The notes under the pieces are model-generated. The model worked only from the letters and a program-made list of their open reading frames with translations. It made no database searches and was not told the origin of the DNA. This document shows, in pieces, positions 1-54,304 of a stretch of 54,304 nucleotides of DNA. Numbering within the stretch: the first letter of the stretch is position 1; each line of letters starts with the position of its first letter. The stretch spans positions 1-54,304 of the forward strand of contig JAFDET010000002.1 of the NCBI GenBank assembly GCA_019310195.1, written 5' to 3'. The position numbers were made by a program, and so were the translations under genes. The DNA is from Deltaproteobacteria bacterium. GTDB taxonomy: Bacteria > Myxococcota_A > UBA9160 > JAFDET01.

Positions 1-288
1 GCCCAGCTCGGGCGCCAGCTGGCGCCACTCGGCCAGCCGGGCTGCCAGGGCGTCGCGCTCGGCCAGGCCGCGCGCCACCAGCTCCAGGGCGCGGTCCTCC
101 TCCAGGGTCAAGAGCACCGCGACCACGCGGCCGGCCGGGTCGGCGGTGACCCAGTCCACGCTGCCGGAAAGCCCCTCGATGCCTTCGGCCAGCACGCGCA
201 GGGGTCGGCCGCGGCGGCCCAGGGCGGCACGCAGGGCGCTGCGCAGGCGGTCCGGCGGCGGCGGCGGCGTCCAGCGCAGCTCGCTCAC
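1..288 (-). CDS. hypothetical protein, 5' part only (runs off the window start)
   Basis: GTG at 288 overlaps the stop of the upstream ORF (GTGA, 285-288). The frame stays open to the window edge (VSELRWTPPPPPDRL...VDWVTADPAGRVVAVLL). No family recognised. Confidence 0.4.
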   Translation of the reverse strand, partial: MSELRWTPPPPPDRLRSALRAALGRRGRPLRVLAEGIEGLSGSVDWVTADPAGRVVAVLLTLEEDRALELVARGLAERDALAARLAEWRQLAPELG

Positions 289-1037
289 GGCGAGTCCTCC
301 GGCGCCAGCAGGAGCCGGGCCACGTCGGCCAATGCCCGCCCGGCCGGCGACTGGGGACGAGTGAGGCCCACGGGCCGCCGCTCGACCAAGCTGCGGTACA
401 GGGCCAGGTCGTCGACCAGCAGTCCGAAGCTCGCGATCGGCTGCCCGGCGACCCGCTCCAGCGGCCCGGCGAGCCGCTCGAACGCGCGGCGCGCCTCCCG
501 GACCGAACCGGCTCCGTGGATCACCACACCCAGCCGGTCGTGGCCGGCCTCTAGCCAGCGACGCCCCTGGGCCTCGGCCCGCTCCAGCGCCGCCGGCTCC
601 GTGGCACAACACAGCAGTGCGCGGTCGGCGTGCTCCGCCGCGGCGGGCGTCGCTTCCGCGGCCAATCCCGCCAGCAGCAGGCCCGGGGCGTCGAGGGTGG
701 TGCGGTCGGCGAGCCGGGTTCGCGCCTGCCCCGTGGCTCGTACCCAGTCCTCTGCGTGGGCGCCGCTCACGCGGACGCCCAGGGTCGCGTCCTCCTCGGG
801 AACGCCCGCGTCGGGCGGGATCACGGCCTCGACGGCCGCCCCCGCGCGCCCCAGCTCCAGGGCCAGGTTCCAGACGATCGCCCCGCGCAGGAGGTCGGCA
901 GCCTCCATGGGCACGGCCAGCAGCTGCACGGGGCCCGGCTCCGGTCGCGACTCGGCCTGCGTCGGGGACGACGGCTCGGCGGCCGGGCCCAGGGCGGGAT
1001 CGAAGTAGTGGAGGACGTCGCCCAGGCCGCGTGCCAC
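285..1037 (-). CDS. MinD/FlhG/ParA-like protein with degenerate (missing) Walker A
   Basis: 250-aa ORF starting 3 nt after the ParA stop. Overall layout matches MinD/FlhG (..CCATEPAALERAEA.., ..GVVIHGAGSVREARRAFERL..SFGLLVDDLALYRSL..). The position of the KGGxGK[ST] loop reads LLAVPMEAADLLRG. Confidence 0.5.
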   Translation of the reverse strand: MARGLGDVLHYFDPALGPAAEPSSPTQAESRPEPGPVQLLAVPMEAADLLRGAIVWNLALELGRAGAAVEAVIPPDAGVPEEDATLGVRVSGAHAEDWVRATGQARTRLADRTTLDAPGLLLAGLAAEATPAAAEHADRALLCCATEPAALERAEAQGRRWLEAGHDRLGVVIHGAGSVREARRAFERLAGPLERVAGQPIASFGLLVDDLALYRSLVERRPVGLTRPQSPAGRALADVARLLLAPEDSP

Positions 1038-1040
1038 CGC

Positions 1041-2129
1041 CTACTGCACCACCAGCACGGAGTTGCGTTCGCCCACCGGCCCGGTCTCCACGCGCGGGTT
1101 GTCCGGGTCCTCGCGCCAGCGCCCGTCGACCACGTAGCGGTAGTGGTAGGTGCCCGGGCTCAGGCACAGGATCTTCCTCCACACCCGCGTCGAGCCGTCG
1201 CTCGAGACTTCGGATTGGACGTCCTTGTCCGGGATCCAACCGTTGAAGTCGCCGGCGATGCGCACGTCCTGGGCGCCGGGGTCACGAAACGAGACCACCA
1301 CCCGCCGTGGCTCGGTCTCCTCCGCTTCGCCGACGACCTGCAGCGTTGCCTTCAGCTCCGCCGCGGCGGCAGCCGCCACCTCGAAGGCCAGGGCGCCGTA
1401 GTCGGCGGTTCCGTTGGCGGACGGCGCATAGGACACCACGGGCACGCCCCGGCGCGCGGCCTCGCGCAGCTTTACGTTCTGGCGGATGACGGCGTCGAAG
1501 CACATGTCGCCGAAGAGCCCGCGGATCTCCGCCAGCGTCTCTCGCGCGAATCGCGTGCGTCCGTCGTACAGCGTCGGAAGAATGCGCACGTCGAGATCGT
1601 GGCCCAGCCGTTCGGTCAGGAGGGCGATGGTCTCCAGAAGCTTCTGGACGCCATGGATCGCGAAGTGGCTGGTCTCCAGGGGGACGATCACCTCCTGGGC
1701 CGCGCGCAGGGCGTTGAAGGTGAGTAGCCCGACGTTGGGCGGGCAGTCGATCAGGGCGAAGTCGTAGGGTCGGGCGAGCTGCCCCAGGGCGCCGACCAGA
1801 CGCTCGGTGCGAGCCTCCGCGTGCTCGGCGGATAGCTTCTGCTCCAGCGCCGAGAGCACGATGCCCGAGGGCGCCACCTCGATGCGCGGATCCACCTCGA
1901 CCAGGATCTCGTTCACCAGGGCCCGACCGTCTTCGTCGGCCAGCACCTCGTAGAGATTGGCTTCGGTCATCTCGGGATCGATTCCCAGGGCCAGGGTCGC
2001 GTGGGCCTGCGGATCCATGTCGATCACCAGGACCCGGGCCCCGTCGGCGGCGAGGCTCCCGGCCAGGTTCACGACCGTGGTGGTCTTCCCGCAACCCCCC
2101 TTCTGGTTGACGATGGCGATGGTGCGCAC
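1041..2129 (-). CDS. ParA/Soj-family ATPase fused to a C-terminal AMPK-beta/CBM48-type glycogen-binding domain
   Basis: GTG start at 2129, preceded by a G8 run. Deviant Walker A is IAIVNQKGGCGKTT, followed by VLVIDMDPQ and FALIDCPP. The C-terminal 90 aa (about 1044-1313) read VSFRDPGAQDVRIAGDFNGW...GTYHYRYVVDGRWREDPDNP, typical of AMPK1_CBM/CBM48. Confidence 0.85.
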   Translation of the reverse strand: MRTIAIVNQKGGCGKTTTVVNLAGSLAADGARVLVIDMDPQAHATLALGIDPEMTEANLYEVLADEDGRALVNEILVEVDPRIEVAPSGIVLSALEQKLSAEHAEARTERLVGALGQLARPYDFALIDCPPNVGLLTFNALRAAQEVIVPLETSHFAIHGVQKLLETIALLTERLGHDLDVRILPTLYDGRTRFARETLAEIRGLFGDMCFDAVIRQNVKLREAARRGVPVVSYAPSANGTADYGALAFEVAAAAAAELKATLQVVGEAEETEPRRVVVSFRDPGAQDVRIAGDFNGWIPDKDVQSEVSSDGSTRVWRKILCLSPGTYHYRYVVDGRWREDPDNPRVETGPVGERNSVLVVQ

Positions 2130-2256
2130 GGTTCCCCCCCCGCTGTTACTCCGACACCATGTTGGGTCGAAGTGGCCGCCTTCGGAACGAGTCCATGACC
2201 CGGTTGGGCCGGCGACGTCGGCGAGGCGGCCCGGGCGGAGCCCGGGGCAGGCTGCG

Positions 2257-2778
2257 CTAGGCGGAGTGTTCGGCTCGCGAGACGGACGGACGGCTGGCTT
2301 TCGCGCGTCGCGCACCCGAGGCGCGACGCCATGCCTCGACGTCGCGTTCGAATGCCGCGACCTCGAGCACCCACTCTTGTCCCGAAAGGGCTTCGAACAC
2401 CGTGCCCTCCCGGAACACCAGCACCACGTCACCCGTCGCCACGAGAACCAACTCCGCCAAGGGACGACGTACGGTCGGCAGGACCCGCATCAGCTGCGCG
2501 ATGCTCTTCCGGATCCGCTGGACCGAGACGCCGGCGTCGATAAGGCGTTTCGCGGCCTTCAAGGCCACGAGGTCCTCGAACGTGTAGCGGTGATGACCCC
2601 CCTTTGTGCGCGCCGAGGGACGGACCAGGTCGGTCTGCGCCCAGTACTGGAGCTGGCGCCGGGACACCCCGACGATCTCCACGACTTCGCCGGTACGGAA
2701 CAGATCCTGCGACAACGCATCCGCAGACTGCTGGCCGGAAGCCGATTGTGAGTGCCGTAGCGATGTACCAGGCGACAT
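2257..2778 (-). CDS. MerR-family transcriptional regulator
   Basis: N-terminal HTH FRTGEVVEIVGVSRRQLQYWAQTDLVRPSARTKGGHHRYTFEDLVALKAAKRLIDAGVS. AGGAGG Shine-Dalgarno upstream of the ATG at 2778. Confidence 0.85.
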   Translation of the reverse strand: MSPGTSLRHSQSASGQQSADALSQDLFRTGEVVEIVGVSRRQLQYWAQTDLVRPSARTKGGHHRYTFEDLVALKAAKRLIDAGVSVQRIRKSIAQLMRVLPTVRRPLAELVLVATGDVVLVFREGTVFEALSGQEWVLEVAAFERDVEAWRRASGARRAKASRPSVSRAEHSA

Positions 2779-2812
2779 CGCACCTCCTGTCCGCCCAAGG
2801 CGGCAGAACGAC

Positions 2813-2840
2813 GTTATACGCTGCCCCCGGTTCGAGTCAA
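2813..2840 (-). promoter_or_regulatory. sigma-70-type promoter candidate for the merR-parA operon
   Basis: The minus strand reads TTGACT, a 16-nt spacer, then TATAAC. It lies about 35 nt upstream of the merR ATG. Confidence 0.5.
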
Positions 2841-2916
2841 GCCAAATTCCCGAGGAGTTGTGCGGTTCGCGAGAGGCCGGATCGCCGCCGGCAGACGGCT
2901 TCGGTAGGGTGGCTCG

Positions 2917-4107
2917 ATGGCCGAGAACGAATCAGAGCGCCAGCGGGGGAGCCGTGACGGCGGGCGGACGCTCGTGGAGGATGCCGGCGGGACCCGGCCC
3001 TTCATGCGGGGGATCCTGATCCACTCCCTGCTTTCCCGGGGTGTCGCCTTCGAGGACGCCTACGCGGTGGCCAACCAGGTTCGCGACCAGCTGCGGGGGC
3101 GCCAGATCTCCCGCGAGGAGCTGGGCAAGACGATTGCCGAGGTCTGCGACAAGGACGGGATCGTCGTAGAGGCGGCGCTGCACTCGATCTCGCCCGAGAT
3201 CACGGTCGTGTCCGGAGACGATGCTACGCCCTTCTCCAAGGGCATCCTCTCCCAATCCCTGCTGGCGGCGGCCCTGGAGCCCGCCGAGGCCTGGGACGTG
3301 GCGCGCGGCATCGAAGAGCGGCTGGTGAACGAGAGTCGCCGCAGCGTGGAGCGCGGGGACCTGCGGCGTATGGCGTACGAAGAGCTGCTGAGCGCCTCCC
3401 GCCAGCGGGCGGCCCGCCGCTACCTGGTGTGGCGGCGCTACCAGGATCCCGATCGTCCCGTGGTGATCCTGCTGGGCGGGGCCGCGGGGGTGGGAAAGAC
3501 CAGCCTGGCGCTCGAGGTCGCGCACCGTCTGGGCATCAGTCGCGTGATCTCGACCGACGCAATCCGACAGGTGATGCGCCTGATGCTGTCGCCGGAGCTG
3601 GTGCCGGCCATCCACAGCTCTTCGTACGACGCCTGGCGCGTGCCCGGCTTCGAGCCCACACCCGGCGGCGATCCGGTGGTGGAGGCATTCGCCGCCCAAG
3701 CGTCGGCGGTCTCCGTCGGGATCAAGGCGATGATCGACCGCGCCATCGACGAGAACGCGAGCCTGGTGCTGGACGGCGTCTCCCTGCTTCCCGGCCGCCT
3801 GGACCTGGAGGCCTACGCGGACCGCGCGCACGTGGTCTTCCTGATCGTCGCCACCTTCGACGGTGACGCGATTCGCGCCCGTTTCACGCGCCGCGCCGAA
3901 GGGGAGAAGGCCCGTCCGCCGCACCGCTACCTGGAGAACCTGGAGGCGATCCTGCGCATCCAAGATCACATCCTCGACCAGGCGGAGGCCAACGACGTGC
4001 CGATCGTAGAGAACCTCTCCTTCGACCGGTCCGTGCTCTCGATCATCCGGCAGGTGACGGAGACCCTGGCGAAGACGGACGGGTCCGACGTCACCGCGCT
4101 CCTCTAG
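2917..4107 (+). CDS. 2-phosphoglycerate kinase-like protein (two ATP-cone-like segments plus a P-loop kinase)
   Basis: ATP-cone-like repeats (RPFMRGILIHSLLSRGVAFEDAYAVA.. and TPFSKGILSQSLLAAALEPAEAWDVA..). P-loop VVILLGGAAGVGKTSLA. Layout resembles COG2074. Confidence 0.75.
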   Translation: MAENESERQRGSRDGGRTLVEDAGGTRPFMRGILIHSLLSRGVAFEDAYAVANQVRDQLRGRQISREELGKTIAEVCDKDGIVVEAALHSISPEITVVSGDDATPFSKGILSQSLLAAALEPAEAWDVARGIEERLVNESRRSVERGDLRRMAYEELLSASRQRAARRYLVWRRYQDPDRPVVILLGGAAGVGKTSLALEVAHRLGISRVISTDAIRQVMRLMLSPELVPAIHSSSYDAWRVPGFEPTPGGDPVVEAFAAQASAVSVGIKAMIDRAIDENASLVLDGVSLLPGRLDLEAYADRAHVVFLIVATFDGDAIRARFTRRAEGEKARPPHRYLENLEAILRIQDHILDQAEANDVPIVENLSFDRSVLSIIRQVTETLAKTDGSDVTALL

Positions 4108-4114
4108 TGGCCGA

Positions 4115-4951
4115 GTGGCCGAGCGGGACGGCGCGCCGGCGCGCCACCGCCGGTCACGCTTCGCGCGCCTGTCCGGCGCCGCGCTCTCCAGCGCCCTGGC
4201 CTTGTCGCTGGGCTGCGGGACCCTGTCGATCCCCGAGGAGCGGGCGCTGGGCGAGCAGGTCAACCGGGAGGTCCGGGCAGAAGCGCGCCTGGTGAAGGAC
4301 CGCGTGGTCTGGGACTACGTGCGCGAGATCGGGCACCGCATCGTGGCGGCCTCCGGATCCCAACCCTTCACCTACTCCTTCTACGTCGTCGAGGACGACG
4401 CCATCAACGCCTTCGCCCTGCCCGGAGGCTACATCTACATCCACTCCGAGACCCTCCTCGCCGCCCGCAACGTGGCCGAGCTGGCCGGCGTGATCGCCCA
4501 CGAGGTGGGCCACGTGGCGCTCCGTCACGTGGCCAGGAACTACCGCCGGCAGCAGGGCGTGGGCTCGCTGTATCGGATCGGCGTCTACGCGGCCTCGCTG
4601 CTGGGCGGCGGGCTGGCCGGGAGTGCCGCCAACCTGGGTGGCGGGCTGGCGGCCGCCGCCTACCTGAACTCCTACGGCCGCGACGCCGAGCGCGAGGCCG
4701 ATGCCTTCGCCGTCGAGGTGATGCCGCGGGCCGGCTACGATCCGGAGGGTCTGGTGACCTTCTTCAAGACCATGCTCAGCGAGTCGGGCGGGCAGCCGCC
4801 GGCCTGGCTCTCCAGCCATCCCACGACCGTCGAGCGGATCGAGAAGACGCAGCGCATGATCGAGGAGAGCCCGCTGCCGGTGGGGCTCCGCAGCCACGAC
4901 GACCGGCTCCCGCAGATCCAGCGGCGCATCCGGCGACTCCGAACACGCTAG
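4115..4951 (+). CDS. M48-family zinc metallopeptidase, lipoprotein
   Basis: HExxH motif (IAHEVGHVALRH). Lipobox LALSLGC near the N-terminus. Confidence 0.85.
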   Translation: MAERDGAPARHRRSRFARLSGAALSSALALSLGCGTLSIPEERALGEQVNREVRAEARLVKDRVVWDYVREIGHRIVAASGSQPFTYSFYVVEDDAINAFALPGGYIYIHSETLLAARNVAELAGVIAHEVGHVALRHVARNYRRQQGVGSLYRIGVYAASLLGGGLAGSAANLGGGLAAAAYLNSYGRDAEREADAFAVEVMPRAGYDPEGLVTFFKTMLSESGGQPPAWLSSHPTTVERIEKTQRMIEESPLPVGLRSHDDRLPQIQRRIRRLRTR

Positions 4952-4959
4952 GAGAATCC

Positions 4960-6372
4960 ATGCCCTCGAACCCGCCCCCCCATCGCACCTTGGGCGAGCT
5001 GCGCGCCGCCGGCTGGCAGCCTCGCACCCTGCGCGAAGAGCTGCGAGCCAATCTGCTGGCCCGGCTGCGCAGCGGGGAGCCCCTCTTCCAGGGGATCCTG
5101 GGCTTCGACGACAGCGTGTTGCCCGCGGTGGAGAACGCCGTGCTGTGCGGTCACGACCTGATCTTCCTGGGCGAACGCGGGCAGGCCAAGTCGCGCATGA
5201 TCCGCTCGCTGGTGGGCCTGCTGGACGAGTGGATTCCGGCGGTCGCGGGCAGCGAGATCTGCGACGACCCGTTCCAGCCGGTCTCGGCCGGCGCGCGGCA
5301 GACCGTGGCTGCCGAGGGAGACGCCACGCCCATCGAGTGGGTGGCCCGGGACGCCCGCTACGGCGAGAAGCTGGCCACGCCCGACACCTCGGTGGCCGAC
5401 CTGATCGGCGACGTGGATCCGATCAAGGTGGCCGAGGGGCGCACCCTGTCCGACGAGCTCACCATCCACTTCGGCCTGCTGCCGCGCACCCACCGCGGGA
5501 TCTTCTGCATCAACGAGCTTCCCGACTTGACCGAGAAGGTGCAGGTCGCGCTCTTCAATATCCTCGAGGAGCGGGACTTCCAGGTGAAGGGCTACCGGGT
5601 GCGGCTGCCCCTGGACGTGCTGGTGGTGGCCAGCGCCAACCCGGAGGACTACACCAGCCGCGGGCGCATCATCACGCCTCTCAAGGATCGCTACGCGGCC
5701 CAGATCCGGACCCACTACCCGGCGACCCGCGACCTGGAGCTGGCGATCGCGTTGCAGGAAGCGAAGCCGCCCCACGTAGAGGGCGTCGAGGTGTTGGTTC
5801 CACGTTTCCTGCAGGAAGTGGTGGCGGAGACCACGCTCCAGGCGCGACGCAGCCCCGACGTGAGCCAGACCTCGGGCGTGTCGGTGCGCGTGACCATCGC
5901 AAACTACGAGACCCTTGTGGCCAACGCCCTGCGGCGCGCCCTGGCCACCGGAGAGAGCCAGGCCGTGCCGCGCGTCTCGGACCTGCCGTTCCTGGACGCC
6001 TCGACCCAGGGCAAGCTGGAGCTCGAGTACGCCGGCGCGGACAAGGACGAGGCCGACGTCATCGCCGAGCTGCGGAGCCGCGCGCTGCGCGCCGTCTTCG
6101 ACGAGTGCGGGCCGGGTGAGGGCGTGGCGTCGGTGGTGCAGGCCTTCGAGCAGGGCTGGAACGTGGAGGTCTCCGCCAGCATGCCCTCGGCCGAGTACCT
6201 GGAAGGGCTCGATGCGATCCCCGGTCTGCGCGAGGGCGCCGCCGCCCTGGCGGGAGGCGACTCGCCGGCGCAGCTGGCCAGCGCCATCGAGTTCCTGCTG
6301 GAGGGGCTTCACCTCTCGAACCGGCTCAACAAGGTGGAGCGGGACGGGACGGTGGTGTACGGCCAGCCGTGA
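4960..6372 (+). CDS. ChlI/Mg-chelatase-type AAA+ ATPase (partner of the VWA protein)
   Basis: AGGAG Shine-Dalgarno. Walker A GERGQAKS. Walker B region reads GIFCINELPD (Asn where Asp is expected). SANPED sensor region. Confidence 0.8.
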   Translation: MPSNPPPHRTLGELRAAGWQPRTLREELRANLLARLRSGEPLFQGILGFDDSVLPAVENAVLCGHDLIFLGERGQAKSRMIRSLVGLLDEWIPAVAGSEICDDPFQPVSAGARQTVAAEGDATPIEWVARDARYGEKLATPDTSVADLIGDVDPIKVAEGRTLSDELTIHFGLLPRTHRGIFCINELPDLTEKVQVALFNILEERDFQVKGYRVRLPLDVLVVASANPEDYTSRGRIITPLKDRYAAQIRTHYPATRDLELAIALQEAKPPHVEGVEVLVPRFLQEVVAETTLQARRSPDVSQTSGVSVRVTIANYETLVANALRRALATGESQAVPRVSDLPFLDASTQGKLELEYAGADKDEADVIAELRSRALRAVFDECGPGEGVASVVQAFEQGWNVEVSASMPSAEYLEGLDAIPGLREGAAALAGGDSPAQLASAIEFLLEGLHLSNRLNKVERDGTVVYGQP

Positions 6373-8003
6373 AGGTCTACCGCTACAGCCGCTGGGACGG
6401 GAGCCAGGCCGAGTTCCGCATGGATGCGGAGCAGGCGCTCGACGCCCTGTCCGAGCTCCTGATGGAAGGGCTCGACGTCAGCGAGGCGCTCGAGTGGATG
6501 CGCCAGGCGGGCTTCGAGCTCGGCGGCAACGAGATGCGGGTCATGGGCGTGGACGAGCTGGTCCGCGAGCTGCGCGAGGAGGCTCGCTCGCTCTACGAGC
6601 GCTATCGCATGGACGGCGCCAGCGACGAGCTGCGGCGGCGCTTCGAAGAGATCCTGGACCGGGAGCAGCGCGCGCTGGAACGCGCCCATGGTCATGAGTC
6701 CCAGCGCCTGAACCAGTTCCTCGAGCGCCGGCACCACGATCAGGCGGAGCCAGCCGGACTGGCTGACGCCATCGAGCGTTTCCGCGACCACTCCTTCGAG
6801 GACAGCGAGGCGGAGGACGCGTACCGCGAGCTGCTGGAGGAGCTGGAGCGCCTGCGCGCGCTGGAGCGCTTCCAACAGCAGCAGGGGGAGCGCTTCCGCG
6901 GCTCGGAGCAGGCGGACTACGAGACCGCCCAGGAGATTCGCGAGCGCATCCAAAGCTTGGAGCAGATGGCGCAGGATCTGGCCGATGGAAACTTCTCGGA
7001 GATCTCGCCCGAGGCGCTGCAGGAGCTGCTGGACGCCGGCGCCGTGCAGTCGCTGATCTTCCTGCGCGACCTGAGGTCGTCTCTCGAGAACGCCGGGTAT
7101 CTACGCGAAGGACAAGAGGAACTCACGCCCAAGGCCATCCGGCGGCTGGGCGCGTCGGCGCTGGCCCAGGTGTACGACGCGCTGCGCAAGGGCCGGCCCG
7201 GAACCCACGAGAGCCGCAGTGCCGGGGTCGGCCTGCCACGCCCGGACGAGACCCGCTCCTGGCAGTTCGGCGACTCGCTGGACATCGCGGTGGTGCGCAC
7301 CCTGATCGAGAGCGTGCTGCGCCAGGCGCGCGAGAACCCGGGCTCCCGGCTCACGACGCCGATCCGGCTGGAGGTCGACGACTTCCGCGTCCACGAGATG
7401 GACTACACGACCCAGACCACCACCGTGCTGCTGCTCGACATGAGCTGGTCCATGTCCTGGGCGGGGCGCTTCCCGGCGGCCAAGCGCGTGGCCCTGGCCC
7501 TGGACCACCTGATCCGCAGCCGCTACCCGCGCGATCACTTCTTCGTGGTGGGCTTCTACACGCGCGCGGTGGAGCTCTCGACCCGGGATCTGCCCGAGGC
7601 GAGCTGGAACATGGGCGATCCGTTCACCAACCTGCAGGAAGGGCTGATGGTCGCGGAGCGGCTGATCGCGAAGCATCCTTCGCCCAACCCCCAGATCCTG
7701 GTCATCACCGACGGCCAGCCCACGGCCTATTTCGTGGACAAGGAGCTGCGCGTCGAGTGGCCCATGGGTTTCGGCGGCATCTCGCCGCGGGCCGCCGAGG
7801 AGACGCTCAAGCAGGTGCGCCGGGTCACGCGCCGGGGCGCCACCATCAACACCTTCATGCTGGACGATGCGCCGGAGCTGGTCGGCTTCGTGGAGCGCAT
7901 GACCGCCATCAACAAGGGGCGCGCCTTCTTCACGCGGCCGGGCCAGCTAGGCTCCTACCTGATGGTCGACTATCTCTCGCGACGCCGGAAGCGCTGGAAG
8001 TGA
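6369..8003 (+). CDS. VWA domain-containing protein
   Basis: GTGA overlap with the AAA+ gene. C-terminal VWA domain with MIDAS-like VLLLDMSWSMSW. Long acidic coiled N-terminal half. Confidence 0.8.
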   Translation: MKVYRYSRWDGSQAEFRMDAEQALDALSELLMEGLDVSEALEWMRQAGFELGGNEMRVMGVDELVRELREEARSLYERYRMDGASDELRRRFEEILDREQRALERAHGHESQRLNQFLERRHHDQAEPAGLADAIERFRDHSFEDSEAEDAYRELLEELERLRALERFQQQQGERFRGSEQADYETAQEIRERIQSLEQMAQDLADGNFSEISPEALQELLDAGAVQSLIFLRDLRSSLENAGYLREGQEELTPKAIRRLGASALAQVYDALRKGRPGTHESRSAGVGLPRPDETRSWQFGDSLDIAVVRTLIESVLRQARENPGSRLTTPIRLEVDDFRVHEMDYTTQTTTVLLLDMSWSMSWAGRFPAAKRVALALDHLIRSRYPRDHFFVVGFYTRAVELSTRDLPEASWNMGDPFTNLQEGLMVAERLIAKHPSPNPQILVITDGQPTAYFVDKELRVEWPMGFGGISPRAAEETLKQVRRVTRRGATINTFMLDDAPELVGFVERMTAINKGRAFFTRPGQLGSYLMVDYLSRRRKRWK

Positions 8004-9625
8004 TGCCGGTCGTGGACTTCGCAAGGCGCCTCGGGCACAACGCCCTGCGCGCGGCCCGCCAGACGGCGGGGCGCCTGGCCCTGCCTCGTGGTGCGGGCTT
8101 CTGGGTCCGGGTGCGCCTGGCGCCGCCGCTGGACGAGCAGCGGCCGCCGGCTATGCCTTTCCAGCGCGAGGCGCCGCTCTCGCTGTTGGACGTGCTGGAG
8201 ATCCTGGAGGCGGCGGCCCAGGACCCGCAGGTGGACGGCGTGCTGCTCCGCTTGGACGGCGCGCCCCACGGCTGGGCCAAGGTGCTGTCGCTGCGGCGCG
8301 CGGTGGAGCGCGTGCGCGAGGCCGGCAAGCCCGTGGCGGCCTGGGGCGAGCGCCTGGGCGCCGAGGACCTGCTGCTGGGCAGCGCCGCCACCCGGCTGTG
8401 GCTGCCCCCGTCCGGCAGCGTGGCGCTGGTCGGATTGCGGGCCGAGTCGGTGTTCGTGCGCGGCCTCCTGGCGCGGCTGGGCGTCGAGGCGGACGTGGTG
8501 CGCGTGGGTGGCTACAAGGCCGCCGGCGAGATGCTCGTGCGCGACAGCCTTTCGCCGGAAGCGCGCGAGCAGACCGAAGCCCTGCTCGACGACCTGTACG
8601 GTGAGCTGGTGGACGGCATCGCGCGGGGGCGCGGTCTGGATCCCCAGGCCGTGCGCGAGCGGATCGACGCGGGGCCTTACACCGCGCCGGCCGCGGCGGA
8701 GGCGGGTCTCATCGACGGCTGCCTCTACCCGGACGAGCTGGAGGAGGCGCTGGAGCGGCTGGCCTCGCCGCCGCCGGAGGATCGCCCGGGGCCGCGCCGC
8801 GTACGGGTGGTCGACGCGCCCTTCTACGGAGCGCTGCGGGCCCGGGATGCGGGCTGGCGTCCGCTGGTGGGCGACTTGCCCAAGGTCGCGTACGTGGTGG
8901 CGACCGGCGCGATTCATCGCGGGCGCGGCTTCTCGGGCATCGGCAGCGACGGGCTGCGCGGACTGCTGGAGAAACTGGCCCGCGACCCGGCCGTGCGCGG
9001 CGTGGTGCTGCGCATCACCTCGCCGGGCGGCGACGGCCTGGCGTCGGACCTGCTGTGGCGCGCCGTGCGCGTGGCGCGCCGCGACAAGCCGGTGGTGGTC
9101 TCCATGGGGGACGTGGCAGCCTCGGGCGGCTACTACGTGGCCGCGGCTGCCGACGCGGTACTGGCCGAGGCGGGCACGCTGACTGGCTCGATCGGCGTCG
9201 TGGGCGGCAAGCTCCACGCCGAGGAGCTGCTCGAGCGGATCGGCGTCACCACCGAGGCGGTGGAGCGCGGCTCCCGGGCGGGGCTGCTGGCCGCCACCCG
9301 GGGCTTCACCCCGGACGAGCGCGCGCTGGTGCGGCGCGAGATGGAGGCGCTCTACACCACCTTTCTCGACCGGGTGGCCGAGGGCCGCGCCATGTCCCGG
9401 CGCAGCGTGGAGAAGCTGGCGGGCGGGCGGGTCTGGAGCGGACTGCGTGCGCGGGAGCTGGGCTTGATCGATGCTCTGGGCGGGCCGCTCGAGGCCCTGG
9501 CCGAGACCCGCCGACGGGCCGGGATCGGTGAGGACGAGCGAGTGCTGCTCGAGATCCATCCGCGGCGGCCGCGCTTCGGAGGGTTGCGCTGGCTCCTGGG
9601 GCTCGGGAGCGAGCGGGCGGGCTGA
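8003..9625 (+). CDS. sppA: signal peptide peptidase SppA (S49 family, duplicated domain)
   Basis: ATG overlaps the upstream TGA (TGATG). Second domain carries the nucleophile motif SMGDVAASGGYYVA. Confidence 0.85.
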   Translation: MPVVDFARRLGHNALRAARQTAGRLALPRGAGFWVRVRLAPPLDEQRPPAMPFQREAPLSLLDVLEILEAAAQDPQVDGVLLRLDGAPHGWAKVLSLRRAVERVREAGKPVAAWGERLGAEDLLLGSAATRLWLPPSGSVALVGLRAESVFVRGLLARLGVEADVVRVGGYKAAGEMLVRDSLSPEAREQTEALLDDLYGELVDGIARGRGLDPQAVRERIDAGPYTAPAAAEAGLIDGCLYPDELEEALERLASPPPEDRPGPRRVRVVDAPFYGALRARDAGWRPLVGDLPKVAYVVATGAIHRGRGFSGIGSDGLRGLLEKLARDPAVRGVVLRITSPGGDGLASDLLWRAVRVARRDKPVVVSMGDVAASGGYYVAAAADAVLAEAGTLTGSIGVVGGKLHAEELLERIGVTTEAVERGSRAGLLAATRGFTPDERALVRREMEALYTTFLDRVAEGRAMSRRSVEKLAGGRVWSGLRARELGLIDALGGPLEALAETRRRAGIGEDERVLLEIHPRRPRFGGLRWLLGLGSERAG

Positions 9626-9626
9626 G

Positions 9627-10271
9627 GTGGGGCGCCGGCTCAATCACGACATCCCGGGCTCGGACCGCCGCGTCACGGCCGAGCAGGTGGAGGAGAAGGG
9701 CTGGCCGGCCTTGTTCGGTCCCGCACTGGCGTCGGCCCCGCTGGTGGTGGAGATCGGCTTCGGGCGCGGCGAGTTCCTGGTGGACCTGGCGACCCAGGCG
9801 CCGGACGTGGCGCACCTGGGCGTCGAGTACTCGACCAAACGCGCCCTGAAGCTGGCCCGCCGCGTCGCGCGCCTCCCCTTGGAGAACCTGCGGCTGCTCC
9901 GCGCCCGCGGAGAGAGCGTGGTCGAAGACCTGCTCTGCGCGACCTCGGTGGCGACCTTCTGGATCAACTTTCCCGACCCCTGGCCCAAGAAGCGCCACCT
10001 CCGCCGACGGCTGATCCAGCCGCGGCTGGTGGCGCTGCTGGCGAATCGTCTGATCCCCGGCGGCAGCCTCCACGTGGCCACCGACCACGAGGGATACGCG
10101 GAGCAGATCGACGCCGTGTTGGCGGCGGAGCCGCAGCTCGACAATGTGTACGCCCCCGATCCGTGGCGGTCCCAGGTGTCCGAGCGGCTGCCGACGGCCT
10201 ATGAGCTGGAGTGGCGCGCCGAGGGACGCCCGCTCCACTTCTGGCACTACTGCCGGCGGGAGCAGCCGTGA
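9627..10271 (+). CDS. trmB: tRNA (guanine-N7)-methyltransferase
   Basis: VVEIGFGRGEFL, INFPDPWPKKRH, GGSLHVATDHEGY motifs. The GTG start 1 nt after the sppA stop is uncertain. Confidence 0.85.
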   Translation: MGRRLNHDIPGSDRRVTAEQVEEKGWPALFGPALASAPLVVEIGFGRGEFLVDLATQAPDVAHLGVEYSTKRALKLARRVARLPLENLRLLRARGESVVEDLLCATSVATFWINFPDPWPKKRHLRRRLIQPRLVALLANRLIPGGSLHVATDHEGYAEQIDAVLAAEPQLDNVYAPDPWRSQVSERLPTAYELEWRAEGRPLHFWHYCRREQP

Positions 10272-11362
10272 GCGACACCCGTCCCCAGCTGAAGGACCTG
10301 ACGCTGGACGCGCTGCGCGCGCACCTGGCCAAGTGCGGGGATGCGCCGTGGCGCGCCGACCAGATCGCGGCCTGGGTCTACACGCGGGGCGTCGAGGACC
10401 CCGCGGCGATGACCGATCTGTCCGCCGACCTGCGTGCGCGCCTGGCCGCTGACTGGCGTTGGCGGGCGCTGGAGGTGGAGGCGGTGGAGCGTTCCGCCGA
10501 CGGCACCCGCAAGGCCCGCCTGGCCGCCGCCGACGGCGAGATCGTGGAGGCGGTACTGATTCCGGAGGCGCGGCGCACGACCCTGTGCGTCTCCACCCAG
10601 GTGGGCTGCCCTCTGGCGTGCTCGTTCTGCGCCACCGGTGCGCTGGGCTTCCGGCGCAACCTGTCCACGGCCGAGATCATCGACCAGGTGATGCGCATGC
10701 GGGAGCTGCTTCCCGAGGATCGCCAGATCACCAACGTGGTGTTCATGGGAATGGGCGAGCCGCTTCTCAACCTGCCGCACGTGCTCTCCGCGGTGGAGCT
10801 GCTGCTGCACCCCAAGGCCTTCGCCTTCGCGCCGCGGCGCGTGACGGTCTCCACGGCGGGCGTCGTTCCCAAGATCGCGCCGCTGCTGGAGGCGGCGCCG
10901 GTCAACCTGGCCGTGTCGCTGCACGCCACCACGGATGCGGTACGCGACGTCCTCGTACCCCTGAACCGCCGCTTCCCCCTGGAGCTGCTCATGGAGACGT
11001 TGCGGGGCCTGCCCCGGCTGGGGCCGCGGCGGCCGATCTTTTTTGAGTACACGCTGATCCGGAATGTGAACGACGCCCCGGAGGATGCGCGCCGGTTGGT
11101 GCGGCTGCTGCGCGGGCTGCCCTCCAAGGTCAATGCCATCCCCATGAACCCGCACCCGGGGTCTCCCTACCGCCCGCCCGAGCCCGCGGTGGCGGAGCGC
11201 TTCCTCGCCGAGCTGGCTTCCCGCGGCGTTCGCGTCACCCTGCGCAGGCCACGCGGCTCGGACATCGCCGCCGCCTGCGGCCAGCTCGCGGCCCGGGCGT
11301 CTGGCAGCCGCTTCGTCAAGCCTCCGCTGCGCTCGGCCGAAAACCCCGCCGGGGGAGTCTAG
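10268..11362 (+). CDS. rlmN: 23S rRNA/tRNA (adenine-C2)-methyltransferase RlmN (radical SAM)
   Basis: GTGA overlap. Radical-SAM CPLACSFCATG, GMGEPLLN, and C-terminal AAACGQL. Confidence 0.9.
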   Translation: MSDTRPQLKDLTLDALRAHLAKCGDAPWRADQIAAWVYTRGVEDPAAMTDLSADLRARLAADWRWRALEVEAVERSADGTRKARLAAADGEIVEAVLIPEARRTTLCVSTQVGCPLACSFCATGALGFRRNLSTAEIIDQVMRMRELLPEDRQITNVVFMGMGEPLLNLPHVLSAVELLLHPKAFAFAPRRVTVSTAGVVPKIAPLLEAAPVNLAVSLHATTDAVRDVLVPLNRRFPLELLMETLRGLPRLGPRRPIFFEYTLIRNVNDAPEDARRLVRLLRGLPSKVNAIPMNPHPGSPYRPPEPAVAERFLAELASRGVRVTLRRPRGSDIAAACGQLAARASGSRFVKPPLRSAENPAGGV

Positions 11363-11366
11363 GCAG

Positions 11367-12038
11367 GTGCTGTACGTCGTCGGGGACATTCACGGCCAGC
11401 GGGCCAAGCTCGAGGACCTGCTCGAGCGCCTGCCCCTGGAGCCCGCGGACCGCCTGGTCTTCCTGGGGGACTACGTGGATCGCGGGCCCGAGTCGCGGGG
11501 GGTCGTGGACCGCCTGATCGAGTTCTCGGCCGAGCGCGAGTGCATCTTCCTGATCGGCAACCACGAGTCCATGTTCCTGGACTTCCTGGGCTGGAACGGG
11601 CCCGCCTACTTCGGCGGCGACGCCTTCCTGATGAACGGTGGCGACCGCACCCTGGCCAGCTACGGCTTCTTCGACGCCCCGGAGCAGGGCTTCGCGCTGC
11701 CCAAGGACCACGAGGACTTCTACCGGAACCTGCGGCTGCACTGCCGCATGGGCGACTACCTGTTCGTCCACGCGGGCCTCTCGGCGCGCTGGTGCGACGA
11801 GACCGACCTGAGTTACGTGCTGCGCCGCTCGCGCACCGAGGACTTCCTGTGGTCGCGCTCCATGGGCGACCTCCCGCACCGCCTGGGCGTGACCGTGATC
11901 TACGGCCACACGCCGAGCCCCGACTTCCAGGTGCGCTGGAACATCCCCTTCAGCATCGGCATCGACACCGGCGCCACCTACGGCGGCCCGCTCACCGCGA
12001 TCCGCCTGCCCGACGAGACGCTCTTTCAATCCAGCTGA
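11367..12038 (+). CDS. PPP-family Ser/Thr protein phosphatase (metallophosphoesterase)
   Basis: GDIHG, GDYVDRG, GNHE and VHAG motifs. Confidence 0.8.
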   Translation: MLYVVGDIHGQRAKLEDLLERLPLEPADRLVFLGDYVDRGPESRGVVDRLIEFSAERECIFLIGNHESMFLDFLGWNGPAYFGGDAFLMNGGDRTLASYGFFDAPEQGFALPKDHEDFYRNLRLHCRMGDYLFVHAGLSARWCDETDLSYVLRRSRTEDFLWSRSMGDLPHRLGVTVIYGHTPSPDFQVRWNIPFSIGIDTGATYGGPLTAIRLPDETLFQSS

Positions 12039-12042
12039 GTTT

Positions 12043-12066
12043 GCTCGCCTTCGGCTCGCTGCGCGC
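12043..12066 (+). repeat. REP-like GC-rich intergenic element, copy A
   Basis: GCTCGCCTTCGGCTCGCTGCGCGC matches 44059-44082 at 23 of 24 positions. It lies just 3' of a stop codon. Confidence 0.6.
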
Positions 12067-12187
12067 GCCGCTCGCTCTCCGGTGCCTGGCCCCACGCCGA
12101 GGGCGGTGCTTGCGGGCGGGGGGCGAGAGCCGTCGAGTCGGCTGAGCCGCCAGGGTCCGGGGACACACCCCGGCGTTTCCGACACCG

Positions 12188-12196
12188 TGATAGAAT
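12188..12196 (+). promoter_or_regulatory. extended -10 promoter candidate upstream of the kinase-cyclase gene
   Basis: TGaTAGAAT lies 28 nt upstream of the GTG at 12224. No clear -35 element. Confidence 0.3.
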
Positions 12197-12223
12197 GCGC
12201 CCTTCGTCGGGATCGGAGGCCTC

Positions 12224-15200
12224 GTGAACTGTCCCTCGTGCGATCGTCCGAATGCCGGGGATGCGGCCTTCTGCAACGGCTGTGGGAGTCGGTTGGCCCG
12301 GACCTGCGCGGGCTGCAGTCGGGAGAACCCGCCGGACGCGTCCTTCTGCGCCGGCTGCGGGCAGAAGCTCGCCGGGACCTCGGACGCGGCGCCCGCCGAG
12401 TCCGCGACGGCGCCGCCCGCTGCCGCGTCCGCGCCCACCAGCGCCTCGGGCCTCTCTTTCGCGAGAGGCCGCTACGTGGTGCAGCGCATGCTGGGCGAGG
12501 GCGGCAAGAAGCGCGTCTACCTGGCCCACGACGGCAGCCTGGGGCGCGACGTGGCGGTGTCGGTGCTCAAGACGGAGGGGCTCGACGAGTCGGGTCAGGT
12601 GCGGGTGCGCCACGAGGCCGAGGCCATGGGGCGCCTCGGGGATCACCCCAACGTGGTCACCGTCTTCGACATCGGCGACGAGGACGGAGCGGTCTTCCTG
12701 GTGAGCGAGTACATGGCCGGTGGCGACGTCGAGGGAATGCTCGCCGGCGCCGACGGGGGGCGCCTGGCCTTCCGCGACGCGATCCGCATCGGCGCCGAGA
12801 TCTGCCATGCACTGGAGCACGCACACCGCAACGACATCGTGCATCGCGACCTGAAGCCGGGAAACATCTGGCTGCGCCAGGACGGCAGCGCGGCGCTGGG
12901 GGACTTCGGACTGGCGCTCTTCGAGCAGCGCACACGCATCACCCAGGAGGGCATGATGGTGGGCACGGTGGCCTACATGCCGCCCGAGCAGGCGCTGGGC
13001 CGCAAGCCCGACGCGCGCAGCGACCTCTATGCCCTGGGCGCCACCCTCTACGAGATGGTGGCGGGCAGCCCGCCCTTCGCCGGCGACGACGCGGTGGCGA
13101 TCATCTCCCAGCACATCAACACCCCGCCGGTGGCGCCCTCCTGGCACAACGCCGACGTCCCCAAGCCGCTGGACGATCTGATCCTGTCGTTGCTGTCCAA
13201 GGATCCCGCCCAGCGCCCCGCCGACGCGGCGACGGCCCGCGGTGCGCTGGAAGCGATCCAGAACGTCTCCAGCGTGACGGCTGCGCCGGCCGCCGGCGAC
13301 GTCAACCCGCTGGACCGGCTCGCCAGCGGCGTCTTCGTGGGCCGTGAGCGCGAGGTGCAAGAGCTGCGCGCCGGCGCCGATGCCGCGCTCTCCGGCCAGG
13401 GGCGCATCCTGTTGCTGGTGGGCGAGCCGGGCATCGGGAAGACCCGCACCTCCGAGGAGCTGGCCACCTACGCCAGCCTGCGCGGCGCCCAGGTGCTCTG
13501 GGGGCGCTGCTACGAGGGCGAGGGCGCGCCCACCTACTGGCCCTGGGTGCAGCTCGTCCGCAGCTACGTGCGCGAGCGCGATCCGGCGGCGCTGCTCTCG
13601 GAAATGGGCGGCGGCGCGCCGGTCATCGCGGACGTGGTCTCCGAGGTGCGCGAGCGGCTGCCGGGACTCCAGCCCGCGGCGCCGCTGGCGGCCGACGAGG
13701 CGCGCTTCCGCCTCTTCGACAGCCTCACCAACTTCTTCAAGAACGCGGCTCGGGAGCAACCGCTGGTCCTGATCCTGGACGACCTGCACTGGGCCGACAA
13801 GCCGTCGCTCCTGCTGATGCAGTTCCTGGCGCGGGAGCTGGCGGGAACGCGCATCCTGCTGATCGGCACCTACCGCGATGTGGAGCTGGGCCGGCGTCAC
13901 CCCCTGGCCGAGACCCTGGCGGATCTGGCGCAGCTGCAGCTCTCCACCCGGGTGCTGCTGCGCGGCCTCGAGGAGGCCGACGTCTCGCGCTTCATCGAGC
14001 TCAGCGCCGGGAAGTCCGCGGCCGAGTCCCTGGTCTCGGCGGTCTACCGCGAGACCGAGGGCAACCCGTTCTTCGTGAACGAGGTGGTGCGCCTGCTGGC
14101 CTCCGAGGGACGCCTGGACGATCCCAAGACCTCCGGCACGTGGAGCGTGGAGATTCCCCAGGGCATCCGCGAGGCCGTCGGTCGGCGCCTCAACCAGCTC
14201 AGCGAGGAGTGCAACGATGCGCTCAGCGTGGCGTCGGTGATCGGCCGCGAGTTCGACCTCTCGCTGCTCGAGCCGCTGGCGGGCCTGGACGCAGACCGCC
14301 TGGGCGAGGTTCTGGACGAGGCGCTCGGCGCCCGGGTGATCCAGGAGATGCCCGAATCGCCGGGCCGCTACCGCTTCTCCCACGCGCTTGTGCGCGAGAC
14401 CCTCCAGGACGAGCTCAACACAACCCGCCGCGTGCGCCTGCACCGGAAGATCGGCGAGGTGCTGGAGTCGCTGCACGCCGATCGCGAGGGCTCGCAGCTG
14501 GCGGCGCTGGCGTATCACTTTGCCGAGGGTGCCCACGCGGGTGGCGACGTCGGCAAGGCAGTGGAGTACGCCACCCGGGCCGGACACCGCGCAACCCAGC
14601 TCATGGCCCACGAGGACGCCATCCCTCACTACGAGCGCGCCCTCCAGATGCTGGAGCTGCAAGGCGACGGCGATGACCAGCAGCACTGCGACCTGTTGAT
14701 CGCCCTGGGCTGGGCCCAGCACTACGCCGGCGACGTGGAGCAGGCGCTGGCCGTCCTGGAGCGCGCGATTCCCATCGCCCGCCGGCTGGGTGACACGCGC
14801 CGCTTCGCCCTGGTTGCGGCGAGCTTCGGCTTCGCCGAGTTCGCGCGAAACCTGGGTGAGCCGCACGCCGGCGCCGTGGTCCTGTTGGAGGAGGCCCGCG
14901 AAAAGCTGGGCGATGACGACTGCGTGCACCGTGTGCAGGTGCTGACTCAGCTCGGCAACCAGATGGCCCTGGGCGAGACCGCGGACCAGGGCTGCGCCTA
15001 CTACGAGGAGGCGCTGGACGTGGCGCGGCGCGTGGGCGACCCGAGTCATCTTCTGGAGGCGTGCTTCGCGATGATCTTCGCCCTCTGGCGCCCCGAGGAC
15101 CTGGAGCGTCGCGGCGCCGTCGCCGACGAGCTGCTCGCGCTTGCGGAGGCCTCGGGGGAGACCGACAAGACCATCCTGGCGCGAAACCAGCGCTTCAATC

Positions 15201-16642
15201 ACTTCTTCGTGATGGGAGACATGCAGGCCTGCCGGCGCGAGCAGGCGGCGGTGGAGGCGCTGGTGCCGCGCACCCAGAACGCGCGCGCCATCTACTGGTA
15301 CCACCTCCACAACTCCAGCCTGAAGCTCGTCGCGGGCGAACTGGACGAGGGCGAGCGGCTCGCGGGCTTCGCCCTGGCCTACGGCACGCGGGTCTGGGCC
15401 GACGTGGCGCTCCAGATGTACGGCGCCAGCATCGCTTTCATCCGCTTCTTCCAGGGCCGCCTGGAGGAGCTGGCTGCGGTGCTCGACGCGGGCATGCAGC
15501 AGCATCCGCAGCCCGTCTGGCGCGCAGCCGCCGCCTGGGCCCACGCCGAGCTGGGGCACGCCGAGATCGCCCGCGAGCAGCTCGACTTCTTCCTGGCCGA
15601 CGACTTCGCGGCCATGCCCCCCGATGGCAACTGGCCCGCCGGAATCAGCCTGCTGGCCCAGGCCGCCCATCGCCTGGGCGCGACGGATGCGGCCCAGCGT
15701 CTGTACGAGCTGCTGCTTCCGTACGCCGAGCTGCAGATCACGGCCGGCGCTGCCGCCTCCTCGCGCGGTCCCGGGCACTACGGCCTGGGCCTGCTCGCCC
15801 GGATCCTCGGCCGCGTGGACGACGCGGTTGGACACCTGGAGCGTGCCCTGGAGCTGAGCGCGGAGTGGGGCCTGCGCCCGTTCCAGATCGTGGGCAGCCT
15901 GGCGTTGGCAGAGATCCTCGTCGAGCGGCAGGGCGAAGGCGATCAGGACCGGGCCCTCCAGCTCCTGAACGACGCCATGGATGCCGCCCGGGACATGGGC
16001 TCTGCCCACTTCGTGGAGCGCGCGCTGGCCACGAAGCTGGAGGTGCAGGGCATCGATGCCTCCCAGACCCACCGCTCCATCTACTCGGTGGCGCACTCCG
16101 TCCAGTCCGGCCGTCCGGACTTCGGCAAGCACGCGGCGGCGGACGGCACCGTGACGCTCATGTTCAGCGACATGCAGGGCTTCACCTCCATGACCGAGCG
16201 GCTGGGCGACGAGGCCGCGCACCGGGTCATCCAGACCCACAACCGCATCCTGCGCGAGCAGGTGGCGGCCCACGAGGGGCGTGAGGTCGACTCCCAGGGC
16301 GACGGCTTCCTGCTGGCCTTCCCGTCGGCGCGCGACGGTGTGCGCGCCGCGGTGGCGATGCAGCGCGCCTTCGCCGCCTATCGCGAGCAGGGCTCCGTCG
16401 AGCCGATTCGCATCCGCATCGGCCTCCACACCGGCCAGGCGATCCGGGACGCCGACAAGTTCTTCGGACGCACGGTGATCCTGGCCTGTCGCATCGCCGA
16501 CCAGGCCCAGGCCGGAGAGATTCTGGTCTCCGAGGACGTGCAGGCTGCCGTCGGCGACGGCTTCCCCCTCGGCGACTCCCGCGAGCTGACCCTGAAGGGC
16601 TTCTCGGGGACGCACCGGGCTCACCCGATCGGATGGGCCTAG
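12224..16642 (+). CDS. multidomain signalling protein: double Zn-ribbon / Ser-Thr kinase / STAND-type AAA ATPase / TPR-like region / class III nucleotidyl cyclase
   Basis: GGAGG Shine-Dalgarno. CPSCDRP..CNGCG..CAGC..CAGCG ribbons. Kinase motifs HRDLKPGNIW and APE-like MPPEQ. P-loop LLLVGEPGIGKTR with LVLILDDLHWAD. C-terminal cyclase VTLMFSDMQGF...GDGFLLAF...IRIGLHTG...GRTVILACRIAD. Confidence 0.9.
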   Translation: MNCPSCDRPNAGDAAFCNGCGSRLARTCAGCSRENPPDASFCAGCGQKLAGTSDAAPAESATAPPAAASAPTSASGLSFARGRYVVQRMLGEGGKKRVYLAHDGSLGRDVAVSVLKTEGLDESGQVRVRHEAEAMGRLGDHPNVVTVFDIGDEDGAVFLVSEYMAGGDVEGMLAGADGGRLAFRDAIRIGAEICHALEHAHRNDIVHRDLKPGNIWLRQDGSAALGDFGLALFEQRTRITQEGMMVGTVAYMPPEQALGRKPDARSDLYALGATLYEMVAGSPPFAGDDAVAIISQHINTPPVAPSWHNADVPKPLDDLILSLLSKDPAQRPADAATARGALEAIQNVSSVTAAPAAGDVNPLDRLASGVFVGREREVQELRAGADAALSGQGRILLLVGEPGIGKTRTSEELATYASLRGAQVLWGRCYEGEGAPTYWPWVQLVRSYVRERDPAALLSEMGGGAPVIADVVSEVRERLPGLQPAAPLAADEARFRLFDSLTNFFKNAAREQPLVLILDDLHWADKPSLLLMQFLARELAGTRILLIGTYRDVELGRRHPLAETLADLAQLQLSTRVLLRGLEEADVSRFIELSAGKSAAESLVSAVYRETEGNPFFVNEVVRLLASEGRLDDPKTSGTWSVEIPQGIREAVGRRLNQLSEECNDALSVASVIGREFDLSLLEPLAGLDADRLGEVLDEALGARVIQEMPESPGRYRFSHALVRETLQDELNTTRRVRLHRKIGEVLESLHADREGSQLAALAYHFAEGAHAGGDVGKAVEYATRAGHRATQLMAHEDAIPHYERALQMLELQGDGDDQQHCDLLIALGWAQHYAGDVEQALAVLERAIPIARRLGDTRRFALVAASFGFAEFARNLGEPHAGAVVLLEEAREKLGDDDCVHRVQVLTQLGNQMALGETADQGCAYYEEALDVARRVGDPSHLLEACFAMIFALWRPEDLERRGAVADELLALAEASGETDKTILARNQRFNHFFVMGDMQACRREQAAVEALVPRTQNARAIYWYHLHNSSLKLVAGELDEGERLAGFALAYGTRVWADVALQMYGASIAFIRFFQGRLEELAAVLDAGMQQHPQPVWRAAAAWAHAELGHAEIAREQLDFFLADDFAAMPPDGNWPAGISLLAQAAHRLGATDAAQRLYELLLPYAELQITAGAAASSRGPGHYGLGLLARILGRVDDAVGHLERALELSAEWGLRPFQIVGSLALAEILVERQGEGDQDRALQLLNDAMDAARDMGSAHFVERALATKLEVQGIDASQTHRSIYSVAHSVQSGRPDFGKHAAADGTVTLMFSDMQGFTSMTERLGDEAAHRVIQTHNRILREQVAAHEGREVDSQGDGFLLAFPSARDGVRAAVAMQRAFAAYREQGSVEPIRIRIGLHTGQAIRDADKFFGRTVILACRIADQAQAGEILVSEDVQAAVGDGFPLGDSRELTLKGFSGTHRAHPIGWA

Positions 16643-16680
16643 CGCTCACTTCACCAGCGGCCGCGAACCTTCGCGCCGCC

Positions 16681-17175
16681 TCAGCCCAGGCTCAACCCGC
16701 AGTCGCCGCATTCGAGCGCATCGGCGGAGAGCGCCGCACCGCAGGCCGGACAGTCCTCCACCTCACCCTCCTCCAGGGCCTCCGACTCCTCGGGAACCAG
16801 CTGGGCGGCGATGGAGGCGTCGAGCTCTCGTGCGAGCTCGAGGTCCTCGCTTCGCACGTAGAGTCCGAAGAGCTGGGCAATGTCGCCGAAGATGTCGGCG
16901 CGCTGTCCCTCGGGCGCGTCCTCCGCCCGGGCGCGCTCCACGCGCAGGGTCACGCCCCTCTCCTGGAGGCCCTGTGCCAGCGCCTCCATCCAGGCCACCG
17001 GCGCCACGCGCACGCACTCCAGCTCGGAGGCCGGCGGAAAATCCGCGAGCGTCTCCTCGGCAAGCGCCGCGTTTGCATGCACAAGCGGAACCCGGCAGTC
17101 GGCGCACACCTCGGCGTCGGGGCGGTACTCGACCCGGCACTCGGGGCAGATCTTGAACTGCGGCGGCGCGGACAC
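16681..17175 (-). CDS. small Zn-ribbon / DUF2007-like / Zn-ribbon protein
   Basis: CPECRVEY..CADCRVPL at the N-terminus and CPACGAAL..CGDCGLSLG at the C-terminus. The start (GTG 17175) is uncertain, because longer in-frame starts would overlap the divergent lipoprotein gene. Confidence 0.55.
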   Translation of the reverse strand: MSAPPQFKICPECRVEYRPDAEVCADCRVPLVHANAALAEETLADFPPASELECVRVAPVAWMEALAQGLQERGVTLRVERARAEDAPEGQRADIFGDIAQLFGLYVRSEDLELARELDASIAAQLVPEESEALEEGEVEDCPACGAALSADALECGDCGLSLG

Positions 17176-17268
17176 GGCCGGACGGTAGCAGGCAGTCGGG
17201 CTCCCTTCTGCATGCAGTCGGGATCGGGTACACCCGCCGCAGCCATGGCCAATCGCTGCGTCTTGTGA

Positions 17269-17859
17269 TTGGCTGTCGCCGTGAAACGGCATCTCCTGAT
17301 CGTCGTCCTGGCGCTCGTGGTCCCCTCCTGCAAGACGGCCCAGCTGATCGACACCTGGGCCCCGAAGGACTACGCGGGCGCGCCGTACGAGCGTCTGATG
17401 ATCGTGGGCCTGGCCCCGAACGCGGCAGCACGGGCTCAGTACGAGAACGACTTCGTCGACAAGCTGGCGAACCATGGAGTCCTCTCGGTCGCCAGCATCA
17501 ACGTGGTCCCCGAGCTCGAGAACATCGACCGCAAGACGGTCGAGTCCTGGCTCGCCGAGTACAAGCTCGACGGCGTGATCGTGACGCGGGTGAACACCAC
17601 GAAGCCCGCTCGGCACTACGTCCCTCCGCACGACAGCCTCAGCGGCTGGTACGGCGCGTGGGCGGCCGAGAGCCGGAGGGCCCCCAGGAAGGAAAAGTTC
17701 TTCCTCGAGACCGATCTCTTCGATGCGAAGACCGAGGAGCTCCTCTATTCGGCCGTGGTCGAGACGAAGATCAAGGACGACCGCACCGAGCCGATCCACG
17801 CGGTGATCGACCAGCTCGCCGCCGACATGGTCCAGCGCGGCTATTTCCGCGGCCCCTGA
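17269..17859 (+). CDS. lipoprotein of unknown function (possibly DUF4136-like)
   Basis: Signal peptide plus lipobox KRHLLIVVLALVVPSC. TTG at 17269 or GTG at 17281 as start. Confidence 0.6.
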   Translation: MAVAVKRHLLIVVLALVVPSCKTAQLIDTWAPKDYAGAPYERLMIVGLAPNAAARAQYENDFVDKLANHGVLSVASINVVPELENIDRKTVESWLAEYKLDGVIVTRVNTTKPARHYVPPHDSLSGWYGAWAAESRRAPRKEKFFLETDLFDAKTEELLYSAVVETKIKDDRTEPIHAVIDQLAADMVQRGYFRGP

Positions 17860-17884
17860 GGCGCACCCTGGAACCGGGCGTCGA

Positions 17885-18430
17885 TCACTCTGGCGTCCCG
17901 CTCCATTGCGCGGCCAACGCCAACAACACCTGGGACACGGCGTCCTTGTGCTCGACCATGAGCAGCCGCGCAACGCGGTCGGGTCCGAAGAGGAGCTGCC
18001 CGAGGGCGCGTTCGTCGGCGGAGAGCCGCAGCGCGAGGACCCGCGGCGCATGCTCGCGCAGCAGCGCTTCGACATTGCGGTAGAAGCGCTCCGCGCCATC
18101 ATCCGCCAGCACCAGAAGCCTCGAAACGCGTGCGCCGCGCGCAGCGCCGGTTCTCTGGTCGACGTGTGCGAGCCCCCGTGCTTCCGCGGTGAGCGCACGC
18201 GTCGTCTCTTCCAGGCCGCGGACGATCTGGCCCGCAGAGAAGGCGCTGGTCAGTGCGGCTTCGAGCCCAGGCGAGAGCTCGGCTCGCGCCACGCGCAGTT
18301 TGCCGCGCGGCCAAAGCGGGACCGCGCGCGCGGCGAGTTCGCGGGCGAGCTGCGCGCCTGCGGGATCCTCCTCGACCTTCCTGGGTAGACGCAGCGCTTC
18401 CATTCGTGCTCGTTCGCCGCCGGGCGGCAA
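17885..18430 (-). CDS. hypothetical protein (weak L7Ae/YlxQ-like resemblance)
   Basis: 181-aa ORF with native codon bias. ..GQIVRGLEETTRAL..RLLVLADDGAERF.. recalls the YlxQ layout. Alternative ATG at 18403. Confidence 0.45.
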   Translation of the reverse strand: MPPGGERARMEALRLPRKVEEDPAGAQLARELAARAVPLWPRGKLRVARAELSPGLEAALTSAFSAGQIVRGLEETTRALTAEARGLAHVDQRTGAARGARVSRLLVLADDGAERFYRNVEALLREHAPRVLALRLSADERALGQLLFGPDRVARLLMVEHKDAVSQVLLALAAQWSGTPE

Positions 18431-18513
18431 AGTCGGAGGGACTCCGTCAAGTAGTACATCCCAGCCCGAAAGGGGAGGGACGAGCCGGCCTGGTTCATGT
18501 GCGAGACTGCGGC

Positions 18514-19281
18514 GTGCTCGACTCGCTATCCGTGATCGACGATCCCTGGTTCTACGCGACCGCTGTCGTCGCAGTACTCCTCCTCGGCGTCGCCAAAGGG
18601 GGTCTCGCGGGCGGGATCGGCCTGGTGGCGGTGCCGCTCATGTCGCTGACGATCGAGCCCGCGCGCGCTGCTGCGATCCTGCTCCCAATCTTGATGCTGA
18701 TGGACGCGACGGCGCTGCGTCCGTGGTGGGGGAAATGGGACGCTCACAACCTCCGCACCATTGCACCGGGCGCAGTGCTCGGAACCGTCATCGGGCTCGC
18801 CACCTTCGACCTTCTCTCGCCGGATGCGCTGCGCGTGATGGTGGGGAGCATCGCGCTCGTGTTCGCACTGCGCTGGTGGCTCGTCCGCGACTCCGGCCCC
18901 CCGCGCACAGCGAGCTATGCGCGCGGCATGTTCTGGTCGACGTTGGCGGGCTTCACGAGCTTCGGCGTCCACGCCGGTGGCCCTCCACTGCACATCTACC
19001 TGCTGTCGCAGCGGCTCGACAAGACGACCTTCCAGGCTACGACCGTGGCCTTCTTCTTCGCAGTGAACTGGCTGAAGCTCGGCCCCTACGCCTGGCTGGG
19101 GCAGCTGGACGGCTCGAACCTCGCGACCTCCCTTCTGCTCGCGCCTCTGGCACCCGTCGGCATCGTGCTCGGCACCTGGCTGCACCACCGCACCGACGAG
19201 AAGATCTTTTTTCGCATCGTCTACGCGTCCCTGGTCGTGCTCGGACTGAAGCTGATCCAGGACGGGCTGGTGGGCGGGTAG
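18514..19281 (+). CDS. sulfite exporter TauE/SafE-family membrane protein
   Basis: Multi-TM profile with LLLGVAKGGLAGGIGLVAVPLM and a second half GFTSFGVHAGGPPLHIYLL. Start GTG at 18514 or 18499. Confidence 0.8.
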   Translation: MLDSLSVIDDPWFYATAVVAVLLLGVAKGGLAGGIGLVAVPLMSLTIEPARAAAILLPILMLMDATALRPWWGKWDAHNLRTIAPGAVLGTVIGLATFDLLSPDALRVMVGSIALVFALRWWLVRDSGPPRTASYARGMFWSTLAGFTSFGVHAGGPPLHIYLLSQRLDKTTFQATTVAFFFAVNWLKLGPYAWLGQLDGSNLATSLLLAPLAPVGIVLGTWLHHRTDEKIFFRIVYASLVVLGLKLIQDGLVGG

Positions 19282-19300
19282 CCCAGAGCGCCGGCCCGAG

Positions 19301-21556
19301 TCAGGTGCTCTTGCGCTCGAGCCTGGGGATGGTGATGCGGGAGCCGGGCTGGAGGTCTTGGAGGTTCATGTCGGGGTTGTACTCGCGCAGCAGCCAGATG
19401 GGCACGGCCCGGTGGCGCCGGGAGAGGCTCCAGAGGGTGTCCCCGCGGCGCAGCACGTGGATGCGCGTGCCGGCGACCCGGTAGCGCGCGAAGAAGTCGT
19501 TGCGGATCGCTGCGTGGTGGGCGTGGCGGCGCGCATCGAACTCGCTGCGGGACACGCGGGAGAAGTCCAGCTGCACCCGCTGCCCGATCACGATGGCGGA
19601 GCGTGGTCGCAACCCGTTCAGGTGGCGCAGCCGTGAGGTGGGAACCTGGAGCCAGTCCGCGAAGTGGCCGAGGGTTTCCCCCGCCTCGACCAGGATGTGG
19701 TCGTCCGGGCCCACGGCCAGGTGCGCGCTCCGAGGAGGCGTGGCCGGCGCGGCGGCCGCGGGGCTCGAGAGCGGCACGATCGCCGACGCCGCCGGCTCGG
19801 GGGCGACGTCCGGCGGCGGGGCTGCCGCATCCGGGGTGCGCCAGGGCAGCACCTCGTCCGCGTTCGGGGCTGCCGATGCGTCGGCTGCGTCGGGCGGCTT
19901 CGGCGCCGGGGTGGCGCTTGCCGTACGGGCCGGAGCCACCGGCAGCGTTTCCGGCGTTTCGCGGACGGCCACCACGATGGGGGAGCGGCCCGGCACTTCG
20001 GGAAGGGCTACCACGGGCTTGGGCGCCGCGGGCTTTGCGGCCGCCGGCTTGGCCGCGGCGTGGCCGGGCACGCGCAGCGGCTGGCCCACGTAGAGCCGGT
20101 TCTTGTTGCGCAGGCTGTTGCTGGCCACCAGCTTCGCCTCGCTCACGCCGAAGCGGGAGGCGATGCCGGAGAGCGTGTCGCCGCGGCGTACGCGATAGCG
20201 GCCGTCCCCGTCCAAGGTGGCCGGGCCGGCGGCTGCGACGCTGGGGCCCTCGACGCCGGGCAGGCGCAGGCGCTGGCCCTGGCGGATCCGGTGCTTGCTG
20301 CGCAGCCCGTTCAGGTCCACCAGGTCCTGCTGGCTCACGCCGTAGCGCCGCGCGATCTGGGAGAGCGTCTCGCCGCGCCGGACCACGTGGACGCTGTCGC
20401 GCTTCTGCTTGGTGTAGCGCTGGCTGGTGGGGACCGCGGCCAGGGCCGTGACGGCCGAGGCGCCGGAGGGGTCTCGGGGGATGCGCAGCTGGAAGCCCCG
20501 GGGCACGTACTTCTGGCCCCGCCATACCGCGGGCTGGAGCGAGAGGTTGTTTCCCCGCAGCGTCTTGGCGTTGATTCCCAGCGCCTGCTCCAGGGAAGCG
20601 ACCTTGTAGTAGTGGTCCAGGGTCACCGCCTCGAGCGCGGCGGGGTCGTGCCGCTCCAGCGGGCCGAAGTACTTCTCTGCGTCGCGCTCTACGTCCACTG
20701 CCGCCAGCAGCTCCGTGTAGAAGTTGCGCGAGGCGAATTTGAAGGCGCGGCCCTTGTAGCGGCGCACGATGGTGGCGATGTCGCGAGTCCCTGTGGTGCG
20801 CACGGCGCGCGACATGCCGGCCTGCCCGTGGTTGTAGGCCGTGATGGCCAGGGGCCAGGCCTTCAGCTCCTTGTAGTTGTCGTTCAGGAGTCGCGCCGCT
20901 GCCTCGGTGGCGATGAAGGGGTCCATGCGCTCGTCCACCACGTAGTCGACGCGCATGTAGAGCCGGCCCGTGGAGCGCGTGAACTGCCACAGCCCGGCGG
21001 CGCCGGCGCTGGAGTACGCGCGCGGGTTGAACGACGACTCCACGTGGGGCAGGGCGGCCACGTCCGGCGGGATGCCGGCCTCGGCAAAGACCTCTCGGAT
21101 CGTGGGCTCGTAGAGGCCGGCGCGGATCACGCCTTCGCGGAAGCGGTCGGCCTGGCCGCGCTGGAAGCGCACGTTCTTCACGGCCCTGCGCAACGTGGCG
21201 TTGCTCACGTCGGGAGGCCACAGGGCCAGCACGCGCTGCTCCAGATCCGACAGGCCGCTGCGCCGGCCCGCGCCGAGCTTGCGCAGCGCGGCCACGTACT
21301 TCTTCTTGGCGCGGTTCAGGTGACGCTCCCGTCCGCGGCGCGACAGGCCTCGGGGAACGCGGACGTCGTCGTAGACCACGTCCATGTGCACGGCGTCGTG
21401 CAGCAGCCCGCCGCCGGAGTCCACCTCGGAGTAGATGCGCGTCCAGAAGCGCACCTGGGGCTCCAGGGCCGCAGGTCGCGGCAGCCCCTCCGCCGCGGAC
21501 GGAGGGGCAACGGCCCCCAGCATGAGGGCCACAAGCATGGCGGCGGTGGTGCGCAT
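19301..21556 (-). CDS. MltD-like lytic transglycosylase with four LysM domains
   Basis: Signal peptide MRTTAAMLVALMLGAV. SLT core LPHVESSFNPRAYSSAGAAGLWQF..AYNHG. Four LysM repeats (e.g. HVVRRGETLSQIARRYGVS). Pro/Ala linker. Confidence 0.85.
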   Translation of the reverse strand: MRTTAAMLVALMLGAVAPPSAAEGLPRPAALEPQVRFWTRIYSEVDSGGGLLHDAVHMDVVYDDVRVPRGLSRRGRERHLNRAKKKYVAALRKLGAGRRSGLSDLEQRVLALWPPDVSNATLRRAVKNVRFQRGQADRFREGVIRAGLYEPTIREVFAEAGIPPDVAALPHVESSFNPRAYSSAGAAGLWQFTRSTGRLYMRVDYVVDERMDPFIATEAAARLLNDNYKELKAWPLAITAYNHGQAGMSRAVRTTGTRDIATIVRRYKGRAFKFASRNFYTELLAAVDVERDAEKYFGPLERHDPAALEAVTLDHYYKVASLEQALGINAKTLRGNNLSLQPAVWRGQKYVPRGFQLRIPRDPSGASAVTALAAVPTSQRYTKQKRDSVHVVRRGETLSQIARRYGVSQQDLVDLNGLRSKHRIRQGQRLRLPGVEGPSVAAAGPATLDGDGRYRVRRGDTLSGIASRFGVSEAKLVASNSLRNKNRLYVGQPLRVPGHAAAKPAAAKPAAPKPVVALPEVPGRSPIVVAVRETPETLPVAPARTASATPAPKPPDAADASAAPNADEVLPWRTPDAAAPPPDVAPEPAASAIVPLSSPAAAAPATPPRSAHLAVGPDDHILVEAGETLGHFADWLQVPTSRLRHLNGLRPRSAIVIGQRVQLDFSRVSRSEFDARRHAHHAAIRNDFFARYRVAGTRIHVLRRGDTLWSLSRRHRAVPIWLLREYNPDMNLQDLQPGSRITIPRLERKST

Positions 21557-21683
21557 CGTCGTCAGTACACGAATCGGCAATTCTGCGGCAGAACCTGATA
21601 GCAGCGCGAATGGAGCATCCGATGCGGAGGGGGGCCGCCGGCTGTCTTCCTAGGGGGGGTGCTTCGCCTGTCCTTCGTACTCC

Positions 21684-21712
21684 ATTGTAGGAGGTAAATC
21701 GGGAGCTTCCAA
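21684..21712 (-). promoter_or_regulatory. sigma-70-type promoter candidate upstream of the mltD-like gene
   Basis: The minus strand reads TTGGAA, a 17-nt spacer, then TACAAT, in a locally AT-richer spacer. Confidence 0.35.
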
Positions 21713-21766
21713 GCTTCGTTGCGTCTGCGGCGACTTCACCGGGCCTTCAGCCGAGCGGGGCCCGGG

Positions 21767-23278
21767 CTACTTCTTGCGCGAGCGCTTGCGGGCCTTCTTC
21801 GCGCTCTTGCGCTTCTTGCGCCGGGCCTGGCCGGAGCGCCGGGCTGCCTGCTCCGACTGCGCCGGGCCGCCGCCCCCGAGCAGCGCGGCCGGGTCCAGCT
21901 CCGGCCCGCCGGCGCCCGCCATGCGCCCCAGGCCCGGGATGCGGCTCATCAAGCCCCCGGCTCCGCCCATCTTGCCCATCATCTCGCGCATCTGGACGAA
22001 GCGGCCCACCAGGTCGCGCACCTCGCGCTGCTGGCGCCCGCTGCCCCGGGCGATGCGGGCGGCCCGGCTCTTGTCGATCGTCTCCGGCTGGAGCCGCTCG
22101 TCGCGGGTCATCGAGTGGACCATGGACTCCACCTTGACCAGCTCGTCGCCCTCCATCTGGTCGGCCAGGCCGCCGAACATGGGCAGTTTGGAGAAGATCT
22201 CCTTCAGGGGGCCCATCCGCTTGATCATCTTCAGCTGAGACAGGAAGTCCTCCAGGGAGAACTGCCCCTTCAGCATGCGCTCGGCGTCCGCCTCGGCCTT
22301 GGCCTGCTCGTCGTCGTCCAGGACCGACTCGAAGTCCTGCACCAGGCCGACCACGTCGCCCATGCCCAGGATGCGCGAGGCCAGGCCCTCGGGGCGGAAG
22401 GGCTCCAGCCGGTCCAGGGTCTCCCCGGTACCCAGGAACTTGATCGGTACGCCGGTGACGGCCTTCACGGCCAGCGCGGCGCCGCCGCGGGCGTCGCCGT
22501 CCAGCTTGGTCATCACCAGGCCGTCGAGCTTCAGGCGTTTGGAGAAGGCCTTGGCCACGTTCACGGCGTCGCGGCCCATCAGCGAGTCGCAGACCAGCAG
22601 CGTGTTGGCCGGCTCCACCCGCGCGGTGATCTCCTCCAGCTCGCCCATCAGCTCATCGTCGAGGGCCAGGCGCCCCGCGGTGTCGTAGACGACCGCGTCG
22701 AAGCCCTCCTGGCGGGCCCGCTCGGCGGCGGCCGCGCAGATGGCGGCGGGCGCTTCGCCCTCGGCGCCGGCGTGGACCGCGACGCCGATGGACTCGCCCA
22801 GGCGCTGGAGCTGCAGCACGGCAGCGGGGCGGTACACGTCGGCGGCGACCAGCAGCGGACGCCGCTTCTTCTGCTGCAGGTGGCGGGCCAGCTTGCCCGC
22901 CACGGTGGTCTTGCCCACACCCTGCAGCCCCACCAGCATCACCGACACGCGCCCGCCGGCGCCCCGGGCCAGCTCCGTATCCACCGGCCCCATGAGCGCC
23001 GCCAGCTCCTGCTCGCAGCTCGCGACGAAGTGCTGGCCGGGTGTGACCTTGTGCAGTTGACCCTGGGCGTCCCGCACGCGGGTCTGCACCTTCTCGCCCA
23101 CGCAGCGGTCCTTGACCCGCGCCAGGAAGTCGCGAACCACCTCGAAGTCCACGTCGGCTTCGAGCAACGACATGCGCACATCGCGCAGCGCTGCGTCGAC
23201 GTTCTCGTCGGTGAGTTCGCGGACGCCGGCCAGCTTCTCGCGGGCGGCGCCGAAGCCGCGAGTCAGGGTCTCGAGCAT
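21767..23278 (-). CDS. ffh: signal recognition particle protein Ffh
   Basis: GGAGG Shine-Dalgarno. MLETLTRGFG.., GLQGVGKTT, DTAGR, TKLDGDARGG. Met-rich M domain and basic tail. Confidence 0.95.
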   Translation of the reverse strand: MLETLTRGFGAAREKLAGVRELTDENVDAALRDVRMSLLEADVDFEVVRDFLARVKDRCVGEKVQTRVRDAQGQLHKVTPGQHFVASCEQELAALMGPVDTELARGAGGRVSVMLVGLQGVGKTTVAGKLARHLQQKKRRPLLVAADVYRPAAVLQLQRLGESIGVAVHAGAEGEAPAAICAAAAERARQEGFDAVVYDTAGRLALDDELMGELEEITARVEPANTLLVCDSLMGRDAVNVAKAFSKRLKLDGLVMTKLDGDARGGAALAVKAVTGVPIKFLGTGETLDRLEPFRPEGLASRILGMGDVVGLVQDFESVLDDDEQAKAEADAERMLKGQFSLEDFLSQLKMIKRMGPLKEIFSKLPMFGGLADQMEGDELVKVESMVHSMTRDERLQPETIDKSRAARIARGSGRQQREVRDLVGRFVQMREMMGKMGGAGGLMSRIPGLGRMAGAGGPELDPAALLGGGGPAQSEQAARRSGQARRKKRKSAKKARKRSRKK

Positions 23279-23357
23279 CGAACCTCCAGGGGGCGCGAGG
23301 ATAGCGATCGGGTACCATCGGCGCGCCCTGCGGAACGACCCGCGAGAAGGAGCGTTC

Positions 23358-23573
23358 GTGGCGACCGAGGTCGAGGCCCAGATCACCGGGAACGTGTGGA
23401 AGATCGAGAAGCAGGCCGGAGACAGCGTGGTCGCCGACGAGGTAATCCTCATTATCGAGTCGATGAAGATGGAGATCCCCGTGGAGGCGCCCTGCGCGGG
23501 ACGGATCGCCGAGATCCGCGTCAACGAGGGCGACAGCGTGGAAGAGGGTGACGTCCTGGTCGTCCTCGACTGA
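23358..23573 (+). CDS. stand-alone biotin/lipoyl-attachment (BCCP-like) domain protein
   Basis: GAAGGAG Shine-Dalgarno and GTG start. 71 aa with the IIESMKMEIPVEAP biotinyl-lysine motif. Confidence 0.8.
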   Translation: MATEVEAQITGNVWKIEKQAGDSVVADEVILIIESMKMEIPVEAPCAGRIAEIRVNEGDSVEEGDVLVVLD

Positions 23574-24435
23574 GCCCAGGGAGCCGCGGAGCGGTCCCCT
23601 GCGCGCGCGTCGCTTGGACGTGCGCCATCGCGACGCGGCGCTCGACTGTCTCGCCGTTCGCGCCCGTGCCAATCTCCTGCTCCTGGACGTGGCCCACGGC
23701 CTGGGCCGGCGTCCGTCGGCGGGCTTCGGCCGCCCGGAGCTGGTCGGAGCCTTTGCCGGCGAGCGCCTGGTGGGCGTGGCGGCCCTGCGCCCCAGCATCC
23801 TGCTGGATGCCGGCCTGGACGAAGCCGGGCTGGGGGTCCTGATGCCCCTGTTGGAGCGGGCGGGGGGCGGACTGGTGAAGAGCCCGGACGCCCTGGTCTC
23901 GCGTCTGTGGCTGCGGCTCGAACGGCGCGGCCGGCGCGCGTTGCTGGACCGTTGGGAGCAGGCCTGCGCGGTGACACCCGCGAGCCTGCTCGAGCGCGCC
24001 CCCGAGGCCGGCGTCGAGGTCCGCCGCGCGCAGCTCGAGGATCTGCCCGCCCTGGTTCATGCGGCCCGGGCCAGCCTGCGCGAGGAGGGCCGACCGGATC
24101 CCCACGACGGCGATCCCGACGGGTTCCGGCGCTGGGTGCAGAGTCGCGTGTCCCGCGCCACCGTGGTGACCCTGGACGGGCGGATCGGCTTCGTGGCCTA
24201 CGCGGACGTGCAGCGGCCCCAGGGCTGGCTGCTCCAGGGCGTCTACACCTGGCCCACGTTGCGCCGCCGCGGGCTGGCGGCGCTGGGCGTCGCCGAGGTG
24301 TGCCGAGGCGCATTCGAGGCGGGCGCCGACCACGCCCAGCTGGCCGTGGTGGAGGGCAACCAACCCGCCCAGCGGCTCTACGAAGGGCTGGGCTTTCGAC
24401 CCTTCGAACGGCTGCGCACCATCCTCTTCGCGTGA
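23548..24435 (+). CDS. GNAT-family N-acetyltransferase
   Basis: C-terminal GNAT core ..VYTWPTLRRRGLAALGVAEV...NQPAQRLYEGLGF. Start uncertain (GTG 23548, TTG 23614 or GTG 23620). Confidence 0.7.
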   Translation: MTSWSSSTEPREPRSGPLRARRLDVRHRDAALDCLAVRARANLLLLDVAHGLGRRPSAGFGRPELVGAFAGERLVGVAALRPSILLDAGLDEAGLGVLMPLLERAGGGLVKSPDALVSRLWLRLERRGRRALLDRWEQACAVTPASLLERAPEAGVEVRRAQLEDLPALVHAARASLREEGRPDPHDGDPDGFRRWVQSRVSRATVVTLDGRIGFVAYADVQRPQGWLLQGVYTWPTLRRRGLAALGVAEVCRGAFEAGADHAQLAVVEGNQPAQRLYEGLGFRPFERLRTILFA

Positions 24436-24476
24436 GCTAGGATTCGCGCTCTGCGGCGGGATTCGGAGGAATCAGA

Positions 24477-25322
24477 ATGGGTCTTCTAGACGGCAAGGTG
24501 GCGATCGTTACGGGTTCGGGCGGCGGGATCGGGCGCGAGCACGCGCTGGCCCTGGCAGCCGAGGGCGCCAGCGTGCTGGTGAACGACCTGGGCGGCGCCC
24601 GCGACGGCAGCGGCGAGGGCCACGCCATGGCCGACCAGGTGGCCGAGGAGATCCGGGCGGCCGGCGGCGAGGCCGCTCCCAACTACGACAACGTGGCCAC
24701 GGTCGAGGGCGGCCAGGCCATCCTGCAGGGCGCGCTCGATGCCTTCGGCAAGGTGGACATCCTGGTCAACAACGCCGGGATCCTGCGCGACAAGACCTTC
24801 GCGAAGATGGACGAGGCCCTGTGGGACGCGGTGATCGCCGTGCACCTCAAGGGAACCTACTGCGTCACGCGCCCGGTCTTCCTGCACATGAAGGAGCGCG
24901 GCGAGGGCGGCTCGATCATCAGCACGTCCTCGACCTCGGGCCTGGAGGGCAACTTCGGCCAGTCCAACTACGGCGCGGCCAAGGCGGGCATCGCGGGCTT
25001 CACGCGCTGCCTGGCCCTGGAGGGCCAGAAGGGCGGCATCCGCGTCAACGCCATCGCACCGGTGGCCTTCACGCGCATGACGTCGGACCTGATGGGCGCG
25101 CCCGAGATGGAGAAGACGATGGCGCCGAACCTGATCTCGCCGCTGATCGTGTTCCTGGCCAGCGACCTCTCCAAGGACGTGACCAAGACCACCTTCTTCG
25201 TCGGCGGCGGCAAGATCTCCGAGATGCGCATGACCCGCACCGAAGGCGTGACCAAGACCGACGAAGGCGGCCTCTGGACCCCCGAAGAAATCGCCGCGCG
25301 GCTGCCGGAGATCCTGGCCTAG
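24477..25322 (+). CDS. SDR-family oxidoreductase (hydroxyacyl-CoA dehydrogenase-like)
   Basis: TGSGGGIG, NNAG, and the S..YGAAK catalytic motif. Confidence 0.9.
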   Translation: MGLLDGKVAIVTGSGGGIGREHALALAAEGASVLVNDLGGARDGSGEGHAMADQVAEEIRAAGGEAAPNYDNVATVEGGQAILQGALDAFGKVDILVNNAGILRDKTFAKMDEALWDAVIAVHLKGTYCVTRPVFLHMKERGEGGSIISTSSTSGLEGNFGQSNYGAAKAGIAGFTRCLALEGQKGGIRVNAIAPVAFTRMTSDLMGAPEMEKTMAPNLISPLIVFLASDLSKDVTKTTFFVGGGKISEMRMTRTEGVTKTDEGGLWTPEEIAARLPEILA

Positions 25323-25445
25323 AGACACGCTCTCCCCCTGGCGCGGAGTCTGCGCCCCAGGGGCGCGCCAGCTTTCACGAAACTTTAACCCGGCGCAACG
25401 TCATCGACGGGCGGCCGGCGCGGGCTCTCGGGTATCCTGACCGCG

Positions 25446-28085
25446 ATGTCCCCGGACAATCCCACCTACGTCCGCACCGCGCCCGAGGCCATCGCCGACC
25501 CGTTCTCGGCGATGACGCCGCGCTTCAGCTTCTTCCTCCGCCGCTTCGGCCGCCGCTTCTTCCGCCACCTGGAGCTCGACGAGTCCACTGTCGAGACCCT
25601 GCGCGGCCTCGAGTCCAAGGGCTCGGTGGTGTACGTGATGCGCTACGCCAGCCGCCTGGACTACTTCCTGTTCAACTGGCTCTTCCTGCGCGATGGTCTG
25701 CGGCTCTCGGGCTTCGCCAACGGCGTGGCCTTCTACTACTACCGCCCGCTCGTCGAAGCCGCGCGGCTGCTGTGGCGCCGCCTGGACCTGCATCGCTGGC
25801 TGCCCGGATCCGGGGAGCGCGCCCACGAGCACGAGCTGGGTCGCGAACACGTCCACGAGCTGGTGCGTTCCGGCGAGTCGCTCTTCCTGTTCATGCGCAC
25901 GGCGCGGGTGGGCTCGGTCCTGCAGGGCCGCCGCGACGCGGTGCGCGCCGGCCAGAACGAGCTGGACTTCCTGGGCGAGATCGTGGGCAGCGTCTGGAAC
26001 GACGACCGCCCGGTCTATCTGGTGCCGCTGGCGCTCTTCTGGCGCAAGGGACCGCGGCGCAGCGCCCGCCGCTTCCTGAACCTGGGTTACGGCGCCGCCA
26101 CGCGGCCCACCGACCTGGCCAAGGTCACGAGCTTTCTGCTCAACTACCGCAACCTCAAGATCAACGTGAGTGAGGCCATCGACCTGCGCGCCTTCGTCGG
26201 CGAGCGCCGCGCCGAAGGCGCTGCGACCCTGGCGCGCAAGGTCAGGCGCTCGCTGCTGCTGCACCTGTACCGCGAGGAGAAGGTGGTGCAGGGCGCGCCG
26301 ATCCAGCCCTTCCATCGCGTCGAAGAGGAGGTCTTCTCCGACGCCGCCTTCGGCACCGTGCTGACCGAGTACGCCCACCAGAAGGACATCCGCATCGAGG
26401 CCGCCCGCGCCCAGGCCTCCAAGATGCTGCGCGAGATTGCGGCGCGCATGAACTCGACCGTGCTGGCGATCCTCAGCATCGCCGTGACGCTGATCCTGCG
26501 CCGCATGTTTGGCAACATCGACGTGACCGGGCTGGAGAAGGTGGAGGGCTACTCGCGCCAGCACCCGATCGTGCTGGTGCCGAGCCATCGCTCCTACTTC
26601 GACTTCGTGATCCTCCAGTGGCTCTTCTACTCCCGGCACATGATGCCCCCCCACATCCTGGCGCGGGAGAACATGGGCTTCGGCCCCTTCGGCTTCCTGT
26701 TCCGCAGGGTCGGCGCCTTCTTCATGCGCCGCTCCTTCGACGACCCCCTCTACAAGGAGGTGTTCCGCCGCTACATCACGTACCTGGTGCGCCAGGGCTA
26801 CTCCCAGGAGTTCTTCATCGAGGGAGGCCGCTCGCGCACGGGCAAGAGCCTGACGCCCAAGCTCGGGTTCCTGAACTGGGATGTGGAAGCCTTCCTGGCT
26901 ACGGGCCGCCGCGACCTCTTCTTCGTGCCCACTGCCATCACCTACGAGCGCCTGGTGGAGGAGGGGGCCATGGTGCGCGAGCTGGAGGGCGACGAGAAGC
27001 AGGACGAGAGCATGCTGGGCCTGCTGCGCGCGCGAAAGTTCCTGCAGCTTCGCTTCGGAAGCGTCCACGTGAACTTCGGCGAGCCGATCTCGCTGGCCGA
27101 TGCCCTGGGCGACCGGCGCGAACGCTTCGCGGGCGCCGAGGCCCTGGCCGAGAGGCGCGAGTTCGTCGAGGGTCTGGGCAACCGCCTGGTCGAACGGATC
27201 AACTGGGCGGCCGTGGCGAACTCCACGTCCGTGGCGGCGTGTGCGCTGCTGGGCGAGCCGCGCCGTGGACTGCTGCGCCACGAGCTGGTGGCCCGCATGC
27301 AGCAGATCGTCGACCTGCTGCGCATCCAGGACGTGCGCATGACGGCCGCCCTGCAGGCCGACGAGGGCGAGTTCCGCGAGTCGATCGCCTTCCTGGAGCG
27401 CAGCGACTTGATCCACTCCATGGACGACTCCCATGGCGAGACGCTCTACTTCGATGAGTCCAAGCGCCGGGCCCTGGACATCTACCGCAACGCCATCATC
27501 CACTTCCTGGCGGCGCCCAGCTTCCTGGCCCTGGAGCTCGGCGAGGGCGGCACCGCCGCGGAGCTGCGCGGGCGCGTGGCCGGCTGGCTGGACCTGCTCT
27601 ACCAGGAGTTCTACGCGCCCCGGGAGGAGATCCTGGTGGCCCACGTGGACGGCTTCCTCGACTACTTCGAGCGCTTCGGCATGATCGAGCGCCGCGAAGA
27701 CCGGCTGCTGGCCAGTGAGAAGGGCCGCGCCTACTTCGCGTTCCTTTCCGCCCAGACGCGCGGCGTGCTCGAGGCCTACTGCGCGGCCTTCACCGCGGCG
27801 CAGGAGCTGGGCGAGGAGCCCGTCGGCCGCCGTGCGCTGCAGAAGCGGATCGAGGCGCAGTTCGAGCGCGCGCAGCTGCTGGGCGTTGCGTTGCGCCCCG
27901 AGGGGCGCAACCCCATCACCTTCCAGAACGCGTTGGAGCTGCTGGCGCGCCGGCGCATCCTGGTGCGCAGTCTGGGGCGTCGCGGCCGGGATCGTCGTCG
28001 CGAGCCCAGCTTCTCTCGCGGGCCGGCCTTCGACGAGCTCGGCGCGCTTTGCGAGCGGCTGGCGGCCGTCCTCGTCCACGGGTAG
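25446..28085 (+). CDS. plsB: glycerol-3-phosphate 1-O-acyltransferase PlsB
   Basis: 879 aa. Acyltransferase HX4D motif [11 protein letters not shown], and [12 protein letters not shown]. Confidence 0.9.
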
Positions 28086-28110
28086 GCTCCTCCTCCCTCT
28101 GGGGGAGGCC

Positions 28111-28500
28111 ATGGACGCGATCCTGAACGAACTGGACTTCGAGAAGGGCGGCGGCCTGGTGACCGCCATCGCCCAGGACGACGCGACTGGCGAGATCCTG
28201 ATGGTCGCCTACATGAACGCCGACTCGTTTCGCAAGACGCTGGAGACGGGCGAAGTGCACTACTGGAGCCGCAGTCGCAAGCAGCTGTGGCACAAGGGGC
28301 AGGAGAGCGGAAACGTGCAGCGCCTGAAGGGCCTCTTCCTGGACTGCGACGGCGACGCGGTGCTGGTACGCGTGGAGCAGGTGGGTGGCGCCGCCTGTCA
28401 CACCGGCAAGCGCAGCTGCTTCTTCCGCCGGGCCGACGGCGACGTTCTGGTGGACGAGGGCGAGCAGGTCTTCGACCCCGCCCAGGTGTACAAGCGATGA
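28111..28500 (+). CDS. hisI: phosphoribosyl-AMP cyclohydrolase
   Basis: GGAGG Shine-Dalgarno. ..[45 protein letters not shown]. Confidence 0.9.
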
Positions 28501-29414
28501 GCCCGGCACGGCGTCGCGCGAAGCCGAAGGCCGGCGGAACGAAGGGTGTCCTGCGCATCGGGCTGCCCAAGGGAAGCCTCCAGGAGACCACCGGGCGGCT
28601 CTTTGCACAGGCCGGCTACCAGATCACCATCCGTGACCGCTCCTACTACCCGGCCATCGACGACCCGGAGCTGGAGTGCATCCTGATCCGCGCCCAGGAG
28701 ATGGCCCGCTACGTGGAGCAGGGCGTCATGGACGCCGGCATCACCGGCCTGGACTGGGTGCTGGAAAATCGAGCCAAGGTGAAGGAGCTGGCGGACCTGC
28801 GCGCACCCTGGCCCAACTACCGACCGGTGCGTTGGGTGCTGGCGGTGAAGGAGGGCTCGCCGATCAAGCGGCCCGCGCACCTCCAGGGCAAGCGCATCGC
28901 CACCGAGGCCGTCGGCCTGACCCGGCGTTATCTGAGGCAGCACAAGGTCAAGGCGGACGTGGAGTTCTCCTGGGGCGCCACCGAGGTGAAGCCCCCGGTC
29001 CTGGCCGATGCCATCGTGGACGTGTCCGAGACCGGGTCGAGCCTTCGGGCCAACAACCTGCGGGTGCTCGACACGGTGCTGGAGAGCACGCCGCGCTTCG
29101 TGGCCAACAGGGATGCGTACGAGGATCCCTGGAAGCGGCGCAAGATGGAGCGCCTGCTCCTGCTGCTCAAGGGCGCCATCGATGCCGCGGACCGGGTGGG
29201 TCTGATGCTCAACGTGCGCCGCGATCACCTGGACCGCGTCCTCGAGCTGCTTCCCGCCCTGGCGACGCCCACCATCTCTACCTTGTCCGACGAACGCTGG
29301 GCGGCGGTCAATACGGTGATCGAGGAGCGGCTGGTGCGGGACCTGATCCCGCAGCTGGCCGAGTCCGGCGCCCAGGGCATCGTGGAGTACCCGCTCAACA
29401 AGATCCTCCTCTGA
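28497..29414 (+). CDS. hisG: ATP phosphoribosyltransferase (long form)
   Basis: ATGA overlap with his[20 protein letters not shown], and [12 protein letters not shown]-like motif. Confidence 0.9.
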
Positions 29415-29427
29415 GGGGCTGCGGCGC

Positions 29428-29976
29428 GTGATCGGCCGCCTGCGCCGCTTGGCGGGCCTGGCGCCCGCGTATGCGCGCACCGCCTGGTGGGGCATGGTGG
29501 GCCCGCGCCGGGAGCGCGCGCCGCTGCTGGTGGTGCAGGCCGCGGTGCTCGGCCCGGATGGAATCCTGCTCTCCCTGCGCTCGGACCTGTGGGGCTGGGA
29601 GCTGCCCGGCGGGAACTTGCAGGCCGACGAGGTGCCGGAGGCGGCGCTGCGCCGCGAGGTGCGTGAGGAGACCGGGCTCGATGTGGAGTTGGAGGCGCAC
29701 GTGGGCGACTACGTGCGCAGCGGCTTCCGTCCCCATCGCGCACGCGTCTATCGCTGCCGGGTGTCGGGTGGGGCGCTTACCCCCAGTGATGAGACGCCGC
29801 GTGTGGCGTGGTTCCCCACCGACGCGCTGCCGGACGCTCTGTTCGCCTGGTACCGAGCGCCGATCGAAGATGCGTTGGCCCGGCTCCAGCAGCCCGTGGA
29901 GCGGCACGAACACCTGGGGCTCGCGGCCATCCTCGCGGCCGCCCGCATCGACCTCCGTACGCGTTGGCGGGGGTGA
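29428..29976 (+). CDS. NUDIX hydrolase
   Basis: Nudix box GWELPGGNLQADEVPEAALRREVREETGL. Confidence 0.8.
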   Translation: MIGRLRRLAGLAPAYARTAWWGMVGPRRERAPLLVVQAAVLGPDGILLSLRSDLWGWELPGGNLQADEVPEAALRREVREETGLDVELEAHVGDYVRSGFRPHRARVYRCRVSGGALTPSDETPRVAWFPTDALPDALFAWYRAPIEDALARLQQPVERHEHLGLAAILAAARIDLRTRWRG

Positions 29977-30057
29977 CGCGCGTGGGCCGGCGGGCGGAGG
30001 TGATCGGCGAGCGGACCGGGTGCTTGCCCGTGGCTCGGTGCGCGCGATCCAACGAAA

Positions 30058-30080
30058 ACGCCCGGCCAAAGGCCGGGCGT
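30058..30080. terminator. bidirectional intrinsic terminator hairpin
   Basis: ACGCCCGGCC-AAA-GGCCGGGCGT (10-bp stem). TTTCGTT follows on the minus strand and CTTCTGCTTCTT on the plus strand. It sits between the convergent NUDIX and Zn-ribbon genes. Confidence 0.6.
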
Positions 30081-30121
30081 CTTCTGCTTCTTCGCCGAAG
30101 CGATCGCGATTGGCGCGGTGG

Positions 30122-30619
30122 TCAGCGCGCCTGCTCGCGCAATCCGCTGGCTTCCCACTCCTTGCTGAGCTGGTGAAGCTTCTTCTGGAACTCCTCGAAG
30201 CTCTCGTCGAAGGAGAGGATGATCTCCGTGGTCCGGGGGATGTCGTCGCCGTTGAGCAGGCCCCGGTAGCGGTTCAGGTTCGCGAGGATCGCCTCGGCCA
30301 CCTTGAGCGCCCGCTTCTCGGTCTTGATGAGCGGTGACTGCAGCGTGTAGACGTTGTTGCGGCCCCACAGGCTCTCGTCGCGAACGATGGCGATCTCGCG
30401 GTAGATGCCGTTGATGGGGTCGAAGTTGTACTCGACCCGGACCTCCTTGAAGATGTCCGAGTTCCCGGTGTAGAAGCCACGTTCCTTCTCCACCTTGCCC
30501 AGCTGGCGGCAGCGCGGACAGTAGAAGGTGTCACCGTGGTTCAGCAGGAACACGCCCTTGGCGTAGTCCTCGCAGTCCGTGTTCTCGCAGTATCCGACGC
30601 CGCGCTTCATGCTCGCCAT
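30122..30619 (-). CDS. hypothetical Zn-ribbon protein (no family recognised)
   Basis: C-x4-C...C-x2-C (CENTDC..CPRC). G/C-rich third codon positions despite a K/E/N/Y/F/I-rich protein. GGAG 11 nt upstream of the ATG at 30619 (GTG 30631 is an alternative). Own terminator downstream. Confidence 0.7.
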   Translation of the reverse strand: MASMKRGVGYCENTDCEDYAKGVFLLNHGDTFYCPRCRQLGKVEKERGFYTGNSDIFKEVRVEYNFDPINGIYREIAIVRDESLWGRNNVYTLQSPLIKTEKRALKVAEAILANLNRYRGLLNGDDIPRTTEIILSFDESFEEFQKKLHQLSKEWEASGLREQAR

Positions 30620-30696
30620 GCTCGTTGCCACTCCAGTTCGCCGCGGAATGTCGCCTTGCGGGGCGCCAGGCGACCAACGGCCGCGCTCTCCAGTGA

Positions 30697-30712
30697 TTCA
30701 AGCCCCGTGCCA
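30697..30712 (-). promoter_or_regulatory. sigma-54 (-24/-12) promoter candidate
   Basis: The minus strand reads cTGGCACGgggcTTGAAt, compared with the consensus TGGCACG-N4-TTGCW. The only mismatch is the C of the -12 GC. It lies about 80 nt upstream of the Zn-ribbon gene ATG. Confidence 0.45.
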
Positions 30713-30763
30713 GATCGGGCTCGGCCGTGCGTTTCCAGCGTGCCGACGGTCTGGTGGGGGGGG

Positions 30764-30779
30764 AAGGTGCGCGCACCTT
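30764..30779. promoter_or_regulatory. perfect 16-bp palindrome AAGGTGCGCGCACCTT (candidate activator/operator site)
   Basis: Exact dyad symmetry about 55-80 bp upstream of the sigma-54 element. Related GGTGCA repeats lie at 30863-30868 and 30887-30892. Confidence 0.45.
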
Positions 30780-31039
30780 GCGCGCCCGTGATGGGCTCCG
30801 CGGTCGGGCCGGCGGTTGCTAGCGAACCGCTTTTGGGAAGCGGGCTACCCACTCGGTCTGCCGGTGCAAGAGAGTTCGGAGCGACGGGTGCATCTGCGCA
30901 CGGAATAGCCGAAAGCGCAGCCGGAACGCGCACTTGGCCATGGGGGGTAGGGCGCAATGTCACTCCTGGTACCGGAAGACCGCAGCCGTATGTGGAGCTT
31001 GCAGCTGATATTGCTTGTACCTCCGCGGCCCCACTCTTG

Positions 31040-31167
31040 TCAAGCTCGATCGGCCTCCGGGGCCTCTGCCAGGCGCCGGCGCAGGGACCTGCGCTCGCGA
31101 AAAAAGTGCACGCCGTAGGCGGTGAGAAGCCCCCCACGAGCCCGTACGCGATCACCACGTAGGTCAT
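31040..31167 (-). pseudogene. CcmD-like small membrane protein, frameshifted in a homopolymer
   Basis: ATG frame gives MTYVVIAYGLVGG. After the run at 31130-31135, a second frame gives LLTAYGVHFFRERRSLRRRLAEAPEADRA*. Joined, they resemble heme exporter CcmD. Confidence 0.35.
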
Positions 31168-31583
31168 CTCGCCACACTTCCAGCAGGCTCGCCTCGGCTG
31201 CGCTGGGCCAGCGCCGAGAGGTCGTGCTCGTCCAGCAGGGAGGCTACGCGCGCGGGCGCTTCGCGTACCGCGTAGAGTCGCGCGGCGAAGAGCAGCTGCT
31301 CGCGCGCCGTGAGCGCGGGGTGGAGCAGCGTGGCGTGGCCCACGTAGCCGACCTGGCGGCGCGCCGCGCATCGCTCGGTGGCCGCAGATCCGACTCGCAG
31401 CTCGCCTGCGCTGGGCCGGGCCAGGCCCGCCGTCCGGCGCAGTAGCGTGGACTTGCCCGCGCCGCTTGGGGCCGACGACCGCCAGCACGGCGCCGGCGGC
31501 CACCTCCAAGTTCGGTCCACGCAGGGCGGGCACGGGGCCGAACCGCTCTCGAGGCCGCGGGCCTCGATCACCGCTGCGCTCAC
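31164..31583 (-). pseudogene. ABC transporter ATP-binding protein fragment (CcmA-like), scrambled and 3'-truncated
   Basis: AAGGGAG Shine-Dalgarno plus GTG at 31583. The ABC-like text switches frames (..IEARGLE | RFGPVPALRGPNLEVAAGAVLAVVGP | SGAGKSTLL..). The ORF stops just after the Q-loop, and no Walker B or H-loop is present. Confidence 0.6.
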
Positions 31584-31758
31584 CCGTGGGCTCCCTTGGG
31601 GTCGTCGGCGCCGACCTGCGCACCGACCGGCATCTGGGTTCCCTTGGACACGGCCGGGGGAATCGAGCACCTCCCCCGGGCCGGAAAGAAACCCGAAGTC
31701 GCAGACTTAGGCCATCGCGGTCGACAGCCGCGAAGGTCGCGGCTACTCGGGGAAGGCC

Positions 31759-32913
31759 ATGTCCCTGAAGTTCCATCCTCGGGTCGATCAGCTCGAGCCG
31801 TTCCTGGCCATGGAGGTCATGGAGCGCGCCTTCGCCATGGAGCGCGAGGGCGCCCGGGTGATCCACTTCGGGGTGGGCGAGCCCGGGGTCGCGCCTCCGC
31901 CGGAAGCCGTGGACGCCTGCGTGGCGGCGCTGCGCGGAGGCGAGACTCGCTACACGGACAGCCGCGGCCTGGTCGAGCTTCGCCGGGCCGTCGCCGCCGA
32001 GCAGGCACGGCGCAGCGGGCAGGCGGTCGATCCCGATCAGGTCCTGGTCACCAGCGGCACCTCGCCGGCCATGCTGCTGGTGTTCGGCCTGCTGGCCGGG
32101 CCCGGCGACGAGATCATTCTGGGAACGCCGCACTACCCCTGCTATCCGAGCTTCATCCGCTTCTGCGGCGGGACGCCGGTGTTGGTAGCCACGGGGCCCG
32201 GCGACGGCTGGCAGCTCGATCCCGCGGCGGTGCGCGCCGCCGTGACGCCCCGCACCCGCGCCATCGTCGTCGGCTCGCCGGCCAACCCCACCGGCGCGGT
32301 GCAGGCGGCCGAGACCCTGGACGCATTGGGCGCCCTGGGTCCTCCGCTGATCTCCGACGAGATCTACCACGGCCTCACCTACGACGGTGTCCAGGCGGCC
32401 TCGGCCCTGGGGCGCGCGGAGCACGTCTTCGTGCTGGACGGCTTCTCGAAGCGCTACGCCATGACCGGCTTCCGCCTCGGCTATGCGGTGGTGCCGCCGG
32501 CGGCGCTGCGGAAGCTCCAGGTCATGCAGCAGAACCTCTTCATCTCGGCCAACCGCTTCGTGCAGCACGCGGGCGTGGCGGCCCTGGAGCACGGTGCGCC
32601 CATGGTGGAGCGGCTGCGCAAGTCGCTGGACGGGCGCCGGCTGCGCATGGTCGAAGGGCTGCGCGAGCTGGGGCTGGGGGTGGAGCGCCCGCCCCAGGGC
32701 GCCTTCTACGTCTTCGCCGACGCGCGCCGCTTCGGCAGCGACTCCCTGCGCCTGGCCTTCGACATCCTGGAGCGGGCCCAGGTGGCCTGCACCCCGGGCA
32801 TCGACTTCGGCGCGGCAGGGGAGGGATTCCTGCGCTTCTCCTACACCGCTTCGGAGGCGGACCTGGAGGAGGGGCTGAAGCGCCTGGCCCGGGCGCTGCC
32901 GGAGCTGGCATGA
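31759..32913 (+). CDS. pyridoxal-phosphate-dependent aminotransferase (class I)
   Basis: ..SPANPTG.., and FSKRYAMTGFRLGY with the PLP lysine. Confidence 0.9.
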   Translation: MSLKFHPRVDQLEPFLAMEVMERAFAMEREGARVIHFGVGEPGVAPPPEAVDACVAALRGGETRYTDSRGLVELRRAVAAEQARRSGQAVDPDQVLVTSGTSPAMLLVFGLLAGPGDEIILGTPHYPCYPSFIRFCGGTPVLVATGPGDGWQLDPAAVRAAVTPRTRAIVVGSPANPTGAVQAAETLDALGALGPPLISDEIYHGLTYDGVQAASALGRAEHVFVLDGFSKRYAMTGFRLGYAVVPPAALRKLQVMQQNLFISANRFVQHAGVAALEHGAPMVERLRKSLDGRRLRMVEGLRELGLGVERPPQGAFYVFADARRFGSDSLRLAFDILERAQVACTPGIDFGAAGEGFLRFSYTASEADLEEGLKRLARALPELA

Positions 32914-33524
32914 AGGTCATCGGCGCCGAGTTCGAGACCACGGCCGCCGACGCCGGCGGGCTGCCCCGCGACGGCCTGCCCGAGGTGGCGTTCCTGGGGC
33001 GCTCCAACTGGGGCAAGTCCAGTCTGCTGAACCGCTTGTCGGGGCGCCGCGGTCTGGCTCGGACCAGCGGGACGCCGGGCAAGACGCGACTGCTGCACTT
33101 CTTCCGGCTGCGGCGCCGGGGAGGGGGGCGCGACGCGGAGCTTCTGCTCGTCGACCTGCCGGGCTACGGCTTCGCGCGGGTGTCGCGGGCGGAGCGCGCG
33201 CGCTGGCAGGGGTTGGTGGAGAGCTACCTGGACGGGCGGGCTCCGCTGCGCGCCGCGGTGCTGCTGCAGGATCTGCGCAGGGACGTGTCCGACGACGAGT
33301 TGGACCTGGTGGCCTGGCTCGAGGAACGCTCGATCCCGGTGATCGTGGCGCTGACCAAGTGCGACAAGCTCAAGCCCATGCGCCGCGCAGCCCGAGTGCG
33401 CGAGCTGACGGCGGCCTACGAGCTGCCCGGCGAGCGCGTCGTCGCCACCTCCGCCACCAGCGGCCTGGGCATCGACGCCCTCTGGCGCGCCATCGACACC
33501 ACCCTCACCCAGAACCGGAACTGA
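32910..33524 (+). CDS. engB: ribosome biogenesis GTPase YsxC/EngB
   Basis: ATGA overlap. G1 GRSNWGKSS, DLPGYG, TKCDK. Confidence 0.9.
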   Translation: MKVIGAEFETTAADAGGLPRDGLPEVAFLGRSNWGKSSLLNRLSGRRGLARTSGTPGKTRLLHFFRLRRRGGGRDAELLLVDLPGYGFARVSRAERARWQGLVESYLDGRAPLRAAVLLQDLRRDVSDDELDLVAWLEERSIPVIVALTKCDKLKPMRRAARVRELTAAYELPGERVVATSATSGLGIDALWRAIDTTLTQNRN

Positions 33525-33546
33525 CGGGACCCGGAACTGACGGGAC
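33515..33546 (+). repeat. perfect 16-bp tandem direct repeat CCGGAACTGACGGGAC x2
   Basis: Copy 1 contains the engB stop codon. Copy 2 forms the 5' arm of the downstream hairpin. Confidence 0.95.
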
Positions 33547-33563
33547 TGTCCCGTCAGTTCCGG
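33531..33563. terminator. hairpin between convergent engB and cofE
   Basis: CCGGAACTGACGGGA-CTG-TCCCGTCAGTTCCGG (15-bp perfect stem). No U-tract. Confidence 0.55.
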
Positions 33564-33567
33564 TTGG

Positions 33568-34320
33568 TTAGCGGAAGAGGTCGCCGGCGGGGTTTCGCAG
33601 GATGCTGGCCAGGGGGGCGTCGCCGTGGATCGTCACGCCTTCGATCCACACCGCGGGGATGCCTGAGGCCTTCTCCATCAGGAGCCCGGCGGCGGCGGCG
33701 AGCTGGTCGGCGGTGGCGCTGACGGTGACCTGCAGGTCGCGTCCGGACAGGTCGCGCGTGCCACGTGCGTCCGTCAGCGGGGCCAGGCCCGCGCAGCCGA
33801 TCGCCTGATCCACCAGGCCCTCGCGCCAGGGCCGGCCGAAGGTGTCCGACACCACGACTCCCAGGCGCTCGTCCGGCCCTGCCAGCGCGTCGCGCAGGCG
33901 TCGCGCCGAGGCGTCCGGGTCCTCGGGCAGCAGCACGGCTACGTCCGGGCCGGGGGCGTTGGAGAGGTCGACCCCGGCGTTGGCGCACACGAAGCCGTGG
34001 TGGGTCTCGGTGATGAGGACGCCGTGCCCGCGGCGCACGATGCGCCGGCTCTCGCGCAGCACCAGCTCCACCTGGCGAGGATCCTTGCCGTCCTCCGCGG
34101 CGATGCGCTGCGCCTCGGGTCCGGGCTCCAGCGAGGACAGCTCGACCAGCCGGCCCTCGGCCTTGGAGACCACCTTCTGGCACACCACCAGGGCGCCGTC
34201 GCGTAACTCGATACCCGCCCGCTCGGCTGCCGCTCGCAGCAGCAGCGCCAGGTCGTCGCCCGGCGCTACGGCGGGCACCCCTTGCAGGGCGCGCAGGCGG
34301 ATCTCCGGCGTCGCCGTCAC
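33568..34320 (-). CDS. cofE: coenzyme F420-0:L-glutamate ligase (stand-alone CofE)
   Basis: ..VVCQKVVSKAEGR.., ..ITETHHGFVCANAGVD.., ..VVVSDTFGRPWREG... Confidence 0.85.
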   Translation of the reverse strand: MTATPEIRLRALQGVPAVAPGDDLALLLRAAAERAGIELRDGALVVCQKVVSKAEGRLVELSSLEPGPEAQRIAAEDGKDPRQVELVLRESRRIVRRGHGVLITETHHGFVCANAGVDLSNAPGPDVAVLLPEDPDASARRLRDALAGPDERLGVVVSDTFGRPWREGLVDQAIGCAGLAPLTDARGTRDLSGRDLQVTVSATADQLAAAAGLLMEKASGIPAVWIEGVTIHGDAPLASILRNPAGDLFR

Positions 34321-34970
34321 GCCCGACCCTCGTCCCAGCCCAGACGCTCGAGCAGCGCGCGCGTGCGCTTGCCTCCGCCGCTCGAGGCCAGAAAGGCGTC
34401 CACGTCCTCGGCTCCATCCAGGTCCACCTGCAGCGAGGGGAGGGACAGCTCCCGCAGCGTTACGCCGGCCCGCTGGGCGGCCTCTCGGTGGCGCGCTGCG
34501 CTGTCGGGCCCGAAGGCGTTGGGGAAGGCATCGGGGGGCGAGCGCAGCAGGGCCGTGGTGCCGCCGTCGCCTGAGGGCGCCAGCACGGCCCAGGGCGGCT
34601 GCATGGCGCGGCCCGCGGCGAGCAGCGCGCCCAGGTCTGCGGGGGTCGCGCCGGCTACGTCGCCCAGCACGACCAGCAGGGCATCCAGGCCGCGAGCGGC
34701 GAGCCGCTCGGCGCCCACGGCCAGCGACGGGTTGAGTCCGGCGTCGTCCAGCAGCAGCGCCTCGGCTCCCTGGGCCTCGGCCACGCGAGCGGCCTCCGGG
34801 TCCTCGGTGACGACCGCCACCACGTCCAGCTCTGGCACCGCCAGCAGCGCCTCCAGCACGTCCTCGAGCATGGCGCGCGCCAGCCGCGGCAGGGCGTCGC
34901 CGGGCAGCGCCTCCCGCAGCCGCGACTTGGCGGCATCCAGACGCTTGACGGGAACCAGCGCGGCGATCAT
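34317..34970 (-). CDS. cofC: 2-phospho-L-lactate guanylyltransferase CofC/FbiD
   Basis: MIAALVPVKRLDAAKSRL.., ..PSGDGGTTALL... 4-nt overlaps with both neighbours. Confidence 0.8.
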   Translation of the reverse strand: MIAALVPVKRLDAAKSRLREALPGDALPRLARAMLEDVLEALLAVPELDVVAVVTEDPEAARVAEAQGAEALLLDDAGLNPSLAVGAERLAARGLDALLVVLGDVAGATPADLGALLAAGRAMQPPWAVLAPSGDGGTTALLRSPPDAFPNAFGPDSAARHREAAQRAGVTLRELSLPSLQVDLDGAEDVDAFLASSGGGKRTRALLERLGWDEGRA

Positions 34971-35923
34971 TGCAGCTCGCGGGCCAGGTCGAGCGCGGCC
35001 TGCGCCAGGCGCGCAGCCGCGTCGCGGTCGCGCATGATGGTGTCCACCGCCACGGCGCGCAGGCCCAGGGCCTCGACGTCGCCGGTCTGCTCCGCGTCGC
35101 GCCGGTCCAGGACGAAGCCGGAGACCCATTCCCGGTACAGACCGGCCACGCCCCGCGCCGAGACCTCGACGCCGATGCCTCGCAGCAGCCGGTCCGCGGG
35201 CCCCTTGATCGGAGCGCCGCCGACGATCGGGGAGACGGCCACGACCGGAGCCTTGGAGCGGGTCACGGCCTCGCGCACGCCCGGAACCTCCAGGATCGGG
35301 CCGATGGAGACCACCGGATTGCTGGGGCACACCAGCACCACGTCGGCGGCGTCCAGCAGCTCGCAGAGCCCCGGGGTTGGACGGGCGGCGCGGGCGGCCG
35401 ACAGGTCGACGCCGTGCACGTCGTCCGGCGCTCCGTCTCGGGCCAGGTACTCCTCGAAGTGCACGCGGCGATCGCCTCCGAGCTGGACGTAGGTCGGGCA
35501 AGGATCCTCGGACATGGGAACGATGCGCGCGTCGACGCCGTAGGCGCGGCGCACCTCGTCGGTGGCTGCGGCCAGCCCGGCGCCTTCCTGGAGCCGAAGC
35601 GTGCGGTGCAGGCAGGTGGCCAGGTCGCGGTCTCCCAGGCGGAACCAGGTCTCGTGGCCCAGGGCGCCCAGGGCGTCCACGGTGTGGAAGCTGTCGCCCT
35701 CCAGGCCGTAGCCGCGCTCGCGGTCCACGCGATCGGCCAGGGTGTAGGTGACGATGTCCAGGTCGGGCGACACGTGCACGCCGTAAAAGACGGCGTCGTC
35801 GCCCGTGTTCACCACGGCCGTGACCTGGCTCGGCGAGACCACCTCCACCAGCCCGCGCAGGAAGCGGGCGGCGCCCACACCTCCGGCCAGGGCCACCACG
35901 GAGACGGGTTCGGGCGAGGCCAC
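34967..35923 (-). CDS. cofD: 2-phospho-L-lactate transferase CofD/FbiA
   Basis: AGGAG Shine-Dalgarno plus GTG at 35923. VVALAGGVGAARFLRGL.., NTGDD.., ..CPSNPVVSIGPIL... Confidence 0.9.
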   Translation of the reverse strand: MASPEPVSVVALAGGVGAARFLRGLVEVVSPSQVTAVVNTGDDAVFYGVHVSPDLDIVTYTLADRVDRERGYGLEGDSFHTVDALGALGHETWFRLGDRDLATCLHRTLRLQEGAGLAAATDEVRRAYGVDARIVPMSEDPCPTYVQLGGDRRVHFEEYLARDGAPDDVHGVDLSAARAARPTPGLCELLDAADVVLVCPSNPVVSIGPILEVPGVREAVTRSKAPVVAVSPIVGGAPIKGPADRLLRGIGVEVSARGVAGLYREWVSGFVLDRRDAEQTGDVEALGLRAVAVDTIMRDRDAAARLAQAALDLARELQ

Positions 35924-35933
35924 GCGCAGGCTC

Positions 35934-36743
35934 CTAGTTGGCCTGCTCGAGCGCGCGGCGCTCGGCACGCAGCGCGGCAATCTGCCCCTGCAGCTCCGGG
36001 AAGCGGCGTGCCAGCTCCTCGAGCTCGGGCACTCCGTAGAGCGGCGCCGGCTGTCCGTCCACTTCCTTGGCCACGCTGATCAGCTCCTTGAGGCGCCGCT
36101 CCTCCTTGGCCAACTCCACCTCCAGTCCCGCGATCTGCTGATCCAGCTCGTTGCGGCGGGCCAGCATGGCCGGATCCAGCGTGGCCGGCTCGCCGTCGAT
36201 CAGCGGCTCTTCGCCGTCGCGGAAGTCGCCTTCGCGCACGCTGCCACCTTCCGGCTCCGATCCCGCATCCTGCACCGAGTAGATGTCGGAGCGGGTCGGC
36301 GGTCCGGTCAGCGGCGGGTACGGTGCCGGGCTGGTGGTTCCGGTTGCGGCCCCGGCGGCCGCGGCTCCGGCCGCAACCGTTGCCGTTCCGGCGGCAGCGC
36401 CTGTGGGCGGCGCGGTGCCGGTGAAGGTGTCCGCGGCCGACGCGGTCCCTGCGGGCGCACCCGCGTTCGGCGCAGGGGTAGCGCCTGCCACCCCGGTGGC
36501 GGGGGGAGCCGGAGCCGGCGGCGGCGGCGGGATTGCCTGCTCGGCTCGAATCTCGTCGACGTCGCGGATCTTGTTGCGCAGGTTCTTGGGGACTCGCTTC
36601 CGGTCCGTGGTGTAGTGGGCGATCCCGTTCTCATCGACCCACTTGTAGATGGTGGGGCGTTCGGTTTCTTCCTCCGCCGCGTGGCTGGCGCCGGCGCAGA
36701 GGAGCGGGATCGCAAGCGCCGCCGCGGCGCCCAGCCTTCGCAT
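35934..36743 (-). CDS. DUF4124-like secreted protein with Pro/Ala-rich linker and C-terminal coiled coil
   Basis: Signal peptide MRRLGAAAALAIPLLCAGASHA. IYKWVDENGIAHYTTD motif. Confidence 0.7.
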   Translation of the reverse strand: MRRLGAAAALAIPLLCAGASHAAEEETERPTIYKWVDENGIAHYTTDRKRVPKNLRNKIRDVDEIRAEQAIPPPPPAPAPPATGVAGATPAPNAGAPAGTASAADTFTGTAPPTGAAAGTATVAAGAAAAGAATGTTSPAPYPPLTGPPTRSDIYSVQDAGSEPEGGSVREGDFRDGEEPLIDGEPATLDPAMLARRNELDQQIAGLEVELAKEERRLKELISVAKEVDGQPAPLYGVPELEELARRFPELQGQIAALRAERRALEQAN

Positions 36744-36907
36744 GCGCCGGAGTGTCGAGAACGCCCCTGGGAAGGTCAAGCGGCGTCGACGGGTCTCGCG
36801 TGGTCGAGCGTTCCCGTCGGGGGAAGGCGGATTCTTCACATCCAGGGCCTGTGGTGCTCGCTGCGGCCGCAGCAGCGGCGGCACGCCGCTTGCTCTGTGC
36901 GTCCCAC

Positions 36908-38446
36908 GTGACGCGCGCATCCTGGAAAGATCGGATCCTGCTGGGCATCGTTCTTGCCGCATCGGCTGTGCCGGCCGCGGCCGAGGGCCCGCGCTCCTGG
37001 CAGCGCGTCGAGGGGCCGGCACGCAGCGCACCGCTGACGGCGCTGGCCGTCGACGGAAGCGGGCATCTGGCGGTGGCCGCCGAAGGCCGCGTCTGGGTGC
37101 GCGGCGCCGCGGGCTGGCGCAGCCAGGCGGTTCGCGGCCCGCTGAGCGATCTGGCATTCGACGGCGGAGCGCTCTGGATCGCCGGCGAGCAGGGCGTCTG
37201 GTGGCTCTCCGAGGACGCGCGCCTGGAGCCCCGGCACCCCGGGGCAGGCGAGCGCGACCGCCGTGTGGCGAGGATCGCGGCGCTCGCCGGCCTGGTGGCG
37301 GCAGCGGGGGATGGCGGCGTCTTCGCGCGGGCGCCGGGCGGGCCGTGGCAGGCTTTGCGCGAGGGCATTCCCTCACGCCCGGCGACGGCCATTTTTCTCA
37401 GGAAATCAGTCATTTCGGAGGGAACCTTCGAGGTCTGGTCGAGTGTCGATGGGAGGCTGTACCGCGCGGTGCTGAGCGCGGATGGCGAGACTCTGGAGGC
37501 CACCCCCTGGCAGCGGGTCGCACTCGACGGCCCCGGTGGAGGCGCGATTCGCGATCTCGCCGAGGGGCCCGGCGGCAGCCTGGTGGCGCTGGGCGCGGGC
37601 TGGCTCGCCGGTGAGGTTCCCGATGCCGCCTGGACCCGCCACAGGCTCGTGCTGCCGCCCGGGGCCGAAGCCCGGCGCGTCCGCTTCGCCGCTGGAGGCT
37701 GGTTTCTCGCCAGCGATCGCGGCGTGCTGCTGGGGCGCCCGCCCGAGACGTCGCTGCACCGCGCCGAGCCGCCGGTCGGCCGCGCAGCGGCGCTGGCGGT
37801 CGAGGCGGCGGGGAGCGTCGTGTACGCGGCCACCGAGGAGGGGCTCTTCGAGTCGTGGCCGGAACGCAGCGCACCCGCCGCCGAGCTGCAGCTCCCGCCC
37901 GAGCGGATCCGGGACGATCCGGCGGTGGGCGTCGTTCAGCGCGCGGCGCTGATCTACCTGGGTCTGGGGCCCGCGCGGATGCGCGATCTGCGCCGACGCG
38001 TCGACCGGCGTGGCTGGCTGCCGCGGGTCGATCTGCGCGCGGGCGCCGGGCTGCAGCGGGATCGCAGCCGCGACTTCGATCAATCGTTCGTGTCCGGGGC
38101 GCTGCGCGAGCTGCTGGACGAAGAGCTCGAGCGGCGCCACGACGCCTCCTTGAGCCTCACCCTTTCGTGGGATCTGGGCGACGGCGTCTTCGACCCGGAG
38201 GTCATCGATCTGTCCCGAGAGGCCCGCGCCGTGATCGAGCTGCGCGACGACGTCCTGGACGAGATCAACCGCCTCTACTTCGAGCGGCGCCGGACCCTGG
38301 TCTCGCTGTCCGGCCTGGACCCGGGCGACGGCGCCGAGGCGATCCGCCTGCGCCTGCGGGCCGACGAGCTCGCGGCCGGCCTCGACTCCTGGACGGGCGG
38401 CTGGTTCAGCCGCCACACGCCGCGACTCGCGTCCGCCCTGCCATGA
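36908..38446 (+). CDS. secreted hypothetical protein (beta-propeller-like N-terminal half, conserved-looking C-terminal domain)
   Basis: GTG at 36908 gives the signal-like WKDRILLGIVLAASAVPAAAEG. Repeated G-x-(V/L)-(W/F/Y) blades seen by eye. No family assigned. Confidence 0.55.
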   Translation: MTRASWKDRILLGIVLAASAVPAAAEGPRSWQRVEGPARSAPLTALAVDGSGHLAVAAEGRVWVRGAAGWRSQAVRGPLSDLAFDGGALWIAGEQGVWWLSEDARLEPRHPGAGERDRRVARIAALAGLVAAAGDGGVFARAPGGPWQALREGIPSRPATAIFLRKSVISEGTFEVWSSVDGRLYRAVLSADGETLEATPWQRVALDGPGGGAIRDLAEGPGGSLVALGAGWLAGEVPDAAWTRHRLVLPPGAEARRVRFAAGGWFLASDRGVLLGRPPETSLHRAEPPVGRAAALAVEAAGSVVYAATEEGLFESWPERSAPAAELQLPPERIRDDPAVGVVQRAALIYLGLGPARMRDLRRRVDRRGWLPRVDLRAGAGLQRDRSRDFDQSFVSGALRELLDEELERRHDASLSLTLSWDLGDGVFDPEVIDLSREARAVIELRDDVLDEINRLYFERRRTLVSLSGLDPGDGAEAIRLRLRADELAAGLDSWTGGWFSRHTPRLASALP

Positions 38447-38472
38447 AGCACTCACCCCACAAGGAGGAAACC

Positions 38473-39099
38473 ATGCACAGTCTGACCCTCGCCGCGGCCC
38501 TGATCGCGGTCTTCGCCGGCGCGCCGGCCGCGGCCGCGCTGCCGCTCATCTCCGAGGTCTTCTACGACGCCACCGGTTCCGACGACGGTCTCACCTTCGT
38601 GGAGCTGGCCGGCACGCCCGGCGGCACCCTGGAGGGGCTGGTCCTCGAAGGGGTGAACGGGGCCGATGGCGCCGTGGGCCCAAGCCTGGCTCTCAGCGGC
38701 ACGTTCCCGGCCGATGGGCTCTTCGTGCTGGCCGACGAGCTCTCGGGAGGGGGCACCTCGGTCATCGACGCGGATCTGGTGGCCCCATTCGAGCTCCAGA
38801 ACGGACCGGACTCGGTGGTGCTGCGCCAGGGAGCCAACATCCTGGACGCGGTCGGCTACGGGGTCTTCGGCGCCGGGGACGTCTTTGCCGGGGAGGGGAC
38901 ACCGGCGCCGGATGCGCCGGGCGGCTCCAGCCTGGTGCGGCGCCTCGCCGACGTGGACACGGACGACAACGCCGCCGACTTCGAGGTGCACGCGCTGCCG
39001 ACGCCCGGCAGTGCGGTCCGCTCCGTGCCCGAGCCCGGCGCGGTCTGGCTGTGCGCCGTGGGCCTGGTGGCCCTGGCCCGAGCCCGGCCCCGGCTCTAG
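38473..39099 (+). CDS. lamin-tail-domain (LTD) protein with PEP-CTERM sorting signal
   Basis: Perfect AAGGAGG 5 nt upstream of the ATG at 38473. LISEVFYDATGSDDGLTFVEL..NAADFEV (LTD). C-terminus VPEPGAVWLCAVGLVALARARPRL. Confidence 0.8.
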   Translation: MHSLTLAAALIAVFAGAPAAAALPLISEVFYDATGSDDGLTFVELAGTPGGTLEGLVLEGVNGADGAVGPSLALSGTFPADGLFVLADELSGGGTSVIDADLVAPFELQNGPDSVVLRQGANILDAVGYGVFGAGDVFAGEGTPAPDAPGGSSLVRRLADVDTDDNAADFEVHALPTPGSAVRSVPEPGAVWLCAVGLVALARARPRL

Positions 39100-39110
39100 C
39101 TCGGGCCGTC

Positions 39111-39131
39111 ACCCCCGGGAAGCCGGGGTTT
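39111..39131 (+). terminator. candidate intrinsic terminator after the LTD/PEP-CTERM gene
   Basis: CCCCGG-GAAG-CCGGGG followed by TTT. Confidence 0.35.
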
Positions 39132-39288
39132 CAGGAGCGGCCGGGTTTCGCCGATAACGCCGTCCGGCGGGCGGACCCGGTGAAACCCGAGCCGCGCCGG
39201 GGCCCGAACGCGCTCTCTTGCTTGCGCGCGTCGGGACCCTCGCGCACACTCGGCGCCACCGCGTCCGCTCGGGGGGGACGGACCCGGC

Positions 39289-39762
39289 ATGCTGTCCGGC
39301 TTCAATACGAATATCCGACACCGCGACGTGCTGTTTCACGCGCAGACCGAGGACAGCGGTGTCCGGAACCCGCACATCATCACGCACCTGTATCACCACG
39401 GGACCATCCTGGCGTCTCAGAAGAGCCAGTACTCGCATCTGCTGGACTCGGCGGACCTCGAGGCCGAGGTGAAGAGCCTGATGGAAGCCCAGCACAAGTC
39501 GATGCTGAAGAAGCTGCGCGCCGGCGGCTTCGACTCGGTGATCGACGAGCGCCTGGGCCACCTGTTGCCGGGGCTCGACGAGACGGGTGCGACCACCCAT
39601 CCGGAAACGCCCCCGGTGACGCCGGAGCCCACGCCGATGCCCGAGGAGGCGGTCGAGGGGCGCTCGTTCGGCCAGGGCATCGTCACCGAGAAGCCCCTGG
39701 ACGAGGTCGTTCTCGAGTACCTGGTGGACGCGGCGCGCAAGCGCAAGCGCCCCGGCCGGTGA
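39289..39762 (+). CDS. hypothetical protein upstream of ftsEX
   Basis: 157-aa ORF. N-terminus MLSGFNTNIRHRDVLFHAQTEDSGVRNPHIITHLYHHGTILAS. Pro/Glu-rich tail. No family recognised. Confidence 0.6.
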   Translation: MLSGFNTNIRHRDVLFHAQTEDSGVRNPHIITHLYHHGTILASQKSQYSHLLDSADLEAEVKSLMEAQHKSMLKKLRAGGFDSVIDERLGHLLPGLDETGATTHPETPPVTPEPTPMPEEAVEGRSFGQGIVTEKPLDEVVLEYLVDAARKRKRPGR

Positions 39763-39769
39763 CCCGCGC

Positions 39770-40489
39770 GTGACGAGCCCCGCCGGCGATGCGCCCCGCC
39801 GCGATGCGCTCGTCCAGATGTATCACGTCTCCAAGTCCTACCTGCCGGGCACCTTCGCGCTGCGCGACGTCACCCTGGAGGTGCACAAGGGCGAGTTCGT
39901 CTTCCTGACCGGGCCCAGCGGCGCCGGCAAGACCACGCTGCTCAAGCTGCTGTTCGCCGCCGAGCAGCCCAGCGAGGGCCAGATCGTGCTGCGCGGTCGC
40001 AACATCGCCAGGCTGCGCGACTCGGCGATCCCCGGGCTGCGCCGACGCATCGGGGTCGTGTTCCAGGATTTCAAGCTTCTCACGCGCCGCAGCGTGGAGG
40101 ACAACGTGGCCATCGCCCTCGAGGTGCTGGGCCGCCATCCGCGCGAGATTCGCCGCCGCACCTTCGGGCTGCTCAAGCAGGTGGGGCTCCAACACCGCCG
40201 CCACCATCTGCCGCTCTCCCTCTCGGGCGGGGAACAGCAGCGCATCGCCTTGGCCCGGGCGCTGGCCGGCGAGCCCGAGCTGCTGCTCGCCGACGAGCCC
40301 ACCGGCAACCTGGATCCCGATCTCACCCTGGAGATCATGGACCTGATCGCCCATGCCTCGGCCCGGGGCACGACGGTGATCGTGGCCACCCACGACCACT
40401 CGCTGGTGGAGCGCTACGGCCGGCGCACGCTCCACCTGGAGGGGGGCCGTGTGAAGGAAGACGCCGCAGCGGCCGGTCCGCGCCGGTGA
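39770..40489 (+). CDS. ftsE: cell division ATP-binding protein FtsE
   Basis: GPSGAGKTTLLK, LSGGEQQRIALARAL, LLLADEPTGNLD. Confidence 0.9.
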   Translation: MTSPAGDAPRRDALVQMYHVSKSYLPGTFALRDVTLEVHKGEFVFLTGPSGAGKTTLLKLLFAAEQPSEGQIVLRGRNIARLRDSAIPGLRRRIGVVFQDFKLLTRRSVEDNVAIALEVLGRHPREIRRRTFGLLKQVGLQHRRHHLPLSLSGGEQQRIALARALAGEPELLLADEPTGNLDPDLTLEIMDLIAHASARGTTVIVATHDHSLVERYGRRTLHLEGGRVKEDAAAAGPRR

Positions 40490-41391
40490 GCCGCCTCGCT
40501 GCGGACCTGCGCTACTTCACGCGCACCTCGCTCTCGGGCCTGCGCACCAGCACGGTCACCAGCGTCGTCTCCGCCACCACCATCGGGGTGGCGCTGGTGC
40601 TGGTGGGCGCCTTCGTGCTGCTGCTGCGCAACATGGAGGGCCTGCTGGACAGCTTCGGCGACGACCTGCGCGTCACCGCCTACCTGGAGGACGCGCTCGA
40701 GCCGTCGGCCCACGCCGCGCTGGCGGATCGCGTCTCCACCATCGAGGGCGTCCAGGAGGTCGAGGTGGTCAGCAAGGAGGAGGCGCTGCGGCGCTTCCAG
40801 GAGGGCGTGGGTCGCACCACGGGCCTGCTGGCCGCCCTGGAGGAGAACCCGCTGCCCGCCTCGCTGGAGATCAGCCTGAACGATGCGCGGCGCACGCCCG
40901 AGGGCCTGCGCGTGGTGGTGGAGGCGCTGGACGGCCTGCCCGGTGTGGCCGACCTGGCCTACGGCCAGGAGTGGGTGGAGGGCTATGCGCGGGTGGTGGG
41001 TCTGGTGCGCGGCGTCGCGCTGGGCGTGGGCTGCGTGCTCGCCCTGGCCACGCTGCTGATCGTCGCCAACACGATCCGACTGGCGGTCTACGCGCGCCGC
41101 GACGAGCTGGAGATCCTCTCGCTGGTGGGTGCCAGCCGCCCCTTCATCGCAACCCCGTTCCTGGTGGAAGGCGCGATCCAGGGCGCGCTGGGCGGCGTTC
41201 TGGCGGTGGCGGCCCTGTATGTGCTCTTCCGCGTGGCGTTGCCCGAGATCGAGGCGGGGCTCACCGTCCTGCTCGGCTTCGCCGAGCCCCGCTTCCTGGA
41301 TTTCCGCAGCGTGCTCAGCCTGATCGGCGCCGGCGCGCTCCTGGGCCTGGTGGGCTCCGCGGTGGCGGTGATGCAGGGGCTGCGCAAGTGA
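40486..41391 (+). CDS. ftsX: cell division permease-like protein FtsX
   Basis: GTGA overlap with ftsE. TM1, periplasmic domain and three C-terminal TM segments, matching FtsX topology. Confidence 0.85.
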   Translation: MSRLAADLRYFTRTSLSGLRTSTVTSVVSATTIGVALVLVGAFVLLLRNMEGLLDSFGDDLRVTAYLEDALEPSAHAALADRVSTIEGVQEVEVVSKEEALRRFQEGVGRTTGLLAALEENPLPASLEISLNDARRTPEGLRVVVEALDGLPGVADLAYGQEWVEGYARVVGLVRGVALGVGCVLALATLLIVANTIRLAVYARRDELEILSLVGASRPFIATPFLVEGAIQGALGGVLAVAALYVLFRVALPEIEAGLTVLLGFAEPRFLDFRSVLSLIGAGALLGLVGSAVAVMQGLRK

Positions 41392-42548
41392 GCCTGCGTC
41401 TGTTGGTGGCGTTGCTGGCGCTGGGGCTGGCGCCGGCGCCCGTGGCGCGGTCCGGCGATGTGGACGACGAGCGCACGCGCGAGCTGGAGGAGGTGCGGCG
41501 CGCCATCGAGCAGCGCCGCGAGCGCGTCGAGGCGTTCGAGCGCCGGGAGCGCGGCCTGCTGGACACCCTGGAGGAGGTCGACCGCGCGGCGTCGCGGATT
41601 TCGCGCGAGGCCAGGGTCGCACGCCGCCGGGCCGTCGAAGCTCGGGCCCAGCTCGCCGCGCTGGAAGGGCGCGAGGAGGAGATCGCCGCACGCCAGGCGC
41701 GCACCCGCAGCGCCATGTCCGCACGGGCGGTGGCCCTCTACAAGACCGGCGACGCCGGTCCGGTGACGGCCCTGTTCTCGGCGGGCAACCTGCAGGAGTT
41801 CCTGGCCCGCAGCCGTGCCCTGCGCCTGCTGCTGGATCACGACCGGACGCTGCTGGAGCGCTACGCCTCCGACGCCGATGCGCTGGTGAGCACCCGTCGG
41901 GAGACCCGGGTCGCGGCCGCCGAGAACGAGCGCGCGTCGGCCGTGGCTGCGGCGCGGGCCCAGGAGCTGGCCGCCGAGCACGACAGCAAGCGACTGATCT
42001 TGGGCCAGGTGCGCCAGGACCGGGCCAGCGAGCGCGCTGCGCTCCAGGAGCTGGAGGCCGCGGCCCTGGCGCTGGAAGAGACGCTGGAACGCCTGCGCGG
42101 CCGGGATCGCGGCGGCCGGGGCACGTCGAACGCCGAGCCCTTCGCGTCGCGGCAGGGCCGCCTGGGGCTGCCCGTGGTCGCGCCGGTCGCGCGCGGCTTC
42201 GGCCGCGTGGTCGATGACGAGTTCCGAACCGAGACCTTCCGCAAGGGCGTCGACTTCGCGGCAGCGGCCGGGGCGCCGGTACGTGCCGTGGCTCCGGGCG
42301 AGGTGCGCTTCGCGGGCTGGTTCCGCGGCTACGGGCGGATCGTGATCCTCGATCACGGCGACGGCTACTTCACGGTCTCGGGCCATCTGGACGCCGTAGA
42401 CGTCGCGGTGGGCGATATGGTGGGCGAGGGGGACGACCTGGGCACGGTGGGGGAGACCGGCTCGCTGTCCGGCCCGCGGCTCTACTTCGAGATCCGGCAG
42501 GGCGCGGAGCCCCTGGACCCGGCCGACTGGCTGGAAAGCGCCCCATAA
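41388..42548 (+). CDS. EnvC-like murein hydrolase activator (coiled coil plus M23/LytM domain)
   Basis: GTGA overlap. Signal peptide, long Arg/Glu/Ala coiled coil, and C-terminal GVDFAAAAGAPVRAVAPGEVRFAG..GRIVILDHGDGYFTVSGHL. Confidence 0.85.
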   Translation: MSLRLLVALLALGLAPAPVARSGDVDDERTRELEEVRRAIEQRRERVEAFERRERGLLDTLEEVDRAASRISREARVARRRAVEARAQLAALEGREEEIAARQARTRSAMSARAVALYKTGDAGPVTALFSAGNLQEFLARSRALRLLLDHDRTLLERYASDADALVSTRRETRVAAAENERASAVAAARAQELAAEHDSKRLILGQVRQDRASERAALQELEAAALALEETLERLRGRDRGGRGTSNAEPFASRQGRLGLPVVAPVARGFGRVVDDEFRTETFRKGVDFAAAAGAPVRAVAPGEVRFAGWFRGYGRIVILDHGDGYFTVSGHLDAVDVAVGDMVGEGDDLGTVGETGSLSGPRLYFEIRQGAEPLDPADWLESAP

Positions 42549-42615
42549 GGCAAAATCAGTGCGATCAAGGGCTTGCCGCGGAGGGCCGATTCCTCCAACG
42601 AGCCCGGGGAGATCC

Positions 42616-44184
42616 ATGAGCAGGCTTCGTCTCGTCATCACTTTCGCCGCGGGCGTCACCGCCGCCGCCATTGCGCTCGGCTGGCCCGGCGGCGTGGGCC
42701 CTCTGGCGGCCACCCGCTACGAGGACCTCTCGCTCTTCACCGAGGTCCTGAACCTGGTTCGCAAGAACTACGTGGAACCGGTGGATCAGAGCACCCTGGT
42801 CCAGGGCGCCGTCAAGGGGATGCTCCAGGAGCTCGATCCCCACTCCTCGTTTCTCGACCCCGACGTCTACAAGGAGATGCAGATCGACACCCGCGGCGAG
42901 TTCGCCGGCCTGGGCATCGAGATCGCCAAGCGCCGCGACGGCTACGTCGAGGTCGTGTCTCCCATCGAGGGCACGCCGGCCCACCGGGCGGGCATCAAGG
43001 CGCACGATCAGATCGTGGCAATCTGCCCGACCGAGCCTCCCGAGGATTGGAAGGAGGAGTGCCGCGGCACCAAGAACATGTCCTTGGTCGAGGCCGTGCG
43101 CCTGATGCGCGGCCCCAAGGGAACGAAGATCACCATTCGCATCTACCGCGAGAGCTTCGACCGCCCGCAGCCCTACGTGATCGTGCGTGACATCGTGAAG
43201 ATCCGCTCGGTGGAGGGGCGCATGCTGGAGCCGGGCTACGCCTACGTGCGGCTGCGCGCGTTCCAGGAGCGGACCGGCAGGGACCTGGGTGGCGTGCTGG
43301 CCGATCTGCACGAGCAGACCGAGGGTCCCTTCAGCGGTCTGATTCTCGACATGCGCGACAACCCCGGCGGGCTGCTCGACCAGGCCGTCAAGGTGGCCGA
43401 CCACTGGGTCGCCCAGGGCCTGATCGTCTACACGAAGGGCCGCCTCGAGAGCCAGCGCCAGGAGTTCCGCGCCCAGAGCGCCGGCACCCAGGGCGAGTAC
43501 CCGATCGTGGTCCTGGTCAACGGCGGCACCGCCAGCGCCTCGGAGATCGTGGCCGGCGCGCTCCAGGATCACCACCGCGCCCTGATCCTCGGCACCCAGT
43601 CGTTCGGCAAGGGCTCGGTGCAGACCATCATCCCGCTCAACGACGGCTCGGGCCTGCGCCTCACCACGGCGCTCTACTACACGCCCGGTGGCCGCTCGAT
43701 CCAGGAGGTGGGCATCGCGCCCGACATTCTCGTCGAGCAGATCGTCGCCTCCGAGGGCGCGCGCGCGCGGCGCATCCGCGAGCGCGACCTCGAGGGCCAC
43801 TTCACCCAGAAGGACGCGGATCCCGAGTCGTCCGCGAAGCCGGGTGAGCCCCAGGAGGGCGGCGAGGCGCCGGCCGTCACGGACGAGGATCCGGGCGACC
43901 ATCAGCTCGACCGCGCGGTGGATGTGCTCAAGAGCTGGACGTACTTCGAGCGGCTCCAGGAAGCGCGCCAGGTCGCCGAGCCCGCGCCTTCGCGCGCCGC
44001 GCTCCAGAGCCCGCGCCTTCGCGCGCCGCGCTCCAGCCTTAGGCGGCCGAGCCCCTTCGCTCGCCTGCGGCTCGCTGCGCGCCCTCGGCGCGTCGCGTTG
44101 CGCTCGCGGCCTCCGTGGGCTCGGGCTTGCAGGCCTTTGGCTCGAGGCTCGATCCATCTCGGAGGGGCTGTGGACCTGCCCTGA
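42616..44184 (+). CDS. S41-family carboxyl-terminal processing protease, with an aberrant 3' extension
   Basis: GGGGAG Shine-Dalgarno. PDZ (GLGIEI..) and S41 core (..DMRDNPGGLL.., GTASASEIVAGALQD..FGKGSVQ). The last 47 codons follow a 29-bp duplication and read through a REP-like element. Confidence 0.8.
   Translation: MSRLRLVITFAAGVTAAAIALGWPGGVGPLAATRYEDLSLFTEVLNLVRKNYVEPVDQSTLVQGAVKGMLQELDPHSSFLDPDVYKEMQIDTRGEFAGLGIEIAKRRDGYVEVVSPIEGTPAHRAGIKAHDQIVAICPTEPPEDWKEECRGTKNMSLVEAVRLMRGPKGTKITIRIYRESFDRPQPYVIVRDIVKIRSVEGRMLEPGYAYVRLRAFQERTGRDLGGVLADLHEQTEGPFSGLILDMRDNPGGLLDQAVKVADHWVAQGLIVYTKGRLESQRQEFRAQSAGTQGEYPIVVLVNGGTASASEIVAGALQDHHRALILGTQSFGKGSVQTIIPLNDGSGLRLTTALYYTPGGRSIQEVGIAPDILVEQIVASEGARARRIRERDLEGHFTQKDADPESSAKPGEPQEGGEAPAVTDEDPGDHQLDRAVDVLKSWTYFERLQEARQVAEPAPSRAALQSPRLRAPRSSLRRPSPFARLRLAARPRRVALRSRPPWARACRPLARGSIHLGGAVDLP
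43978..44036 (+). repeat. perfect 29-bp tandem duplication (AGCCCGCGCCTTCGCGCGCCGCGCTCCAG x2)
   Basis: Copies at 43979-44007 and 44008-44036 are identical base for base. Confidence 0.95.
44059..44082 (+). repeat. REP-like GC-rich intergenic element, copy B
   Basis: GCTCGCCTGCGGCTCGCTGCGCGC. It lies just 3' of the ancestral ctpA-like stop (TAG 44040-44042). Confidence 0.6.
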
Positions 44185-44242
44185 GCGGCGCTTGCCTTCC
44201 CTGGACGTAGCCCGGCGGCGCGGGGCGGGGTAGGGTCCGCGC

Positions 44243-44341
44243 GTGTCCGAGCCCTCCGCCGCCGCGGGGCCTCCCGTCTACAGCGTCAGCCAGGTTCTCG
44301 CCGGGCTGAAGGGGCTGCTCCAGGACCGCGTGGGCCGGCGC
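44243..44341 (+). pseudogene. xseA: orphaned 5' fragment of xseA
   Basis: GTG at 44243. VSEPSAAAGPPVYSVSQVLAGLKGLLQDRVGR matches the XseA N-terminus but lies in a different frame from the rest of the gene. Confidence 0.6.
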
Positions 44342-44342
44342 G

Positions 44343-45401
44343 GTGCTGTTCCGCGGCGCGGCCCGGCGCCTGGCCTTCGATCCGGAAGACGGGCTCGAGG
44401 TGTTGGCCTACGGCGAGCTCACCGTGTACGAGCCGCGCGGCGATCTGCAGCTCATCGTGCAGCAGCTCGAGCCGCGCGGACGTGGGGCGCTGCAGCTCGC
44501 CTTCGAGCAGTTGCGCGGGCGCCTGGAAGGCGAGGGCCTGTTCGACGCCGAGCGCAAACAGGAACTGCCGGCCTGGCCTCGCGTCGTGGGAGTGGTGACG
44601 TCGAGCGGGGCCGCGGCCCTGCGCGACGTGGTGCATGTGGTGGAGCGACGCTTCCCCGCCCAGCCGCTCCTGCTGGCGTCCAGCCGCGTGCAGGGCGCCG
44701 GCGCCGAGGACGAGCTGGCGGCCGCACTGGAGGCTCTGGACGCGCAGCCGGACGTGGAGGTGATCCTGCTGGTGCGGGGCGGAGGGTCCCTGGAGGATCT
44801 CCAGCCCTTCAACACCGAGCGGCTGGCCCGCGCCATCGCCGCCTGCGCCACGCCGGTGGTGAGTGGCGTCGGGCACGAGGTGGACGTGACCATCGCCGAC
44901 CTGGCCGCGGACCTGCGCGCAGCCACCCCTTCGGCGGCGGCTGCCGCCGCGCTTCCGGACCGCGAGCGCGTGGCGATCCGCCTGGACCGCGATGCGCGTC
45001 GTCTGGTGACTGCCGGCCGTCGCGCCATCGAGCGCATGCGCAACCGCGCCGACGCCGGCGCCGAGTCCCTGCGACTGCAGGCGCCTCGAGAGCGGCTCGC
45101 CGCGCGGCGCTGGCAGCTCGTGGCAGCGGGCAGGGCCCTGCGGCGCGAGATCCAGGCGCTGCTGGCGGCGCGGGCGGCCGGGATGGCGGCTTCCGCGGGA
45201 CGCCTGGAGACCCTGTCGCCCCTGGGCGTCGTGGCGCGCGGCTACGCCATCGTCGAGCGCGCCGTCGACGGCGCCATCGTGCGCCGGGCCGGCGACGTTG
45301 CCGTGGGCGACGGCCTGCGCGTGCGGCTGGCCGAGGGTGAGCTGGACGCTCGCGTCGAGGCCGCGCGCGAGGCCTCGCCCAGCGGTTCGCGTCGCTCCTG
45401 A
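44343..45401 (+). CDS. xseA: exodeoxyribonuclease VII large subunit, lacking the N-terminal OB-fold segment
   Basis: ..[26 protein letters not shown].., [36 protein letters not shown]. Confidence 0.8.
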
Positions 45402-45425
45402 AAAACTGCTCTAGTTCCGGCGGGT

Positions 45426-45454
45426 TTGACGCTCCCGAGGCCGGGTCCTACGCT
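45426..45454 (+). promoter_or_regulatory. sigma-70-type promoter candidate for xseB-ispA-dxs (near-leaderless)
   Basis: TTGACG, a 17-nt spacer, then TACGCT. The -10 element ends 9 nt before the xseB ATG, and no Shine-Dalgarno is present. Confidence 0.35.
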
Positions 45455-45463
45455 TCGACAACG

Positions 45464-45733
45464 ATGGCGGATCCCGTGGAGGGCTCCGGCGACGCCGCCG
45501 CAAGCCTCCCTTTCGAAGACGCGCTCGAGAAGCTGGAATCCTTGGTGGAACGCCTCGAAGACGGGGAGCTTCCGCTCGAGGAGGCGCTTGCGGCCTTCGA
45601 AGAGGGGGTCCGCCTGACCCGGAACTGTGCCGAGCAGCTGGACCGCGCCGAGCGGCGCATCGAAGAGCTGGTCGGAGAAGGCGGGGAGTGGCTGCGCCGT
45701 CCCGCCGACCTCGACGATGAGGACGAGGATTGA
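45464..45733 (+). CDS. xseB: exodeoxyribonuclease VII small subunit
   Basis: ..[39 protein letters not shown]... Confidence 0.9.
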
Positions 45734-46563
45734 TGGACGTTCAGGGCTATCTGGCCGAATCCGCCGCGCGCGTGGAGCGCTTCCTCGACGAGTCCCTGCC
45801 CGCCGTCGACGAGCCGCCCGCGCGCCTGCACGCGGCCATGCGCCATCTGCTGTTCCCGGGCGGCAAGCGGCTGCGTCCCGCCCTGGCCTTCGCCGGCGCC
45901 GAGGCGGTCGGGGCGGCACCGGAGCGGGCCCTGCCCATCGCCGGCGCGGTGGAGCTGGTGCACACCTACTCGCTGGTGCACGACGACCTGCCGTGCATGG
46001 ACGACGACGACGAACGGCGCGGGCTCCCGACGGTGCACGTGGCCTTCGGCGAAGCCACGGCCGTACTGGCCGGCGACGCGCTGCTGACCGAGGCCTTCGC
46101 GGTGCTGGCGTTGGCCGACGAGTCGAGGGTCGCCGGCGTGATCGGTGACCTGGCCGAGGCCGCGGGCTCCCGGGAGCTGGTGGGCGGTCAGCACGATGAT
46201 CTCTCCTTCGACTCCCAAGCCGCCACGCCCGAGTCCGTCGAGTCCGTGCACCGGCGCAAGTCGGCGGCGCTGATTGCGGCGTCCGTGGTCGGCGGTGCGC
46301 GCCTGGGCGGCGGCGACGCGGAGCGGCTGGGGCGCCTGCGGCGCTTCGGGCTGCAGGTGGGCGTGGCCTTCCAGATCGCCGACGACGTGCTGGATGCCGG
46401 CGACGACGAGCCGTGCTCCCTGGTAAGCCACCTGGGCGTCGAGGGCGCGCGGCGCCGCGCCGAGGACCTGCTGGAGAGCGCGCTGGCCGAGATCGAGGAT
46501 CTGGGCGAGCCGGCCGAGGCGCTGCGCGAGCTGGCCCGCTTCGCGGTGCGGAGGGATCGATGA
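45733..46563 (+). CDS. ispA: polyprenyl (farnesyl/geranyl) diphosphate synthase
   Basis: [21 protein letters not shown] and [13 protein letters not shown]. Confidence 0.9.
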
Positions 46564-48470
46564 GCGAGGGCCTGCTGCTCGACGGGATCGAGTCGCCCGA
46601 GGATCTGCGTGCGCTGCCGCGCGAGCAGGTGCAGCGGGTGACCGAGGAGCTGCGCAGCGAGATCGTCGAGCGCGTCTCCCGCACCGGCGGTCACCTGGCC
46701 TCGAGCCTGGGTGCCGTCGAGCTGATCACGGCGATCCACTACACGTTCGATACGCCCCGCGATCGGCTCGTGCTGGACGTGGGCCACCAGGGCTACCCGC
46801 ACAAGATGCTCACCGGGCGCCGACGGCTCTTCGACGCCGAGGGTCCCGGCATCGGCCAGGAAGGCGGGATCGGCAAGTTCCTGCGCCGCGCCGAGTCCGA
46901 GTGCGACCACTTCGGAGCAGGGCACGCCGGGACGTCGATCTCGGCGGCCCTGGGCATCGCGCGAGGCAAGCAGCATCGGGGCGAGCCGGGCATCGCGATC
47001 GCCATGATCGGCGACGGCGGCATCACCGCGGGCATGGCCTTCGAGGCCCTCAACCACGCCGGCGCCTTGCACCAGCGCAACCTGCTGGTGGTGCTGAACG
47101 ACAACGAGATGTCCATCTCGCCCAACGTGGGCGCGCTGTCCTCCTACCTGTCGCGCAAGCTCTCGGCGCCCATGGTTCGGCGCATGAAGACCTGGACCAA
47201 GGACTTCCTGGGCGGAATGCCCGGCGACATGGTCCACTGGGCCCAGAAGGCCGAGGAGTCGCTCAAGGTCTTCTTCTCGCCGGGGCTGCTCTTCGAGGCG
47301 CTGAACTTCAAGTACGTGGGTCCGATCCAGGGCCACCGCGTGGACGTGCTGCTCGAGACCTTCGAGAACGTCAAGCAGATGCTGGCCGCCGGCGATGGTC
47401 CGATCCTGGTGCACGCCATCACCGCCAAGGGCCGCGGCTACGAGCCCGCCGAGCGCGACCCCCTCAAGTATCACGGCGTCTCGACCTTCGAGGTGGAGAC
47501 GGGCAAGATGGCGCCGTCCAAGCCCGGCCCGCCGTCCTACACGGGCATCTTCGCCGAGACCCTGATCGCGCTGGCCGAAGACGACGAGCGCATCGTGGGC
47601 ATCAGCGCCGCCATGCCGGGCGGGACCGGCCTGGACAAGTTCGAGCGGCGCTTCCCGGATCGCTTCTACGACGTGGGCATCGCCGAGCAGCACGCCGTCA
47701 CCTTCGCCGCGGGGCTCGCCAGCGAGGGCATGAAGCCGGTGGCTGCGATCTACTCCACGTTCCTGCAGCGCGCCTACGACCAGGTGGTGCACGACGTCTG
47801 CGTGCAGGACCTGGACGTGACCTTCGCCATCGACCGGGCCGGCCTGGTCGGAGCCGATGGGGCGACCCATCAGGGCTTCTACGACATCGGCACCCTGCGC
47901 GCGCTGCCCAACATGGTGGTGATGGCGCCCAAGGACGAGAACGAGCTGCGCCACATGCTCAAGACCGCCATCGAGCACCCGGGGCCCGCGGCGGTGCGGT
48001 ATCCGCGGGGCGCCGGCGTGGGCGTTCCGCTGGAGCCGGAGCTCAAGGCGATCCCCATCGGCGAGTCGGAGCTGCTGCGCGACGGCGAAGACGCGCTGGT
48101 GGTGGCGTTCGGGAACACCGTGCACCCGGCCGTCGAGGCCGCCGGCGAGCTGGCCGCCGACGGCACGTCCGTGGCCGTGGTGAACGCGCGCTTCGCCAAG
48201 CCCATCGACGCCGCGCGCATCGTGCCGCTGGCGCGGCGCTGCACTGCGGTCGTGACGGTGGAGGAGCAGGCCGGCCAGGGCGGCTTCGGGAGCGCCGTGC
48301 TGGAGACCCTGGCGGAGGCCGGCGTCGCCGTCCGCACGCGCATCCTGGCGGTGCCGGATCGGGTGGTCGACCACGGCAACTCCGCCGACCAGCGGGCCGC
48401 TTTCGGGCTGGACCCGGCGGGAATCGCGAAAGCCGTGCGCGAGCTGGTCGGGGGGAGCGGCTCCTCCTGA
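46560..48470 (+). CDS. dxs: 1-deoxy-D-xylulose-5-phosphate synthase
   Basis: ATGA overlap. [46 protein letters not shown]. Confidence 0.95.
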
Positions 48471-48505
48471 CGCCGCGGGCGCCGCTCACGCGCCTGGACG
48501 AGCGC

Positions 48506-49213
48506 GTGGTCGCGCTGGGCCTGGCCGAGAGCCGCACCCGCGCCCAGGCCCTGATCCGCGCCGGCCGCGTCCTGGTGGACGACGTGCCGCTGGACAAGCC
48601 GGGCACCCAGATCCGCGAGTCGGCCTCGGTGCGCGTGCGCGGCGACGAGCGGCGCTTCGTCTCTCGCGGGGGGGAGAAGCTGGCGGGCGCGCTGTCCGAC
48701 CTGGATCTGGATCCGACCGGCCGGGTCTGCCTGGACGTGGGCGCCTCCACCGGCGGCTTCAGCGACTGCCTGCTCCAGTCCGGCGCGCGCCGGGTGGTGT
48801 GCGTGGACGTGGGCTACGGCCAGCTCGACCAGCGGCTGCGCAGCGATCCCCGGGTCGCGGTTCTGGAGCGGACCAACGCGCGCTACCTGGAGCGTGAGGC
48901 GCTGCCCGAGGAGCCGATCGAGCTGGTGACCGTCGATTGCTCGTTCATCTCGGTCACGCTGCTGCTGCCGCGGTTGCTGGAGCTTGCGCCGGGGGCGCCG
49001 ATGCTGGTGCTGGTAAAGCCCCAGTTCGAGGTGGGCCGCGAGCAGGTGGGCAAGGGCGGGGTGGTGCGGGACGATGGCCTGCGGGCCCAGGCGGTGGAGC
49101 GGGTCCGGGCCTGCGCCCACGGCCTGGGGCTGCGCGAGCGGGGCCGGGCGGAGAGCCGCCTGGCGGGGCCGCGGGGGAACCGCGAGATCTTCCTGCTCCT
49201 GGAGCCTGCTTGA
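48506..49213 (+). CDS. tlyA: TlyA-family rRNA 2'-O-methyltransferase
   Basis: S4-like ..GLAESRTRAQALIRAGRVLV.., SRGGEKL, DVGASTGGF, KPQFE. The conserved N-terminus (..RLDERVV) extends upstream to a CTGA junction at 48467. The first canonical start is GTG at 48506. Confidence 0.75.
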   Translation: MVALGLAESRTRAQALIRAGRVLVDDVPLDKPGTQIRESASVRVRGDERRFVSRGGEKLAGALSDLDLDPTGRVCLDVGASTGGFSDCLLQSGARRVVCVDVGYGQLDQRLRSDPRVAVLERTNARYLEREALPEEPIELVTVDCSFISVTLLLPRLLELAPGAPMLVLVKPQFEVGREQVGKGGVVRDDGLRAQAVERVRACAHGLGLRERGRAESRLAGPRGNREIFLLLEPA

Positions 49214-49315
49214 CGCCCCTTGGGCTGGACCTACTGTGTAACGATACGAGGGTCAGCGGCATCTGACGGGGTGTCGATCCCCGCGGGTGTCGATTCTCAG
49301 GAGGTCTCTGGACTC

Positions 49316-49648
49316 ATGGCAATGGTCAATGTGACTGCTTCCGCCGCCGACCGGATCAAGGCTCTGCTGGACCGTGACGGCAAGCTCGCCAGCCATGGCC
49401 TGCGCATGAAGGTTGTCGGGGGCGGATGCTCGGGGCTGCAGTACGAGCTGGCCTTCGACGACAGTCTCGGCGACGAGGACCAGACCATCGAAGCGGGCGG
49501 AATCCGCGTCTTCGTGGACCCCAAGAGCGCTCTCTACCTGGCGGGCTCGACCCTGGACTTCGTGGACACGCTCCAGGAGTCCGGCTTCAAGATCGAGAAC
49601 CCCAACGCCTCCGCGACCTGCGGCTGCGGTCAGTCGTTCGGCGCCTGA
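49316..49648 (+). CDS. erpA: HesB/IscA/ErpA-family iron-sulfur cluster insertion protein
   Basis: AGGAGG upstream. ..GLRMKVVGGGCSGLQY.. and C-terminal CGCGQSF. Confidence 0.85.
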   Translation: MAMVNVTASAADRIKALLDRDGKLASHGLRMKVVGGGCSGLQYELAFDDSLGDEDQTIEAGGIRVFVDPKSALYLAGSTLDFVDTLQESGFKIENPNASATCGCGQSFGA

Positions 49649-49666
49649 GGCCGGGGTGCGGACCGC

Positions 49667-50869
49667 ATGGCGGTCGAACTCCCCATCTACCTCGACAACC
49701 ACGCCACCACCCGCGTCGATCCGCGCGTGGTCGAGGCGATGGCGCCGTACTGGAGCCAGGACTACGGCAATGCCGCCAGCCACGGACACGTGCTGGGCTG
49801 GCGGGCCGAGGAGGCTGTGGAGCAGGCGCGCGAGTCGCTGGCCGCCGCCCTCGGCGCAGAGCCTCGCGAGATCGTCTTCACCAGCGGCGCCACCGAGGCC
49901 AACAACCTGGCGCTGCTGGGTGCGGCCGAAGCCGCGCCCGCCGGGCGCAACCACCTGGTCAGCGTTGCCACCGAGCACCCGTCGGTGCTCGACCCCTGCC
50001 GTGCGCTGGAGGCGCGTGGCTTCGACGTGACGATCCTGCCGGTGGACGCCGACGGGCGCATCGAGCCCGAGGCGGTGACGGCCAGCCTGCGGGACAGCAC
50101 CCGGCTGGTCTCGGTAATGGCCGCGAACAACGAGATCGGGGTGCTCCAGCCGGTGGCCGAAATCGGCGCCCTGTGCCGTGAGCGCGGCGTGCTCTTTCAC
50201 ACGGACGCCGTGCAGGCGTTCGGCAAGGTTCCGCTGGACGTGGACGAGGCCGACCTGCTGTCGATCTCGGCCCACAAGATCTACGGCCCCAAGGGCGTGG
50301 GCGCCCTCTACGTGCGGGCGCGGAGGCCTCGGGTCCGCTTGGAGCCCCGGCTCTACGGGGGTGGGCACGAGCGCGGCCTGCGCTCGGGCACGCTGCCCGT
50401 ACCCCTGATCGTGGGGTTCGCCCGGGCGGCGGAGCTCTGCCTGGCCGAGCGGGAGCACGAGGCCGTGCGTCTGGCCGGGCTGCGGGACCGGCTGCTGGCC
50501 CGGCTGCGCGAGTCCCTGGACGGCGTGGCCCTGAACGGGGATCCGCGGCAGCGCCTGCCCGCCAACCTGAACCTGGCCTTCGAAGGCGTGGATGCCGATC
50601 AGTTGCTGGTCGAGCTCCGCGGAGTTGCGCTCTCGACCGGTTCGGCGTGCTCCTCCGCCACACCGGCGCCCAGTCACGTGCTGACGGCCCTGGGCCTGCC
50701 CGCGGCGCGGGTGCGCGCCTCGGTGCGCATGGGGCTGGGGCGTTTCACCACCCGTGAGGAAGTGGACGTGGCCGCCGACCGGCTGGTGGCCTGCGTGGAG
50801 AAGCTTCGCAGCGGTGTGCCTCGAAAGGCCGCCCCGACGCCGCTACCCTCCGCCGGTTCGAAGTCGTGA
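49667..50869 (+). CDS. iscS: cysteine desulfurase (IscS/NifS family)
   Basis: [28 protein letters not shown] (PLP lysine), active-site-loop SSGSAC-like STGSACSS. Confidence 0.9.
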
Positions 50870-50882
50870 GAGGGAGTCCGAA

Positions 50883-51494
50883 GTGAGCGAGAGCAAGAGC
50901 ACCAACATCACCTGGCACGAGGGGCATGTCACGCGCAAGGAGCGCGAGAAGATCCTGGGCCAACGCGGCGTCACCGTCTGGCTCACGGGCCTTTCGGGCT
51001 CCGGCAAGTCCACCGTTGCGACCGCCGCCGAGCAGGTCGTGCTCGGCAAGGGCAAGCTCGCGTACGTGCTGGACGGCGACAACGTGCGCCACGGGCTGAA
51101 CAAGAACCTGGGCTTCTCGCCCGAGGATCGCACCGAGAACATCCGGCGCATCGGCGAGGTGGCCAAGCTCTTCAACGATTCCGGTGTCGTGGTGTTCACG
51201 GCCTTCATCTCGCCGTACCGCGAGGACCGGGATGCCGTGCGGGCGCTGATGGCCGAGGGCGACTTCGTCGAGGTGTGGGCCGACGCCGACGTCGCTACGT
51301 GTGAAGAGCGCGATCCGAAGGGCCTCTACAAGAAGGCCCGGGCGGGCGAGATCCCGGAGTTCACCGGCATCTCCGCGCCGTACGAAGCCCCCGAGCGGCC
51401 GGAGCTGGTCCTCGATACCGGAGTCCAGTCACTCCAGGAAAGCGTGGAGCAGTTGGTGGGCTATCTCGAGGAGAAAGGCTACCTGTCTCAGTGA
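50883..51494 (+). CDS. cysC: adenylyl-sulfate kinase
   Basis: GAGGGAG Shine-Dalgarno plus [35 protein letters not shown]. Confidence 0.9.
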
Positions 51495-51565
51495 GGGTGT
51501 GGAGGCGTCCCGCCCGCTCCTCGGGCCGGACAAGGGGGTGGGTCATCGGACCGCGACGAGGCTCG

Positions 51566-53341
51566 ATGAGGGCCACGCGCATCGCAGCGGAGGCCGCGCT
51601 GCTGGGGGTCGCACTGATCGCGATCTCGGGCTGCGCCAGCATTTCTCCGGCCCCCGGCACGCCCGCCAGGCCGCAGGCCGGGAGGGCGCTGGAGCGGTCG
51701 CCCGAGCTGGACTTCCTGATTGCGAGACAGCTCGAACTCGAAGGCCGGCTGGCCGAGTCGCTGGAGGCCTATCGCCGCGCGGCGAGCCAGGACCCCGGGT
51801 CGCCCTACCTGCAGCGCAAGCTGGCCCAGCTTTCGGCGCGCCAGGGCGACCTCAGCGGTGCGCTGCTGCACGCCGAGCGCGCCTTCCAGCTGGATCCCGA
51901 AGATGAGGACACGCGCCTCCTGCTCGGCACCCTCTACCGGGTGCGCAAGGAGACCGCGGCGGCCGAAGACGTCCTGCGCGCCGACGACGGCGAGCCTCGC
52001 AGCGAGAGCGCGGCCTTCCTGCTCTACACGATCTACATCGAGGCCGAGCGCTACCCCGATGCGCTGACCACGGCGCGCTGGATCGTGGATCGCGAGCCCG
52101 ATTCGCTGCGCGGCTGGTTCGCCCTGGCCGGCGTCTATGAGCACCTGGATCAGCCCATCGAGGTGGAGAATGCCCTGGAGGAGGCCCTGCGCCGGGAGCC
52201 GGGCAACCTGGCCGTGTACGGTGCGCTGGCGCGCTCCAGGCGCACGCGCGGCGACCGGGAGGGGGAGCTCGAGGTCTACGAGCGGGTTCTGGAGCGCTAT
52301 CCCCATCACCACGCCACGCTGACGTCCAAGGCGGACGCGCTCATCGCGTTGTCGCGGCCCGACGAGGCCGTGGCCGCCTTGGAAGAAGTGGTCCGCTACC
52401 ACCCGGAGGACGTCCGCTCGGCGGTGCGCCTGTCGCTGCTGGACTACGAAGCCGGGCGCTACGAGGGCGCCGAGACCCGGCTGGCGGCCGCGCTGGCGAA
52501 GAACCCGGACGATTCCGAGGTGGCCTACCTGCTGGGTCTGGTGCGCCAGCGGCGCGGCGAGGGCGACGCGGCCATGGAGGTCTTCGCCCGGATTCCGTCC
52601 GACCACCGCCACTACGTGGACTCCCGGACCCAGATGGCGGTGATCCTGGAGGATCGCGGGGAGTACGCCCTGGCGTTGGCGGAGGTCGAACGCGCCCGGG
52701 CCGTGCAGGCTACGCGCCCGCTGGATCTCTACGCGGCCAGCCTGCGGGCCAAGACCGGCGACTTCGAAGCCGCAGTGGCCTTCCTGGAGATCCTGCTGGC
52801 CGAGGCGCCCAGGGACGACGAGCTGCTCTACAACCTGGGCATCCTGCACGGCGAGGCCGGGCACTACGACCAGGCGCTGATCTACATGCAGCGGGCCTTG
52901 GAGCAGAATCCGGACAACCCCGCGGCGCTCAACTACGTGGGGTACACGTGGGCGGAGCGGGGTGAGAACCTGGACGAGGCCCAGGACTACATCACCCGCG
53001 CCCTGGAGCTGCGCCCCGACGACGGCTTCATCACCGACAGCCTGGGCTGGGTCTACTACATGCGGGCGAAGCCCCTGGTGCAGAGCGGCCATGCCACGGA
53101 CCTGGCCCGGGGGCAAAAGCTCCTGCGCAAGGCGTTGAACGAGTTGGAGCGCGCCTCGGAGCTGACCGGCGGCGATCCCGTGATCGCGGAGCACCTGGGC
53201 GACGTGTATCTGCTCCTGGACGACAAGCCCCGGGCTCTCCAGTTCTACGAGGATGCCATCGAGCAGGAGCCCCGGGAAGGCGAGCAGCCCGAGCTGCGCC
53301 GCAAGTTCGAGAGCCTGCGGCGCGAGCTCGGAGTGCAGTGA
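51566..53341 (+). CDS. TPR-repeat lipoprotein
   Basis: Lipobox LIAISGC. At least 10 TPR-like units (..AEAYRRA..P..A..L..). Confidence 0.8.
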   Translation: MRATRIAAEAALLGVALIAISGCASISPAPGTPARPQAGRALERSPELDFLIARQLELEGRLAESLEAYRRAASQDPGSPYLQRKLAQLSARQGDLSGALLHAERAFQLDPEDEDTRLLLGTLYRVRKETAAAEDVLRADDGEPRSESAAFLLYTIYIEAERYPDALTTARWIVDREPDSLRGWFALAGVYEHLDQPIEVENALEEALRREPGNLAVYGALARSRRTRGDREGELEVYERVLERYPHHHATLTSKADALIALSRPDEAVAALEEVVRYHPEDVRSAVRLSLLDYEAGRYEGAETRLAAALAKNPDDSEVAYLLGLVRQRRGEGDAAMEVFARIPSDHRHYVDSRTQMAVILEDRGEYALALAEVERARAVQATRPLDLYAASLRAKTGDFEAAVAFLEILLAEAPRDDELLYNLGILHGEAGHYDQALIYMQRALEQNPDNPAALNYVGYTWAERGENLDEAQDYITRALELRPDDGFITDSLGWVYYMRAKPLVQSGHATDLARGQKLLRKALNELERASELTGGDPVIAEHLGDVYLLLDDKPRALQFYEDAIEQEPREGEQPELRRKFESLRRELGVQ

Positions 53342-54114
53342 GGGCCCGCGCGTTCGCGGCCGCCGCGGTGGCCTTGGTCGCCGTCTCCTGCCGCACGACC
53401 CAGCCCCCGATCGTCCCCCTCGCCATCGACGATCCGCGGCCCGCGCAGCTTCTGGCGAGTCTCGAGTCGCGCAGCGCCCGCCTGAACGCAGTGCGCGGCA
53501 TGGCGCGGCTGGCCGTCGACGGTCCCGAGGGCTCGATCCGCTCCAAGCAGGTGCTGGTGGCCGCGCGCCCGGCGCGGCTGCGCGTCGAGATCCTGGGCTT
53601 CCTGTCCCAGACCCAGGCGCTGCTGGTCACCGACGGCACCACCTTCGCCTTCTTCGACGCCCGTGAGCATCGCTACGAGGAGGCGCCGCTGCGGCCGGGT
53701 CTGCTCTGGGAGGTGGCGGGGATCGACCTGGAGCCGGGCGAGGCGGTGCGCGTCCTGCTGGGCGCACCTCAGCTGGAAGCCCTGCGCCCCTCGGGCGCCG
53801 CGTTGCTTCCCGACGGCGGGCTGCAGGTGATCCTGGTGGACCCGTCGGGGCGCGCCCGACGGGCCCTGGAGTTCGATGCCGACGGGCGCTTGCGCCGCCT
53901 GGCGGTCTGGGAAGCAGACGGCGTGGCCGCCTTCGACGTCCGCTACGACGATCTCGAGCCCGTGGGCGAGACCCCCTTCGCGCATCGGATCGACATCGCG
54001 TTTCCCGCCACCGGGGTGAAGGCGCGCATCGATCTCTCCCAGGTGGCGCTGAACCCCGAGCTGGCTCCCAGCGTCTTCGAGCTGCAGCGTCCCGCCGCGT
54101 CGGGCGGCGGATGA
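53338..54114 (+). CDS. LolB-like/DUF4292-like lipoprotein
   Basis: GTGA overlap. Lipobox LVAVSC. ..RLAVDGPEGSIRSKQVLVAARPARLRVEILGF... Confidence 0.6.
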   Translation: MRARAFAAAAVALVAVSCRTTQPPIVPLAIDDPRPAQLLASLESRSARLNAVRGMARLAVDGPEGSIRSKQVLVAARPARLRVEILGFLSQTQALLVTDGTTFAFFDAREHRYEEAPLRPGLLWEVAGIDLEPGEAVRVLLGAPQLEALRPSGAALLPDGGLQVILVDPSGRARRALEFDADGRLRRLAVWEADGVAAFDVRYDDLEPVGETPFAHRIDIAFPATGVKARIDLSQVALNPELAPSVFELQRPAASGGG

Positions 54115-54304
54115 GGCGCCGGGCTTCGGGTTTGCTGGCGGCGCTGCTCCTGGCGTGCAGCAACAACCCCTATCCCGACGCGGATGCCGACCGGAAGATC
54201 CTGTACACGAACTACCGCGAGGCGCCGCGGACCCTGGATCCGGCCGTCGCCTACACCACCAGCGCCCATGCCATCACGGGCAACGTCTACGACACGCTGC
54301 TCGA
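54111..54304 (+). CDS. ABC transporter substrate-binding protein (family 5-like), 5' part only
   Basis: ATGA overlap. MRRRASGLLAALLLACS lipobox, then ..REAPRTLDPAVAYT..NVYDTLL. The frame is open to the window end. Confidence 0.55.
   Translation, partial: MRRRASGLLAALLLACSNNPYPDADADRKILYTNYREAPRTLDPAVAYTTSAHAITGNVYDTLL

Follow-up and report, generated by a model that had tools for sequence, protein, structure and literature searches.

A conserved four-gene cassette of uncultured Myxococcota was found to encode a ParA-type ATPase with a carbohydrate-binding module of the CBM48/AMPK-beta type fused to its C-terminus (ParA-CBM), together with a P-loop-less MinD-like protein that opens with a ParB-like peptide. 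The cassette is read here, with about even confidence, as a ParA-type system by which glycogen granules are tethered to the nucleoid or distributed on it; we infer from the domain content both that the cargo would be glycogen and that the activity would be positioning. More tentatively, it might be the first machine dedicated to segregating or positioning a polysaccharide storage granule, in which a ParA grips glycogen via its fused CBM48 and is cycled by a pseudo-ATPase with a borrowed ParB activation peptide, and which all members of a large, uncultured lineage of Myxococcota would have. If this is true, no machine that positions or apportions bacterial glycogen stores would have been known before it. 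The gene 3 peptide, the fold and C-terminal peptide of gene 4, and a fusion of the gene 3 peptide to the gene 4 fold are newly described here.

In the proposed mechanism, the 362-aa ATPase would form ATP-sandwich dimers and bind chromosomal DNA non-specifically, like Soj/ParA, and its CBM48, carried on a flexible linker, would grip a glycogen particle, so that granules would be tethered to and spread along the nucleoid. The gene 3 pseudo-ATPase, of MinD/FlhG fold, would cause the ATPase to leave DNA and keep the tethers transient, and the gene 4 product, a non-catalytic PD-(D/E)xK fold with a C-terminal peptide of its own, would serve as a second partner or as a scaffold with gene 3. The operon is probably regulated by the MerR-type protein. 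As an outcome, the granules would stay distributed and be inherited by both daughters, with no expulsion to the poles. A classical diffusion-ratchet has its activator on the cargo. In the present model the cargo would instead be gripped by the ATPase, and there is no indication that the products of gene 3 or gene 4 are on the granule, so the system may be a simple tether and not a motor.

The cassette is read from the minus strand in the order MerR-type gene, ParA-CBM, gene 3 and gene 4 (Table 1). The sequence bears out the arrangement given in the initial annotation, namely a 127-nt gap, a gap of 3 nt between ParA-CBM and gene 3, and a fourth ORF whose GTG at 288 overlaps the TGA of gene 3 (GTGA, 288-285); the 3-nt gap and the overlap imply co-expression. 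Directly before the GTG start of ParA-CBM at 2129 stands GGGGGGGAACC. The spacer in front of this gene (2130-2256) gave no match in an Rfam search, and its length ranges from 16 to about 350 nt across orthologous loci. The predicted promoter in Table 1 was not listed by the consensus scan because the scan demands a T at the last -10 position and the hexamer here ends in C. Its spacer, read by eye, is 16 nt, compared with 19-20 bp in MerR-family promoters.

Table 1. Features of the cassette and its upstream neighbour; positions are those of the window (the whole 54,304-nt stretch of DNA analysed).
Feature	Position	Strand	Basis or remark
Gene 4, first 96 codons (96 aa); rest beyond window start	1..288	-	About 184 aa at full length, as in L002:7842-8396
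Gene 3, 250 aa, GTG start	285..1037	-	P-loop-less MinD/FlhG fold
Remainder of gene 3: variable Pro/Ala-rich linker (15-35) and MinD/FlhG-fold domain without P-loop (36-250)	285..995	-	phmmer, AF2, Foldseek
N-terminal peptide of gene 3, MARGLGDVLHYFDP	996..1037	-	Proposed ParA-binding, ATPase-activating motif
ParA-CBM gene, 362 aa, GTG start	1041..2129	-	Pfam AAA_31 and AMPK1_CBM
CBM48/AMPK-beta-type carbohydrate-binding module, residues 276-362 and stop codon	1041..1304	-	AMPK1_CBM
Ala-rich variable linker, residues 253-275	1305..1373	-	Low identity, variable length
Soj/ParA-type ATPase domain, residues 1-252	1374..2129	-	AAA_31 167 bits
127-nt spacer, MerR gene to ParA-CBM gene	2130..2256	-	G-rich ribosome-binding site right before GTG
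MerR-type winged-HTH gene, 173 aa, ATG start	2257..2778	-	Pfam MerR_1
Promoter-like element TTGACT (2840-2835), 16 nt, TATAAC (2818-2813)	2813..2840	-	Read by eye upstream of MerR gene; near-consensus sigma-70, predicted
2-phosphoglycerate-kinase-like protein (ATP-cone and P-loop kinase), divergent	2917..4107	+	ATP-cone 36.6 bits; PRK04220 312 bits

At least 80 species-level genomes contain the cassette, and every one is an uncultured Myxococcota MAG. The four genes keep their order in roughly 65 of the 80, and the order persists when identity in gene 3 and gene 4 falls to just 30-40%. ParA-CBM matched no NCBIfam equivalog at its cutoff, and a search of the literature found no ParA linked to glycogen or CBM48. 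Three points had been named beforehand as those on which the initial annotation would stand or fall, and it is supported on each: the C-terminal module matches CBM48 models (see below), no characterised family with this architecture was found among the NCBIfam equivalogs or in the literature, and the neighbours are conserved with it. No glycogen synthesis genes were found within the 54-kb window.

ParA-CBM matches AAA_31 (167 bits) and CbiA (82 bits) in Pfam, and the top PDB match of its ATPase domain is the ParA of M. xanthus (8ray, 165 bits), followed by Soj of T. thermophilus and H. pylori. The Walker A, A' and B motifs, first annotated as complete, are all present. The deviant Walker A reads K10-G-G-C-G-K15-T-T and includes the signature lysine, with K10 and K15 each kept in 199 of the 200 aligned family members; the A' aspartates D37 (200/200) and D39 (199/200) and D128 of Walker B (200/200) are similarly constant. 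K220, a position occupied by Lys in 185 and by Arg in 14 of 200 relatives, lines up with R238 in the ParA of M. xanthus, where an R238E change abolishes non-specific DNA binding. The C-terminus is occupied by the CBM and has no amphipathic membrane-targeting helix. These sequence markers place ParA-CBM in the nucleoid-binding ParA branch, not in the membrane-binding MinD branch. The pocket of M. xanthus ParA has six residues, and ParA-CBM is hydrophobic at five of the six aligned positions, the odd one being Q97, which aligns with V116.

The module at the C-terminus scores 45.7 bits against AMPK1_CBM (PF16561; cutoff 26.8) over residues 278-361. Its closest solved relatives are the glycogen-binding modules of AMPK beta1 and beta2 (E about 1e-6), followed by those of pullulanase, LSF1 and SEX4, and every one of its PDB matches is a glucan-binding module, in agreement with its original assignment to CBM48. 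Mean identity in the family alignment is 73% for the ATPase, 68% for the CBM and 22% for the linker; the difference between the last two indicates that the CBM is under selection. ParA-CBM is without a signal peptide, and the ligand must therefore be cytoplasmic.

Neither gene 3 nor gene 4 has a match in Pfam or NCBIfam. When the gene 3 product was compared with the PDB by phmmer, FlhG was recovered (4rz2, E=6e-7), and its AlphaFold2 model (pLDDT 87) matched FlhG in Foldseek (4rz3, E=1.7e-11, TM 0.68); these scores are far beyond chance. The site of the Walker A motif reads P-M-E-A-A-D-L-L-R-G, conforming to a pattern, P-x-x-x-x-D-L-[LV]-R, seen in every homologue, and the GK[ST] motif is missing from 44 of 44 homologues. 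Without a functional Walker A the protein is considered a pseudo-ATPase, not an enzymatic member of the MinD/FlhG group, as its early description as P-loop-less and MinD-like had anticipated. The accompanying statement that the operon holds two ParA/MinD-type genes is correct as to the shared MinD/ParA fold; it has to be amended in that gene 3 encodes a pseudo-ATPase and no close paralogue of ParA-CBM (hhalign not significant).

The most conserved stretch of the gene 3 protein is the peptide M-A-R-x-L-G-D-V-L with which it opens. L5, D7, V8 and H10 are invariant, and R3, L9, F12 and P14 are conserved at 90% or more; in the model the peptide is disordered (pLDDT <52) and is followed by the variable linker. 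It lies in register with the motif L11-x-R13-x-L15-x-x-L18-I19 of M. xanthus ParB, the common pattern being hydrophobic, x, R, x, L, x, x, hydrophobic, hydrophobic. This ParB motif, which binds ParA, has been mapped experimentally in M. xanthus (PMC12462528), and N-terminal peptides of this sort are the usual route of the partners of ParA/MinD ATPases (PMC10241942). Because the peptide matches the mapped motif, the gene 3 protein is probably the activator of the ATPase. The proposal that a cargo adaptor is built into the ATPase thus holds in part: the CBM is indeed fused to it, but the system is not adaptor-less, as the ParB-type, putatively ParA-binding peptide on gene 3 points to a separate partner protein besides the built-in CBM.

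The 96 residues of gene 4 in the window are 94% identical to the orthologue at L002, and the structure considered here is the AF2 model of a 93%-identical protein (P0240, pLDDT 88). Its best Foldseek match was NucS (2vld, E=2e-4, TM 0.41-0.45), followed by EndoMS, Shedu, R2 endonuclease and SfsA, a moderate match that assigns the modelled protein to the PD-(D/E)xK (restriction-endonuclease-like) fold. The family keeps E35 and D45, while the sequence of the third strand, G-R-V-V-x-V-L, lacks a conserved acidic-x-Lys, and the fold looks catalytically inactive. A conserved F-R-T-G-L-x-D-A-D-L is located at the C-terminus behind a disordered linker. In two genomes (loci L015 and L076) the putative activator peptide of gene 3 is fused straight to a gene-4-like domain, and the most distant gene 4 homologues examined still adjoin a ParA with AMPK1_CBM.

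The presence of this partner pair, with its interaction peptides, also suits another explanation, that of a glycogen-sensing regulator, in which the CBM48 would report the glycogen store and set where or when ParA is active and the products of gene 3 and gene 4 would bind some other target (a protein assembly, the division site as with PomZ/MipZ, or the replication machinery as with Soj-DnaA). It is the partner that binds the cargo in other systems, and energy sensing is suggested by the constant neighbour of the cassette, an ATP-cone kinase. The homologous module in AMPK is established as regulatory, and a CBM48-like module can, as in that enzyme, have a role in regulation or in contacts with proteins, which speaks against the cargo model. 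However, no recognisable cargo-binding domain was found in gene 3 or gene 4 with Pfam or NCBIfam, and the gene 4 fold is acidic (pI about 5.4 throughout the family) and seemingly catalytically dead. A tether would account at least equally for the long, flexible linker and for sugar contacts that are strictly conserved, and such a regulator is regarded as unlikely, if worth keeping in mind.

The sugar contacts of AMPK beta1, which we take from the 1z0n work to be W100, K126, W133, L146 and N150 (two Trp platforms, a Lys, a Leu and an Asn), align with W298, R331, W338, V352 and N356 of the module. All 200 members have W298, R331, W338 and S357, and 167 of them have N356. Outside the family, the module is most closely related to tandem CBM48 proteins and to modules fused to GH57, GH13 and glucodextranase domains. 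A copy with 62% identity to the module was also found, joined to a periplasmic-binding-protein-like domain (P0357). It is quite improbable that this CBM48-fold module binds a non-glucan ligand or a protein and that the operon positions a cargo unrelated to glycogen. Such a reading could appeal to the P0357 fusion, to Pfam and PDB scores that are only moderate, to the substitution of two of the five AMPK contacts (K to R and L to V) and to the variation of N356 in 33 of the 200 members. Against it, both aromatic platforms and the Arg do not vary at all, the PDB matches are, as noted, confined to glucan-binding modules, and the nearest relatives that have a catalytic partner are all joined to alpha-glucan enzymes.

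The MerR-type protein scores 61 bits against MerR_1 (cutoff 21.6), with the HTH at residues 27-95. Past the HTH, where MerR-family regulators have a long dimerisation coiled-coil and an effector site at the C-terminus, it has a strongly conserved C-terminal region, beta-rich as judged by sequence and with no family match, and a basic tail, pI 10.7. The closest proteins in the PDB are the N-terminal domain of CarH, GlnR/TnrA and RacA, the last of which has a MerR-type HTH. By analogy with RacA, the MerR-type protein could be a site-specific DNA partner, with ParA segregating a chromosomal region and the CBM an accessory. The extreme conservation of the MerR core (about 125 aa, at least 85% conserved among 60 orthologues), its being nearer RacA, GlnR and TnrA than metal-sensing MerRs, and the Soj-like ATPase all point in this direction. 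DNA partition or anchoring is nevertheless very unlikely. About 11 of the 80 loci keep ParA-CBM with no MerR gene, and the candidate activator motif is on gene 3, not on the MerR-type protein, whose N-terminal tail is unconserved and hence bears no activator peptide. A ParB/Srx CTPase domain was not found in any cassette gene with Pfam or NCBIfam, repeated parS-like sites were looked for around the operon and none were found, and the setting is chromosomal and housekeeping, not plasmid.

The most constant neighbour of the cassette is the 2-phosphoglycerate-kinase-like gene, which adjoins it wherever the upstream flank suffices and whose NCBIfam PRK04220 score of 312 bits falls below the cutoff of 343. 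An ECF sigma gene lies downstream of gene 4 in 66 of the 80 loci. Synteny in this lineage extends over the entire block from MoxR through PGM, so the conserved flanks (2-phosphoglycerate-kinase-like and PGM) say little on function. FleN is an anti-activator of FleQ. Transcription control of the FleN/FlhG type, in which the MinD-like protein and the ATPase would tune either the ECF sigma factor or the MerR-type regulator, is highly improbable: gene 3 is structurally closest to FlhG and FleN and the ECF gene is a frequent neighbour, but nucleotide binding appears to have been lost in gene 3, the conserved CBM48 is left unexplained and the ECF gene belongs to the longer syntenic block just described.

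The proposed glycogen-tethering system shares parts with several known ones. The CBMs of AMPK beta and of plant SEX4 and LSF1 (CBM48) are the best solved relatives of the module and have the same aromatic sugar platforms, yet here the predicted module is carried by a ParA ATPase and not by a kinase scaffold or a phosphatase. Gene 3 has the fold of FlhG, FleN and MinD and a short N-terminal peptide, which is regulatory in FlhG; unlike them, it has lost the Walker A in all members, has no C-terminal membrane-targeting helix past the fold in the model, and has a context that is neither flagellar nor divisome. With ParABS, as represented by M. xanthus ParA-ParB (8ray; PMC12462528), the cassette has in common the ATPase family, the signature Lys, the DNA-binding position and a ParB-like partner peptide. 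It differs in having no ParB/Srx CTPase or parS, in a partner of P-loop-less MinD fold, and in an ATPase that bears a C-terminal CBM and a KGGCGKT Walker A with an invariant Cys.

The logic is also that of McdA/McdB and other systems for non-DNA cargo (PMC10241942), in which a nucleoid ParA-type ATPase distributes a bulky body and the partner has an N-terminal peptide. There the partner binds the cargo, whereas here the module is within the ATPase; the would-be polysaccharide granule also contrasts with the protein-shell cargo of McdA/McdB, and no McdB homologue is present in the cassette. PomXYZ of Myxococcus xanthus (PMC13170346; PMC7993993) differs in that its target is FtsZ placement and PomZ is without a CBM, and neither PomX nor PomY resembles gene 3 or gene 4 in sequence or fold. 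It is likewise a Myxococcota system with a nucleoid-bound ParA-type ATPase and two activating proteins, one acting through an N-terminal peptide and the other through a short helix at the C-terminus, within a disordered region (PMC13170346). The pair has its parallel in the cassette, where gene 3 has a peptide at its N-terminus and gene 4 one at its C-terminus.

The four genes at the left end of the window, which as a whole has a G+C content of about 71%, are best explained as a nucleoid-based system that tethers or positions glycogen granules, a model to which we give roughly even confidence. They lie head to tail, with 127 nt between the MerR-type gene and the gene for ParA-CBM (a ParA-type ATPase ending in a CBM48/AMPK-beta-type module) and 3 nt between the latter and gene 3. 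This arrangement, with a fourth reading frame starting in an overlap, was described in the initial annotation and is read directly in the sequence; its assignments of the first gene to the MerR type and of the end of the ATPase to the AMPK-beta/CBM48 type were likewise borne out by Pfam, the module scoring 45.7 bits against AMPK1_CBM (cutoff 26.8, residues 278-361) and the ATPase 167 bits against AAA_31 and 82 bits against CbiA. ParA-CBM reached no NCBIfam equivalog cutoff, and no other ParA-like gene was found in the window. The 127-nt spacer and the promoter region contained no Rfam match, convincing terminator or meaningful inverted repeat.

Features of the cassette and its surroundings (window positions unless a related locus is named)
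Feature	Position	Strand	Remarks
Promoter-like TTGACT-16-TATAAC	2840-2813	minus	5' of MerR gene; read by eye
MerR-type gene	2257-2778	minus	Pfam MerR_1, 61 bits
ParA-CBM gene, 362 aa	1041-2129	minus	Pfam AAA_31, CbiA and AMPK1_CBM
Gene 3, 250 aa	285-1037	minus	No Pfam/NCBIfam match
Gene 4, first 96 codons, then window edge	GTG at 288	minus	Overlaps gene 3 TGA; no Pfam/NCBIfam match
2PGK-like protein (2-phosphoglycerate-kinase-like)	2917-4107	plus	ATP-cone repeats and P-loop kinase; PRK04220 312 bits, just under cutoff; divergent from operon
M48 peptidase	4115-4951		Adjoins MoxR-like gene
MoxR-like AAA_5 ATPase, then VWA-domain protein	4960-6372, 6120-8003	plus	
Signalling protein, 1482 aa	12194-16642	plus	Double zinc ribbon, Ser/Thr kinase, AAA_16 (STAND-like), TPR, C-terminal adenylate/guanylate cyclase
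Phosphoglucomutase/phosphomannomutase gene	L002:12018-13076, L082:11609-12967, L083:11701-13056	minus	
ArsA/Get3-like pair	L001:17866-20033, L082:15126-16702, L083:15256-16711		
Fusion of gene 3 peptide to gene-4-like domain	L015:7112-7639, L076:7102-7602		

A search of one genome per GTDB species for relatives recovered at least 531 encoding stretches, the best 80 of which are all full length and all from uncultured Myxococcota MAGs. Carriers of the cassette include MAGs that are complete or nearly so, such as OZ252299.1, CAVQAY010000004.1 and CAVZDA010000009.1. The neighbourhood proved to be conserved, in that the order 2PGK-like (divergent), MerR, ParA-CBM, gene 3, gene 4 is kept in about 65 of these 80 loci; in a few, gene 3 is short and diverged and gene 4 is absent. 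Synteny within the lineage extends over the entire block, from MoxR as far as a phosphoglucomutase/phosphomannomutase gene, so that conservation of the flanks is weak evidence of common function; a stronger indication is how tightly the three downstream cassette genes are coupled. A version of the system lacking the CBM was also sought and none was found; even the two most distant gene 4 homologues on long contigs adjoin a ParA with AMPK1_CBM.

The ATPase part of ParA-CBM (the N-terminal 252 residues) is nearest to chromosomal ParA/Soj proteins, with M. xanthus ParA (8ray, 165 bits) followed by the Soj proteins of T. thermophilus and H. pylori. The complete deviant Walker A, A' and B motifs noted earlier are well preserved across an alignment of 200 relatives (120 metagenomic clusters and 79 genome loci), in which the signature Lys, the P-loop Lys, both Walker A' Asp and the Walker B Asp are retained in 199-200. 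The position aligning with R238 of M. xanthus ParA is occupied by Lys or Arg in 199 of the 200; in the M. xanthus protein the R238E change removes non-specific binding to DNA (PMC12462528). Average identity in this alignment is 73% for the ATPase and 68% for the C-terminal module, compared with 22% for the linker (residues 253-275), which is variable in length. One related protein, P0008 (396 aa), carries a tandem duplication of the unit EESAAAPEALAG in this linker, showing that its length can change freely.

Among solved structures, the C-terminal module is most closely related to the glycogen-binding modules of AMPK beta1 and beta2 (E ~1e-6), after which come pullulanase, LSF1, alpha-amylase and SEX4. 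W298, R331, W338, V352 and N356 align with what we take to be the sugar contacts of AMPK beta1, and the first three are invariant across the 200 relatives. When the module alone was searched against 1.84 billion representative proteins, 6592 relatives were obtained, the nearest outside the ParA family being proteins in which CBM48 is repeated 2-18 times in tandem and enzymes that carry GH57, GH13 or glucodextranase domains. As ParA-CBM has no signal peptide, any bound glucan would be cytoplasmic, and hence glycogen or a related alpha-glucan. We consider a ParA that senses glycogen and governs some other target the foremost, though unlikely, alternative; that the CBM48 fold has taken on a non-glucan ligand is more doubtful still. 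It was also observed that the protein P0357 (394 aa) joins an ANF_receptor/Peripla_BP_6 domain to a C-terminal module 62% identical to that of ParA-CBM, which may represent a second fusion context for the CBM or an assembly chimera.

Under the glycogen-tethering model, gene 3 is the candidate activator that would release the ATPase from DNA. Its proposed P-loop-less, MinD-like character agrees with a phmmer match to FlhG (4rz2, E=6e-7) and with an AlphaFold2 model (pLDDT 87) matched by Foldseek to FlhG 4rz3 (E=1.7e-11, TM 0.68). All 44 homologues have other sequence in place of the P-loop, which marks the protein as a pseudo-ATPase. A recent duplication of the adjacent ParA was rejected as its source, as hhalign between the two families was not significant (probability 0.5%) and gene 3 is closer to FlhG/MinD. 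Conservation peaks at residues 1-14 (M-A-R-x-L-G-D-V-L-H-x-F-x-P), a stretch disordered in the model and followed by a variable Pro/Ala-rich linker. The ParB of M. xanthus carries its ParA-binding motif within a disordered N-terminal region (PMC12462528), and M1, R3, L5, V8 and L9 of gene 3 have spacing identical to that motif. ParA-CBM is hydrophobic at five of the six aligned pocket positions (V133, L135, F138, L170 and L175), and N-terminal peptides of this kind are the usual means by which ParA/MinD-family partner proteins act (PMC10241942). On these grounds gene 3 is read as the probable ATPase-activating partner.

Gene 4 was reconstructed in full from the 95%-identical locus L002 (184 aa). 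The model of P0240, a protein 93% identical to it, has a pLDDT of 88, and Foldseek pointed, with moderate scores, to proteins of the PD-(D/E)xK fold, namely NucS/EndoMS, Shedu, R2 endonuclease and SfsA. The domain is acidic (pI ~5.4) and lacks a conserved (D/E)xK motif, making an active nuclease or DNA-binding protein unlikely; gene 4 is thus probably not a nuclease. A disordered linker precedes its conserved C-terminal peptide, F-R-T-G-L-x-D-A-D-L. At two related loci the gene 3 peptide (MARxLGDVLHYF) is joined straight to a gene-4-like PD-(D/E)xK-fold domain, without the MinD-like body or the C-terminal FRTGL peptide, and these fusions link gene 3 and gene 4 functionally.

The MerR-type protein has a core more strongly conserved than the ATPase and is missing from about 11 of the best 80 loci; a DNA-anchoring system in which it serves as the DNA-binding partner appears improbable, and a FleN-like transcription module very improbable indeed. 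Residues 96-150 of the MerR-type protein, in its C-terminal region, are beta-rich and conserved to an unusual degree (ELVLVATGDVVLVFxxGxAFEAVSGQEWVFEV), and they have no family match. The most constant neighbour of the cassette is the 2PGK-like gene, found at every locus with a long enough flank; to our knowledge no bacterial member of its family has been characterised. The M48, MoxR and VWA genes are part of the block whose synteny with the cassette holds in 34-43 of the 80 genomes. In 54 of the 80 related loci the phosphoglucomutase/phosphomannomutase gene, encoded on the opposite strand, is found 1.5-4 kb downstream of gene 4; the connection with glucose-1-phosphate metabolism at which it hints is suggestive only, the block being syntenic anyway. 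No glycogen genes were found among the ten large window genes scanned. In several genomes two adjoining ArsA/Get3-like ATPase genes are conserved downstream of the cassette, at a distance of about 8 kb. A defence system was rejected: PADLOC gave weak generic matches only (mad1, 31 bits on the HTH; mad8, 18 bits on the P-loop), and the block is syntenic housekeeping.

Glycogen is the commonest bacterial carbon store, and we know of no ParA/MinD-type ATPase dedicated to it. Consistent with the view first taken of this locus, no paper tying a ParA to glycogen or CBM48 was found in the literature searched, nor any characterised counterpart in curated family libraries. The individual parts are known; what is new is that a ParA with its own carbohydrate-binding module occurs together with a pseudo-ATPase bearing a ParB-type peptide and with a dead nuclease fold that has a second peptide. 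In E. coli csrA mutants glycogen accumulates at the old poles and the chromosome is excluded (PMC4836754), so unmanaged glycogen can do harm. If the tethering model is true, a polysaccharide would join the ParA cargos as a new class, attached in a new mode integral to the ATPase, and a pseudo-ATPase would be shown to act as an activator through a ParB-like peptide. The system is widespread and clean, the hypothesis lends itself to direct testing on purified proteins despite the uncultured hosts, and the modular ATPase, peptide tag and CBM could interest synthetic biologists constructing minimal positioning systems.

In the proposed mechanism, ATP-bound ParA dimers would attach to DNA while CBM48, on its flexible linker, grips the granule; hydrolysis and release would be set off by the gene 3 peptide, possibly assisted by gene 4. 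A comparable activator pair serves PomZ of M. xanthus, one member having an N-terminal peptide and the other a short C-terminal helix set in disordered sequence (PMC13170346). ParA/MinD ATPases organise chromosomes, plasmids, carboxysomes, chemoreceptor arrays, flagella and the divisome, with a separate partner protein linking the cargo (PMC10241942). Whereas the partner holds the cargo in these classical systems, here it would be held by the ATPase, so that the cassette may be a dynamic tether and not a ratchet.
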